Source of the DNA: Rhina ancylostomus
Lineage: Eukaryota
Assembly: GCA_030265395.1 (NCBI GenBank)
Contig: JARFYF010000118.1
Location: forward strand, 24,277,824 to 24,341,823
Direction of reading: 5' to 3'
Length of the DNA: 64,000 nucleotides
The notes below the pieces were generated by a model that ran no database searches, was not told the origin of the DNA, and worked only from the letters and a program-made list of their open reading frames with translations. Positions within the stretch are counted from its first letter, which is position 1; every line of letters begins with the position of its first letter. Both the position numbers and the translations under genes were made by a program. Positions 1 to 64,000 of the stretch are shown in pieces.

Positions 1-305
1 TGATGACATAAAGGTTGGTGGTGTTGTGGATAGTGTAGAAGGTTGCTGCAGATTACAATGGGATGGAGAGCTGGGCTGAGAAGTGGCAGATGGAGTCCAA
101 CATGGAAAAGTGTGAAGTGATACACTTTGAAAGATCAAATTTGAAGGTAAAATACAAGATTAATAGCAGGACTCAGCAGTGTGGAAGAACAGAAGGATCT
201 TGGGGTCCACATCCATCGATCCCTCAATGTTGCCGCACAGGTTAATAGGGTTGTTGAGAAGGTGTGTGGTGCGTTGGCCTTCATTAATTGGGGTATTGAG
301 TTCAA
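1..305 (+). mobile_element. CR1 LINE reverse transcriptase fragment
   Basis: Translates to DDIKVGGVVDSVEGCCRLQ..WAEKWQMESNMEKCEVIHF, typical of CR1 ORF2 after the catalytic DD. Confidence 0.85.
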
Positions 306-339
306 TTGAGGTCACATTGTTTGCATGTCTGACACTAGA

Positions 340-660
340 TGACAAAAACAACATCACAGCACAAGATCAGCAGGTGGACAGAAGAAACAGTTCAAGGTCA
401 TTCTCCAAGCCTCCTTGAAAATGTGTAACTTTCCCAACTGACTTTGGGAATCCCTGGCCAATGACCTCTCAAAATGGAGAAGGAGCATTCTGACTGACAT
501 TAAGAATCTAAAGTAGCCTCGGGAGCATACCGAAGCCCAGCACAGATGACAGAACATCCACACCACCTTCAAAACTATCAATTCACCCACCCAATCAAGT
601 ACCTCCTGCTCCATCCTGGCAGGGTCTGTGGATTCCATGTTTTCCCCGGCAGTCACATCA
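340..660 (+). mobile_element. RTE-clade LINE 3' fragment
   Basis: GGQKKQFKVILQASLKMCN..WESLANDLSKWRRSI resembles the RTE ORF C-terminus. Confidence 0.7.
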
Positions 661-937
661 GGAGAAACCACAGAAATGGAGCAGAAACATGTGATCTTCA
701 CCCCAAGGAACAGCCTGAGCAGAAGTACTTCACCATCCATCTCAAAGGATGACAGAATTAGTCTCAACATGAAAGTAATTTCCTCTGACAGACATGTAAT
801 TTTTTTTCATAAATTGTTTGCGATTTGAATCAACCCAAGGATATGTTCAAACGTGTCCCAAGAAGGAATACCCTGCAGCAAAAAGATTTTAAAAAACTGT
901 TTTATCTGTCAGGTTGGTATAATTTTAGTGTTGCATT

Positions 938-1173
938 TAACAGAGTCATTCAGCACACAAACTGGTCCTTCTGCCCTTCAAGTCCANNNNNNNNNNCATG
1001 CTAACCTAAAAACCCACATGGCTTTGGGATGTGGGAGGAAATTGGAGCACCCAGAGGAAATTCATGAAGGCACAGAGCGAATAAGCAACCTCCACACAGA
1101 CAGAACCAGAGGTCAGGATTGAACCCAGGTCACTGGAGCTATGAAGCAGCTGCTCTACTGGCACTGTCACTGT
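938..1173 (-). mobile_element. V-SINE (HE1-like, tRNA-derived)
   Basis: Reverse strand shows a tRNA-like head with B-box (gggttcaatcc), the V-domain (ctctgggtgctccaatttcctcccacatccc) and a CR1-type tail. Confidence 0.8.
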
Positions 1174-1344
1174 GATGATCTTAGTTGCAGAATTCAACTG
1201 AATCAGGAAGGGTACCTACTGATCAGCATGGACGAATTGGGTAAATAAGATGGTTCTATGTCTTTTCTGCTCCTTATTTTAAGCAAGCTCAGTTGAGTGG
1301 GCACTAATTTTTTTACAATATGTGCACAACTGCTTTGGCCAACT

Positions 1345-2030
1345 TTTATTGCCCATGCCCAAATGCCCATGAGGTGAGTTACTTTCTTAAACTGCGGCAG
1401 CCCTTTAGATGAAAGGACTCTCCACAATTCTGTTGCAGTATGAGTTCCAAGATTTAGATGCTGCAATCATCAATGAACAACAGTGCCCTCCCAAGTCAAA
1501 TGTCACACAGCTTGGATGAAAGCCTGAGGGTGGTGAATTTCCCATGCACCTGTTGCCCTTATTTCTTGATGCTGTAGGTCACAGGAGTGAGAGTAGCCCA
1601 AGCTTGCAACTGCAGTGCATTTTGTTATGGTAAACACTGCAATCACTCTCTTCTACTGCTGGAGGGACCCAATGTTTAGGATGGTGGATGGGGNNNNNNN
1701 NNNNNNNNNNNNNNNNNNNNNNNNNNNNNNNNNNNNNNNNNNNNNNNNNNNNNNNNNNNNNNNNNNNNNNNNNNNNNNNNNNNNNNNNNNNNNGGATGGG
1801 GTGCCAATCAAATGAGTTGGTTTGCTTACAATGGTGTTAAGTTTCTTTGAGCCACGTTCATCCAGGCAAGAAGACAATCAGTCTCCTTACTTATCCTTGT
1901 GGATGGCTTTGGAGTGTGAGGAGGTGAGTTGCTGGCCAATATTGTCCCAGAATGTTGATGGTGGGGTCACAGCAATGCTAATGTCATTGAATAAACAAGT
2001 CCTCATTATGCGTGAGATCGGGGCATGAAT
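1345..2030 (-). mobile_element. Decayed CR1-like LINE 3' portion
   Basis: Begins with the tttattgccca.. end motif that recurs at ~38396; degenerate and spans an N-gap. Confidence 0.45.
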
Positions 2031-4311
2031 TTTCCATGGATAGCAAAAGATGTGGATATCACTATAGTTCTCCACTTTGTAGCTAATGCACCCCCCCCTC
2101 CCCCAATAAACGTATACCCTATAATGTTCTAAGAGTATTAACACACTTTAATAAACATCAATAAACACATCAAAATGTTTAAATCTCTAAAAGGAAATGA
2201 CATTGTTGATCATCTACTTCCATTGAATGTATTGAAACTTATAAGCAGTGATAGGTTTTAAAATCACAAGTGCAGCTATGTAAATAAAGACCACTAATTA
2301 TTAGAACATTGCACTGCAGAGAGCTACTTGATGCATGTGAGCCGGACACTCAGAATCATATTTGACAGACATGCATTAAATTTATTTGTTTGAAAAAAAT
2401 CAAAATGGTGCCTGAGGCTGACCTTACAAGTACACAGATCCAGGGCTAGCATATCAATGGATAACAAGGACTGTATGTATTAAGATTAGCTGGTTAGGCA
2501 CACTTTGTTGGAGAAGGTCATTACTTTGCACCTTTCTGGCCACTTATGTCCAAATGTTGCTTAGGTCTTACTGCTTGCAAGCATGGACTGCCAAACTTTG
2601 CAGAGCTGGAAGTGCTGCAAGGATCCCAAATTAAACAATAATGTGATGGCAGCAACATACAATAGAATTTTATGAATTGTCACATCAGCAATGGAGACGT
2701 TGTCAGAAGTGCATGTCAGAAATTAGAGCATAGTATTAGAGTGGCTAGCATGGACATGGTGGGCCTAAGGGCCTATTTCTAAGCTGTATGACTCTTTGAC
2801 TGACTGGCTTGAAAATGATGACCATGGTAAGCATTATGCACTTCCAAGGAGTAGCACATTGCACCGGTAGAGCAAATGGTGGAAATGCCATGTGAGTTTG
2901 AAACCGCTTGACTTATTGCAAGATTGTTTTTCAAATTACTGATCCCGCTTAGAATGGAAAATGTAAATGTCATATTCGTGCTTTAGAGAAAGAGCATTTG
3001 CAGAACTTGAAGTGAACATTGAAATTATATGACTAATTGTGCTACATCATTTGTCAATNNNNNNNNNNNNNNNCTGAGTCTAATAGTTGTAAGACCTAGT
3101 CCACCCCAGAGACCTAAGAGCTGATATTCTGGCATGGTTCAGAAGGAGTGCTACAACAACATTATTTTGGATGATCCACAAATTCCTTCTCCAGTATATT
3201 CAAATATCACTTCCCCACAAGCTCTGGAAGAAACTGGCATGGCACCACTGCTCAGCGCCATCTTATTACATATTTTTACAGGTTCTTTCATTCCCAACCT
3301 AATATGAGAGTTTCCATCTTTATAAGGGTTAAAATCATTCCACAAAAAATGGAAGCCTAATTATTGGCTCAATAGCAATGACAATGCAATCAGTTGGCAG
3401 AAATCAACAAGGGAACTGCTAATAGTCTTCACAATGCTTGACCAATTTCTGTCATGTAGCAGCATAGCAAGCCCAGTGATGACACGATCACAATAATAGA
3501 GGAAGCAACACTTTTAGTATCTGTCTGTGTGCTGGGTAAATGAGTACTGTTGTTTCTCCCTCTCTCCCTCTCCCTCTCTCTTTCTTATGCATGCTTACAT
3601 TAAAATCCACATTTTATAGTCCTGTCCATTAACTCAATTTATTGATATCCCTTTGTAATTTAATTTAATACTTCTATTTACGCTGCTTATCGTTGTGTTA
3701 TTGGCAAGCCTGGAGCACATGGCTTCCTATCCCATCATCTAGGTCATTTCTAAAAACAGCAAAGGGAAAATAAAAGAGAAACAGGAGAAAGATGAAAGCT
3801 GGGTCTTAGCTAGGGAATTCCTAAGGGAAAAAATAAGCTTGATGAGCCAGTGTTGTTAAAGAGGTAGCTGTACAAATAACCTAATCCAAGTGTGAAGAAC
3901 TCTGTAAACTCTTCACTCTTATTATAATATATGCAGAAGCAAAATTGCATACACTTACATATGCATACAGACATACATACATAGCTCTAAATATACAAAT
4001 ACATGCAGATAGTTCAGTAGTCTTAAAAGTCACAATATAAGTGCAAAGTATCCATTTTTGAGGAAATATATTGCATTTAACTAACAAAAACACACACCCA
4101 ATATGTATTTCTGTTTATTTGTACTTAACACAACATCGTGATACTATGGTCATATTTTTGAAGCAAATCATAATTTTATGTATTTGGACATAAAAGATCC
4201 GAATGTCCAAATGCACACTGTCTGACAGAGATTGTGGGAGGAAGGTGCATTCAGTATCCGTTGTACATATTTGATAATCAAAACTGCGTAATGAAGGTGT
4301 GCATTTTTTAA

Positions 4312-4502
4312 TCAAGAACACAGGGAAATAGGAGTAGAACAACTGACCCTTCAAGCCTGCCCACCATGGTTGATCTGTGCAGGCTTCATAGCCCTGAATT
4401 CCACCGTCTTTCAAAAATTTATCTACTGCCCCTTTAAGTACCTCCAGTGATTTAGCCTCCAGAACCCTCAAAGGGAGAGAATTCCAGAGGGTCATTACCA
4501 TG
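4312..4502 (-). mobile_element. CR1 LINE 3' end
   Basis: ORF 4115..4501 begins LWNSLPLRVLEAKSLEVLKGAVDKFL, the CR1 C-terminal motif. Confidence 0.8.
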
Positions 4503-7500
4503 TGTGATATTCGGTGCTGACTTGCTAACCTGTCTGAGATGCCTCTGCACCGTAATGTCTAATTATTCGTTGAATCAAGTTCTAAAACAGTACACCACCT
4601 CCCCTCCCAGATGCTGCTGTAAAGTGAAAATGGCTGCTCAGAAAATGTCTAACATTAATCTACTTCAACTAATAAAATGAAACTTTAGTGAAGTGACTGC
4701 TGAGGTCCTTCAATTCATTGCTCCCTAGATTGTAGAACAAAAGGGGATTTGCAGATCATCATGGAGAATTAATTCAGCTTGCTCAGACTTGCAAAGAAAT
4801 AGCCTTCTATCTCAGGATCCACTAATGTTCAACTAGTAGTTGCGTGCTTATCGTGAGAGCCCAGTCATTTTATTTTACTTATGAGACTCCAGTGAAACAC
4901 TCACATTAAATGTTAAAATAATGCTGATTATTACTTTACACTGAATGAAAGTAAGATAATTGGGCTAGTGTACATTTTGTCACTCTTTTTAAAAACAAGC
5001 CCTACACTCAGAGAGTATTGACTCTTGTCTAATATTTATCAGGGCCTCACAAAACTTCCTTCTTATTCTTGCACAGCTCTCAGATATAGTTTTGGTTTGA
5101 GCCTTTTACCCTGTCAATGTCTTCCAACTTGTCAAGTGAGATGATTGAATAGATTGAGCATATCTTTAAATGGGGCTTTTTCTTTATGTCTCATCTTGCA
5201 AATACATGGAGAAGGTGATAGTTCTGAGTAATTACTATTTTCAGGTGGTCTTTTATGACTGTTCCCTTGATGAAATAACGTTTTGCTATTTTGCTTAGCC
5301 TCATTTGTAATTGTTGTCTAGGACTGCACTTCTCTCTTGGCACTCTTAAAATATTTCTTGATTTGCTTATATTTATATCGATGCATTCCTTCATCTTCCT
5401 GTAGAATTTATAAAATCATTTTTTGTTTAGATGTTTTACTTATAATTTGTTAAACATTTGGGTTAAAATTTTCTTATTATCAGATCGTTGGTCATGGTAT
5501 ATTATTTCTTTTGAAGAATTAGCATTATACATTTAAAGATATTTCAGTTGTCTTCCACTGAAATGGTGTTGCCATCTTCTTCAAATCTATTGTTCTAGTT
5601 TGCTTTATATCTAGCCTCTTAAATTTATGTGTCTGGGGCCTTGTCTTGAATGCCTTTTATTCCCATGATCTGTTAAACATTTTCATTGTTTGATCACTGT
5701 TCCTTAGTGTGTTATATTTAATAAAGTAGTAAACCCAGTAAATTTCCTTGTTTAAAAGAATGGAAAAATGAATTCCAAGTGAAGCCATCATAGTATAATC
5801 AATTTCAAACAATGCAATGTTAACACACACTGAAGGAATTAATCAAGAAGATGGCTGACCAGCAGCTTTTAAGAGAAACTAGAGACAAACAACGAGTGCC
5901 AATCTTGATGGTAACATCAACATCCAGAAAATGGACAAACTTAGAAATAGACATAGCTGGTGATGCATAGAAGAAATGCTGGCAGAAGCCAGTGCAAAGT
6001 CTGGCAGAAACAAAACAGTGGGCAGCAAAGACGGAGTAGGGATTTGGACTTCTGTTCTACCTCATTCTTAGTAACTGCAGTACTAAAGTTGAACAATGCC
6101 TTTGGGCTCAGGTAGTGAGGACTCAATAGAGGATAAAAAGTAATTTGAGAAGGAATCTGGTCAAGCAAATTAAATTCATACTCTCTTTATAAGTTTTCTT
6201 GAGGTTTTTCTGACCTCCATCTATCCTGTCCACACTTACTGCCAGTCAGTTAGCTCTCTATAGGTTGGAAGGTGCAAGATCTGATTGCTGAGTCAACAAA
6301 CTACTTGTCACAAAGCAGACCACTTGCTCCAGCATTGGGCAGGAATCCCCTGGCCTTTGCCTCATTAGGCAATCTCCAATGTAAGAATCCAGGCTCCGAT
6401 GAGATTTTTCAGCACATCTGCACTGCTGAGTGACTTGAAGCCTCTAAATGAATGAAATCCCAGGTACAAACAGGCTTATTCCGGGACAGGGATGGTAGGA
6501 GATGGGGGAAAATGCTTTTAATTATGTACTTTATTTTATGGTTCCTATCATAGAGATTGATACCCAATATTTTTCCACCTACAAAGCATGCGATGTATAT
6601 GTTTATTCAGTAAGTGAAATAATCATTGTCCTCTAACCTGACCTTGGCTTTTTCTGGTGCCCTATCTGTCAGTTGTGGACTAGAGACTGCCTAACCCAAG
6701 AGCAGCATTCCAGGAGGGAAAGAAGGTGAATGTGAACAGAGATCTGGCCTTTTTAGCTGAAACCCCATCCACTTTTTTGAACCCTTGAGTAATACACAAG
6801 TCATACCTTAAGACCACAGACTGACAATAACACCAACCATTTTGTACCAGTGTCCTGTAATCTTTTATTCCTATTCATGCCTAGTATGTAGGCATCAAGT
6901 AGAGATCTCACATTTAGCCACAGAGAACCAGCAATTGACAGGAGCACTGGGACATCTAATGTCATATGTCAGGATGGGATCAGGATTCCTGCAGTGTGGA
7001 ACTGACCAAGATTATAAAAGATTTTGGTTGGTCCCTGGTCATTAATCATCAATGAACTAGCTGCCACTGCTGCTTGAAAAATGCATGTATTAACAAAATA
7101 CTATGAGCAAGTTATATCTTGCTTTTATTATAATATTGAGCATAATGATATCAGATGCTTTGATAAATGTTCAGCAGGCCCCTCTTTCTTTAACTGTTCC
7201 TCACAATGAACAACAGATATACGTTGTCAGGGTTCAATTATATCCTAGTGTAAATGTTCAAGTGACACTAAAAGGCTGGTCAACTTACTTGTTGTTGCTT
7301 GAAATACAATATGATTCAGTTTATTAAGTCATGTTTATGTCAGATTATGTTGACTTTCAACATGGAATAAATACAACTTTTTCCCGTTGAAATGACAAAC
7401 ATGAACAGGTTGGTAGTACCATGATTCACCTTTTTGTTCTTCCTACACTTAAAAAAAAGTTTCTTGTGAGGGTACCTTTTTAATGCTGATATTACCAGCA

Positions 7501-7805
7501 TGCTTGATGGCAAGTCACATGACCATGTCACCAGTGTGGCATGAGATTCGTTGGCGGGAGAGGCTGCCAATCTCCCAAATTCCATCAGGAGATCAGCAAG
7601 ATCGGCAATATTCAGAGTGTAAGTATCTGAGTACCTAGAATCAAATCCTGGGCTTCAGTATGCTAGTTTCTGGCTTGCCTAAATTGTTCAATGACTAATT
7701 CTACCTCAATTTATATCAAGGCCTGATGACTTCAATTATCAAGTAATTACAAAGTGGGCAAGAGCTTCATTTTAAAAAAAACATTTTTTTTGCATTTTAT
7801 TTCAG

Positions 7806-7921
7806 AAAACATATGAAGTCTATGAAGTCCACTATAAGATTGTCCTCATCATCAACTACCTGGGTCACTCTGTCTCTACTGGAGTCCTAATAATTGCTTT
7901 TGTACTCTTCCTCTGTTTAAG
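7806..7921 (+). CDS. CRHR2: CRHR2-like exon, stalk/TM1: [38 protein letters not shown](R)
   Basis: Acceptor ttttatttcag, donor ag|gtatgt; 116 bp, phase 0 to 2; [13 protein letters not shown] motif. Confidence 0.93.
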
Positions 7922-10900
7922 GTATGTAACATTCACTGTGAACCTAACATTATTTTATTTGGTAACTAACAAAGTATGCTGGAATTTTGCCACTGGCCAA
8001 TCACCCTGATTTGACTGACTCAAAACATCATTGGAACATAGAACACAAATGTGCAAATTCAACTCATTCAGCATGTCTTGCTTTTTATTGTCTACTGTAA
8101 AATTCTCCCTTGCTTTCGCTGCATACATTAATGTTTTCATTTCTCATTCATAACCACCACTCCTCTAAGCAACTCAANNNNNNNNNNNNNNNNNNNNNNN
8201 NNNNNNNNNNNNNNNNNNNNNNNNNNNNNNNNNNNNNNNNNNNNNNNNNNNNNNNNNNNNNNNNNNNNNNNNNNNNNTCTAAGCAACTCAATTGATTCTG
8301 TATCCAAAGTTTTCTATGTTATTGCAAACCATATAACTCTGTGTGAAGATTGTCTTCTGGATTTATTTGTAACCGACTTAGTTGAACATATCAACCTTTG
8401 TTCCTTTATTCTTTATAACTCTACTGGAGAAAATAATCAACTTCTACTGAACTTGTCACTTAACTAATTCTGCAAAGATGTCCTTCTGAGACCTGGAAGA
8501 GGGTTTTCCGCACATTGGACAGAAGGAATCTCTTGTGTGATGGTAGCCATAAGCCTCATCCATGGTGATTAAGTGTACTCCTGCATCGTTTCATTCATGC
8601 ATTTTCTATTCTTGAGGGAAATGAGTTGCTGTGCAGTTATGAAATCTGACATTTCTAAATTGGTGTTATTCAGATACTAGCTGCATTCACGTGGCAAACT
8701 GAACCAAAGAACCTACTGAGAGAGACTGAACTGTTTCAACAAAGTGTTCACTGTGTAGTTGGACACAAACACGTAACTTCATGAATGTTGTCCTTCACTA
8801 TCATTACCCCAAACCCAAATGAGATGGATTCTTCTCTCATATTAACCCCAATGCAATTACAATCTGCACCATTACAATCTCTTTCTTATAATGTCCAGAA
8901 TGCCATTACAGCAGACACCTTTGGTGAAGACAGGTGTTAGCAATATAAGTAACCACTGCGGTGGTGTCCACTGCAATGTCATTGCTTTAAAGCAAATAAA
9001 TTGTGAAGGCTATTTTATTTAATTAGAAAAGCAAAAAGCTGCTGATGCTGGAAATCCAAAATATAAACACAAAGTGCTGGAGATACTTGGCAGCTCAGGC
9101 AGCATCTGTAGAGAGAGAAGTAGACTTAAAATTTCAGGTTGATAACGTGAATATACAAATTAGGAGCACCAGCCGGCCACTTGGCCCCTCAAATCTGCCA
9201 TCCAATAACATCATAGATTGTAATCTCAACTCCCACATTCCCATTCACCCATGATAGTTTTCACCCCTTCACCTATCAATGATCTATCTAGGAGACACAG
9301 AGGATCCACCTATCTCTGCCTTAATAATATTCAATAACTATGCTTCAACTGTTCTTTGAAGAAAAGTTCCAAAGACTCAAGCCAACCTAGAGAAAACAAT
9401 CTGCCTCCGTTTTATCTCCATTTTAAATATCCAAGCCATCACTATTAAATAGTGATTCCTATTATGGATTCTCTTAAGTGAAACCATCTTCCCTACATCA
9501 TCCTGTCAAAACCCTTCAGAATGTTATTTTTCAATCAAGTCACTCTACATATTTTCTGAACCTTAGCAGTCTGTCCAATATTTCCTCGGGACAACCTATC
9601 CATTCCATGTATTAGTCTAGTAAACCTTCTCTGAACTGATTCCAATGCATAAATGTCCTTGCTTGAATCAGGAAAACTAATATTGTCAGAGTACTCCAGA
9701 TGTTGTCCCATCAATGGTCCTTATATAATTGAAGTATATACTCCCTACTTTTGCATTCAGCTTCTCTGGCAATATACAATAGCGTTCTATTAGCTTTTGT
9801 AAGTACTTGTGGCGTCTGCTGTTGTAGCCTTTTGCAAATGATGCATTAGGAAACCCAGAAACCTCTACATCTCAGAGCTCCACAGTCTTTCATCTTTGTA
9901 TTTGTATTGCCATAATGGACAATGACACATTATCCCATGTTATTACATCATTTGCCATTCCATTGCCCTTTCACTTAGTCTATTCTTCAATCATTTGTAA
10001 CTTCCTCATGTCGTCTTCAGAACCTATTTTCATACCTTTTATTTTTGTCATTAGTAAACTTAGCACCCATGCCTTTGGTGCCTTTATCCAAGTCATTTTT
10101 ATAAATTGTAGAATGTTGAGGCCCCAGCAGTGATCCCTGTGGTACACCACTCATTACTTCTAGCCAAGCAGAAAAAGGACCCATCTATGATGCTCCTCTC
10201 TGCTTCATGTCAACCAGCCAACCTTCCATCTTCAGCAGTGTCTTATATTCTACACTATGAGCTTTTGTTTTAAGACATTTGGACAAAGTCCATCAAGACC
10301 TGGGAACTTGTCAACCCATAGCTCCAACAATTGCTGAGACTTTCCAGCATTTTCTGTTTTTATTTTATATTTGCAAATTGAAAATGGCCTGAGAACTTAA
10401 AAAACCTACCTCTCTGTGAGAGTTCACATCCAGTAGTTTAACTTACTATATCATCAATTTTATTTCCTTGAAGGTATAGTTTCCATTGTTTTGTAAACCT
10501 TTTTATAAATAACCATGCCTAGCCTTTACACCACATGTTTGAGGAAGCCTAGTACAATTTTAATTGATCAGTCTTTCTTTGTGTTGGCTGGAACAGGAGT
10601 ATTAGATGCCTTCGGAATATCATTCATTGGAATTTAATAACCACTTTCATTTTGAGGAATATTCTATGGTTCCTGATGCAAATGATTGATGAAGATATAC
10701 ATGAGAGAAATGAGGTAAGCTCTTGCAACATAGCTCAGATTGGTAAATGCCTGGCTAATGTGTAACTGGGTATTACAGGTTAGAATCTCTTTTGGCCCAT
10801 TGCTGTTCTGTACTGAGTTAGCAGATGGCAGCAAGGGTCACCAGTACAAATACCACAATTGTCCTTGGATTAGAAAAGAGAAAGGGTGATCTCTCAGGAT

Positions 10901-13900
10901 CCATGTCCTGTTTTCCTAGAATATCTTAAAATGCTTCTCTAGGGATATAAGTCAATTTCACTATCTATTGAAGTACAGGCCTCTGCAGGCCTGGAGAACA
11001 CCAGCCTCAGTTCCCCATTATACGTTGAGTTATTCGGTCTCAACCAGGGTACAGTGGGTGCATGCCAATGGATTAACAACATCCACAGCTTATTTCCTGG
11101 GCTTTCACACCATGTGTGTGTCCCTGTGTGTAAAATGAATTGTTTAATCTATTTTTCAGCCCTGGTGCCGTCTTGTCACAACAATCTACAACTACTTTGT
11201 GGTGACTAATTTCTTCTGGATGTTTGTTGAGGGGTGCTATCTCCATACAGCTATAGTGATGACCTACTCCACAGACAAAATGCGCAAGTGGAAATTTCTG
11301 TTCATTGGATGGTGTAAGTAAGGGATCTTTTGATGGTCTGATTGAGACACATAGATATAGTTGATGTAAGATAAACATGCTGTACACAGGAGCATGCACA
11401 TGTATTGTGGGCCAGATTAGGATTAATCCAGTTTATTGTTTGTACTCAGGCCCTGTGTTTGTTCTACAGATGCACTTACTTATCCTGCAGGTGGGCCATG
11501 TGGAAGGTCTCCATTCCACTGCCTATCTATGAAAGGGCAACCAGGCCTCAGTCAGTGGATCCTGAGCCCCTGCTCCCAGCACATTCCTAATAAATGAACT
11601 TCGAGGGACATTTAACTCAGTTGAAATGGATTATAAGTATAATTAAAAGTATGATTTAAAAGGTTTTTTTGAAAATTGCATTTAGTTAAAACATTGCATT
11701 ACAGTTAATTAATTTAAAATGTACATATATCAAACCAAACAAATCTTAGCTCAATGCACATTTTCAATGAAGATTGGTGACCCTATTCAAATAAATGGTC
11801 ACATTGTAAATCAGCCAAAGCTGGTGTAAAGTTGAAGAGCCACTCAGCTCAGCACATTCTAGAGCTGCTGCTGGATTCACTGGGCAGCAAAGCAGGAGGT
11901 CAAGAGTGATGATATTTCACTCCCAGTGTGCACCATACTTGCATGATGCAGTGGCAGATTAGGGGAGCTGAAGATGCACTGAAAAGCGGAGGGTCTGTGT
12001 GATGTTTCTCTGTGGAAACATTGCCCACTGTGAAATATGATCCAGCACTGTATATTGCAAAGTTTGCTGATAACATGCAGTTCTAAAATGTCACACTTAG
12101 TTCCAGTCACACCTTCCATGTCATACGTTGTTGTTAACAACAATTAACAATCTATCCTCTGTTCAGTATGCTATGTACAAGAATGTGGTATCAATTTACA
12201 GCTGAGATTCATTCTGTCAAAAACTGCTTGCATTCAGTTGAACTCAGAGGTATTTTTCTTCCATAGGTATCCCTTGTCCCATCATTGTAGCCTGGGTTAT
12301 AGGCAAACTTTATTATGAAAATGAAGAGTAAGTACTATACCAAGAAGTCAAGGGGATGTATGTGTTTTATTTTATGTGTTTTTCTTTTAATGCACAAAGG
12401 AAAAACCCGATGTTCTATTAAAACTCTCTTTTCAGAGACATGGATATTCTAGTTTTCCCATGTCTTGCCAAGTCTTAAAACAAGAGCTGGCTGACCAAAG
12501 AGAGATGAAAAGGACAATTAAAGTGGTAATAGCAACAGTGCAGATTTCAATTTAATTAGTTCCTTTAACTGGAAAAATATTTTAAGGTAAAGTACCTTTG
12601 GAAAGAGAACTGCAAGAGACAAGAACACACTTGGGAAGGTTTCAAAAGAGCAAAGAGTGAAGCTGTGCAGAGAATGTGTGAATAAAAAATACTGCTCCAG
12701 AGGTTGTGTCATTGTGGATGAGGATGAAGTGATAGATGTTGGGATTTGTAAGGATTTAAGGCACAGATTCCATTGATGCAACATGGTTCTCCACTTGCCT
12801 ACTAGCCTCTGCTTTCACAAGAAAATGCTTATTAATGCCTTAAATATTATTTGGAAAGACATGGGTGGAAGGTAAAATACTGAAATCCCCTATCCTGAAG
12901 TCCTTCTGTATTTATCATCTAAGTTTAGAAACATAACTAACTCCCACAATAGAAGAAAGTCTTTGTACATCATCACTACTTCCTTAACTGGAACTATATA
13001 ATCTGATTGAAAATTACCCTTTGTCCTTCCAAGAGCTCTGTATTTCCTCTGCTTCCCACCTTAGCATTGCCACGTGCAGCAGAAACCCTGTTTATGCACA
13101 TAAATCTACTGATCTTCTGATAAACTTATGGATGTAGGATTTTGGCACAGGAGAAGGAAAATTGATAACAAAAATTTAGATAGATATCCATTTAACAGTA
13201 GGAAGGAATTATTGCTTGCTTGCTTGCAACTCACAGGTCTTTTATGTTCTAAAGTATTTTGAGGTATTTTTGAAATGTAAGCATAATTGAATGTAAGCAT
13301 TATTGTCGCATAGGCAAATATAGTGGTCACTTTATCCACCTAAAGATACTGTGGGTACCATTGAGGACAACCCATGCCCATAGACCCATAACTAGCAAGG
13401 AATCGGAGCCTTCAGAAAAGGTGAGGAGGGTGGTGAACAAAGCATTGAATGATTTCAGATTTTAGATTCCTCTCCTTTGATGGTACAGGTGAAGAAGTTA
13501 ATGAATCCTGTGTTAAAATGGCAATTATTCATCAATGACTTGTGAAAGAATGACACACTTACTTAGTTTCTCAAACGTCTAACATAACAAAAAGATTAAA
13601 CTGAGGCATGATTATTTTTGGTTTCAAATCAAATAGTCAACACCATCCAAACCTTACTAAGATGTTAAAGACGCTTCAAGAAATCTGATTGGGATGGGAT
13701 CTTTCCAGTAAGATAGACCAAATATTAGAAAAAGGAAACAAATTGAAGATGTGATTTGATACTGTTTATTAAACAAGTGACAATTGGTTCTTCCATTGAG
13801 TTTTTTCTTTCTTCTGCAGTTTTCTTCCAGCTGCTTATTCTTACTTCCATGATATAGCACCCAGCTTCTTCCCACGTAAACCCAGATAAAGACTNNNNNN

Positions 13901-16900
13901 NNNNNTGACTGTGGTCATTATCACAAATATCCCTGCTCCTTATTCTCTTCCTGCCACGCCTACATGTGACCTTTCCAACAGGGACCAGAAGTAGCGTCCC
14001 TGGCTGATTTCTTTGCTGTTCAATCCAGATGTACCATAAGTCAAACATAACTAACTAACATTAGTTAACAGCACAGACCTTTATCTTCTGGCTCTGCATG
14101 GAAACTAGGTGATGCCTTTGCTAGTTATTAATGAGCTCTGCATAATGTTTATTTGCTATTGAGTAGCAACAGTGGCTTGTAACTGAGCCACCAACCATCA
14201 TTGTTAGATGGCGAAGAGGATTTATTTGAAGCACTTTTGCCGAATTAACAAAATGACTATAGAAATTCCCACTTCAAAATTAACAAGATAATTACATGAG
14301 TTATGGTACTAAATATAATTAACACCCTCTTCCCACTTTGCCTTCAACTTTGTGCCTTTTTTTAATATAAAATTGCTGCAATAACTCGGCTAAATAACTC
14401 AGATTGCCACCACAAGATTGCATTGGAACAAAGCCTAGTGGCAATTTACATGAGTCTTGATGTTTACAGATGTTGGTTTGGAGAAGTAGCGGGGCATCGT
14501 ATGGACTACATCGTTCAGGGCCCAGTGGTACTGGTACTGCTGGTAAGTGTGTGAATGCACTGGTGCCAATTTGATTGAATTATTGTTAATTAGGGGTATC
14601 ATCCCTTTGCATAGGGAAATCACTGGTCTGTTCCATGTGATTTGTTTTTGATTTGTAACCAAAATGAATTCTGGTTGGATTTGTATTCTGAAGCCTTGGT
14701 GCTTATCATGATGAGATATTAAGGGAACAGAGTCTTTTCACATGAGATAGACATGGCTGAGTTTCATCTAGAGATGTAAACCATGCCTCAAAGTTTGCAA
14801 ACACATGCTAATCCATTTGAATTTTGCTTGCATTTCATGGATCAGCTTATTAATATGACAAGGTACAGACTAGAAAACTAACATTTTGAGTAGAGTACAT
14901 GAGTAATTTGACTTTTTGCAGGTATAACTGCTTAGAGGTTCTGTAAAGCATGCATTGAGATTGGGTTAATACATTAGAACAGTGAGTGTTTTCCTTTGAC
15001 TGCAAGTTTCTGGGTGTTGCACAGTTTCATTCACAAATGTTCTTCTTCCAAGGCTGTGTTCAAGTGGCAGGCAAGATTCTTGCTCGATCTGCATATTTGG
15101 AGGAGGGAGGGGGGGGTGGGCAGCAGAACATATCATTTAAGTAGTTTGTTTGGGAGTGGGCCGGCTACGGATACTGGAGGAGACTGGGTAGCCAGAAGCA
15201 TCGGGGGGACAGGATACTGTCCGACCTGGACACTATCTTGTCCCCCCGGTTCAACCCCTTCCCACCTATGTCCATGATCTTTGTTTCTCTAGCATCGGGG
15301 AGGGTTGTATTTCAGCTATCTTCAGGGATGGGGTATCAGGGCCAGTGTCAGGGGAAGGGGATTTGGGAGGTCAGCACAATGACTGGTGTTAGTATCAATA
15401 ACATAAGAAAGGGGATTGTGAAAGGGTTACAGAATGGAGGGGTGTCAAGAGTAGGCAAAAAATTGGGGTCGTTAGGGTAGCCCATTCAGTGATGTGGGTG
15501 CAATGAGGACTTAGGCAGGTTTTTCATTTACCCGCAAATCTCCCTGACTAGCATTGTGGATTAAAGAACATTGCATGTGGAACCATCTTATCATTTGCAT
15601 CCCTGATGTGGAACTTGTGACTGATGACCAGAAGTACCCAGTCAAATTTCCCCACAGGTGTGATGATCTGCTTGTTCTGGGCTAAATTAATTTTTAATCA
15701 AAATAACATAAGGATGTCCAATCAAATTTCTAGGCAAACAAGGTTAGGGGAGAGGATCAATTTTACCAATTCCTTCCATGCAGATGCACTGCTGAGATTT
15801 ACCTTGTATTAGTTTTGGGTACATTAATTAACAGTGATTGATTGCTATGATTAATTAGTTCTAATAACATTGTACCATGTGACAACCAGAGTGATTGGAG
15901 GTGAAGGAGATAGCCCTTGGTTATTATTCTACTAGCAATTCTAAAATGTCTCTCCAATTCATTTATGTGTTAAAACATACCTCTGCTTCTCCATGCCAGT
16001 TTCAAGAGGATGCTTCAGTTAGAACTACATATGAATCTTGGTTTCTGTAAAGAAAAGGCCATCCCACTTAGGTCCCAATCCTTTAATCGATCTGGGTATA
16101 TCATCAGTGACAGAAACTCTCCAAGAAAGGTTTTAGTTATTACAGCAGTATAAAAGGTAGAATAGAACAAACCATTGAGTTAATGGAATGGAACAAAATG
16201 GTAATCTGTGCTTTATGTCAGTGCATGTTACAATGATGGACTTCATTTGTTGACATCACTGGCATGCATTGATTGATACCTTGGCCATCCAGGTGTTTAA
16301 TGAAGATTCACAGATAACGTAAAAAGAGTTCAAACTCAGTGCTTATGTTCTGAACTGCAATTCACTTTGACTTAAAAGGCAAGAGTCCTCATTGTTCCAA
16401 TTTTCTTTTACATGACGATAAATAAAATACTTGTGATTCCAGCATAATTTCTTTTAAATTCCATGCTTTTGGATTTAGTCAGTATTGAAACCTATTGACA
16501 ATAAAACTATCCAGATTAACTTTAGCGAATGGTTTACAGAAATTGTTGAGCCTGAATTACAATATGAATAGCAGAAACTGCATTTTCTTTAACATGTAAA
16601 ATATATTTAATTTGACAAATGTTATTTTAAGTTAGTGACTCATCAAGCCAAAGTGTTTCACTGAGATATTCTCAGCCAAATTTGACACCAAGTCACCTCA
16701 AGGCATTAGAACAGAGATTTGATTGAAAAAAAAATCAGTTTTAAAACTGACTGGGAGAAAAATATAGAGAAGTGAAAATCTAACGTGGAATTTCCAGAGC
16801 TCAGGTCTGAAGCAGTTGAAGGTATGGCCAGCTATCGATTGAGGAAAAAAGTGAATGACATTTGTGAAGGCACAATTTTAGAACTCTTTTCATTTAGCCA

Positions 16901-19900
16901 GCTACTAAATGTTAATTTGCATGAAGAGTGCCTTTAATAAATCTGATGGTAATGTAACTTGCAAGTAAGATCCCCTTCAGCATCAGCAATATTCAGTTTG
17001 TATGCATAGATGAAACAAAATAAACAAAGAGCAATTTGGTTGGACTTAAACTAATGCAGTTTATAGTTCTTGTCATCATTTCACTGAGTGGATAAGAGTC
17101 TATAGAGGGCTTCTAAACTGCAACTGGAGAATGACCACCAGAAAGCAAGCTGGGAACTTAGATTGAAAGAAAAGCCACACCAGGAAAAGTTATCTAAATT
17201 TACAAGTTCCTAAGGAATATCAATCAAATCCTAACAGGACAGAACTTATTGGGAGAGATCTCCCACACCAATGGCAATACTAATGCTGGAACTCAGCTGG
17301 GTACCTGTTTACAGGAGTTGCTGTTAACCTAAGTCAATGGTGGCTTCTTCCACACAAACTCTGGAGGATTCCTCATGGGTGGCCTGATCCTCTACAAGCC
17401 TCCCAGCTCACAGCTGGGGGAATCTGCCCACTTAGCATGTGCCAGGTTAAACCCGTTACAAGCACAGCAATCCCCATTCAAATGATTGGGAGACATTCAG
17501 CTTCCAAAAACACAGTAAGGAGTTGTGTTTTTATTACTGATCTAATTGTTTGAAAACAATTAAATGTGAATATACATTTAAGTTTGAACAAATTACCACG
17601 TTTAATACTGTAACAATATTTTAATTTTTTACATGCCCCAGGCATGAATGTTTATATACGCCAGAGACCTTCACACACATTGAGAGGCCCTGACAACACT
17701 GGCAGCCAGTGAGCCTGTGTTAGGGGTGGGGCCTCACCAGCTGTCACTGTTGTTCCTTGAGTCCAGTTGGTTACCTGTGCGTTACACCAAAGTACTGGGA
17801 ACCAGGCACTCAGTGGAAGACCATGCTGCAACAGCAATGTGCTGCAGGGGTCATTGATTTTGTGGCAATGGAGAATTAGCCCATCGTGGATGTTTTTGTC
17901 TTGTCCTTGAAAGCTATGCAATTATTGAAGCACTTTTAAATTGTTATCACTTTGAAAAATAGGCAAATGTGGCAGTAAACTTGGGAATAAATCACCTAAC
18001 AATTTGTAATTTAATGTTGGTTAGGGTATTGGTGGAGACACTACAGGAGACTCTGTGTCATGAGGTCTTTTAAATCCACATAGGGGAGGAGCCATAGCCA
18101 CAGTTTAATATCTCATCCAATAATCTAGAACACCAGCAGTGAAGCTCTCACCTAGTAATGCATTAATAACAGAAGTAAAGCTGAACACAGTTTAGTCTGA
18201 ACAGATTGCTTGAGGAGGTTACAAGTGTTAGAAAATCAACAGTGATAATTAACTTCCTAGTGAAAAAATGTGTTTCTATTACTGATTTGAACTTCACACT
18301 CAGTAAAATAGTACAAATCAAATGATTCCAGGTTTGATTTTTGGGCGAAAGTTTTACCCCTTTTACCACAAGAGGGTTGAAGCAGGACTTAAACTCTCAG
18401 TCCTGAGCCGGATCCATTTTGTGGGGTCAGAGCTCCCACCGGCAGGATGGAGCCCACTGCATCCATGGAGAGAGCACAAATTAAAGAAACTGTGCAACCA
18501 TGAAAATGAGAAGGATCCTATTGCCATTGCAACTGAGTTAATGCTGCATAAACTCAAAATTGAGTTTAGAGCCTTACTGATTTCTTTGCCCTCATGGGAC
18601 ATTATGGGGTTCTGTTAATAGGCAGTAAGACTTTGAGAGAACTGAACTTCAGATATTTGGTATTGTTTAGCAAGTTTAATGCTACTGACCAGCCATGCTC
18701 TTCAGAAAAATACTTAATGATGTCTTTACCAAATGACCAGAAGTTTGTAATTGGATTAGCCAACTTTTCAGATGTTCAGGGAATTTTATTTGCCCTGAAT
18801 GGCAGGCATCGCAAAGACAAGTAAAAGAAAAATGTTATTTTGGTATGCAACCAGGAATGATTTTCACAGTTCTACAAGACTCCAATCACCTATGATGAAC
18901 ACTACCCACCCTCTCCTCTCACTGCTGTATGCACTACTATTGGTAAAGTAGGTGATTTGAAATTTAGTGTTGTCTGTTGTAATGCCACCACTGCCGATAA
19001 TTTACTAAGTTTTTATTATATGAAGCCAGGACAATACCATTTTCCCCATGAAATAACATCACTAAATCATTTAGCAGTGAAGGATTTTAGGATGTCCTAA
19101 GATTATAATCAGGGAACTTTAGAATGCAAAAGGAATTTCAAAGAAAGCCTTTTTCATGTACTATAATTTACATTCTGTAATAGCGAGGTCTTAAATTCTT
19201 TCCAGTATAAGATGTACTCATGCCTCTTTGTTTTTTTGAACAGGTGAATTTTATCTTTCTCTTCAACATTGTGAGGATCCTGATGACAAAATTGAGGGCA
19301 TCAACCACATCTGAGACAATGCAGTATAGGTAAATGAATACAAACCATCCATTATATAGGTACTGAGCTTAAAATTATTCTGTGCTGACAAAATGAATCA
19401 TTAATAATTAGAATCACCATCTGTTTGTACTGATCAAAGTAAAAATCAAGGAGATCTCTGCTGAAACTGAATACATCCTTTTTCTAGCTCTCATAATCCA
19501 TCATATCTTTGCATGATACTTCCTTTCTCATGACATTAATAAATGTCCCAATCAATCTCTGTCCTTGAAAAGTTACTGCTTGTGATTTGACTGCTGTTTT
19601 TAAACCAACTGGTATAAAACATCAAATCTGGTGTCTACTTGTAACACTTTACCTTGTTCATTAACCACAGACATGAAACTTAGCCAAATGCCTTCTGAAA
19701 GTTCAGCTTTATAATGTCATCAAGTATATATTATAAATGTTCAAGGTGTGGGTTACTTTGTAAAGTTCTGTTCCCCAATCAAAGGCTCAAAAAAAAGTAA
19801 CATATCTATGTAACATGTCCAGCCATAGATTTTCATGTCATGTATTGGGTCGAGGGTTATTTTGCACTGTCCATGTTAAGGGGTGGATTACGATTTAGTT

Positions 19901-22900
19901 TCCTGAAGAATCCCCTGGAACAGAGAAACAAGACTTGCCTGGCTATTCAGTTACTCTGTTCTGCTATTCAATTTGGTCATACTTGATTAACATTTCAGCA
20001 TAATTTAATTCAGATTTCTTGATATTTTGACTGAACAAAAATCTATCTTTATCTTGAAAATTTCAGTTGATGTCAGTGTCATGGTTCTGAGTTCTGGCCC
20101 TCAATTTGGCTCCTTTAATGCCTTGTTGTATAGCACATGGATTCCATGCTGGANNNNNNNNNNNNNNNNNNNNNNNNNNNNNNNNNNNNNNNNNNNNNNN
20201 NNNNNNNNNNNNNNNNNNNNNNNNNNNNNNNNNNNNNNNNNNNNNNNNNNNNNTTGGGTTCTCTGTGAGCTTGCTCTTGCTCAACATTGTGACAGTCAGT
20301 GATTTCCATATTTCAGTGCCCTTTGTGTGAAATTTGTGCTTCTTATTATCCATTCTGAATGGCTTAGCTCTAACCATAAAATTTTGTATCATTGTTCAAG
20401 ATTCCCCTTCCAGAGGAAATGCTTAGATCTAGTCAAGAAAAAATTAATTTCATCCCTCCACAGTGAACTGGATTTGAAATAAAATAAGAAAATCCTGCAA
20501 ATACTCAGCAGGCTGAACAGCATCTGCAGAGGGGGAGACTAACAAGGTTGATGCTTCATCAGAACTGAGAGTGGTTCTGGAACTTGAAGCCAGCTGTGAG
20601 GCCAAATCCAGTGGAGAAATATTGTGACATCAAAAAATTATATTTGATCCTGGATTCATGATCCAGAAAAGGTGAATTCATATTAGACCAAAATATTTGA
20701 GAATTTAAATTCAGTTAAAATTCAACAAAAATGAAACCACCAAACTTGTTTTAAAAACTCAGTATTCAGAAATGTGTTGTCTTTACTTAATAAGGTCTTT
20801 TCAAAAGTCCACTTNNNNNNNNNNCAGAGCAGGAATTGTACTGTCAACACGAGCTCTGCCTCAGAACCATCTTACCGGACCTCTCCACCACCTCATAATT
20901 GGCTCATGAATTTTGGGAAGATGGAAGTCTTTGTCTTTGTTCCACACCATGAACTTCATTCCTTAGCCATTGACTCCATCTTCACCTTAACAGCTGTTTA
21001 AATTTGAATCAGATTGTGTTATGATTCTGACCCCAGGATAAGTTTCACATTGCATATGTTTGCTATCACCAAAGCAAATTATTTCCACTCTAAAGTCACA
21101 GGCCTCCACCTATCTCAACTTCCCTGCTGCTGAGACCTCTGTTCAGTTTTATTGTAGGCATAATAATGCCAATGCACTTCTAGACAGCTTCCTTTGTTCT
21201 AGCCTCCCTAAACTTGAAGTCAACAAAAACTCAAACTGAGTCCAATTAACTCACTTCCCATGGATCCATGTCAGTTATTCCCTGGCCCAGGCACTCTTTA
21301 GTCTCCTCCATTCCTGCAGAACTCTGAGATAGAACAGCACAGGAACAGGCTCTTCAGTATATGATGTGCCAAACTAATTAAAGGTAGCTATCCTTCTTAG
21401 CTTTAACTGGTTTCACCAATGGCAGCCACCTTTCCTCTGAAGTTCTCTCACTGAATCTCTTTCCTACTCTATCTTTCTACTTTTCAGAACCTCCTTAACA
21501 TGCAACATTAGGTCACCTGCCATTCTGATGTCTATTGGGATTCAATGTCAACTTCTGTTTGATAACTTAGCATGAATCATCTTGAATGTTAATCACATTA
21601 AAGTGATGCCATTTGCCAAATAATTAGGAATTAAATCTTAATGAGACTCATTTACATCACACTGTATATTAGTTGTATGTAACATTGTTTTCAAATAGTT
21701 TTTTTCAAATCTCAAATGTTTTTATCTTTAAATTAGCTGTATCCATTAAATCAACTGATATATGTAGTGTGCTCAAGCTTTACATGAGTTACAAGAGACT
21801 TGTGCCTCATCCCTCATCTTCCTTTACATGTGTGGATAGGTTTTCCCATGTTTCTACTTTTTTGATTTATTATTTTTGTCCAGCCCAGTGCTTTTTAAGC
21901 ACTTAGTGAATGCCCAGAGATTGAGATCAATGTTGATTCTTGTGAGTGAAAGTAACAGCTATTAGTTACTGGTACATGTCATCTGGCATGTCATCTGGCT
22001 CAATGATGGAGGTTCTCTTTACCCAAATAGGCATCCTTCTAAGTTGGGTGGTTATGACTTGAAACCCCACCACAGATTTCGCTACATAAATGAGGTTGAT
22101 GTGCCAGTGCAGTACTGATCAGATTTGGACTGTTGGTGGGGTTATCTCTTAGATGAGAAATTAAACTGAAACCTACTCTGCAAGTTTGGGTGAATGTAAA
22201 AGATCCCGTGGCTTTTTAAAGAAGAGCAGTNNNNNNNNNNATTTAGCTGTGAAGTGTGTTTAGAAGTCCTAAGAACATGAAAAACACAAATGCAAGATTT
22301 CATTATTCAGGATTGTAAAGTGTTCTTCCAGTGCTGTTTTATACAATTGGTTGGATAGATTGCTGTGTGCTGATGTGCAATTATTTATATATTTGGAAAT
22401 ATATCGAAACTCATCTTCAACTGTACTATCTATATGAATTATAAATGCTACTATAACTGCAGTATGTTGGATGACTGAACAGGTGCTTGAGGAATTTATT
22501 TATTGTTTATTATCAATAATGTTGAAACAGTAATTCCCCACATAATGATTGTTGCAAATTTTAGTCATGCATTGCTCCCAGCAAACCNNNNNNNNNNNNN
22601 NNNNNNNNNNNNNNNNNNNNNNNNNNNNNNNNNNNNNNNNNNNNNNNNNNNNNNNNNNNNNNNNNNNNNNNNNNNNNNNNNNNNNNNGATCAGAAATTAT
22701 GGAGAGAACAAAAAACGTTCAGTTTTCCAGTTGATGTCCTTTTAGCACCTGCAGTATTTTGCTTTTTTTGTACAAACAAAAGCTGTTCATGTACTTTGCG
22801 GGATCAGCAATAAATGCTGACTTTAGCAGTGCTGGCAATGATCCTGAGAAATGTTATTGGGGATTTCAAACCATCCCTTACTTTGGAACATCATATGCAT

Positions 22901-25900
22901 ACATTGACCTGGCTTTGACCTCTTTTTTAGTTGTGATGGGTATCAGACACTTACATCTTCAGTTTATAGAAAACATGTCCATAATGTCAGAACTGCAATT
23001 CATATTCAGTACTCAGCAGATTAACTTTAATGAAAAATATTCATGAGTCTAATGCTGTCAGTTTTAACACATGCTAGTCTGCAGCTGAATGAGCAAAATC
23101 ATAAGCTGAGTGACATTCAAAATTCACATGTCATAGTTTAGAATTAACTACCAAAATTTTAACTGAAAACTTATGATCTGGTAACCTCCACCTAACATTT
23201 TGAAGACACTAAATGTTTTAAGAGAGTGATCTGAACCAAAAAAGATATAGTTTCTACCACTGAGCTCCTAAAGTATTGCCTATTCATTCAATATTCAACT
23301 AACACACAATGAATTTTGGTTAAAATGGGTTTACTTTATACCTATTTATTTTCTAGACAATCTAAGTTGAGTGGATAGTTTCTCCTAACCCCCATGTAAT
23401 TCTTTGCGGAAGAGACAAGACAGAATTGGACTTGGTGATTTGTTCAGTTATCCTTCCCCTGAGATTCTCTACACAGGGAGATAGGGCATTTAAATCAGAA
23501 TTTCAACCAGCAATTTCCATTGAAAGAAGCTATTTGTTCCATCAAGTCTATGCAGGTTCTCAGAGCATTCTCATTAATCCCATTCCTCCTCTTATTTTCC
23601 TGTAATCTATTCTCTCACTTACCCATTACACCCTCCCCTCCCCTGCCCTTACAATTCTCCTACCACACCACTGTGCCACTCATATGTGGATGTAGAGAAA
23701 CTACAAGTTCATTCTGCCCATGTTTCACAGATGGAATGTGATTCCCTGCCTCTGCTGAGTTGCCAGCTTTGGCATGGTAATATAGGAAAATGCCTAACAT
23801 GATTCATAATGAATAGGTAACCATTTGAAAAGAGCAAGATTAGACTACTTAATTAAGAAGAAAAATAGCTGATCAGATTTGCTCTGTAGAGCATCCTGTT
23901 TTTGCATTGGAATGTGCTATAATAGTTATGATTCTCAGTAAAAAGGAACATGGGAGTTATACCCTTATTTTACGCTGCTCACATGGAACCACATATAGAA
24001 TGGTATTGCAATAATCTGCACCTAGTAAACTGATAGTGTCTTAGACCTGAAACCCTAACTCTGTTTCTCTTTCCACAGATGTTTCCTGGCTTGTTGAGTG
24101 TTTTCTGTTTCTATTTTTGTTTCAGATTCCTAATATCTGCATTTTTTTGATTTTCATAACCTAACTCTTCACTAGAGGTGGTGAACAGCCAGTTGCTGAT
24201 TTTAATACTGCATCATTGTTTCTTAATGCCTCACTTTTCAATGGACAGCGAGGGATTGGCTCTAAAGTGAAGCTCATCTTGTGAGAACTTTTTTAAAGGC
24301 ATCTATGGAAGCCCTTTAGACTAAACATGCTGAGATGCAGATCGTATAAAGCCCTGGACTTTATCATTACAATTTCTTCAGTCATTAAGACATTTTCTTC
24401 ATTTTTGGAGCATTGCTTGTATCTCTCTTTTGGCAAAAAAATGTATACAATCCTTGACTGCACCAGAGATTGATCTCCGCAATTCAATAATTCTGTTTTT
24501 TTCTCTTTAACCCTTCATGCAGAACAGTGCAGTCTGACTCCTCTCACTGAATTTTAACTCATTCAATCACCCAATCTCTGCTGGCTCATTGACATTAATC
24601 AACCATTGTAATATTTTCAAACCTGTTGATAATTTGTTCTGCTGCACATAAGATATCTTCTCAAACTATGCAGCCTAATTCTAAATTGCTAATCATTTCC
24701 CCTGCTCTCAAATCTTCCTTCATAGCAATTGAAAAATAAAAAAAAAATAACAGGTGCTGAAAATCTGAAATTAAAAAAATATAAATGCTGGAAACACTGA
24801 ACAGGTCAGACAGCCTCTGTGAAAAGAGAAACAAAGTTAGTGACTTGGGTACTTGTAGAGTGTTTCTGACATTTTCTGTTCTTATATCATCCTTCAGAGG
24901 CCACCATTCAGGCTTCAGCCCAGTTTTCTATCAGAAATCTTCTGATTCTGCTGCCTCTATCATCTCTTTCAAAAGTTTGGCGCTGTAAAACGTTACGCTA
25001 ACTGCTATACTACCGTGCCTGCTGTGATATGATTTATTGCATCTGACAGGCTCAGTGTAATTTATTCAGTTTCCCCCAGATATGATCACCAAAGTGTAAA
25101 CATTGCAAAGTTGTTCATGATTACAGGAGGTATGTCAATAGTGGTGTGGGTAAATGCCAAAATTTCCCAGCGAAATCAGATGCTTCTCTTCTACAGATGG
25201 AATCACACAGCTTGGCTCTGTTGTCGTGCCATGATCAGAAAGTACAGTACAGGAACCATTTACACCTCAACTGCAGCAGCAACATAGTGTAATTGACAGT
25301 CTTGTACATCCTCATTTGGTTCAAGCTAAAGCCTGTTCAGAAATATGTTTCATGATTAATGCAATAAGTTTCACCTTCGATGTTAATTAAAAAAAAGGTT
25401 CTCTCTCTTTTCACCATCTGTCCTACAGGAAGGCAGTGAAGGCAATTTTAGTTCTGTTACCCCTTCTCGGGATCACCTACATACTGTTCTTCATTGATCC
25501 AGGCAAAGATGACATCTCATATGTTGCTTTCCTCTACTTCAATTCATTTCTGCAGTCCTTTCAGGTGGGTAATCTGGCAAAATGGTCTGACATCTCATAA
25601 CCTGAGCCCAAATGCAATTTCTCACCTTCATTTGTGATTCAGATTGGATCTTTTCCTGAAGCATTGTGCAATTTAGATGCTTAGCTAAGAGTTATTATTA
25701 CAATATGCTTCAGAACTCAATCAAACACTCTTGTGTTTTACAGGGTTTCTTTGTGTCAGTGTTTTACTGCTTCCTGAATGGAGAGGTAAGTTGAATCTAT
25801 TCTCTTCGAAAACAATCTGGTTGGAGTATTGGGTATAAATAATTTTAAAGCAGTATCATGTTTTATTCTTTCTAATCATTAGTAACTAAGCAGGGAAGTT

Positions 25901-28900
25901 AACACAGAATAAAGAAGTGAAGACCTGCAATGAAAGAGCAAAGAAGCACTGAACACTAACACACCCTAAACTTTTCTGTCATAGTGGTCTCAAAAATGTT
26001 CTCGGTATAATAGAATGATATTTTTGGAATGATTATGAAACATAAGCAAATGATGATAATTCTTGTGAGAAGCTGAGGAGAAAAAGCAGGTTGTAGTTAG
26101 TTATTGTAATTTTAAAAATCTCTGGAGAAAGTGAGATTAGTGTGAAGAAGATTCAATGTGCTGGGATGAGGCAAGCATGCAGGAAAGTGTACTTGCATTC
26201 ACAGGAGGGTAAATATGTGTTTATTCTTATTTCTCAGTTCCTTAATAGAGAGAATTAATTGTATTATTATGAGTGCAATTAGAAAAATGGAGAAATAAAA
26301 ACGTAAAGAAGTTCATTCTTGGCCAGTAGGAATAAACACACTACATAGTCCCTCAAGCACGTTGCACTCTGCCACTGAAATTCAGTTCCATGACTTCAAA
26401 GGAACTGATTTTCAGAAGCAGAGATGAATGTGCTCCTGCTGTTATGTGGTTCATTATTATATAGTGAGCTATATTACAGGTTTCATAGATCTAAATGATC
26501 TCTCAGTGAGTGGATGAGAACTTTAATTGCATAAAGGGGAAAAACAATTATATGTGACATTTTACTGTGATTTTACAAATCACATTACCAAACACTCATA
26601 AGAAGCGATCAAAACATAATGACAGAACAAATCTTTGGAGTGTAACTTGCTATTGTTGAAGCACCACCAACTGACAATTAGTCCACAAACATTTCTATTC
26701 ATACATAAGTAAAACTCTGATAATCTGCATATCCGACCATTTGGAAATCCCACTGGTAGGCATCTGGCTCACCAAGTGATGTTTGCAATTGCAACTCACA
26801 GGTTTCTGGTTACACATCCCCTTCCTATTCAGTGGGTCCCTACTTCCCATGCTCCCCTTCCACTCGCCAGGGGCTCTGGTTCCTACACTCACTTCCACTC
26901 ACTAGGGCTCAGATTCCAAGGCTCCACTCACCTGACCCCCAGTTCCACACACCCTGTCCACTTACTAGGGCCCTGGTTCCTGCATTCACTTCCACTAGCT
27001 AGGGTGTGAGTTCCAGTGCTCTGCAACCACACACCAGGGCCCCACTTCTAGCCCTTCTTTCTACTTGTCAGAGCCCAGTTCCTGCACTCCCTTTCAGCTG
27101 ACCTGGTTTTGTTGGCCATGCTCCCTTGAAACGTACAACTGAAATGTTATTGTGTGACATCTTTTAAAAAAAAGGAAATTAAAAGTGTTGAAGTATGATT
27201 AAAATAATATCCGACAGTCCAGAAAATCTGCTTGTCCATTATCACCAAAGTCCCAAGTGTGCTGAATTAATGGAGTTTTACTGTACTACTTGTTGCTTCA
27301 GGTAATTGCAGGTTCCGAACAGATACAAAGTATGGTTCCCACTGTTGACTGCCCACAGATTTTCAGAGATCATGATCTATCAAGTCAAATGCCTTTTAAT
27401 AACACTCCCAATTTTACCTCCATTTGCTTCAACAGGATGTAATACTTGGCAGTGTGAAAAACATAATGTGACTTGAAGCTATCTCACTTGCTTTGGTCAT
27501 ATTGCTTTAAAATCAGAGCTTCTAGTTCAGTATTATGCAAAATAAGAAAGCAAATGGAAACTGCCTTTGAATGTATTTACATGTATTGGTGAATAATTAA
27601 TATATTGTTTAGAATACAACAGAGAAATGGGCCTTTCTTCCCACTGCATTTATGCCAAACTTTAAGCCTGTTTATGCTAACCTCATTTGCCCACACCAAG
27701 ACTGTATTTCTCTGTTCTTTGCCCATTTAAGTGTCTTTCTAAATGCCTCTTAACTGTAGCAATTTTATCTGATTTCACCACCTCTTCTGGCAGTGAGTTC
27801 CAGATATCAACCACTCTCTGTAAAAAAAAAACACTTACCCCTCAGAGCCCCTTTTAAATTTCTTTTCTCTCACCTGATCCCTATGCCCATTTATTTTTGA
27901 TATCCCTATCATGGGAAAAAGATTTTGACGATTTATCCTATCTATGCCAATTATCTAGATGCTGCTGCATTACAAAATTTATTGTTCTGGATTCTGTTTT
28001 CAACCCACACCAGCTGACCTACTTAGCAAATTTTGTATTAGTACATGAGGCAACATTTATTTTATTACTATTTGTGTACCCAGTTAATATGGCATGCCCA
28101 GTTAATATGGCATTAAGTGATGCATGCCAAGTGATGCATGCCAGGTACATAGGCACCTGGTGTCAGGCAGCCATTTGGCAGTTGAGATTTAATACAGATA
28201 ATTGTCAAGTGAATCATTTTGATCAGAAGTATATGGCAATATTAACTAAACAAAATAATCCAAAAGGCATGCTAGCCCAGAGAAATCCAAGGGCATGCCA
28301 GTACTGAGAGACCTGAGAGTATTTGTACACAAACTTTTGAAAGTAGCAGGGCAGAGTGATAAGCCAGTTTGTAAAGATAAACATACAATATCCCTGGCTT
28401 CATAAAAATGGGTCTAGTGTACACAAGCAAAAATATTATCCTAATCCATTTATAAAACACTAGTTAGGTATCAGCTGAAATTCTGGACATCGAGCTTTAA
28501 GAGCAGTGTCAAGGACTTACAGGGGGCATGAAAGAATTTACCAGAATCATACCTTAGAGTAGAACTGCAGATATACAAATAAGCTAGAATTATTCATCCT
28601 TCAACAGAGAGGATTAAGGGAAGATTTTGAAGATGTGTTCAAAATCATGAAGGATTTTGATGAAGTAAATAAGGAGAAATTGTTTCTACTAGCAGCAAGA
28701 TTCATAACCAAGGTGGTCTGGCAAAGGAAAGTGACTAAAAATTCTTTGATAAATGTTGTGACATGGATTAAACTGCTTGAATTCATAGTGTAAACTGAAT
28801 CAGGCACAACACTTGTGGGTCAATACATAAAGGGAAAAAATTTAAAGGCTTTGAGGAAAAATTGAGGAAATAGGATTCATTGGATAGCTCTTTCAAACAG

Positions 28901-31900
28901 ATGGAATGGGTATGAAGGGTCAAGTTATCTACTTTTTTGCTGTTTTGACCTCTGACTGAGATTGGATTGATTATGGCATACATTGTATTTTTACACACTG
29001 TTCATGCCAAATCAACTTGCTTCAAAACTAATCCAAGCTCAACCAATCTTTTAATTTCTTACCAACAACTCTCAATCCTTTACAAAGCTAAAGTATGAAT
29101 ATCTGAAAAGTTTATTTCTGAAAGGCATCTTCTGTGCAACACACAAAGAAAATTTAATGTTGAATAGACAAACAGATTTAGAAAATCGAGCATGACCAAT
29201 TATGGTGTAGGATTAATCCCAATAATATTCAGCCTTGGATTCATTATCATCAAACTTGAAGCTATGAAACATATGTTTTTCAGTCAAATCTTTACTGATG
29301 AAATGAAGCTTTTATCTTTCTGAATACTACAGGGGAAGGCTTTCATTTTGTATCCTGTTTGATCTGGATGGGTTAGTAGACTTATTCCAAGTAGAACATT
29401 CTTTCATTTTCCATCATTTTCCATTCATAGCAATGACAAAAGTAGCAAAACATTAGAAAATGTCATAAAAAAAAACAAATAGCTGTGTTGACTTCTACTG
29501 TTATATTACACTATATTTTCATGTAGAACACAATTTTAAGGTAAGGACTATATGGTTTCAACTATGCTTTAACTAAGATAAGATATCTTTATTAGTCACG
29601 TGGACATCGAAGCACACAGTGAAATTCATCTTTTGTGTAGAGTACACTGGGGGTAGTCTGCAAGTGTTGCCACACTTCAGGCGCCAACATGGCGTGCCCG
29701 AAACTTCCTAACCCATATGTCTTTGAAATGTGGGAGGAAACCAGAGCACCCGGAAGAAACCCATGCAGTCACACAGGGAAAACGTACAAACTCCTTACAG
29801 ACAGTGGCCAGAATAGAACCAGGGTTGCTGGCACTGTAATAATGTTACGCTAACTGCTACACTACTGTGCCTGACCACTGATGAGAAGAAAAGGGAGTTA
29901 ATGAACATCAGAATAAGATGAGACCAAGCCTTTACCACGTCCTCATTCCAACTAGAGATCCATAAGGTTATTATAATCATCAAAAACACACTCCACAAAA
30001 ACAGTTGCCCACTGCTTTAAGATAGATTAAGGTATCCTGCCATTGGAAAGCCAGCAGAATAATTAAAAACTTTCTAATTTTCAATCCATGAAACATCTAG
30101 TTCAGAGTTCTGCATCACTGCATTTTAAAGAGATGATGGAAATTTCCATATAGCTAATGTCTAGTGGCACAAGTAGCTTCTTTCCTACTCTACAACATAG
30201 AATAAAACATGTGAATGTTGTACCTATGACCTCTAATGCCACTGTCGTTGTTTAGGATACTCTTTATTGTTCAAGCTGTATAACCAATCCTGCACATTGG
30301 TTCAAAACCAATATTTCACATTAGCCAGTGTTCTGCACCAATGCTTTGTACAGTCTAGGAAACAGAATATCCTGACCTAAATAGAGCTTCTTGCTGGTTA
30401 GAGGGATATTAATTATGTATGCGGTCATAGACAAGTTGCTAGCTTAGGTTTCTGAGTTTCCAATGGGAAATGCAATATATTTTTGATCTATTTGCTCCCA
30501 GATCTAATAATGGGTATAAAGGCCATTAACTGACTATAATTGCTTTACACCACTGAAAGAACAAGCCTTGTTCTTACTGCACATTACTGCTACTCCTCTG
30601 CTCCAGAGTAACTTCTGTTTAAAGCAAAAGATGACCTCATTATTCAGTGAGAGTTTCTGAAGAATCCCTCAAGAAGAAGGTGCAGGTCTGCCCTGTTCAT
30701 GATCAACTAGTTTCTGAATGGAGTCCATCAGTGGGCATTTGACACTTAACCTAAATCATATCTATTTTGGACGTCTTCCCATGACAATAAAAGGTCCCAC
30801 AGGTTTAGCAGTGGTATCAATGCCTGTACAGGTGAGCTCAGGCTGGCACAATATTGAGGTGACACCCATGGCTAATGCATGAGTTTTTGTTTACTAGACC
30901 TGAAATGAGACAGTCCAAGTTTAATTCTCACTAGATATTATTGAATATTTCCAGCATTTTCCATTTCTAATTCATACCGGGCAGGCATGGTAGTGTGGCA
31001 GTTAGCATAACACTTTACAGTGCCAGTGACCCGGGTTCAATTCCGGCCATTGTCTGTAAGGAGTTTGTACATTCTCCCTGTATTGTGTGGGTTTCCTCTG
31101 GGTGCTCCAGTTTCCTTCCACATTCCAAAAACATACGGGTTAGGAAGTTGTGGGCATGCTATCTTGACACTGGAAGCGTGGTGACACTTACAGGCTGCCC
31201 CCAGAACATTGTACACAAAGATGTATTTCATTGTGTGTTTCGATGTACATGTGACAAATAAAGATATCTTCTTTACTAGCTCTGGCTGAATTCATTGAAG
31301 GATTGATTTCAGTTTTATTATATATAACTCTTTCACTATGAGGATTCACCTCTTTTGCCAAGACTACAACCATTTGAATATTTCACAGAAGCTTCATCAG
31401 ACAAAGTCTGACATAGCCTGACAGGTTACCTGAAATCAGCTGTTAGATTTGAAGGAGTGATTTTAAGAAAGAGAGAGAAGCAGAGAGACTAGTTGGATTG
31501 GAGAGAGAATTCAAAAGTTATTGGCCTAGACAATTAATTGTATCTGCATTCCTGGTCCNNNNNNNNNNNNNNNNNCCATGATTTTGAAGTGTGCTGGGAA
31601 TTGCCCACCATTCCCATCTGGAACAGCAGCAGTCTCATTAACCTGTGCAAATATGGTCCTTGCCAGTGTGCATTAATGACCCTTTCACAAATGGGGCAGA
31701 AGTTTCTTAATGTGGTGTATAGTTTGCAAGGTGGAGCACTTGTTTTGCCACTTATGCAGGTTTCTGTGTGCTTCTGATCTATGGACTTAAGGTTCTCAGT
31801 ATCATTCTGAATGCTCCTTTGCCACTTTGGTCTAGAGATTCCCAAAGGTCCATGGGAATGTGGGTTTTGACTTTGAGTCATAGAATCATATGGCATGTAA

Positions 31901-32930
31901 ACAGGCCATTTGGCCCAACTTGTCCACACTGACCAGTGGGTGCCCTTCCATGTTAATCCCATCTCCCAGCACTTGGACCATAGCCTTCTATGCCAAGTGC
32001 GCATCTGGAAATACTTCTTAAATGCTGTTGGCAACCCAGCTTCAACCTCTGTCTCAGGCTTAGTCAAGGATGTGTTGAGCATGCCCTTGAATCTTTTCCT
32101 CTGTCTACTTGGTAATCTCTTCCTGACAGAGCTCAGGAAAGAGTGCCTGTTTCATAAGTTTTGTCTCGGGCATGAGACCAATGTGACCTACCCAACAGAG
32201 CTGGCTGAGTGTAGATAAGGCCTCAGTTCTGGGAATGTTGGCCTGGGAGAGGACACTGACATTGGTCCACATATCCTTCCAGTGAATTTGGCGGATGTTG
32301 CAGAGACAGTGTTGGTGGTGTTTTTCCAGTGCTTTGAGATGCCAACTGAAGGTAATTCAGGTCTCTGAAATATGTAAGAGAGAAAGGATCACTGACAAGA
32401 ATCTTGTGCCGGCTTCAATGTCTTAATCTTAAAATACCTTTCTCCTCAATCAATGAAAGGCTATGCAAAAGAAGATGAACTTCTTTCTGTAATTACTGTG
32501 GTGAAGTTACCAGGCTCACTAAGTCCAATTATCAAGTGTGAAGAAGGATATGTTAAGACAGAATTCTCTGTGAAAGAAACTTGCAAGTGTGAAGAACATA
32601 AAACACAATAGTACAACTTCAGTTTTCCACCACAATACTTTGCCAAGACTGAAAATCGTGCAGTTTTTACATGAAATGCATTGATCTCCAAACCCGAATT
32701 GCCAATGTTCCTCTAAGGATCCAGTAACTGCTTTAGTATCTAAAGTATCAAATAGTGCTATCGTGGAAATGAAGCTGTCTGTTTGCTTTCAGGTGCGCAC
32801 TGCTGCTAGAAAGAGGTGGCATCGATGGCAAGACAACCACACTCTAAGAGTACGAGTTGCACGGGCTATGTCCATACCAACCTCACCTACAAGAATCAGC
32901 TTTCAGAGCATAAAACAAACAGGTGTCTGA
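7806..32930 (+). CDS. CRHR2: Corticotropin-releasing hormone receptor, CRHR2-like (class B1 GPCR), 5'-partial; join(7806..7921,10597..10714,11160..11313,12267..12327,14470..14542,19244..19329,25429..25564,25744..25785,32793..32930)
   Basis: Nine AG/GT-bounded exons with compatible phases give 924 nt (307 aa + TGA) with no internal stop: [24 protein letters not shown]...[21 protein letters not shown]...[22 protein letters not shown]...[12 protein letters not shown]...[17 protein letters not shown]...[27 protein letters not shown]2-type residues: NLITTF, YFVVTN, AIVMTY, YYENE, SFLQSFQ, NGEV. Family assignment is firm; 1:1 orthology to CRHR2 is not (see findings). Confidence 0.95.
9026..9150. 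mobile_element. Left arm of a Penelope-like palindromic element
   Basis: gatgctggaaatcc..tgctggagatact..ggcagcatctgtagagagaga; same family as 34762 and 54169. Confidence 0.6.
9155..10270 (-). mobile_element. CR1 LINE, 5'-truncated
   Basis: Reverse complement of the CR1 RT (gtaccacagggatcactgctggggcctca, VPQGSLLGP) through to the 3' tail. Confidence 0.8.
10597..10714 (+). CDS. CRHR2: CRHR2-like exon, ICL1/TM2: [39 protein letters not shown]
   Basis: aacag|g ... gag|gtaagc; 118 bp. The 39-residue length matches CRHR2 (the CRHR1 segment is one residue longer). H2.50b intact. Confidence 0.96.
11160..11313 (+). CDS. CRHR2: CRHR2-like exon, TM3/ICL2: [51 protein letters not shown]
   Basis: tttttcag| ... 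t|gtaagt; 154 bp; class B signature [13 protein letters not shown]. Confidence 0.97.
12267..12327 (+). CDS. CRHR2: CRHR2-like exon, TM4: (C)[19 protein letters not shown](E)
   Basis: ttcttccatag| ... ga|gtaagt; 61 bp, phase 1 to 2. Confidence 0.95.
14470..14542 (+). CDS. CRHR2: CRHR2-like exon, ECL2/TM5: [24 protein letters not shown]
   Basis: tttacag|a ... ctg|gtaagt; 73 bp; CWFG...DYIxQGP motif. Confidence 0.95.
17925..18165 (-). mobile_element. Deu-domain SINE (SacSINE1/AmnSINE-like), decayed
   Basis: Reverse strand ggatgagatattaaactg..tggatttaaaagacctcatgacac resembles the Deu core. Confidence 0.55.
19244..19329 (+). CDS. CRHR2: CRHR2-like exon, TM5/ICL3: [28 protein letters not shown](R)
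   Basis: tttttgaacag| ... ag|gtaaat; 86 bp. Confidence 0.97.
22035..22300 (+). mobile_element. Deu-domain SINE (SacSINE1/AmnSINE-like)
   Basis: ccagtgcagtactga..agatgagaaattaaactga..gaatgtaaaagatcccgtggc..gaagagcag. Related fragments at ~39470, ~52030, ~53930 and ~54890. Confidence 0.7.
24030..24155. mobile_element. Penelope-like element arm
   Basis: gacctgaaac..actctgtttctctttccacagatg..tcagattcc..atctgca; same family as 34762. Confidence 0.6.
25429..25564 (+). CDS. CRHR2: CRHR2-like exon, TM6/ECL3/TM7: [45 protein letters not shown]
   Basis: tcctacag|g ... cag|gtgggt; 136 bp; PxxG motif (PLLG). Confidence 0.97.
25744..25785 (+). CDS. CRHR2: CRHR2-like exon, TM7: [14 protein letters not shown]
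   Basis: ttttacag| ... gag|gtaagt; the 42-bp exon characteristic of class B1 GPCRs. Confidence 0.97.
26702..27285. mobile_element. Non-autonomous pogo/Tigger-like DNA transposon with an internal minisatellite
   Basis: Left end ta..agtaaaactctgataatc and right end gaattaatggagttttactg-ta are imperfect inverted repeats bounded by TA. Confidence 0.6.
27612..27950 (-). mobile_element. CR1 LINE 3' end
   Basis: Reverse complement reads agagtggttgatatctggaactcactgccagaagaggtggtg ([14 protein letters not shown]) plus tail. Confidence 0.8.
28165..28930 (+). mobile_element. CR1 LINE fragment
   Basis: [40 protein letters not shown] motifs. Confidence 0.75.
29576..29876 (-). mobile_element. Near full-length V-SINE
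   Basis: Reverse complement of the element at 30979-31273 over its whole length. Confidence 0.85.
30979..31273 (+). mobile_element. Near full-length V-SINE
   Basis: tRNA head with A-box-like tggtagtgtggcagttagc and B-box gggttcaattcc, V-domain gggtttcctctgggtgctccagtttcc, tail catgtgacaaataaagatatctt. Confidence 0.85.
31700..32420 (-). mobile_element. RTE LINE fragment interrupted by a CR1 3' tail (~31872-32060)
   Basis: Reverse strand resembles 340-660 (cccatggacctttgggaatctctagaccaaagtggcaaaggagcattc; RPKWQRSI). The inserted CR1 tail ends in ctatgactc repeats. Confidence 0.65.
32793..32930 (+). CDS. CRHR2: CRHR2-like last coding exon, helix 8/C-tail: [45 protein letters not shown]
   Basis: tttgctttcag| acceptor; [12 protein letters not shown] motif; TGA at 32928-32930. 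Confidence 0.97.
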
Positions 32931-33077
32931 CGCGGCAATACCGAGGACCCTTCTTTTTGAATTTTTCATTGTTTTCCTTCAACTCTGAAGTGATTTGTTT
33001 GTTTGTGGATTGTTGTGCACATTTAAAACACGTGATGGTGAATAAGAGAAACTAACAATCCACGTCTCACTGCAAGT

Positions 33078-33083
33078 AATAAA
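33078..33083 (+). terminator. Candidate proximal polyadenylation signal of the CRHR-like gene
   Basis: First AATAAA after the stop codon. Other AATAAA hexamers lie further downstream (e.g. 36785-36790, after AT-rich UTR-like sequence). No transcript evidence. Confidence 0.3.
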
Positions 33084-34761
33084 AGCTGGGGAGTCAGAGT
33101 GGAGCAGCCTGTAATTTTCCTTCTAGCATGTAGCTCAGAAATGGCCCAGGACAGCGATTGAGTCTGCATTAATAGGGTAGCCCACTTAACTTATTCCATG
33201 GTCCGGCTCTAAGAGAGCTTGTCACAATCTCAGGGCAAGAATGAAGTCCATTTCAAAGTTTTATTCTACCAGGTTTTATCTTGCATCACTGATCTCACGT
33301 GATGAAATCTGGTTCCCCACTGAAATATCACCTTGATTGGGCAACTGGGAATCTATAGTGAAGGGAGGAAATCTTAATTCCTGATAGCACAGAGAAGAAC
33401 GCTGAAGCTTGTTAATATTAATCCACTGAAGAAAAGCACTGAAAGAATGACTATCTTTTCCAAAGCCAAATGCTGTCTGCTGGACAGTACATACCAAGTG
33501 GAAAAAGGACATCACATCTGTCAAATGATATGAGACAGAGATCTGTTTGTCAAAGAATTTGTGTTAAAGACAGGAGAAACGGAAAATGGAAGAGTTAATC
33601 ATTTCCATGAACTAGAGGGAGCAATGCATGAACAGTATGAGCGGCAACATCTTGCTCAAACAATTTTACTGAAAGAAGACAATTTCTATGCTATTTCATT
33701 GGTGTTGTTTTGATTAATGAATTATTGCAGACCATGGCTGGTTAATGTTCAATTAACCACCTTGAGGTCATATTGGGAGTTGCTGTATTGATATTTCCTT
33801 CTGTTCAGAGACCCAGACTCTTGGAATACCTAACTGTAACCCTTTATTTAACGCTATAGTCAATACTGAAACAGAAATCGTTGACTATATGGAACCCATC
33901 CAGTGTCTGTGTAATTGGTGTTCAGACCTAGCCAGAATGATCAAACCCTGATTACCAGCAGCATGGAGCAACCACATAAAAGGGGATATGTGTTATTGGC
34001 AGCTAACTAGATACAAAAAGATACATGAATCACCTAGGTATAGAGGGTACCTGCTGTACAGCCATTCCCCAAACAAGGTGACTGTGACAGAGGCAGTTCA
34101 CGCCTTACGGAACATTTAACGTGAGATTTTTTTTTACATCTGAGGTTTAGTGTCACGCTCTTTTAATGAAGTAGACCCCATGCAGTTAAGCAGTGTTAAA
34201 AGTGGCTTGTTATATACAATGTTAACAATTGTAACAATATTTATACCAAAGCATACCATGATATTTAGGCAGCAGTCTCTAATATTTATATTTACATGTA
34301 CGTTCCTAAGTTTAAGATGGAGTGCACTAGGATCACAGCACATCAGGGAAAAACATGCTCCACTGCCATCCACACTTTACAAATCCAGTAATCCACATGG
34401 AAATCAGCAATTCCTATTGAAGTTAATTTAAGCAGCAAAGTGTGACTTTCAGACTGCAAGTGCTATCTTGCCGCATCCTGACAGCGTTCAGATTAGAACT
34501 CCAACTTTTCTCCTAACTCACACAGGATTTCAAGTTATGAAATCAGGTTCACTTAGCCTTCCCATGTTCCTCCAGCCTGAAGGCAAATTAATCTGAATTT
34601 AGTTGTTCTTCCTACTTTGAAATGTCGCTTCCTTTCAGGGTAGATTAGGGACATTGGCCTGGAAATTCATCAGCATCTTTAAACCCACACTGATGGGTAA
34701 TTGTATGGTGCACAAATGAAGATATGTTGATTCTGAGACCAAAGCCAATTTGTGGGGGAGG

Positions 34762-34950
34762 AATAAAACAGAAAGTGGTGGAAACACTCAGCAGGTCAGC
34801 CAGCATCTGTGGAAAGAGAAACAGAGTTAATGTTTCAGGTCAAAGATCCTTCATCTGTTTCCTTTACCATAGATGTTCCCAGAGCTGCTGAGTATTTCCA
34901 GCATGTTCTATTTTTGTATCAGCATTCCAGCATCTGCCATTGTTTGGCTT
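34762..34950. mobile_element. Penelope-like palindromic element
   Basis: Arms aaaacagaaagtggtggaaacactcagcagg..catctgtggaaagagaaacaga and tctgtttcctttaccatagatg..ctgctgagtatttccagcatgttctattttt are reverse complements. Confidence 0.7.
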
Positions 34951-37049
34951 TCAGTGGGTTAGAGTGGGTTGCAGTCCAGACCTGGGAAAGATCTGAAAAT
35001 GGGGAGATGCATGAGGAATGCACGGGGAATTAGGAGATCAAATGAAATGCATGAAGATTAAGAGCCTGGAGCAATCCAGAGATTATGTAATTGGTGCCGA
35101 GTGATTGCGAACTTTGTTGGGGTGGTTGGGGGCTCATGGGGGTGATAGGGGACTGGAGAGAGCAGATTAGCTTTTCAAACTAAGGAACCCATTTAGGCTG
35201 GGTTCCCAGCATTGGGCTTGTACCTGCCCTGAGAGGCCTCCTCCAAACTGCATTGCTGTAAAGGACTGAATTCTGAAAACTTCATTGTTTCAATGACATG
35301 CACACCTCAAACAATTTGATGTCACCCTCTGTGTAACCAATGGGGAAGAGCCAGACCCACAAGGTAATTTGTGGCCTGGCATGCACAGGCAAATTCCCAG
35401 TGTGGCACAATACAGTATAACCAATCACATTCCACTGTAGAAATAAGTGACTTTTAAATATATAGCACTGAAAATATGTCCAAATTTCTGGGCCACCATT
35501 CCAATATATATGACCATGGTGTACCACACCAGAGAGTGATTAATTGATCATCAATTAAGTGAGAAATAGTATCATTCTCCAGCACCAAGTCATAAAAGCA
35601 CAAAGGTATATCCCCTGAAAAGTTATTCGGTACCCCTGACTAAGTTATGAGATGGATAAAGGTTGTTTGTACCTTAGATCAGTTCCTCAGATCTTCATCC
35701 CGCCGCATGCAATTAACATTTTATGGATTGTATCTTAGCAAATTAATCTCCTGAAGGCAGTTCCTGTATCAATCCCTGATCCTCCAAGAAAATCAAATGC
35801 AATTTTGCAATGTTCACCTCCAACTCTCCCATCCCACTACCCCAAGCTGCCTCTCAAATCGTCTTCATACAAATCACCCATATTGTGTTTCAATCCTGGC
35901 CAAGGTACACAGGACTCATTGTGTCCCACAGAGCATCTCATCACTGCCATCTGTACCTATCCATATCACCTCCAGTTACATTCCCTGAGAAATCTTTATC
36001 CAGCTTCCTTTGAAAGGAGTTACTAACACAAATGCTTCTGACTGTGAGTCTGATTCAAAAAAGCTGCTACTTTGCGGAAAAGAAGGCCAGATTTCCTCGG
36101 AGCTTCTCCCAGCCTCCTATTCTGTCTTTGCCAGAGCCCATTTACACAGGAATGTGGACTTTTGATCCCACTTCAAGAGAAGTTAAGGCAAAAGAGTGAA
36201 AGCAGCTCCATGGAAATTCCCGGACAGTTTCTTTGAACCTTGCTTATTTTAAAACTGTATCCTGTGGTTCTATGTCGATAAAGTCAAGTTACTCAGTGCA
36301 GTTGTGTTTCTGAGAGATATGATTTGTACAAACCATTTGTTGTGTGATTTTTATTTTACCCTAATTTTATGAGATTGGGGAAGAAAGAAGGTTGGCAATC
36401 TTATGAAACAGATGTATATTTTTGGTTGTAATATATGTGCAAAATTTATATGTAAATCATATAAAAGTATAAAGTATTTGAAAATTCAGAATAGGACGAT
36501 TTGAATATTCTTTGCAAAACAAATGTGGAAATGTTTAAATTATACTGAGTTGTATTATGAATTTCTAACAGACAAGAAAGGAAATTTCATCCAGTGGGTT
36601 CATGCTTTATAGTAGGCTTTGAAAACAGTTTGATCATCACTTTTCTTTCCTAAGAATTTCAGTGTTTTGTTTTGCCAATTTGCTATACTTTACTGCACTT
36701 GCATCAGACAGAATGTAAAATAGTTTGCCCCAGATCAGTCATCAATTAGTGGATTCCCAATAGGGATTATTTCATTTAGGCATCAATAAAACATCAGGGA
36801 GTTAAATGGCACAACCATTAAAAATAGATGCATGTAATGCTCTGCATGATTAACCTTCACCTTTTGCTTCCAATGCAGATAGCACACCAAATATGAGCTG
36901 CATTTTCATTATATTTCAGCATGGTGTAGGAGCTAACCCTAGTATTTGTTTATGTCATGAAGCTGTTAAAGCTACTTAAAACCAGATTATGTTTAAAGAA
37001 GAAGTACACTGTGGCCAATGCCTCAGGAGCAGACAGGTGTTTTAAAGCT

Positions 37050-37205
37050 AAAAATAAAGTGCTGTAGATGCTGAAAATCCAAAATAAAGCAGAGAATACA
37101 GGAAGTACTCTACAGATCAGCCAGCTCCTGTGGAGGGAGAAACCAGTTTTCTTCTCTATGTAGATGCTGTACGACCTGGTGAATATTGTAAGTGTCTTTG
37201 TTTAA
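37050..37205. mobile_element. Penelope-like palindromic element, decayed
   Basis: gctgtagatgctgaaaatcc..ctgtggagggagaaac / ttctctatgtagatgctg..gacctggtgaatatt. Confidence 0.55.
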
Positions 37206-37559
37206 TAGCTGTGGTTAGTCTGATGGGCAGTCATGAAAGACACAGCCCAGCAAAGTACATGCTTTGGAGTCTTCCATTGCTGCTCTTGAGTACCTGATGC
37301 AGAAGATGGAGGGAAGGATGCATGTTTAATTTTCTTTTAAGGGCAGGAAACCCTTGAGAACTCCTCTCACAAGGAAATGGTGCGAGACTCTTACCTAACA
37401 TTTGTCTGCCACAGCACACCCTGACAGTCTACTATTGTAAACTTTAATCTCACACCTCATAGTTGAATGAGGTATTAATGATTCAAATACAATAGCCACA
37501 TCACACAGGTGTGTTGCAACCTACAACTGACATCCTTCATTCTTGGAGGACAGGGTAAC

Positions 37560-38290
37560 TGTGATTGGAGAAGACAGTGACCAATCAACAGGGACAGCTG
37601 CATCACCATGTTGTCCTTTTGCAAGAGGAAGGTGCTCACTATCATTGAAGCAGGGGTTACTGGGTCAGTGGCCAGTAACAAAGTGGATCCTCATACCCAA
37701 TCCTCTTACATCACCGTTTTTCCTGTCCCATCTAGATTTAGAAACTGCAGATGGTATAAGCAGGCATTTCCCTCCCCTCCATATAGCCCAATCCTTATGT
37801 GTTTCTTCATTTAAATACCCCAAAATTGGCCACACTATGGTGGAAAAACAAGAAGATAGTGAAGACAAAGAAGCCCCATCTTTTGGTTCCAGACTTGTAG
37901 TCACCACCTCAGATGTTGGATGTGTGCATAATTTAGTGGTTAGGTTAAAAGTGAAATCTAGACATGGTGAGGAATCATTTATGAGTGACCTGTAGCCATG
38001 GCAGAAGACAGATGGCACCAGAGGAAAAGGCTGAAGTTAAACGCAAAAGGCGAACTCTTTGATGTGTTCGGCTATGGAAGAAGGCTGTTGGTTCTGCACA
38101 ATGAAATTCCTGGGGCATTGGCAAGCCTAGCAGCAACCTTGCATGGAGTGTCAAAGAACATGGAAGAGACTTTTACACCTACCAACACATTCACTTTCAT
38201 GGCGAAATACAGAAGGTACAGTGAATTGATACAATGTGAGAGCATCATGACTGCTGCCAGCTTTATGGCCGTTCATCTGCATGTTGTGTA
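37560..38290 (+). mobile_element. Possible PIF/Harbinger Myb/SANT-protein remnant
   Basis: Fragments KVLTIIEAGVTGSVAS and YGRRLLVLHNEIPGALASLAATLHGVSKNMEET recall fish Harbinger ORF2; recognised from memory only. Confidence 0.35.
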
Positions 38291-38589
38291 GTGCATGGTC
38301 ACTGGGCACTGAGGGTGTGTGGAATCTCTGTGAGGTTTACAGAGTGAAATATTCTCTAATTCTCAGGATATTGTTGTTGCTGGCAAGGCCAGGACTTATT
38401 GCCAGTCCTTAATTGCCCAAGAACTAAGTGCCTTGTTAGGCCATTTCAGAGGGCAGTTTAGCACCAGCCTCATTGTTGTGGTCTCAAGTTGACAGGCTGG
38501 TCCCAGTGAGGGTGCCAATTTTCTTCCATATAGGGTATTAATACCGGTTGAATTTTTATAATGGTACAGTAGCTTCATGGTGAACTAAC

Positions 38590-39460
38590 TCCTGCATGGT
38601 AAGCTAGTCCAGAAGGTTAGGTCACTTGGGATCTTGGGTGAGCTGGTCAATTGGACACAAAATTGGTCTGAGGGTAGGAGATGGAGGTTTGTGGTGTAGT
38701 GTTGTTTTTCAGACTAGAGGCCGATGGCCATTGGTGTGCCACAGGGATCAGTGCTGGGTCCACCTTTGTTCATCCTCTATATTAATGATTTGGATGAGAA
38801 TGCAGGTGGCATGACTAATAAGTTTGTAGATCACACTAAAATTGGTGGTATAGTGGACAGTAAAAAAGGTTGTCTAGGATTACAATGGGACCTTGATCAA
38901 CTGGACCAATGGACCGAGGAATGGCAGATGGAATTTAATTTAGATAAATTTGAGGTGTTTCAGTATGGTAAGACAAACCAGGGCAGAACTTACACAGTAA
39001 ATGGTGGGGCCCTGGTGAGTGTTGTAGAACAGAGATGAAGGGGTGCAGTCACTTGAATGTGGGACACAGGTAGACAGGGTGGTGAAGAAGGTATAAAATC
39101 ATAAGGGGCATGAATAAGGTGAACAGCCAAAGTCTTTTCCCTAGGGTAGGGAGTCCAAAACCAGAGAGTTTATAGGTTTAAAATAAGATGGGAAAGATCT
39201 AAGAGGGACCTGAGGGGCAACTTTTTCACACAGAGGGTAGTGAGTATATGGAACAAGCTGCTAGAGAAAATGGGAGAGATAGGTGCAATTATATCATTTA
39301 ATAGGCATTTGGAAGGTAACATTGATTGGAAAGGTTTAGAGGGACATGGGCCAAACGCAGGCAGATGGGACTAACTCAGTTGGGCAACTTGGACTGCATG
39401 GATGAGTTGGGCTGAAAGGCCTGTTTCCGTGTTGGGTAACTCTATGACTCTATGACCCTA
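38590..39460 (+). mobile_element. CR1 LINE, RT to 3' end
   Basis: ORF 38724..39038 GVPQGSVLGPPLFILYINDLDE..KFVDHTKIGG..WQMEFNLDKFEV; tail ctctatgactctatgac. Confidence 0.92.
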
Positions 39461-39589
39461 TTCTGGGAGCACAGTCAATGGTGCCCTGCACTATGCAGAA
39501 GTCTGCTCTCCTTACAGAAGAAAGAATGAAAAGTCATCTCTCTTTGCAAAAAGGGTGCTGGTAACTTCCCTTGTGCAAGGGCAGGTGCC

Positions 39590-40480
39590 AAACTGCAAAA
39601 CACGGTAGATGACACAAAAATTAGTGTCTTTGCTGATAGTGAGAAGGGTAGTATTAGCTTACTGAATGATGTTAAGTTTTTGAGTTGGTAAGGCATTGGC
39701 AGATAGAACTTAATCCTGATAAGTGTGAGGTGATGCGTCTTGGGGTGGTGGGGGGAGGAGCTGCAAATAAGAATAGGAGAAAAAATGGTAGAATCCTAGG
39801 GAATATTGAGGAATAAAAGGACCTTGGTGTACCTTTGAATAAGATAGCAGCACAGGTAGAAAGGGTGGTGAAGAAGGCATAAGGGATATTTGCCTTCATT
39901 AGTCAGGGCACAGAATGGTGGGAGGTTTTGGTACAACTTTATAAATCATTGTTTTGGCCACAGCTGGAATATTGCGTGAGATTCTGGTTGCCACACTTGT
40001 AGGAAGGACGTGCATGCACCAGAAACAGTGCAGAGGACAATCACCAGGATGTTGCCTGGGCTGGAATGTTTCTTTTATAAGGAGAGACTGGATAGGCTGG
40101 ACTCGTTTTCCTTGGAGCAGAAGAGGCTGAGGGGGGATCCTGATAGAGGTATAGTAAATTATGAGAGGCATGGATAGGGAACATAGTAAGAAACTTATCC
40201 CCATAGCAGAAGTGTCTGTAAGCAGAGGTCACAGGTTTAAGGCGAGGAGTAAGTGGTTCAGAGGGGATCTGAGGGAGAATTTTTTTTCACCCAATTCACA
40301 CTGAGAGGGTGGTGGAGGCAGGTACTCTTAGAACATCTAACAAGCATTTGGATGAGCACCTGAATCACTAAGTCACAGTAGGCTACTGACCGAATTCTGA
40401 TAAATGGGGTTAGTATAGCCAGGACTTAATGGTTGGTATGGACATAATGGGCCAACAGACCTGTTTCTATGCTGTATGAG
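39590..40480 (+). mobile_element. CR1 LINE, RT to 3' end (second copy)
   Basis: VDDTKI..WQIELNPDKCEVMRLG..VQRTITRMLPGLE..RLDRL motifs and tail. Confidence 0.88.
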
Positions 40481-41374
40481 CCTCCACATTTAGACTAGGT
40501 GGTACTAAATACCTGAAAGATTCATGGCATTTAGACCTTGACAACCACTGGTAAAGAGGATATGCCTTGTTCTAAGGTTACATTTCTGGCAGATTTTTGT
40601 AAGGACATTCTTATGGAAAGACAGGAATGTCACACACAATATTTTTCACTGAGGTTCAGGGACCAGAATTGCTCTTTAATCATAGGGTGGATATGGCCTC
40701 AAGGTAGAAGTCATAATGCGCACTGCAACCTCTGCCCTGAGCTTGTCCTAGACCATATAACCTCTGCTCATTCTCTCAGTCATGTTTTTTTTTCCCAAAG
40801 GCTTTCTGTATTTATATAACTAGGAACAACTGATCTGTGCAGAACCCTTGAGTTCAGTGCAAAGTCCTTCAACACTGTTCCCTGCAGATTGCTCAAAAGC
40901 AAAAGAAACTAACCATCAGTTAACCTGTAAACAGTGGTTAATCTCTTAAAATCTCTTAATCTCTGTGCTTTAAGATTAAAACTCATCTTTATCCAGTCTG
41001 TCTGCAAAGCTGCAACCTCATCACTGAAGCTATTTGAGTAAATCTCTACTTGTATTTCTATAGGCTTGATGAGGTGTCTTGAGCATAAATCTGAGAACAG
41101 GGTAAAAAAAAACCTATTGAAGTTACTATTGAGAATCTTCTGCTGTATGGTTAATAAATCTGGCCTTGTGGTGAATTGGTCATCTGACATCTTGTCAAGT
41201 TGCAAACAGTAAACTTTAAGTGAACAAAGTTTAAGTAGAGAAAATTCTGGGAGTAGGCCATAGTCTGATAGTTGCAGCAAGAGCACCGAGCCAATGTGTT
41301 CTCTGTTGTAAAGAGCATACAAAGTGGAAGCAGGAATATTCCATGCAATTTTTCAAGCCTGCTCCATCATTTAC

Positions 41375-41780
41375 ACAAACATAAGAATTAAGAGCAGGCC
41401 ACCTGACCCCTTGAGGTTGCTCTGCAAGGTCACAACTGATCTGACTACAACTTCAACTCTTCATTTTCATCTACTCTGGTAATCTTTCACCCAATCAAAA
41501 ATCTATCTACCAATGCCTTAAAATATTTGAAGACTTAGATTCCCCTGCTCTTTAAGAGTCCTTAGAGTGCCTCAGAAAATTTTACCTTGTCTGTCTTGAA
41601 TGTGATCCCTTTTTTTCAAAGAGTGACCCCTAGGTCTAAATTCTCTCTCAAGAAGAAACATACTCTCTGCATTGCAGTTTTTCGAGACCCCTGTTTCAAG
41701 CAGGTCCCTACTCACTCTTCTAGGCTCCAGCAGAAACAAATCTAGCCTGTCCAACCTTTCTTTGTAACACAACCATCCAA
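41375..41780 (-). mobile_element. CR1 LINE 3' end
   Basis: ORF 41572..41772 CYKERLDRLDLFLLEPRRVSRDL..RPRGHSLK. Confidence 0.82.
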
Positions 41781-41799
41781 ATTCATTGCTGATTTTCTA

Positions 41800-42740
41800 C
41801 CTTGGCTTAGTTTTCTTGCCATATCCACATATGACTTGAATTTCTAGATATTAAAGGAATCATCTATCTGTTTTGAATAGCCTTCTAGGGTAGTGAATTC
41901 CAAAATTTCAACAACCTCTGCTTGAAGAAATTTCTCTTCATCTTAATCATAAATATCCTATCCATTTATTTCTGATAATGTAACACATCATTTGAAACTC
42001 CAGCCAAGTAAAACATCTTTCCTGCATTCAGCTTATTGAGCCCAGTAAGAATTTAGTAAGTTTCATTGAGAATATCTTGTTGTTCTGAACTCTCATCTTT
42101 TGTATGGCAAACCCACCATTCTGGTGAATCTTTATTCATGAACACTCATCCTCTTGTAATAAAGGCCAGAGTACCATTTGCCACATTCATTGCTTGCTGA
42201 ACCTGCATGTTTTTAGTGACTTGTGTACAAACTCATCTAGGTAGTTTTGAATAACTGCATTTCCCAATCTGTTACCTTAAGTTTATTTTGTTCTGCTGTG
42301 TGCACCAAGTGGATATTCTCGTTTGTTTCACCTGCCATGTTCTTGCCCATTCACTGATCTTTTCCAAAAACCCTTGAGGCTTCTTCACTCATTGTCCCAC
42401 CTAATTTTGTATCATCAGCAAACCTGTTGATATGTGACACATGGTCCCTTCACCCATATCATTGATAAAGGATATGAATAGCTGGGCACAAGCACAATCC
42501 CAGCAGTACCCACAAGTCACAGCCTCCCAACCCGAGAAGGACCCATTTATTCCCATGCTTTGCTTTCTATCTGTTAACCAAGTTTCAATCCATGCCAGTC
42601 TATTAACTTTTGTTCCTTGTGCTCCAACATTGAGGGATCTCAACAAAAGCATTCTGAAAAGACAACTAGGCATCCACTGGTTCTATTTGACTATCCTAAA
42701 ATAAATCCAGCAGATTAATCAGCACAATTTCCCTTTCTAT
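41800..42740 (-). mobile_element. CR1 LINE fragment
   Basis: ORF 42401..42673 LAWIETWLTDRKQSMGINGSFSGWEAVT..QLFISFINDM. Confidence 0.8.
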
Positions 42741-43189
42741 TACCCTACTTCAGTTTTGGGGAAAGTGACCTACAGTGAGGATTAAACTTTCATTTTTAAT
42801 CTAATGAGTTTAATCCCCTTTAAGCAACATTGTATAAGGGAAAGAATTTGCAGAACAGTGTGTTGAAAATGTCAACTTGGGTTGGGAATTCTTGTTGTTC
42901 TCAAAATAAATTCCTGGAAATATTATGGCACAGATGGGGACTATTTAACCCATTCCATTCATACAAGCTGACATCAATTACTAATCTCTCTGCCAGTAGA
43001 AATGTATTCATTCTTCCTAGCAATTTTTAAATTTCAAAAGAAAGGACCATGGCTCAGCAAATTGCTGCTTCAAGCTCAAATTTTCCTGTCCTAGCAATTT
43101 CCTTTAAGTCGTCTTTGTGGCCTGTCTTTGTATTTCCTTATGACATAGCAAGAGGCAATTCAGCCAGAGTCTCTGCCACCTCTCAGAGC

Positions 43190-43400
43190 AATCAAATTAT
43201 CTCGCTGTCTTGCTTATTCTGCTACCAGCCTGATAATTAGGGGTAACTGACAGTAGCCACTTAACCGAAGAGCCAGCACATCTTTGGCATGTGGGAGAAA
43301 TTTGGAGCACCCAAGAAAAAAGGGAAACTCCACAATAGCACCAACAGTCAGTACTGAAGCTGGGTTGCTGTGAGATGGCTGCACTACCTGCAGCACCTCT
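43190..43400 (-). mobile_element. V-SINE, decayed
   Basis: catctttggcatgtgggagaaatttggagcaccc is the reverse complement of the V-domain. Confidence 0.65.
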
Positions 43401-43640
43401 GTGCTTTACATGCAATAGCATGAAGCTGATGCAATCCAGGGTTGTAGTGTCTGTGACCTCTGTTCCTCCGTGTGGCAAGTAACCCCTGAGGAGGACAAAA
43501 CATTCAGATGCTGCATTTTATGTAATGCAAACTTGGTTATTTTTAAATTTTAATTGCATCAAATTATATTTACACAAAGAAAATTGAGGTCTTAAAGATA
43601 AGGCTATTGATGTACTTACAATATTCATATTTTTTAACAG

Positions 43641-43923
43641 GTTACTATCCAGCTGCTGGGCAGTACCTGCCTCCAGGTCACTTTATCCCCCCTGGCCACT
43701 ACCCACCCCCGCCTGGGCACGATCCCCCTCATAGTGGACAAACGGCAACTGTTATAGTTCCTCCAGGTGCAGCAACAACAGTGACTGTACTGCAGGGGGA
43801 GATGTTTCAAGCTGCACCAGTGCAGATTGTGTGCCCTCATTGTCAGCAGGCTATCACAACCAAGATCACCTACGAGCTTGGCTTATTGAATACTTTATTC
43901 TGTCTCTTCTGCTGTTTTATGGG
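43641..43923 (+). CDS. CDIP1: CDIP1 (cell death-inducing p53 target 1, LITAF family) penultimate coding exon
   Basis: tttttaacag|gt ... gg|gtaagt; (G)[93 protein letters not shown](G). Matches the CDIP1-specific [12 protein letters not shown] and [12 protein letters not shown] motifs. Confidence 0.95.
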
Positions 43924-45777
43924 GTAAGTGACTTGTATTTGGGGGTTTTCAGGTCTCATTTTTAAGAATTCTTTTTCTTACAGCTGCAATCGCTTTTTTT
44001 GACCTCTCTTAATCTTATGGATTTTTTAAAACACATCTGCATACTTTTCATATTTTCTTCCATGTTGGCACTCTTGTTCTTTTGGAATGATATTAACTAT
44101 TCTGCAGCTCTCATTCTTTTTTGGTGTTCTGTTATCTTGCCTAATTTCCATATCTGTCTTGACTTGCCCAGATCATGTTCTGATATCTTCCTGACTACCC
44201 TGCTCTTCTACAAGTTATTTTCCCCTTTCTACTTGAATAGTAAACCTCAAGTGCTCACCCATATGGATAGATAAGCTATTTTATTTACTCTTTACAAAAA
44301 TAACTCTACCCATGTAGGAATAAGATAATCCTGCATAATTTATGAAATTAATAGAACGGAATTCCTCTGTTCCACCCAGAGTCAGTAGTAAAGTTCCTGG
44401 ATCAATTTTGTTATTTCTTGTCTCCTAGATTTGCAAAGTTTCTTCCCATAACTAGTATAATTCCAATAATGGAATAATTTCTTTGAAAGAACTAACACAT
44501 TAAATGATGGTCTCCTGTGCTGTAAGATACTAGCATTAATCTTTCACTGAATTGACTTTTGCTGATGCATACAAAGTTAGTCAATCTTCACAGCATGTTT
44601 TACCTCACTATTTTGCCACTTAACCACACAGTATTCCATTCTTGTGAAAGGAAAAAAAAGTTTGTACACTTTCTGTCCTAGTGTTGCCAAATTTCAGTTC
44701 ATATTGTTCTATTTCTGTGAAAGAATTCCTTCTAGCTTTTTCCCTACACAGTATTCCAATGCATTTAATTTTTCCATGTCCATACAGTCCATTTCATGTT
44801 AAATCTTGCCTTGTGTACTCCCCTTTTTGTGTATGTTGTGTCCACCTCTTTTTTTTTGCTCTGTATCCTACTGAATAATTTTGAAGGTAACTTAATTGTT
44901 TTCTTTCAATACTGAGTTTTGAGTTTGAATTATTTTCTCAGCAAATGTTGTTGCTCATTCTTGCACTTCCACTCCTTTTTAACTAATTACTTGAGGGTTT
45001 GTAACAAAATGTAGAAATACTGATTATTAAGTTATTTTTATAAATTACTTTTTTCATTTATTCTGATTCCAGGGCCAACTTTCTAATATTATAAAGTCCT
45101 TTATTAATAAAGTGGTTTCTCTCAGGATCTCATCAAAATGTTTTGATAGAAATTATGTCAGGATGTGACCTAGTGTTATTTAAACTGGATCTTTGTTTTA
45201 GCATGTTGTAGTATTTAAGTTTTTGAAAAATAAGTGAAATTCAGCAAAACAGTTTTGGACTTGAGGGAAAATAATCTTGCATTATCATAAACTTTTTTTT
45301 CTTACTGCTGAGCACACCTACAGACCCTCAAATTCAACTGCATTAATTGACAGTGATTTCATGATCTGAACATGAAGCAAAGTGTATAATATTCTGATTA
45401 TGCCAGATTCTGGAACAGGTTTCATAAGGCATACTTTGTAATTTGGAATGATTGTCTTGGTTCAGTAATGTCTTTATTTCTTGGCAGGGATTGGGGAAGG
45501 ATAAAGCACATTCAATAACTATTCTGATTTGTGGTTGTGACTTTTCCTGGTGAATAAATCAAAGTGATAATCTGATGATTTGACAAGAGTGTAATTGTTT
45601 TGCTCAGGCACTGAAGTCTTAAATTCTAAGGGTGTGAGCATAATTGATGCCATTGATGAAGACCCTTCACTTTTCCAATACATTTTTTATATACTACTAT
45701 TTGTGTAATGTACAATAATTGTCATTGATGTAAAGCTGTAGTAAACTTCAATTTCTTTTTCTTTTGTTTTGATCCAG

Positions 45778-45889
45778 GTGTGATCTGGGTTGCTGCTTAA
45801 TCCCATGCTTGATAGATGACCTGAAGGATGTGATGCATACTTGTCCAAACTGTAAAGCTTACATATATACATACAAGCGTGTGTGTTAA
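45778..45889 (+). CDS. CDIP1: CDIP1 last coding exon: (G)[36 protein letters not shown]
   Basis: Long polypyrimidine tract then gatccag|g; second LITAF CXXC (HTCPNC); TAA at 45887-45889; phase fits the upstream exon. Confidence 0.96.
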
Positions 45890-48390
45890 CACCAACCCTG
45901 GTTCTGTCCAAACCTTAAAAGGATAAACTTAATGTTAACTTTTAGTTTCTATTTACACGTGATGCAGCATTGTCCTGTGCTGTCCAACAAACTGTGAATG
46001 CCTTACCTGCAGAATATATGATCAAGATGAAGAATTTAGTAATGTATTGATATTGTATCAGCAGTCAATTTTCATCCCCAACTTGAAAACAAAACACAAT
46101 TTCATTGCACTTCAAGTTGTGAAGTTTCCAGTAAAGCAAAACCTATGGCTAGCACCTTTTTAAGATGATAGTCAGTTTAGAATCTTGAGCTAGTTGTATA
46201 TTGATGTCGATTATTGTGTTAAATGGTGTTTGAGAATTAAAAGTAAATAACTAGTTTATGGTATCTTTCAACAGTCTGCCTTTTGTCCCAAAATATTGCC
46301 CACTGCTGCAATATTTTTGTTTATTCAATATGTACAGTTTAATATAAAACTATTAATGTGCTCTATAGAAAATACAGGAGTTAGAGTGCACACTTTAAAC
46401 CCCAGGGAAAAATAGTTTTGTCGTCTGGCACATGTTGCTGCTTAATGGGAGCACGTGCATGGATGTCTTGTAATATGGTGTGCATTCTTGCCATTTGATT
46501 ACTTGCAGTTGGTGTGTTTTTGGTTCAAAAATCCATCCTGATGCAGATGTATAAAGACTGAATTTCTGAACAATTGTTAGTTGCTGGGAAAGATAAAAGG
46601 TTAAAATGAAGGCCAATTTAAGAAAAGCATTGTTTATTTTGAAGAGTGTTTTTAAAGAGCCAAAATGTGAATTTCACTCATAGCATTTTATTGTTGCCAT
46701 TCTAATTTAGTTTAAAAATATTAAAGGTTCTGAGCCATGACAAATGTGTTATTGTGATTATAGTGCACTCATGTCAGTCCAAATCATTTTAATGGAACTT
46801 GAACAGAGGATATTTTTTTAAAAAAAATAACACCACCACCACCTGTAAGCTTTAGGTCTAAACATGTAGCTTAGATTTTGTGGATCCAAAGAAAGTTTTT
46901 TCCAGATTTGAGGAATATTGTCTGTTAAGGGTGACTATCAGGATCTCCAGAAATGTTCTTTATAGTAGTGTTTTGAAATATTGTACAGTGCAGAAATCTC
47001 AGATATACTCAGAATATAAATGTAGTAAAATACCAACATGCAGCTTGCAAGTATTGCCTTTGCTAAGACTCTGGTGCATATGTAAACTTGCACTTTGCTT
47101 TAGCATTTCTACTGTACACCTTGCATCATGAACTTGCAAAGAATTATTACAAATGCTTGACTGTTTTAAAACTAGGTTACTGGAAATACAAATGTGATAG
47201 ATGCATTTATTTTTTGGAGTGCACAGAGAGTATGCATGTGGCTGACCTTTTTCTACTTGATATGCTGTGGATAAATGCATACAACCTAACCACCTTTTGG
47301 GATAAAGCAAACTGGTTGATGAGAAGCTACAATTGTTGCTGGTTGGGAAACATTATTTCAGTACTTCTATTACTAATATTTGAACATTTTGTTCATGAGC
47401 TTTTCTGATACCACCATGCAATCATGGTCAATGTCAACATATTGACCAAACTTGCCTAGATTTAAGTTCAAAAATATCTTCTGTCATTTTATTGGTGAAT
47501 CATTTGAAAGATATCATCAGGTTATTTGCACACAGATCACATTTTTATGACACTTTGAATTTGCATTATGTAGTGCACACAGAAAGTATCTTGCAAATTG
47601 GAGACTTGGATTTGAAGACTGAAACAATTCCCATTTTAACAATTACAGCCAGTTCTATGTTTGGAGTCTTAGATTTTAATGCTGTTCATCAATAGACCAT
47701 GCATATTTATACCAAAATGTAATAGTCCTGATTTTGCAGGAGTAGCAGATCTTTACAACTATATTGGAGACATGGGTAAAAGACTAATATCTGGTGCAGT
47801 ATTTTAAGTGCTGATCTGACAATTTAAGTCAATTTCACAAGTAGGTTCCCTGTGTAATTGTAAAGTATTGAATTTTGAAAATGGACTTATTTTTAAAACC
47901 ACATACTTGTTTAAAAACATTGCTTGCATACTCACCAGAAGTTCTTTTTAAGGGCTTCTGTGTCAGAAAAGTTTGAAAATTCCATTTTAAATCAGTCTTG
48001 ACTGATTTGATTTTTCCATATATTTACATACATCCAGCAATATAAAGCCACCACTCCAAAGCATAGGGTAGATGATAGAAATGAAGGATGAACTTTCTGC
48101 ACTTTCTGTAAATACCAGTCTTTAGTTTGCACACCTGTGAATAATTTACTTGCCTTCATTGCTATTTGTTTTGAAATAAGTTGTACTTGTCTGTCCATTG
48201 TTTAAATCTAACGTGTGTTGATATTTTGTTAATGTGCATTCTGTCTCTTAAATTGTTTTTTTTTGTTAGATGCCTTGCAATGTCCTAAGTAGTTTTCTGT
48301 AACATTTTGTGTATGAATTAAATCATATTTCCATGTATTCTCATGTACAAAGTATATACATCTTGGAAGCTAATAAATGCTAAAAACACT
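45890..48390 (+). other. CDIP1: Putative CDIP1 3'UTR (~2.5 kb)
   Basis: AT/GT-rich tract with no repeat that I recognise, running from the stop codon to AATAAA at 48372-48377. Confidence 0.55.
48372..48377 (+). terminator. Probable CDIP1 polyadenylation signal
   Basis: AATAAA preceded by TGTA elements (~48310-48350) and followed by a T/GT-rich element (ctttgttttg). Confidence 0.55.
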
Positions 48391-48989
48391 ACTTTGTTTT
48401 GATCTTAAGTTTAACTCCTTATTCAAAAATACTGGAATTACAAATTCCAAACAAGTTAGTTGTTTTCCTACAATTTGCATATGGCTTCTGGATCTAAAGT
48501 GCTAGAATTTTAATCTAGGAAGATGATCAGATCATTAATTTGAAGATTCAAAGGTCATTGAATAGGTTCCATTCTTACAAATGTCCGTTAGTTGATTTTT
48601 TTTCCTCCATAAATTGGAAAATATGCAAATATCACTATGGAAATTATCTGTATTGAGTGGCATCAGAAGTGCAGAAGATTTTTTTAAAAGAACAATTACT
48701 AAATGTGGAAAACTTGTTTTGCTGTTTGTAGAAATTAACATGTATTTACATCAGACTTTAGAATTTTAATATTATGGGAACTTGTTTGTATTAAATTGGC
48801 CACTTGTAACCATGGGACAGTTTGTACAGGTTGAACTAAGGAACAGAAATTGAGGGAATCGCATTACCAGTATGTACTATAGACCCCAAAGCAGTCAGGG
48901 AGATGAAACAAATATATAGGTAAATTTGTAAGTGCAAAAAAAAAATCTTTAAATTAGGAATGATAGGTGAATCAAGTGTATAAAATGAG

Positions 48990-49935
48990 AGTTTGTTAAA
49001 ACTCATTCGGAGGAAACATTAATTTGTACATAGCATGTTGAACAAAAGGAGTCAAGCTTGGTTTTGGAGAATGAACTTGGGCAAGTGGGAAAGGTGGCTG
49101 TGGGAGAGTGCGCTGAAGCAACAATTGTAATTTCATTAACTTGGCAATTTTAATGCAAAGGAACAAAGAACATCTTTTACCTGAGAGCATTTTGGGTGCA
49201 AGAAATTAAAGGCAAATTTGAATTTGCCTGGAAAACTCTGTAGAGTTTTGGTCTTAAGGAGGATTTTGCTTATGGAACCAATTCGGAGAACCTTCACCAG
49301 GTTGAAGCCCAGGATGATAAGGTTAAGGACATAAGACTTTTGGAGTTCTTGATGGGTCTTCAAGATAAATGCTAAGATTATTTTCCCTTCCTCACTCTTT
49401 CCCCCACCTTCTGAAGGAATCTATAAACTAGAGGATATTGGTTATCCCTTAATCTAATACAATTTAAGATGGAAATGCAGAATTTCTTCTGAATGTTTGC
49501 TTTGTTTGGGATTCTCTGCCCAAGACCTTTTGAAGGGAGAATCATTGAATATAAAGATTACAGTTCAAAAATCTGGCTCAGTCCAATGTTTGAGGAACAG
49601 GAAAGTTAAGACAAGATTGAATCAACTTAATGATGCATTCATACTTAATGTTTATTTCCAACATTCAATTCTTAAGTCATCTGGCCANNNNNNNNNNNNN
49701 NNNNNNNNNNNNNNNNNNNNNNNNNNNNNNNNNNNNNNNNNNNNNNNNNNNNNNNNNNNNNNNNNNNNNNNNNNNNNNNNNNNNNNNTGCATAGTAGGGG
49801 AATTCAGGGTTATGGAGAAAAGGCAGGTAGGTGGAGCTGAGTCCACGGCCAGATCAGCCATGATCTTATTGAATGGCGGAGCAGGCTGGATGGGCCAGAT
49901 GGCCTACTCCTGCTCCTATTTCTTATGTTCTTATT
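48990..49935 (+). mobile_element. CR1 LINE 3' fragments spanning a gap
   Basis: RRTFTRLKPGM-like motif; young tail gggccagatggcctactcctgctcctatttcttatgttcttat. Confidence 0.7.
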
Positions 49936-52379
49936 TACAACTTGCCTTGATGCAGCACTGAACTATCTCTGTGTGACTTATGTTTTCATTGCTTTATAAA
50001 AAAATCCAAGATGTTGTTGATTCATATTTAATGTTATTAATACAATATTATTTACTACAATAAACAAGTGGGTATCACTTACAAAGCTGGCATTTGTTTC
50101 ACTTTCCCCTATTGTACTGAAGAAATGCTGCTTCTTTAACATTTGATGCAACTGAATAGTTCACTACTCCACTCCAGAGAGAAATTAAGACTTAATCACA
50201 ATGGTGTGGACTGGAGGCAGACGTAGGCAGACCGTTTGAGGACATCAGTGAACTAATTGGGATTGCATGAATGAACGCATGCTTCCAATGTAGAAGCCAT
50301 GTCCAGAAATCACAGTTTTCAATCCAGTGTTATGATACAGCACATCAAAATCAGATGAAGTATTGCCAAGGACAATCTCCATCCCTACAATATTATGCTA
50401 CCTACTTAAGCAGCCCCAAATTAACCAACTCTCTGGCCAAAGTTCATATATAATTTCAATTTAATAATTAATTATTATTGCAATCCCTCCAAGGCCAGAA
50501 AGGTACCAGCTACTGCACTTTTCTAATTTAGTTACACCCTGGTTTTGCAGTGAGATTTAGTTAGCTCAGTTATTGAATAATTTTCAAAGTTGAATATTCA
50601 CAAATAGGAATAGTGCTAAAGGCTGCCCAAACTCTTTTTACAAGGGGCCCAGTAGATAGAATTAAAAGATACAGATTATTACAAAGTAAAAACAGCTTAT
50701 TTTGGACCATCAATTTTGCATTTCTCCAATGTAAATCAAACCCAACCCTGTTTTTGCCATTTTATCAAAACAGATTGCATTCTAATCAATAGTTTATATC
50801 TCAGAAGTTAAAGCATAATATTCTGTTGACTCCTCTGACTAGAATTTTCTCATTGAATAGCAAGCAATGAACACGTTATTATCAATTTATCTTTTGTTAA
50901 TACTAACCTTTTATTAATATTTGTGACAAATATCAACATTATACTTGGAAACATTCACTTAACCTTCATTTAACTCAGGATATTCTAATTTCCTCCAGGC
51001 AGCACATCAAAATAGTATTTCTTAGCTCATCCATCAAGAAAGTCAGGAATCACATCCAAGCCTACTGCTGCACACATCTGACATCCACATTGTCCCATTA
51101 TGCCTAAGATTGTATAGGCTTGGGAAGTCTGGTTATGGCCAATCTTTACTCTCTTTAGTCAGTAGTACTGAGGCCAATTTTGGCATGCCACAACCACCAT
51201 AGTTAAAATCAACAGGCTGAGAATGCAATGAGCACCATGTTTGTACCTTCCTGATCTACAGGGCTCGTTTCTATCCAGAACACCCCATATGCCAAATAAG
51301 CAAAGGGCCAGCCGAGTTCCAGAACTGGTAAAGTTCATTTTATGCAGGGAAAAAAAGACATTGGTAATAAAGCTCATTTCTTCACCACATGCTGTATAGG
51401 CTCAGCTTGGAAGGGTGGATTCTTGGCCAGTCCTTCAAGTGCCACTGAAGAGAAAATCATTGGAAGTGTTTACCCAAATTGTTGATATGCATTCCTAGCA
51501 TTTGAAGCTCAGCAGCAAAGGACATTAATGAAATGACCTGTAACAATTCCAAGTAAATCAAACACCTTTAAAAGCCAAAGGCCAAGGGGGTGTGAATGGT
51601 TATGAGTACAATAGAAATTAAATTTGCATGTACAATTTCCGTAAGCATGGCAGAGCAATCACTTTTCACTTACGCACCACATGGCCTGACTTGCAAGAGA
51701 ATGAGCAAGATCACTATTATATAATATTGTAACAGTGTAAATAAAGAAAAAGTACAGCAATGAAGTGAAATCAACATTTGGAATATAAGACCATACAAAA
51801 CCAGAAAGGGTTATTCTAGTCCATCTGACCTCAAGTCTGAATTGGCCACTGTCACATTTACCCATTCTACTCACCATCTGCCCTTTGCCGGATTCTGTGC
51901 ACCCATTTTCCTATAACGTTTTCTACCCTGCCCATTCAATTCCTTTTATGCCTTCTCCATTACGAATTCTACCTCACACATTTGCTGCACATTAACCATT
52001 GCTCACTGGAGCCATAACACTTGCTTGTTGTTTGGAAGGCTGTGGGTTCCAATCAAGCCAAAATAAAACATAAATACAGAAATTAAATTAACATTCCAGT
52101 TCAATTATCAAAGGAATAATGCATTCTCAGAGCCCTATGATATTGTAGTGTGCCCTAATAGACAATGCTGCAAGGGCAACAAGGACTGTTCCAGTTGTTG
52201 CTTATCTGTTGGAAAAGCTCAGTGTATCCAAGGTCAAAGGCCACAGGCACAACTGAGTGGGCTTTGCACTTATCGGTACTGAAAATATGCCGTATAGTAC
52301 TCCTTTCAGAAGCTGGGATCAAGATGATCAGCGGACACAGGATCCAAATGTGCTTGTGGTCAGTGTTGGTTTGGGACTA

Positions 52380-53560
52380 TAGAACATGAGCATCCTGTTA
52401 TTTGGAAGATTGGAGGCAGAAGGATGGGTTGGGACAAGCAAATGGAAGAACGGAACAAGGAAATGGAAATTTGGAAGGACACTGGGAACCAACAGGTCAG
52501 AAGAAGATGATTGCAGGAAACCAAGGAATAGCAGTTCAGAGAAGGCAATGTGGGTGGAAGCCCAATTATTTGCAAGAAGGCAGGGGTTGGCATCAGAGAT
52601 TGGCACTTCAGAAGCTGACACGTGGAGCAGAAAACTACCAATTCAAAAGAGAGTATCGGGGGGGCTGTAGGCAGGGGGGGCGAAAACAGAAAACAGCAGA
52701 TAGGAACTTGCCATCAGGAAATAAAGGACAGACAGATCACCATAGAAGGTAAGGGTTGAAAATCTGAGAGGGCTGTTTGAAAGAACATTGAGAAGAGAGA
52801 GAAATTTGAAGCAGGTGGACTGGAAAAGGATAGCATGGGGGAAGTCAGGGACTGGAAGAAGGCAGTTGAGGGGAATTAGGGGCTGGCATTTCAGAGGAAA
52901 GTGAGGGATAAAACATGAGGAATAACTGCTTGAAAGAAGTGATGAGAAGAAACTGGGGTGTAACAGTTTGGAGGAAGGCAAGGTGGGAAAGTAAGGGACC
53001 AAAAAATTGGAAGGTGAGAGATGAAAACCATGAAGAGCCAGATCAGAAGAAGATGATGGGGGCCAAAGCAGGGACCGGTAGTTTAGAAAAAGTCTGGGTG
53101 GTAGGTGGTGTGGGAAATGGGGGTGTGATAATTCAGAGAGAAAACACATTGGGTGGGAATGGAGACCAGTAATTTGGAAGGGGAATTGGAATCTGGCAGT
53201 ACAACAGAAAATGGAAAGCATGAATCAAAAACCAACAGTTCGGAATCAGGGACCAACAGTTTGGAAGAAGGTGAGAAGGATCAGAAAGTAGCAGTTTGGA
53301 AGAAAGCAGTGGAGGAGCAGGGAATTGGGGTCTGCTGGATCAGAAGGAAATCGGAGTGAATCAGGAACCAGCAGTTCAGGAGAAGGCAGTGTGGTGGATA
53401 TGGGAAACATGCAGTTCAAAACAAGATACTGGGCAATAAATCTGAGTCTGGTCATTTGGAAGGAGGTGGGAAGAAGCAGGGTCTATCAGTTCAGAAGAAG
53501 GTAGTGGAGAGAATTGAAAACTGGCAGTATGAATGGGAGGTAAACATGAAGATGGGGGTG
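52380..53560. repeat. Degenerate purine-rich tandem repeat
   Basis: Recurring (g)ggaacca(g/a)cagtt(t/c)ggaag(a/g)agg-type units with strong G/A strand bias. Confidence 0.65.
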
Positions 53561-54089
53561 CAGCAGATCAGGGTATAAGGGCCTGACATCAATGCGTTCA
53601 AATGGGTCAAGAGTGAGACTAGGGGTAGTCGGCAACTTGGCATGGAGTGGAGGTGAGGAGACAAAGGATGATGCTAAGTCATTTACTCAACTGGACAATA
53701 GCCCCAGTCTTGACATGGGAACATGTTGTCCCAGGTGTGCCCAACAATGATGCCAATATGGTCAACGTCACACAGAAATCACATCAAGGGTAACTCGCAC
53801 CTGGATGTGCCTGATTCAATTTGATGACCTGGAAATGGTGATTATCACATTTCACTCCCTAAAAGAAAGATTATTTTTACATGTATTATGCTGAAATAAT
53901 GTGGTGTTTAGAAACTAAATTTTAGGCCACTTTCTTTCAGATGAGTAATTATACCACTCAGATAAATGTTAAATATCTCATAGCATCATTTGGAAGAAGA
54001 CATAACCCTGCTGTCCTGACCAATACTTAACCCTATCGTTACCAACACCACCATACCAGTGGAAATCAAACATCTTTAGCCATCTTAAA

Positions 54090-54330
54090 CACCTGAACCG
54101 TTATCTCTGTTTCTGGTCCCGTGGATCTTTCGTGACCTATTGAGTGTTTCCAGTAGTTTCTGTTTATAACAACACACACAAAATGCTGGAGGAACTCAAT
54201 AGGTCAGGCAGGGTCTATGGAGATTGTTCATTTCCCTCCATTAAATGCTGCCTGACCTGCTGAGTTCATCCAACATTTTGTGTGTGTTGCTCCAGATTTC
54301 CAGCATCTGCGGTCTCTTTTGTGTCCCATT
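54090..54330. mobile_element. Younger Penelope-like palindrome (54169-54290) adjoining an older arm
   Basis: caacacacacaaaatgctggaggaactcaataggtcaggcag is the near reverse complement of ctgcctgacctgctgagttcatccaacattttgtgtgtgttg. Confidence 0.75.
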
Positions 54331-55139
54331 TTCTGGTTAGATTTGTCGTTTTTTTTAATGGTTATTGTTGTTTAGGTTAATCAGAAGTACAAATCAACCT
54401 ACTTTTTAATAATTTTACCCAAATGATTCCTTTAAAGTGAAAGTATAAACAAGTTTTCAGTCCATACAAGCTTGTCAATAGTATAAGCCAAGTTCAGAAT
54501 GGTCAAATTCTTCTGTTTTGGGGAAATGAGGGGTTAATGCTCTGTTTTCATCCTATGTGATGTTCTTCTGATCCTTTTCATGGTCAGTCTGCTCCTTTCA
54601 CTTTAGAAAGGTTGTTTCAGACTATTCTTGTTGGCAAATGGAAGCGGGGTAGCTTTTCTACTCACTTTTTCCCACAGTTCAGAGAAACTAATGCTGCAAC
54701 GTCTGATACAGCCATTTCCCACAGATGTTTGTCTTGGAGAAACAGCTGAAATATCTTTAAAAAGCTTCCACATCTCCACAGGAGTAAACTTCCATAGCTT
54801 TCTAAATGGTCTGACGCAGTCAAATGCATTGCAAATTTCTTTAAATGTCATCTAATGGATTTGCTGTCAAGCTAATGCCCTCAGTTTATGTGGACATGGC
54901 AGATCTAACCTGAGGAAGAGCTGAAAGTTCTCCCAGTGTCCTGGCTAAAACTCTTCTCAAGCAATACCACTAAAATAACATAGCAGTCATCTATTTTGCT
55001 GTGGGTTTTGGGAATCTTGCTCTGTGAAAATGGATGCTACATATTTATGAAACAAGTATGGCTCTTCCTTAGGAGTTGTTGGAAGTGAAATTCTTTGTCA
55101 AGCTCCGAAATTGGAGGCCACTTGTCATGGACAGGAATT

Positions 55140-55545
55140 GTATAAGCTGAGCTCTTTTTCCCTGGAATGAAGGAGGTTGAGGGGTGACCTAATAGAATTA
55201 TATAGGATTATAAGAGGCATAGGAATGGTAAGTAGTCAAAATCTTTTTTGAGGGCAAGAGGGCATAGGTTTAAGGTGAAAGGAAGAGTTTTAAAGGAGAT
55301 CTGAGGGGCAAGTTTATTTAAACAGAGGATGGTTGATATCTGGAACTTGTTGCCGGAGGAGGTAGTTAAATCAGATACCATTGCTATAGCTAAGAGTCAT
55401 TTAGAGAGATTTTAAATGGACAAGACATAGAAGAATAAGTCTAAATGAAGGCAAATGGGATTAGTGTGGATGGGCAACGTGTCAGCATGGACAAGGAGAG
55501 CCGAAAGGCCTGTTTGTGGACGATACAACTCTAGACTCTGTGCTT
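55140..55545 (+). mobile_element. CR1 LINE 3' end
   Basis: LFSLE*RRLRGDLIELYRIIRGI..RMVDIWNLLPEEVV plus tail. Confidence 0.85.
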
Positions 55546-57899
55546 CTATGAAAATGTAAACAAAGTCCTTTCTGCTGATGAATCATTTACTTTCTCTATC
55601 TTTAATCATTCCAGAGCATCAGTGCTGCTGTTTTCCTGCATCTACTTCTCGTACTTGAGGATGAGATAAATGACAGATTTTATCTGTAGATTATCTGAGT
55701 GTGAGAAAGTATTTTACAAGACAGCAAGTCAGTTGAGCTGATAAACAAATTCTGGCTCCAAATGTCTATTTTTAGTTGCATGGGAATATATTATTCTTCC
55801 TTTTGAAAAAGAACAGTTGATGGCATGTGGCATGATGAATTTGTTGGAGGAAGTGAAGATTGACCGCCGTGCTTGCCCATACAATACAAACCATAACCAA
55901 TGGAAACCACTGGCATTCAGCCATTTAACATGAAGTAAATCCTGGACCTAATGCACACGTGCAGTCAGAACTGGCCCAGGATCTGAGACCTAGGCTGTCT
56001 CTAAGCTGTTACAGATTGCTCAGCCAAAAAAAACAGACCATCCTTTATTGAAGGCAGTAATTCTGAATTAAATGAGAGCATCTGGTACAACAATATATCA
56101 AAGTTTGTTACACTAGTTCTTAATGGTGATTTTACAGATATATACACTACATCACTTCCCCTTTTAAATAAAGAATCCCTTTCAAATCATTAACTATTTA
56201 TATCAACATACAGTTGCAGATTTAACCAACTATAAATTCACTCTATCACTCAGTCTTTTCATTCACTGAACTCATAACTGCAAACTGCACTTGACAACTC
56301 TGAAATAGCCACTCCTGACACTATTAATTCCAATGGGTCACTTCTCCATGTAGGCCTCACACATACCTAGCCCCACATACTGTTCTGAAATTATAATCTC
56401 AACATAATTATTTTCATAACTGCAGATATATCATATAATGTATTCTCGACCATCATCTTCTTTGTGCTACAATGTATGAAACAAATTGTTCATGAAATAA
56501 AAACTTAACAAAGCAATGAAAACATTTTATCACCTAGTAGTTGTATTTACAGTTGTATATTATTGGATACTATAAATCCAATAGCAATAACTTCTGCAAA
56601 GTTGTTTCTTTTTATTTTTCTGTATTTTCTCCAAGGTTTTTAACCCTGATGGGTTTTGTTCTGTCTTATCACACTCTGACCAGAAGGCCCATGCCTGCCG
56701 TGACATCCATCATAGGATTTTCACATATTTGGAACTGCATTATATTGCAGTGGAGTTCTCTCATAAAGTATCCAACTCAATGTATGATTGATTCAGTCCA
56801 TTTAGCAATCCTGTGAATAACAGGGAGTCTCGTTTCCATCAGCATCATCTGTGCCAGACTCAGCTTGTTACAGCACCTAATGCTGAGCCTTTTGCTTCAC
56901 ACTTTGTTTGTGAACTCTTACAAAGGCACATCTGTTGTTCTGAAACTTTTGCAAACTAGCTTCCTCTTATGGTTTAAACAGATAATGGACTCTCCCTATG
57001 AAGTGCTTGCCGATGAATATTTTTCAGTACTCCTACTGTTCTGACATTGTCAAATCATTGTCCAAATGCTGGCATTGATTTAGGTTATTCATTATGGATC
57101 ATCTTCCACTGGAATTAGACTCAGACTGTCTTTTCATCTGGGACAGTCCACCCTGATTTTATTGTCTGGCCAGCTTGGTAATGTGTTTTGCAGATCTGTT
57201 TCATAAATTCATGGTGGCATCTGTGGGCACTTTCTGCCTGAGTATCCCACTGCCATGATGTCGCCAATCCTGCTTTGATTGTTGATCTGAAGTAGACTTA
57301 TGCCCTGCCATCAGACACCCAAACAGTCAGCTCTGTAAATCCATGAGTTTCAATAAATGCACCCTTTGTGTCCTTGAAAATATATAATATTGCACAATAA
57401 TACTGCACAATATTATCCACTGTCATTGCAAATCTACTATCTACTTCAGGAGATATCACATTCCTATTCACAGTCATACTGATTTACCACAGCCTTTCGG
57501 TCGACTTTGTGTACTTCCTTTAAATTTCTTAGTATACAATGTGCACATGCTTCAGCCAAGTTTTTGCCTTACCTCCACTCAGGAAGGTCTCAAGTTTAAC
57601 GGCTTGCCTCTCTTCACATTGCTCAACAGAAGATTGTCATCAAATTCCATTGGCAATGATGCTGGTGCATCACTACCTGTACCTCACTCACCATACCTGC
57701 CCTCTTGGAGAGAGTAATTGTATTCACTGTACTTTCATCCCAGATTTTTCTCAGTGTCTCAGGGAGTTGCTTAGTAGCCATCAATCTACCATTTCTCATA
57801 CTTACCTTGTTGGAGCTGCAGTCTATATGGTTTACAAGGATGGGACCAATGCTACCCCGGAAGCAATTGGCCTGCTACCAAATGGCTCCTTGATCCATG

Positions 57900-58900
57900 G
57901 CTATGTCCCTGTCAAAAATGCAGTTGTGACTCAGTGCAGTGTATCTTCACAATTTCTAAATGTTCATAGCTCATTACTATGACAGACAACTGGTCCCATA
58001 TGTCTCCTCTAGAGATCCAACACTTCACTTCCCCCTAACTTATAGGACCCCTCCTGCATAAGAGCCCACAACATTTTGCTTTATCTGAATAGAAAATTGT
58101 AGAGGTATTTCAGGTGCATACCCTTGCCAGCTATAATGCGATTACACAGTATCAATGTGCATATTTAAAGTTGCGTCCTCAATCGCAACATACCATCCTT
58201 ATCACTTTCCTTGGGTGTTCAATAGCATTCAGCATTCCTGTTTCAACCTCTTCACTTTCTGATTCTACCATGATCACAATTGCCCAGAGGAAATCTTCCT
58301 TGACCTTTCCCCAGGACAATTATAGAACCATATCATCTTAGACAGACATTCCAAGACTCCCATCATATCCATTACAAGGCCTCCCACCTTTTGTACTCAC
58401 ATGACACACAGATTTCTGCATTTGGCATTCATGTGACCTCGTGGCTTCTTAACGAACTCACTTGTATCAATCAAGTGTTTCAATCACAAAGAAGAACAGT
58501 TTATCATTGCTGTTTCAGTGGGCTTGATCTCTGCTTATACCTCGCGACTGTGCTCTGAGCAAATCTGCTTACATTTTTAAGTGCCATCCCCATACTGGGG
58601 GGGCCAAACAACATCCTCCCTTGAATGTGAGATTTACTGTATAAGGTGGTTTAACCAGATGTTTATGCAGCACCCAATCTGAAAAAGTCTGGCTATGGTT
58701 TTTAACCTGACTTCATATTCACCAAGTATATCATCTTGGTCTCTGGTTTCACATGTCAAACTTGCAGTTCTTGAAAATCTCTGTCATTCACTCACTGGAA
58801 CATTCCACTCATTCTATATCTTGGCCAAATGGCTGAGTTCAACCATATCTCTCAAGTTCACCAACAAAACCCAAAAATCCACTGCCTGCCATAATTATTG
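57900..58900 (-). mobile_element. Decayed Ty3/Gypsy gag-protease remnant
   Basis: Reverse-strand fragments MAGSGFLGFVGELERY, KFDM*NQR / DDILGEYEVRLKTIARLFQIG (gag-like), MHIDT (protease DTG-like) and SYAGGVL*VRG; many stops and frameshifts. Confidence 0.55.
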
Positions 58901-60429
58901 GTCTACCTGGAGGATCCCTTTCTCTACGTCCCTCACGTGGCATCACTGTACAACTACTCTCTCAGGCAGGAAGATCCCAAACCCCACTCCAGTACAGTGA
59001 CTGTAGGCTGCAATGTATTGCAGCTTGCTCAACCAAGTGGCATGCTCAACCAAGTACAATTACCTATCAAAGGCATACCGCATAGGGCACTCATTTCTTA
59101 AAGGTACTCTTATGCTTATTTATATTACAGAGGCCGAAGTTTCGGAGGCAATGGGAAGTTTAAGTGCTCTTTCTAAATTATTTTAACTCCACCTGGCTTT
59201 GCCTTCTGCCAGGGGTGTTTCAGGGATAGGACTTCTGCAGTGTACACCCACAGTCTAGTCTTGGTTCAGGATTTAATACTACATTCTAAATAAGCAACTG
59301 CAAATGAGAAAGTACCACCATCAGCAATTCCATAAACCAGATCCAGTCCAGTGAATTATGGCCCCTTAGTCAAAGGATATGCAAATTTACACCAACAAAA
59401 GGGAATATTTGGCCCATAGCAGCTCTCAACTCACAGTATTTTCCTTTCCCCTTTTACAAATATCGATCAATTTCTCCTTCACATGCAAACAAAAATTCTG
59501 CCCATACCCCTGTTTCTGGGTAAGGCAATTTCACATAATAACAACCATCAGTGTTAATAAATGTCTTGTAACCTCACTGTACAGCAAAGTCATTTATATC
59601 AGATAATGTACTTTGAGAATTCTATGAACGATGTGACCTAGAGCATTTGTTATGTTTTTGGACTAGTAATCCTGAAGAGGTAAATTCTCCCTTCCNNNNN
59701 NNNNNNNNNNNNNNNNNNNNNNNNNNNNNNNNNNNNNNNNNNNNNNNNNNNNNNNNNNNNNNNNNNNNNNNNNNNNNNNNNNNNNNNNNNNNNNNGCCAG
59801 ACCAATTTGAGAATTTGCATATGTTTCAAAATCTGGAAATAAAAGGCTGATAAAAGTGGCAAAAGAATGGTGGATTGCCCTAAAATCTTAACTGGTTTAC
59901 TATCTTTACTAGCTCTGGTAATTCTCCACAGTCTGGCCCATCTACTGTATCACTCTAGTCCACTGCTAGCATAGTTAATTCTTAACTGCCTGCTCAGGTG
60001 TCTCAGCATGTTTAGTAGTTGTTTCACAAAATGTAAGAACATAAGAATTAGAAGCAGTTGGAGGACAGACAGCACCTCGAGCTTGCTCCACCACTCAATA
60101 AAATTGTAGCTGATTTAATCATTGGTCTGAATTGTGCTTTCCTGCCTGATCACATAAGTTTTGATTCCCCTGAAGTGTTTTTAATAAATGGTTAAGCATC
60201 TCTAGGCTCTTTACTGCAGCTGCTTACTGAGGAAGATGAATGAGGAAGATCTACCAAGAGAACATAGTTTATGGAAGGCAGTAAACACTTTACTAACAGC
60301 AGTGGCAGATATAACAATGCATCAAAATCATACCATGTAGTTAACTCATTGTTGAATATGTGCTGACACTTATATACCATACTCTTTCTCTTTAAAAAGG
60401 AAATAAACTCATACAAGTCATCACCTATT

Positions 60430-60780
60430 TATTGGTATTGGTTTATTATTGTCACTTGTACCTAGGTACAGTGAAAAACTTGCTTTGCATACTAATCATA
60501 CAGGTCAATTCATTATACAGTGCGGGTACATTGAGTTTCAGTGCAGAGTGCATTGAGGTAGTACAGGTAAAAACAATAACAGTACAGAGTAAAGTGTCAC
60601 AGTTACAGAGGAAGTGTAGTGCAGGTAGACAATAAGGTGCAAGGTCATAACAAGGTAGATTGAGAGGTCAGAGTCCATTTCATCATAAAAGGGAACTGTT
60701 CAATAGTCTTATCACAGTGGAATAGAAGCTGTCCTTGAGCCTGATGGTATGTGCCCTCAGGCTCCTGTATCTTCTGCATA
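60430..60780 (-). mobile_element. Rex1/Babar LINE 3' end
   Basis: Reverse strand encodes RRYRSLRAHTIRLKDSFYST (Rex1 C-terminal motif) and ends in gtgacaataataaaccaatacc. Confidence 0.8.
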
Positions 60781-61999
60781 TCTTTTACATATACACATTT
60801 ACGCAATGTATCAAATTCTTACTTTGTACACACAGTTAACAATTCAATCAGTTATAAGGTCAATCAATCTGTAGTTTTCTTAATCTCTGAGATCACATCA
60901 ACAGCAAAGATCTGTTGGTCATCCTGAAGTGTCCACTTCATGTGTCCTCTTCCTGTAAGCTGTGTCATCCACTCACCTTTGGGTCTCCTTTGCCTCTGCT
61001 GAACCACTTTATGATATCCTAATTGTTTTGTCACTAGTTCCTTAATATTGAATTTCAACATTTACCCAATGGATCTCTTTTCCTTTTTCATAATGGTATA
61101 TATTTTTGTTGCTAATTATGAAATATTTCTTTACATGTCTGACTCTGCTCATTTTGTTTACCAATTCATTTTAGCCCTCTCGTACTTTATATCTCCATCT
61201 CCGCCTTAATTTAAGTTCAAGACCTTAGTTTTGGCCTCATGTTTGTTACCTTCAAAGTAAATGTGAAATTCTATCATGTTATCATCATTCTTTCTCAGAG
61301 GAAAATTTTCTACGAGATCAGGAATCATGCATTATCAGCAGCCTTGAATGCTTTCCGTGAATTTATCCACCAGATTACCTCTGCCAAAATGATTACTTCA
61401 ATATACATGAATATTAATGTCACCCATGATTACCAAATTATCTTGGATGCAGGACCTCAATATTTCTTGATTGTTAGATGGTCTGTAGGATACTCCCAAT
61501 ATTGATTTCTTTCCTTTGCTCTTTCCTACGTTCATCTAAATTGATTCAATTTCTTGATTTTTAGAGCCAAAATCATTTCTCACCACTGTCAGAATTTCAT
61601 CCCTTCTAATCAGAAGTATTTCATCTCCTTTTACATTGTAGTGTTCTTCTAAAATGTCAATTAACCTGGAATATTCTGTTTCCAGCCTTGGTGACTCAAC
61701 AATATCTCTGTAATCATTATCAAAACGTACCCATTTATCTTTATTTGTGCCTTTAATTCATCTTTGTTATGGATGCTTTCTTTGTGCATTCAGATGTGTT
61801 TTAAGTTTGACTTTACCATTACTCCCTCCTTTGATTTCCTGCTTCATCTTGTTATTGCATACTCTGTCCCTTCCAACCCCTCCCACATTCTGGTTATTAT
61901 TGTCCATATCACTACCATTTGCACTACCATTTGCACTACCATTGACATCAGTGGGAGGGAAATTGTCAGAATATGCTGTTATGGTGACTGTTACAGAGA

Positions 62000-62400
62000 T
62001 GGAAATATAAAGTACGAGAGGGCTAAAATCATTATACAGCTGTGACAAGACAGAGTTATAAAAGGATAATGTGTTTGAAAAATCTGCTAGCATTTTTATG
62101 AAGTTGTAACAAATAGACCACATAAAGGGAAATAGCCATATTTCAAATGATATCAAGCTAAGTGCACCAGATAGAATGCACTTGATAAGCTGCCACATGA
62201 AAAGTTATTGGATAAATTAATGTTTATGGAATTGGGGGTGATATCATAATATTCATTAAAGATTGGTTAATGGGGAGAAGACTGAGTGTAGGAATAAATG
62301 GTTCATTGACAGATTTTCACATTGTAAAAGAGGATCACTACTTGTGCCTCAGCTATTTGTAATTTATATCCACTTTGGTAGGATAAATCAGAATATTCTT
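62000..62400 (+). mobile_element. CR1 LINE RT fragment, decayed
   Basis: DKLPH..LLDKL..GIGGDII..IKDWLMGR..RVGING..RGSLLVPQLFVIYI motifs. Confidence 0.6.
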
Positions 62401-62671
62401 GAAAGGTGTGAAAACAAGAGCAAAATTTTGTGGATGCTAGGAATTTGAAAATAAAAACTGAAAGTGGTGATAATACTTAGTAGGTTAAGCAACAGAAGTT
62501 GAACCAGAAGTATTGTTAACTTCTTCTCTCTTCACAGATGCTGTTTAAATCATCCTTTCATTTTCAAATAAGTCATCACATTTTTAGTTTGATATTACAA
62601 AGAAATATTTATTTACCTCCCCAACTGCTACAAGAAAATAATTATACTTTGAGGATTTTCAGTTTAGTTAT

Positions 62672-62815
62672 AGAACCATAGAACCATAGAACAATACAGC
62701 ACAATACAGGTGCTTCGGCCCATCATGTTGTGCCATCCATCAAACCACACCTCACACTATCTAACCCTTTTCTCCCACAAGTCCGTCTATCCCACATTCC
62801 TCCATATGCTTATCC
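62672..62815 (-). mobile_element. Young CR1/SINE 3' tail
   Basis: agaaccatagaaccatagaacaatacagcacaatacagg..cttcggccc is the reverse complement of a CR1-type tail with 8-bp terminal repeats. Confidence 0.7.
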
Positions 62816-63799
62816 NNNNNNNNNNNNNNNNNNNNNNNNNNNNNNNNNNNNNNNNNNNNNNNNNNNNNNNNNNNNNNNNNNNNNNNNNNNNNNNNNNNNN
62901 NNNNNNNNNNNNNNNTATACCACATCTACCTCACTTCCCTCATCAATCTTCCTTGTCATGAGAGACTATGAAGTGTTGGTTTCCTAAAGGATCCCTGTGT
63001 TCAAACACACAGGAAGTGGAAATGCAGCATCCAGGTATGGCAAGAAATTAGGGAAAAAACTGATATGTTAGTCTTTATTGCAACGAGATTAAAAAGAGTA
63101 AAGAAGTCCTATTGCAATTATGTACAGCCTTAAATTTAGGCTTCTTCAGCAGTATCTCCCAGCCCTCCAACCGCTGTCAGAAAGAAAAAGAGCAACTATA
63201 TCTGGGAATACCATCACCTTCATGTTTCCTTCCAATTCACACTCAACACAATGGCATATGCAAATATTCCAGTTTCTTCATCAGCAAAAGCTCAAAATAT
63301 CTGTCAGCCAAAAAATTTAAAAAAGTTAAAACTGAAGGAATTATAGGTGATTGGAAGAAGCACTTACATTGAAGCTGCACTAATGGCAAATTCTGGAGCG
63401 CACATCCTCAGATCACGTAACCAATGACTTGGCTATTTCTTGATGTCATATGAAGTGAATGAAGTTGGCTGAAGACTGGCTTTTACAAAGGTCAACAGGA
63501 AGAGGTATATTATCCACTGAGTGTTTTTGGTGAAGATAGTTGAATGTTGTCACTCAAGGCCATCGTGAAACTATTTGCACCACAAAGACTGCCACAGCCC
63601 AAGGGGCCTGCATTATTTGTTTTCTCGTGGTAGTTGGGGAGAAAAGTAAATACATCCTTGTAAGTTCAAACAAAATGTATGATGGCTTTCCACAAGGTCA
63701 AGAACATCAATAGATCCATCCAAAATGACGAGAAGGCACCCTTATTTGGAAGGATTGGTACAACTTTAGAGAGTGGTGAATCACGTTTCTAGGAAAAGA

Positions 63800-64000
63800 G
63801 AAGCAGATTAGGTAGCCCAGGTCTCAAAAGTGTATTAGGGCAGGGATCACTGCTGCCCAATAGACCGCACGTTTTGTACTAGGAATGAGGTCTTCACCTT
63901 CAAACACTCTTTTTGACCAAGGGCTGTGCTAGCACTTTGAAGGCAATGGCGATTTTCATCATCAATGTCTGCCTACATCAAAAAGTTGCTCCCAAGATAT
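63800..64000 (-). mobile_element. RTE LINE RT fragment
   Basis: Reverse strand YLGS..ADIDDENRHCLQSASTALG..RVFEGEDLIPSTKRAVYWAAVIPAL..ETWA. Confidence 0.8.

Follow-up and report, generated by a model that had tools for sequence, protein, structure and literature searches.

Most substitutions at residue 410 of the class B1 receptor PTH1R raise basal cAMP, and at the equivalent site of VPAC1 some substitutions, Phe among them, do not cause activation. The position concerned, 6.42b, belongs to the HETx polar lock, which in the inactive state comprises a water bridge between E3.50 and T6.42 together with a polar contact from Y7.57; the PTH1R mutant T410P is constitutively active, and HETx mutants of GCGR, VPAC1R and CRF1R behave likewise (accessible parts of PMC10166269). 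According to the excerpts available from three further papers, T351A confers high basal activity on GCGR (PMC7355025), and T410R in PTH1R is weaker than T410P (PMC4814114) and also weaker than H223R (PMC12167993). Neither a Thr-to-Ile mutant at 6.42 nor a 6.42 mutant of CRF2R was found in the literature examined, which was partly available as excerpts. Here we describe a CRH receptor of the batoid Rhina ancylostomus that carries Ile at this position. A sequence-only reading of the DNA had invoked the Jansen precedent, and T410 of PTH1R is indeed at the same site.

An intact CRHR2 gene with Ile at position 6.42b

The window, by which we mean the whole stretch of 64,000 nucleotides that was analysed, holds nine exons of the gene on the plus strand, from 7806 to 32930, with AG/GT at every internal junction, an open frame and a single terminal stop. 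The first of these coding exons (7806..7921) encodes the stalk and TM1 and is followed by those for ICL1-TM2-ECL1 (10597..10714), TM3-ICL2 (11160..11313), TM4 (12267..12327), ECL2 with the top of TM5 (14470..14542), TM5-ICL3 (19244..19329), TM6-ECL3-TM7 (25429..25564, 136 bases) and the end of TM7 (25744..25785); the last coding exon (32793..32930) covers helix 8, the C-tail and the stop codon. Exons for the ectodomain precede these; they are found on the same contig, upstream of the window, and match Pristis residues 1-108 (97% alike), showing that the hormone-binding ectodomain is present. About 11 kb past the CRHR2 stop, a frame at 43547..43924 (+) matched a LITAF-like zinc ribbon (E 1.2e-8).

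The gene is an intact CRH receptor 2 (CRHR2/CRF2R, a class B1 GPCR) of a batoid. The secretin-family 7TM domain PF00002 (7tm_2) was matched on all three exon stretches tested, the best match among solved structures was CRF2R, and only 2 of 307 residues differ from the CRHR2 of Pristis pectinata. In a midpoint-rooted tree of 43 rows, hand-picked with one row per species, the nine batoid rows clustered together (100/100) among the CRHR2 rows (99/96), and the CRHR1 rows made up a separate side; the batoid stem had a length of 0.18 changes per column. With vertebrate CRHR2 the receptor thus shares the domain, the structural match, the tree placement, the Val in the TM3 motif, H2.50b, E3.50b, Y7.57b and the PxxG motif, but it differs in Ile6.42b and in changes at about 5.39b and in ICL2, ECL2 and ECL3. 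Among the annotated CRHR2 isoforms of several batoids, two alternative N-termini occur.

The Ile codon is ATT at 25445..25447 (+), in frame within the TM6 exon, and the residue sits five positions ahead of the Pro (25460) in PLLG, as the sequence-only reading had numbered it. That reading had also taken the remaining lock residues to be intact, which the codons confirm: H2.50b is CAT at 10625, E3.50b is GAG at 11229 and Y7.57b is TAC at 25765. In the solved human CRF1R and CRF2R chains the aligned residue is Thr. The canonical HETx lock with Thr at 6.42b is therefore not present in this receptor, which has Ile in a setting where His, Glu and Tyr are retained, and a substitution at 2.50b or 6.42b is what characterizes the Jansen type. 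When the batoid rows were compared with the other CRH receptor rows, the remaining lock positions and the PxxG motif showed no change confined to batoids. The lock position is the same as in the Jansen mutants T410P and T410R of PTH1R and in GCGR T351A, where the other lock residues are likewise intact; unlike in those mutants, the batoid residue is a species-wide wild-type residue and is neither Pro nor Arg nor Ala. Contigs of all four sequencing runs compared, from four coded organisms, had no alternative letter at 25445-25447, the best-matching run possibly being the window's own source, and the four exonic differences listed in the comparison of run contigs were all synonymous.

Position 6.42b and other batoid changes across receptors

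For a survey of the residue, 457 stored proteins were used, of which 429 aligned over 6.42b with Pro at 6.47b and 28 were dropped; the resulting counts include isoforms and the sequences are not independent. All 21 batoid CRHR2 proteins had Ile. They come from eight named species (Pristis, Leucoraja, Rhinoraja, Narcine, two Mobula, Hypanus and Hemitrygon), which we take to cover together all four batoid orders. Other vertebrate-type CRH receptor sequences (at least 60% identity) had Thr in 279 of 282 cases, the exceptions being a lungfish CRHR1 record with Ile, a jerboa record with Ala and one gap. The lungfish entry (P0116, Protopterus annectens CRHR1-like) is a single record that may represent an independent change or an error, and the jerboa entry (P0204, Jaculus jaculus CRHR2) is a single record as well. 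Thr was also present in the CRHR2 of Mustelus, in CRHR1 of sharks and chimaera and in the lamprey. Since Ile occurs in all batoids seen and Thr in shark, chimaera and lamprey, the change likely dates to the batoid stem, with Mustelus, the sole shark CRHR2 found as outgroup, providing the only close reference.

Further away, Thr6.42b was missing from 60 of 126 distant relatives (Leu in 32, Ala in 16, Ile in 6, Met in 3, Val in 2 and Ser in 1), so that 59 of the 126 have a non-polar residue there; examples are the insect diuretic hormone receptors (Leu, two clusters), Lingula (Ile) and amphioxus and Styela (Ala). The batoid receptor resembles arthropod DH44 and other invertebrate CRH-type receptors in combining a non-polar 6.42b with the conserved His, Glu and Tyr. 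It differs from the invertebrate receptors in that they are only 36-44% identical to the batoid protein and in that the batoid Ile was derived from Thr inside the vertebrates.

The substitution in the lock is accompanied by others. In the 43-row alignment there were 14 columns in which a residue shared by 80% or more of the other rows is missing from the batoids. Counted over all stored sequences, batoids have Val or Ile near 5.39b where 240 of 249 others have Tyr, Met at an ICL2 position that is Leu in 241 of 242, Lys at an ECL3 position that is Glu in 270 of 283, and Glu, Ile or Thr at an ECL2 position that is Lys in 235 of 248. In the window the corresponding changes are Tyr to Val at 14513, Leu to Met at 11280, Glu to Lys at 25505 and Lys to Glu at 14483. 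The last of these positions equals K258 of the human receptor by a five-residue offset, which was also used for mapping L222, and human CRF2R K258 contacts the urocortin N-terminus (PMC9637140, in the part available). The fixed changes in ECL2, in ECL3 and at about 5.39b therefore indicate, at the level of sequence, that the peptide-facing side of batoid CRHR2 has been remodelled along with the lock. Within the stingray group (Mobula, Hypanus and Hemitrygon; P0122-P0132), CRHR2 shows further ECL2 and ECL3 changes.

Possible effects of Ile6.42b on signalling

Ile has no hydroxyl group and would be unable to bond to E3.50b through water or to make polar contact with Y7.57b. From the inability of Ile to form the bonds of Thr in a lock that is otherwise unchanged we infer a weakened inactive state; batoid CRHR2 would then show modest cAMP signalling at rest and be switched on at a lower threshold, and would remain peptide-gated. 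We consider the chances evenly balanced that Ile6.42b loosens the receptor in this manner, with a modest tone, a lower threshold and a likely dependence on peptide. That basal tone or potency is measurably raised is about as likely as not, and the prediction of raised basal cAMP for the batoid receptor could go either way. The sequence-only reading, which had suggested raised basal Gs activity, took no account of the non-polar residues frequent at 6.42b among invertebrate receptors of this branch, of the occurrence of the change throughout the batoids examined, or of the apparent lack of CRHR1 and the altered CRH1-like peptide that accompany it.

The strongest competing explanation is a functionally silent Ile: the beta-branched side chain could pack on TM3 and TM7 and hold the inactive state by hydrophobic contacts, a role that Leu may have in the DH44 receptors of insects, and it could have been fixed in the course of faster batoid evolution. 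In flies, the DH44 receptors are reported to be activated by peptide (PMC3961327, as far as accessible). A silent exchange would fit the frequency of non-polar residues among the distant relatives, the Ile in the lungfish CRHR1 record and the long batoid stem, on which about a dozen other fixed changes mean that no special cause is needed. However, the near-complete retention of Thr by the other vertebrate-type sequences speaks for strong constraint in an unchanged lock background, and GCGR is activated even by an exchange of Thr to Ala; we therefore regard silence as a real possibility, if not the favoured one.

The identity of the position with PTH1R T410, and the alteration in batoids of pocket residues that are near-invariant elsewhere, might be taken to indicate a strongly constitutive receptor that, like the Jansen forms of PTH1R, signals mostly without peptide. 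This is improbable, as the ectodomain exons are intact and close to those of Pristis, four ligand genes have open frames and the residues found in Jansen receptors are Pro and Arg, not Ile. We consider it quite unlikely that the main effect concerns stability, surface expression or G-protein bias rather than basal Gs activity. Mutations in polar networks on the cytoplasmic side often reduce surface expression (PMC5063953), and both K258, which is lost in batoids, and L222, which is changed in them, matter in the human receptor, where Ala at K258 reduces coupling to G11 and Go without reducing that to Gs, and Ala at L222 lowers the Gs Emax (PMC9637140; available parts of both sources); these mutants, though, are Ala exchanges in the human protein and not Ile at 6.42b. 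Finally, a sequencing error, private allele or pseudogene, a worry raised at the outset because a single base separates ATT from ACT, is virtually ruled out by the Ile of all 21 batoid proteins from eight species, the identical codon in the four runs, the open CRHR2 frame and the synonymous nature of the exonic differences, and Ile6.42b is real, neither an error nor a private allele.

Ligands, CRHR1 and the batoid stress axis

Our preferred reading, a receptor loosened by Ile6.42b and still gated by peptide, is set in a genome with four CRF-family peptide genes with open frames. One of these loci is urocortin 3, and two others resemble what we take to be urotensin I/UCN1 and CRH2. A CRH1-like precursor is encoded at locus L004 on the minus strand (L004:1495-1989, on contig G000:C119). 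Its nearest Atlas cluster is corticoliberin (0.96), its best solved match is human CRH, and its frame of 165 residues corresponds to the 498 nt entry for little skate crh1 (PMC9353778), which makes it a likely CRH1 orthologue by sequence. In its neighbourhood, none of 67 candidate frames matched Pfam, and a COS search gave two matches, both on other contigs.

The mature L004 peptide has 41 residues with Val10-Pro11 and a urocortin 3-like N-terminal half: compared with urocortin 3 of the same genome, 11 of 17 residues match between 7 and 23, versus 4 of 18 between 24 and 41. Pro11 is described as confined to the CRHR2-selective urocortins (PMC6778379, accessible part). The peptide is thus like urocortin 2/3 in Pro11 and in residues 7-23, but unlike them in its length of 41 residues, in having Lys35 and Asp39 where these urocortins have Ala, and in its nearest cluster, corticoliberin. 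A tandem copy, 81% identical, lies 11 kb away (L077, G000:C119:38605868-38606269); it is truncated shortly past peptide residue 18 and has the same Val10-Pro11 motif. The copy number of the CRH1-like gene was two in all four other runs as well. As CRH1 is reported to be strongly conserved, the Pro11 shift would be batoid-specific; the source of that report lists batoid crh1, and no remark on its peptide was found in the part available (PMC9353778).

Genome searches with the TM6 exon and with chimaera and whale shark CRHR1 returned CRH-receptor exons at the CRHR2 locus only, and the same searches did recover much more distant class B1 exons. A second contig that matched the TM7 exon and might have held CRHR1 was rejected, being a different class B1 exon, presumably of VIPR/SCTR type, on contig C84. 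A 35-base degenerate TM3 pattern, whose motif is present in each of the 19 proteins examined (CRHR1, lamprey and shark), had one match in the genome at up to two mismatches, at the CRHR2 gene itself. Batoid CRHR1 was absent among the best 120 of 191, 706 and 621 matches in three protein searches, and no batoid was among the 15 members listed of a shark CRHR1 cluster of 26; under random listing, batoids would escape notice with a chance of 0.026 if four were hidden and of 0.44 if one was. In sharks, a 158 aa Heterodontus fragment named 'CRHR2-like' (P0067) is more like shark CRHR1 in TM4-ECL2 and lies on a different contig from the Heterodontus CRHR1.

Two 400 kb stretches of contig C58 (26.89-27.29 and 31.72-32.12 Mb), chosen by what we take to be the mammal and bird gene order, contained no CRHR1 remnant that we could find, and PTH3R-type exons were detected there as a positive control; with 93,220 and 47,701 N per 400,000 bases, this is a weak test. 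Beside an ARF-type gene, 1 of 146 candidate frames (146 of 441 candidates) matched Pfam, namely ARF itself. The order at 31.78-32.12 Mb of C58 was PTH3R-type, DEAD-box helicase, EF-hand gene and MAPT-type; next to the last of these no PEHE-domain gene was detected, and one adjoins a tubulin-binding gene on contig C118, the names of these neighbours on C58 and C118 being our assumption. The assembly consists of 65,984 contigs with many gaps, the genome search scores the best candidates only, and the low count returned by the COS search indicates that genome family searches can miss members. Judged from this gapped assembly, CRHR1 has probably been lost from the genome of Rhina ancylostomus, and with somewhat less confidence the same may be said of all batoids. 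In apparently having no CRHR1 partner, the CRHR2 of this ray departs from the usual vertebrate situation.

Given the failure to find CRHR1 and the shift of the likely CRH1 peptide to the pattern of the CRHR2-selective urocortins, CRHR2 would apparently be the only CRH receptor left, with Ile6.42b as part of its retuning. In jawed vertebrates other than batoids, it is CRHR1 that drives the stress axis; CRHR2 would have taken over this role, and the CRH1-like peptide would have adapted to the retuned receptor. On sequence grounds, CRH signalling in rays likely depends on a single CRHR2 that has been retuned to a lower threshold and is still ligand-gated. The fuller scenario, that batoids lost CRHR1 and rebuilt the stress axis on CRHR2, with the lock broken, the pocket remodelled and CRH1 converged on the Pro11 of urocortin 3, is tentative and on present evidence rather doubtful. 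A literature search in a collection with few of the subscription endocrinology journals gave no earlier report of a batoid 6.42b substitution or of batoid CRHR1 loss.

Thr6.42b is viewed as a conserved lock whose loss means disease in PTH1R, and here a whole vertebrate group lacks it in a wild-type receptor. With batoid Ile6.42b, a single mutation would suffice to test how widely the lock applies and how its loss can be tolerated. If the loss of CRHR1 is genuine, batoids would count as jawed vertebrates with a single CRH receptor; this would have a bearing on how cartilaginous fishes control their stress axis, a poorly understood matter, and provide a testable case of receptor-ligand co-evolution. 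Should the fuller scenario hold, batoid CRHR2 would represent a class B1 receptor that is naturally, and throughout a lineage, partly self-active and whose hormone has co-evolved with it.

Follow-up and report, generated by a model that had tools for sequence, protein, structure and literature searches.

The CRHR2 and CDIP1 exons of the window

The sequence analysed here, which we call the window, is a stretch of 64,000 nucleotides from Rhina ancylostomus (contig JARFYF010000118.1, positions 24,277,824 to 24,341,823; the contig is referred to below as C118). It carries the end of a receptor gene and, behind it on the same strand, two exons of CDIP1. The features are as follows.

32793..32930, + strand: last coding exon of CRHR2, with stop codon; 98% to Pristis CRHR2
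32931..40945, + strand: 3' UTR of CRHR2 and the flank beyond it, LINE-like repeats starting near 38570; so far as can be told from contigs, this DNA belongs at the CRHR2 locus
40946..40966, no strand: breakpoint, a 21-base word apparently common to both loci; proposed site of a chimeric join
40967..43640, + strand: distal portion of intron 2 of CDIP1 (numbered by coding exons), judged misplaced from contig tiling
43641..43923, + strand: 283-base coding exon 3 of CDIP1, starting in phase 1 and ending in phase 2
45778..45889, + strand: final coding exon of CDIP1, running to the stop; 36/36 residues as in Pristis
45890..49296, + strand: 3' UTR of CDIP1, reaching at least to 49296 in a relative (X11 record 15)
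49297..49687, no strand: last part of the gap-free sequence, probably still within the CDIP1 locus; its limit is approximate
49688..49787, no strand: scaffold gap of 100 N, likely the right edge of the misplaced piece

The match to Pristis identifies the receptor as CRHR2, which extends over 118 kb of C118 and has its stop codon at 32928-32930, ahead of the breakpoint. The initial annotation was right that the DNA between this stop and 43641 has no N-gap, as there is no N in 31576-49687. At 18,112 bases this is the longest gap-free stretch (of 68; N50 5.5 kb) in the 264 kb of C118 that we searched, comprising the window and 100 kb either side, and it contains the breakpoint. The assembly is gap-rich, with 68 gaps in 264 kb and 43 in 200 kb examined. 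The reported lack of a CpG island also stands, with no 500-base window in the 264 kb having both GC >0.5 and CpG o/e >0.55, and thus no CpG-rich patch close to the CDIP1 3' half. The description of the DNA from about 37000 as mostly transposon is correct for 38570-40797 and 41355-43582 and incorrect for 37456-38012 and 40798-41354, which have single-copy depth. A Pfam scan for neighbouring genes (150 of 290 candidate frames) gave two weak matches below the cut-off, and as it missed the LITAF exons too it is uninformative on gene content.

The exon at 43641 is preceded by a T-rich AG acceptor and opens in phase 1, in agreement with the initial annotation, and closes at 43923 with a GT donor in phase 2. 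It is 97% identical to Pristis CDIP1 and, over its full 94 residues, 93% identical to the CDIP1 of a ray, and record 15 of run X11, from a relative, aligns to it over 283 letters. That record is also colinear over 45777-49296, with 2,419 further letters. The X3 and X11 pieces among those listed end at 49296, and all four runs retain depth in the last bin, 49153-49680. Exons 3 and 4 are without stop or frameshift and their splice sites are intact. Exon 3 has three unusual residues, L at 43667, D at 43721 and I at 43826, at sites that are invariant in 13/13 shark and ray proteins; among the changed sites, a T is conserved in 138 of 139 homologues.

The 5' half of CDIP1

Exons 3 and 4 are the only CDIP1 coding exons in the window, in line with the initial annotation, which saw no matching PPPY exon: tblastn with CDIP1 of seven relatives found these two, and permissive settings against the window gave, for a hidden or divergent 5' exon, chance short matches only among the matches listed. 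A search with the CDIP1 N-terminus upstream of the window had been proposed; the same seven queries at E<1e-3 found no 5' exon in the window or in the 100 kb either side. The upstream coding exons that the phase-1 acceptor calls for are instead on another contig, C112, a chromosome-scale sequence. Coding exon 1, found there only, is at C112:32116639-32116555 and exon 2 at C112:32115538-32115380, both on the minus strand, and exon 2 ends in phase 1. There is a CpG-rich patch about 4 kb upstream of these exons, and LITAF is their neighbour. Exon 2 encodes PQPGF, an ALG-2-binding-like motif in the terms of PMC7865452. Taken together the four coding exons differ from Pristis CDIP1 at 7 aligned residues (0, 4, 3 and 0 per exon), and the gene has the features of a CDIP1 orthologue, with a proline-rich N-terminus, a LITAF domain, best matches to CDIP1 and linkage to LITAF.

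A gap of 9,362 N begins on C112 734 bases after exon 2. The window piece 40946-49687 is 8,742 bases long and single copy, the assembly giving one match each for exon 3, exon 1 and the full span 43300-49680. As exon 2 ends and exon 3 starts in phase 1, and the gap is close to the piece in size, the displaced piece has a fitting home. Phase, size and single copy would place it in this gap. No direct DNA link to the gap edges was found: the longest exact end overlaps between the gap flanks and the window are 10 and 8 letters, at unrelated places, and other matches between them are of 12-31 letters at scattered positions.

In the case of other rays, CRHR2 and CDIP1 are on sequences of different length, and so on different sequences, in all six annotated rays listed for both genes. 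LITAF and CDIP1 are on sequences of the same length in 3/3 named species. The literature searched gave nothing relevant on CDIP1 with CRHR, on CDIP1 as a nested gene or on CRHR2 synteny.

The junction at 40946-40966

The junction was read from public runs, 16 in number and all of pre-assembled contigs. X1 is the closest, with no differences from the window, and is possibly, though not certainly, the animal that was assembled; X2, X3, X9 and X11 are from relatives. Assembled contigs drop rare variants and some records are filtered out, and a minority path through the junction may stay hidden in them.

None of the 10 contig records from four of these runs bridges 40946-40966. On the CRHR2 side, relatives' contigs are colinear with the window over 33000-38619 and 40342-40966; those of X3 and X9 reach 40966 and then diverge, and that of X1 ends at 40952, so that on this side the last 14 bases of the 21-base word rest on relatives X3 and X9. 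On the CDIP1 side, contigs begin to match at 40946 (X1, X2) or 40949 (X9) and have other letters before: X1 carries 18 of them, and nearly the same letters are present in X2 and X9. X3 also has an overhang at the CDIP1-side break (40946-40949), and the overhangs of X2 and X3 are of 290 and 326 letters respectively. From the breakpoint, X2 records 19-21 tile 40946-44779 through into exon 3, and X1 records 4-5 match the intron 2 part without substitutions.

The 21-base word occurs once in the assembly. A search for an unplaced contig overlapping the junction gave one match, the window itself, and the CDIP1-side overhang motif has no match in the assembly. The CRHR2-side overhang of X3 has none in the window; its one match, on contig C54 with two mismatches, was rejected as the true continuation, as its context does not include the shared word and resembles what we take to be a repeat tail. 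A join within the LINE block at 38.6-40.3 kb was also considered, and dropped because the contigs put the break at 40946-40966; none of the listed contigs spans the repeat block 38689-40113.

A probable chimeric contig

We conclude that the apparent nesting of CRHR2 in CDIP1 is an assembly artefact due to a chimeric contig, with a probability of about 0.9. Read-derived sequence from X1, X2, X3 and X9 leaves the assembly at one point, and the displaced piece has a fitting home, with matching phases, in the C112 gap. Most likely CDIP1 is an ordinary gene, intact in the animal, and the assembly has parted its halves, an 8.7-kb piece with exons 3 and 4 having probably been glued behind the unrelated CRHR2 at 40946-40966. 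Behind CRHR2 the assembler may have come to a place that was thin or bounded by repeats, passed over a 21-base word that CDIP1 intron 2 also contains, and continued along the CDIP1 path; the chimeric contig would then have been scaffolded with CRHR2 on C118, with Ns left at the true place on C112. Exon 2 would, in the animal, be spliced in cis to exon 3 over an intron of roughly 3.7 kb or slightly more. Misassembly was the last of four options in the initial annotation, and the contig breaks and the position of exons 1 and 2 beside a gap favour it.

Alternative explanations

The 3' half of CDIP1 could have been copied recently behind CRHR2 and be decaying there, with the working copy hidden in the C112 gap. 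The three changes at conserved exon 3 positions would suit such a partial duplicate, as would the depth of X1, which is about a quarter higher in the piece (5.8-7.4 on five contigs) than upstream (3.86-6.4 on three), and when duplicates are collapsed, one of the two loci is commonly left with a gap. However those five contigs (about 7.8 kb, one continuous for 3,345 letters) show no substitution and are near single-copy depth, and exons 3 and 4 are open. There is no bridging contig, only two X1 records fall on 40560-41290, and the X1 contig passes 40946 into other letters whereas a merge point would end it. A second, complete CDIP1 was not seen, there being one copy in the assembly and no second X1 contig, with the content of the C112 gap unreadable. 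We consider a duplicate improbable, and the truncated copy proposed in the initial annotation is likewise unlikely.

About equally improbable is a real rearrangement, private to the assembled animal or heterozygous in it, in which repair at the 21-base word fused the 3' half of CDIP1 to the CRHR2 flank. A junction with microhomology inside a gap-free stretch is what this would give, and a minority path can be hidden by contigs; there is also the warning that clipped sites are often heterozygous loci (PMC10582259). Against it, at 40946 X1 follows the native CDIP1 path alone, the C112 gap is near the piece in size, and gaps are common in this assembly.

A more far-reaching proposal is that a microhomology-mediated move of the 3' half has cut CDIP1, the full protein being made only by trans-splicing or by read-through from CRHR2 and the three substitutions reflecting changed constraint. 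We regard this as very improbable.

For the nesting of CRHR2 on the same strand within CDIP1 intron 2, or its reading through into exons 3 and 4, with the C112 exons misplaced, there is the gap-free adjacency on one strand and the open phase-1 acceptor. However exons 1 and 2 lie near LITAF, which shares the sequence of CDIP1 in the three named species, CRHR2 and CDIP1 are apart in the six rays, relatives' contigs break at the junction and the last CRHR2 exon has its stop before it. Host exons flanking the inner gene on one molecule were not found in the 264 kb of C118 searched, nor is the arrangement kept in the contigs or in the relatives examined. A spliced contig of a relative has 307 letters ahead of exon 3, which were counted only, and these match nothing in 33000-49680, a stretch outside which the CRHR2 coding exons lie. 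The nesting offered in the initial annotation is largely refuted and the read-through finds no support, with almost no probability left to them. A true division of CDIP1 between two chromosomes in this lineage, its mRNA being made by trans-splicing, is just as hard to credit. Each half is single copy and open, and the two match in phase and are on different contigs, but the 3' half has no promoter-like patch near it, the junction is unsupported in X1 and exon 2 is followed by a gap of suitable size.

Implications for annotation

The value of the result is as a correction only. If the assembly were annotated as it is, CDIP1 would appear as two broken models and, falsely, as a neighbour of CRHR2. 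As the junction is within a gap-free stretch, the absence of a gap does not prove two features adjacent in this genome; for other headless exons of this assembly, a distant partner next to a gap should be looked for before anything else. A CDIP1 that was really nested or trans-spliced would be striking if true, and some two chances in a hundred are left for such a reading.

Comparison with known systems

Same-strand nested genes and read-through (conjoined) genes are known classes, and the window resembles them in showing a finished gene end and then a headless exon on the same strand. It differs in that the contig carries no 5' exon of a host gene upstream, and in an adjacency that is without support in any run or annotated relative examined. 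With regard to CDIP1 (C16orf5), a LITAF-domain protein (Pfam PF10601), the four exons are a near match to Pristis CDIP1, and differ from the gene elsewhere in the three unusual exon 3 residues and in having the halves on two contigs, in this assembly only. The best likeness is to a structural misjoin in a fragmented short-read assembly, in which the break falls at a short shared word although the contig is gap-free, read-derived contigs depart there, and the true locus keeps an orphan gap. Clipped alignments near 100% are given as a mark of such misjoins in PMC10582259; our case differs from that type in being judged from pre-assembled contigs rather than from a raw-read clipping ratio.

CDIP1 exons behind CRHR2

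We consider the adjacency of CRHR2 and CDIP1 in the window to be an assembly misjoin and no real feature, with a probability of about 90%; the 3' half of CDIP1 would belong in a gap on another contig, C112. This reading is built on the observed exon positions and phases, the gap, the copy number in the assembly and the contig break. The CRH receptor upstream is CRHR2, and its exons cover 24192840-24310753 of C118, the contig that holds the window (GCA_030265395.1, C118:24277824-24341823). There is a CRHR2 intron of about 72 kb between the second and third matched coding exons (C118:24193227-24265746). The closest protein matches of the window CDIP1 are ray CDIP1 proteins, at 90-93%.

Parts of CDIP1 on the two contigs
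Window 43641-43923: CDIP1 coding exon 3, phase 1 to phase 2
Window 45778-45889: last CDIP1 coding exon
C112, minus strand: CDIP1 coding exon 1, 85 coding bases
C112, minus strand: CDIP1 exon 2, 159 bases, phase-1 end at a GT donor
Window 49296 or 49687: right edge of the putatively displaced piece

The initial annotation described a headless CDIP1 exon at 43641, and that description holds: the exon starts in phase 1, there is no N in the 10.7 kb back to the CRHR2 stop (31576-49687 is free of N), and the 264 kb of C118 around the window gave no CpG-rich window and, with any of seven query proteins, no CDIP1 exon besides 3 and 4. The gap-free stretch containing the junction is the longest of 68 in these 264 kb, where the N50 is 5.5 kb.

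The CDIP1 5' half

In a whole-genome search, residues 1-33 and 28-89 of a full ray CDIP1 matched C112 (99.7 Mb) at 32116639 and 32115551 on the minus strand, and the phase-1 end of exon 2 there fits the phase-1 acceptor at 43641. Exon 2 on C112 encodes the PQPGF motif, which is named in PMC7865452. A gap of 9,362 N begins 734 bases past exon 2, at the expected site of exons 3-4; with the contig break at 40946-40966 it favours misassembly, one of four options offered in the initial annotation. From 40946 to the gap that follows, the piece measures 8,742 bases, 620 less than the C112 gap, and overhangs of 290 and 326 letters in relatives would fill about half of the shortfall. Comparison of end overlaps and an assembly search for the overhang found no direct link of piece or overhang to the gap edges.

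About 4 kb upstream of the C112 exons is a CpG-rich patch (C112:32120751-32121250), a candidate for the CDIP1 promoter and non-coding first exon. It includes a GC palindrome that we take to resemble an NRF1 site.

The break at 40946-40966

Contigs from four public runs (X1, the closest, and the relatives X2, X3 and X11) were aligned to 33000-49680, and from four again to 40560-41290, with X9 replacing X11. Where they align, the X1 contigs show no differences from the window, and X1 may be the source sample of the assembly. None of the 10 aligned records in 40560-41290 bridges 40946-40966, bearing in mind that contigs lose rare paths. X1 has two contigs at the junction, one stopping at 40952 and the other beginning at 40946 after 18 differing letters; X2 and X9 have almost the same letters before 40946. 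X3 has a 326-letter overhang at 40949 in the 33000-49680 alignment, a record absent under the stricter 40560-41290 setting. The CRHR2-side contigs of X3 and X9 agree through 40966 and then diverge. Since contigs from both sides match over the 21 bases 40946-40966 and then depart, this word appears to be common to the CRHR2 and CDIP1 loci, with the assembly changing locus within it, and it occurs once in the assembly. The CRHR2-side X1 contig ends without overhang, which is a hole and no proof; it is the overhang on the second X1 contig that counts as positive evidence. PMC10582259 describes misjoins as marked by clipped alignments, which heterozygous sites can imitate.

We suggest that the assembler passed through the 21 shared bases at a site of thin coverage or at the start of a repeat, which would have given a chimeric contig, later scaffolded together with CRHR2.

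Copy number and exon 3

Coding exon 1 and exon 3 each have one genome match, and 43300-49680 matches in full once, with another 39 scored matches confined to a 250-base repeat; the assembly therefore has one CDIP1, at two places. A recent, decaying duplicate of the CDIP1 3' part is improbable, and is kept alive by three exon 3 changes, P>L (43667), Y>D (43721) and T>I (43826), relative to all 13 shark and ray proteins. However, five X1 contigs free of substitutions, at depth 5.8-7.4 versus 3.86-6.4 upstream, argue for one copy, and with this the truncated copy proposed earlier loses ground. The T lies immediately before the first CxxC. Among the 139 of 140 homologues past the score filter T is retained in 138, 11 have L and none has D, the D and L positions both falling in a poorly aligning low-complexity part. 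The I codon is within a difference-free X1 contig and is therefore no feature of the assembly alone. Over 43583-43756 X1 has roughly half the depth by bin arithmetic, and L and D may therefore be heterozygous or poorly covered. We give a private rearrangement joining the two loci the same slim chance as the duplicate.

A transcript in a relative

X11 comes from another organism and is RNA by our guess. Its 6,563-letter contig omits CDIP1 intron 3 exactly, and its 3' UTR, about 5.9 kb long, covers 45890-49296 and beyond. A spliced link from 43641 into 33000-43600, envisaged in the initial annotation, did not appear: the 307 letters preceding exon 3 match nothing within 33000-49680. C112 exons 1 and 2 total 250 bases and about 58 letters remain for a non-coding first exon, a fit by length alone. 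If the misjoin is true, the last 2,419 letters of the contig should enter the sequence on the far side of the C112 gap.

Six low-depth X11 contigs (3.1-6.6) lie on 33000-36357, which hints weakly at a CRHR2 3' UTR of more than 3 kb in the relative; the run may contain DNA.

Gene neighbourhood in relatives

A titles-level literature search on CDIP1 with CRHR, nested CDIP1 and CRHR2 synteny in cartilaginous fish found nothing relevant. In all six species common to both match lists CRHR2 and CDIP1 are on sequences of different length, length being a proxy for chromosome identity and no map position.

Lengths of the sequences carrying CRHR2 and CDIP1
Pristis: CRHR2 102.49 Mb, CDIP1 103.00 Mb
Narcine: CRHR2 376.2 Mb, CDIP1 103.2 Mb
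Rhinoraja: CRHR2 93.7 Mb, CDIP1 38.6 Mb
Hypanus: CRHR2 214.8 Mb, CDIP1 169.7 Mb
Mobula hypostoma: CRHR2 256.4 Mb, CDIP1 152.4 Mb
M. birostris: CRHR2 254.3 Mb, CDIP1 158.6 Mb

This separation, with the CDIP1 5' exons on C112, leaves nesting of CRHR2 in CDIP1, or read-through, both proposed earlier, with next to no credibility; trans-splicing of CDIP1 fares no better.

Four weak LITAF-domain-like matches with internal stops (E 0.35-5; C74:104694895, C112:18648471, C22699:563 and C1:143078338) are possibly further paralogues or remnants. A strong CpG island at C112:32086751-32087500 may be the promoter of LITAF, whose coding exons lie about 65 kb downstream, or of another gene. The LITAF orthologue is itself on C112 (32015947-32021786, minus), on the same strand as CDIP1 exon 2 and about 94 kb past it, and these paralogues are on equal-length sequences in Pristis, Heptranchias and Cetorhinus (three of four matches).
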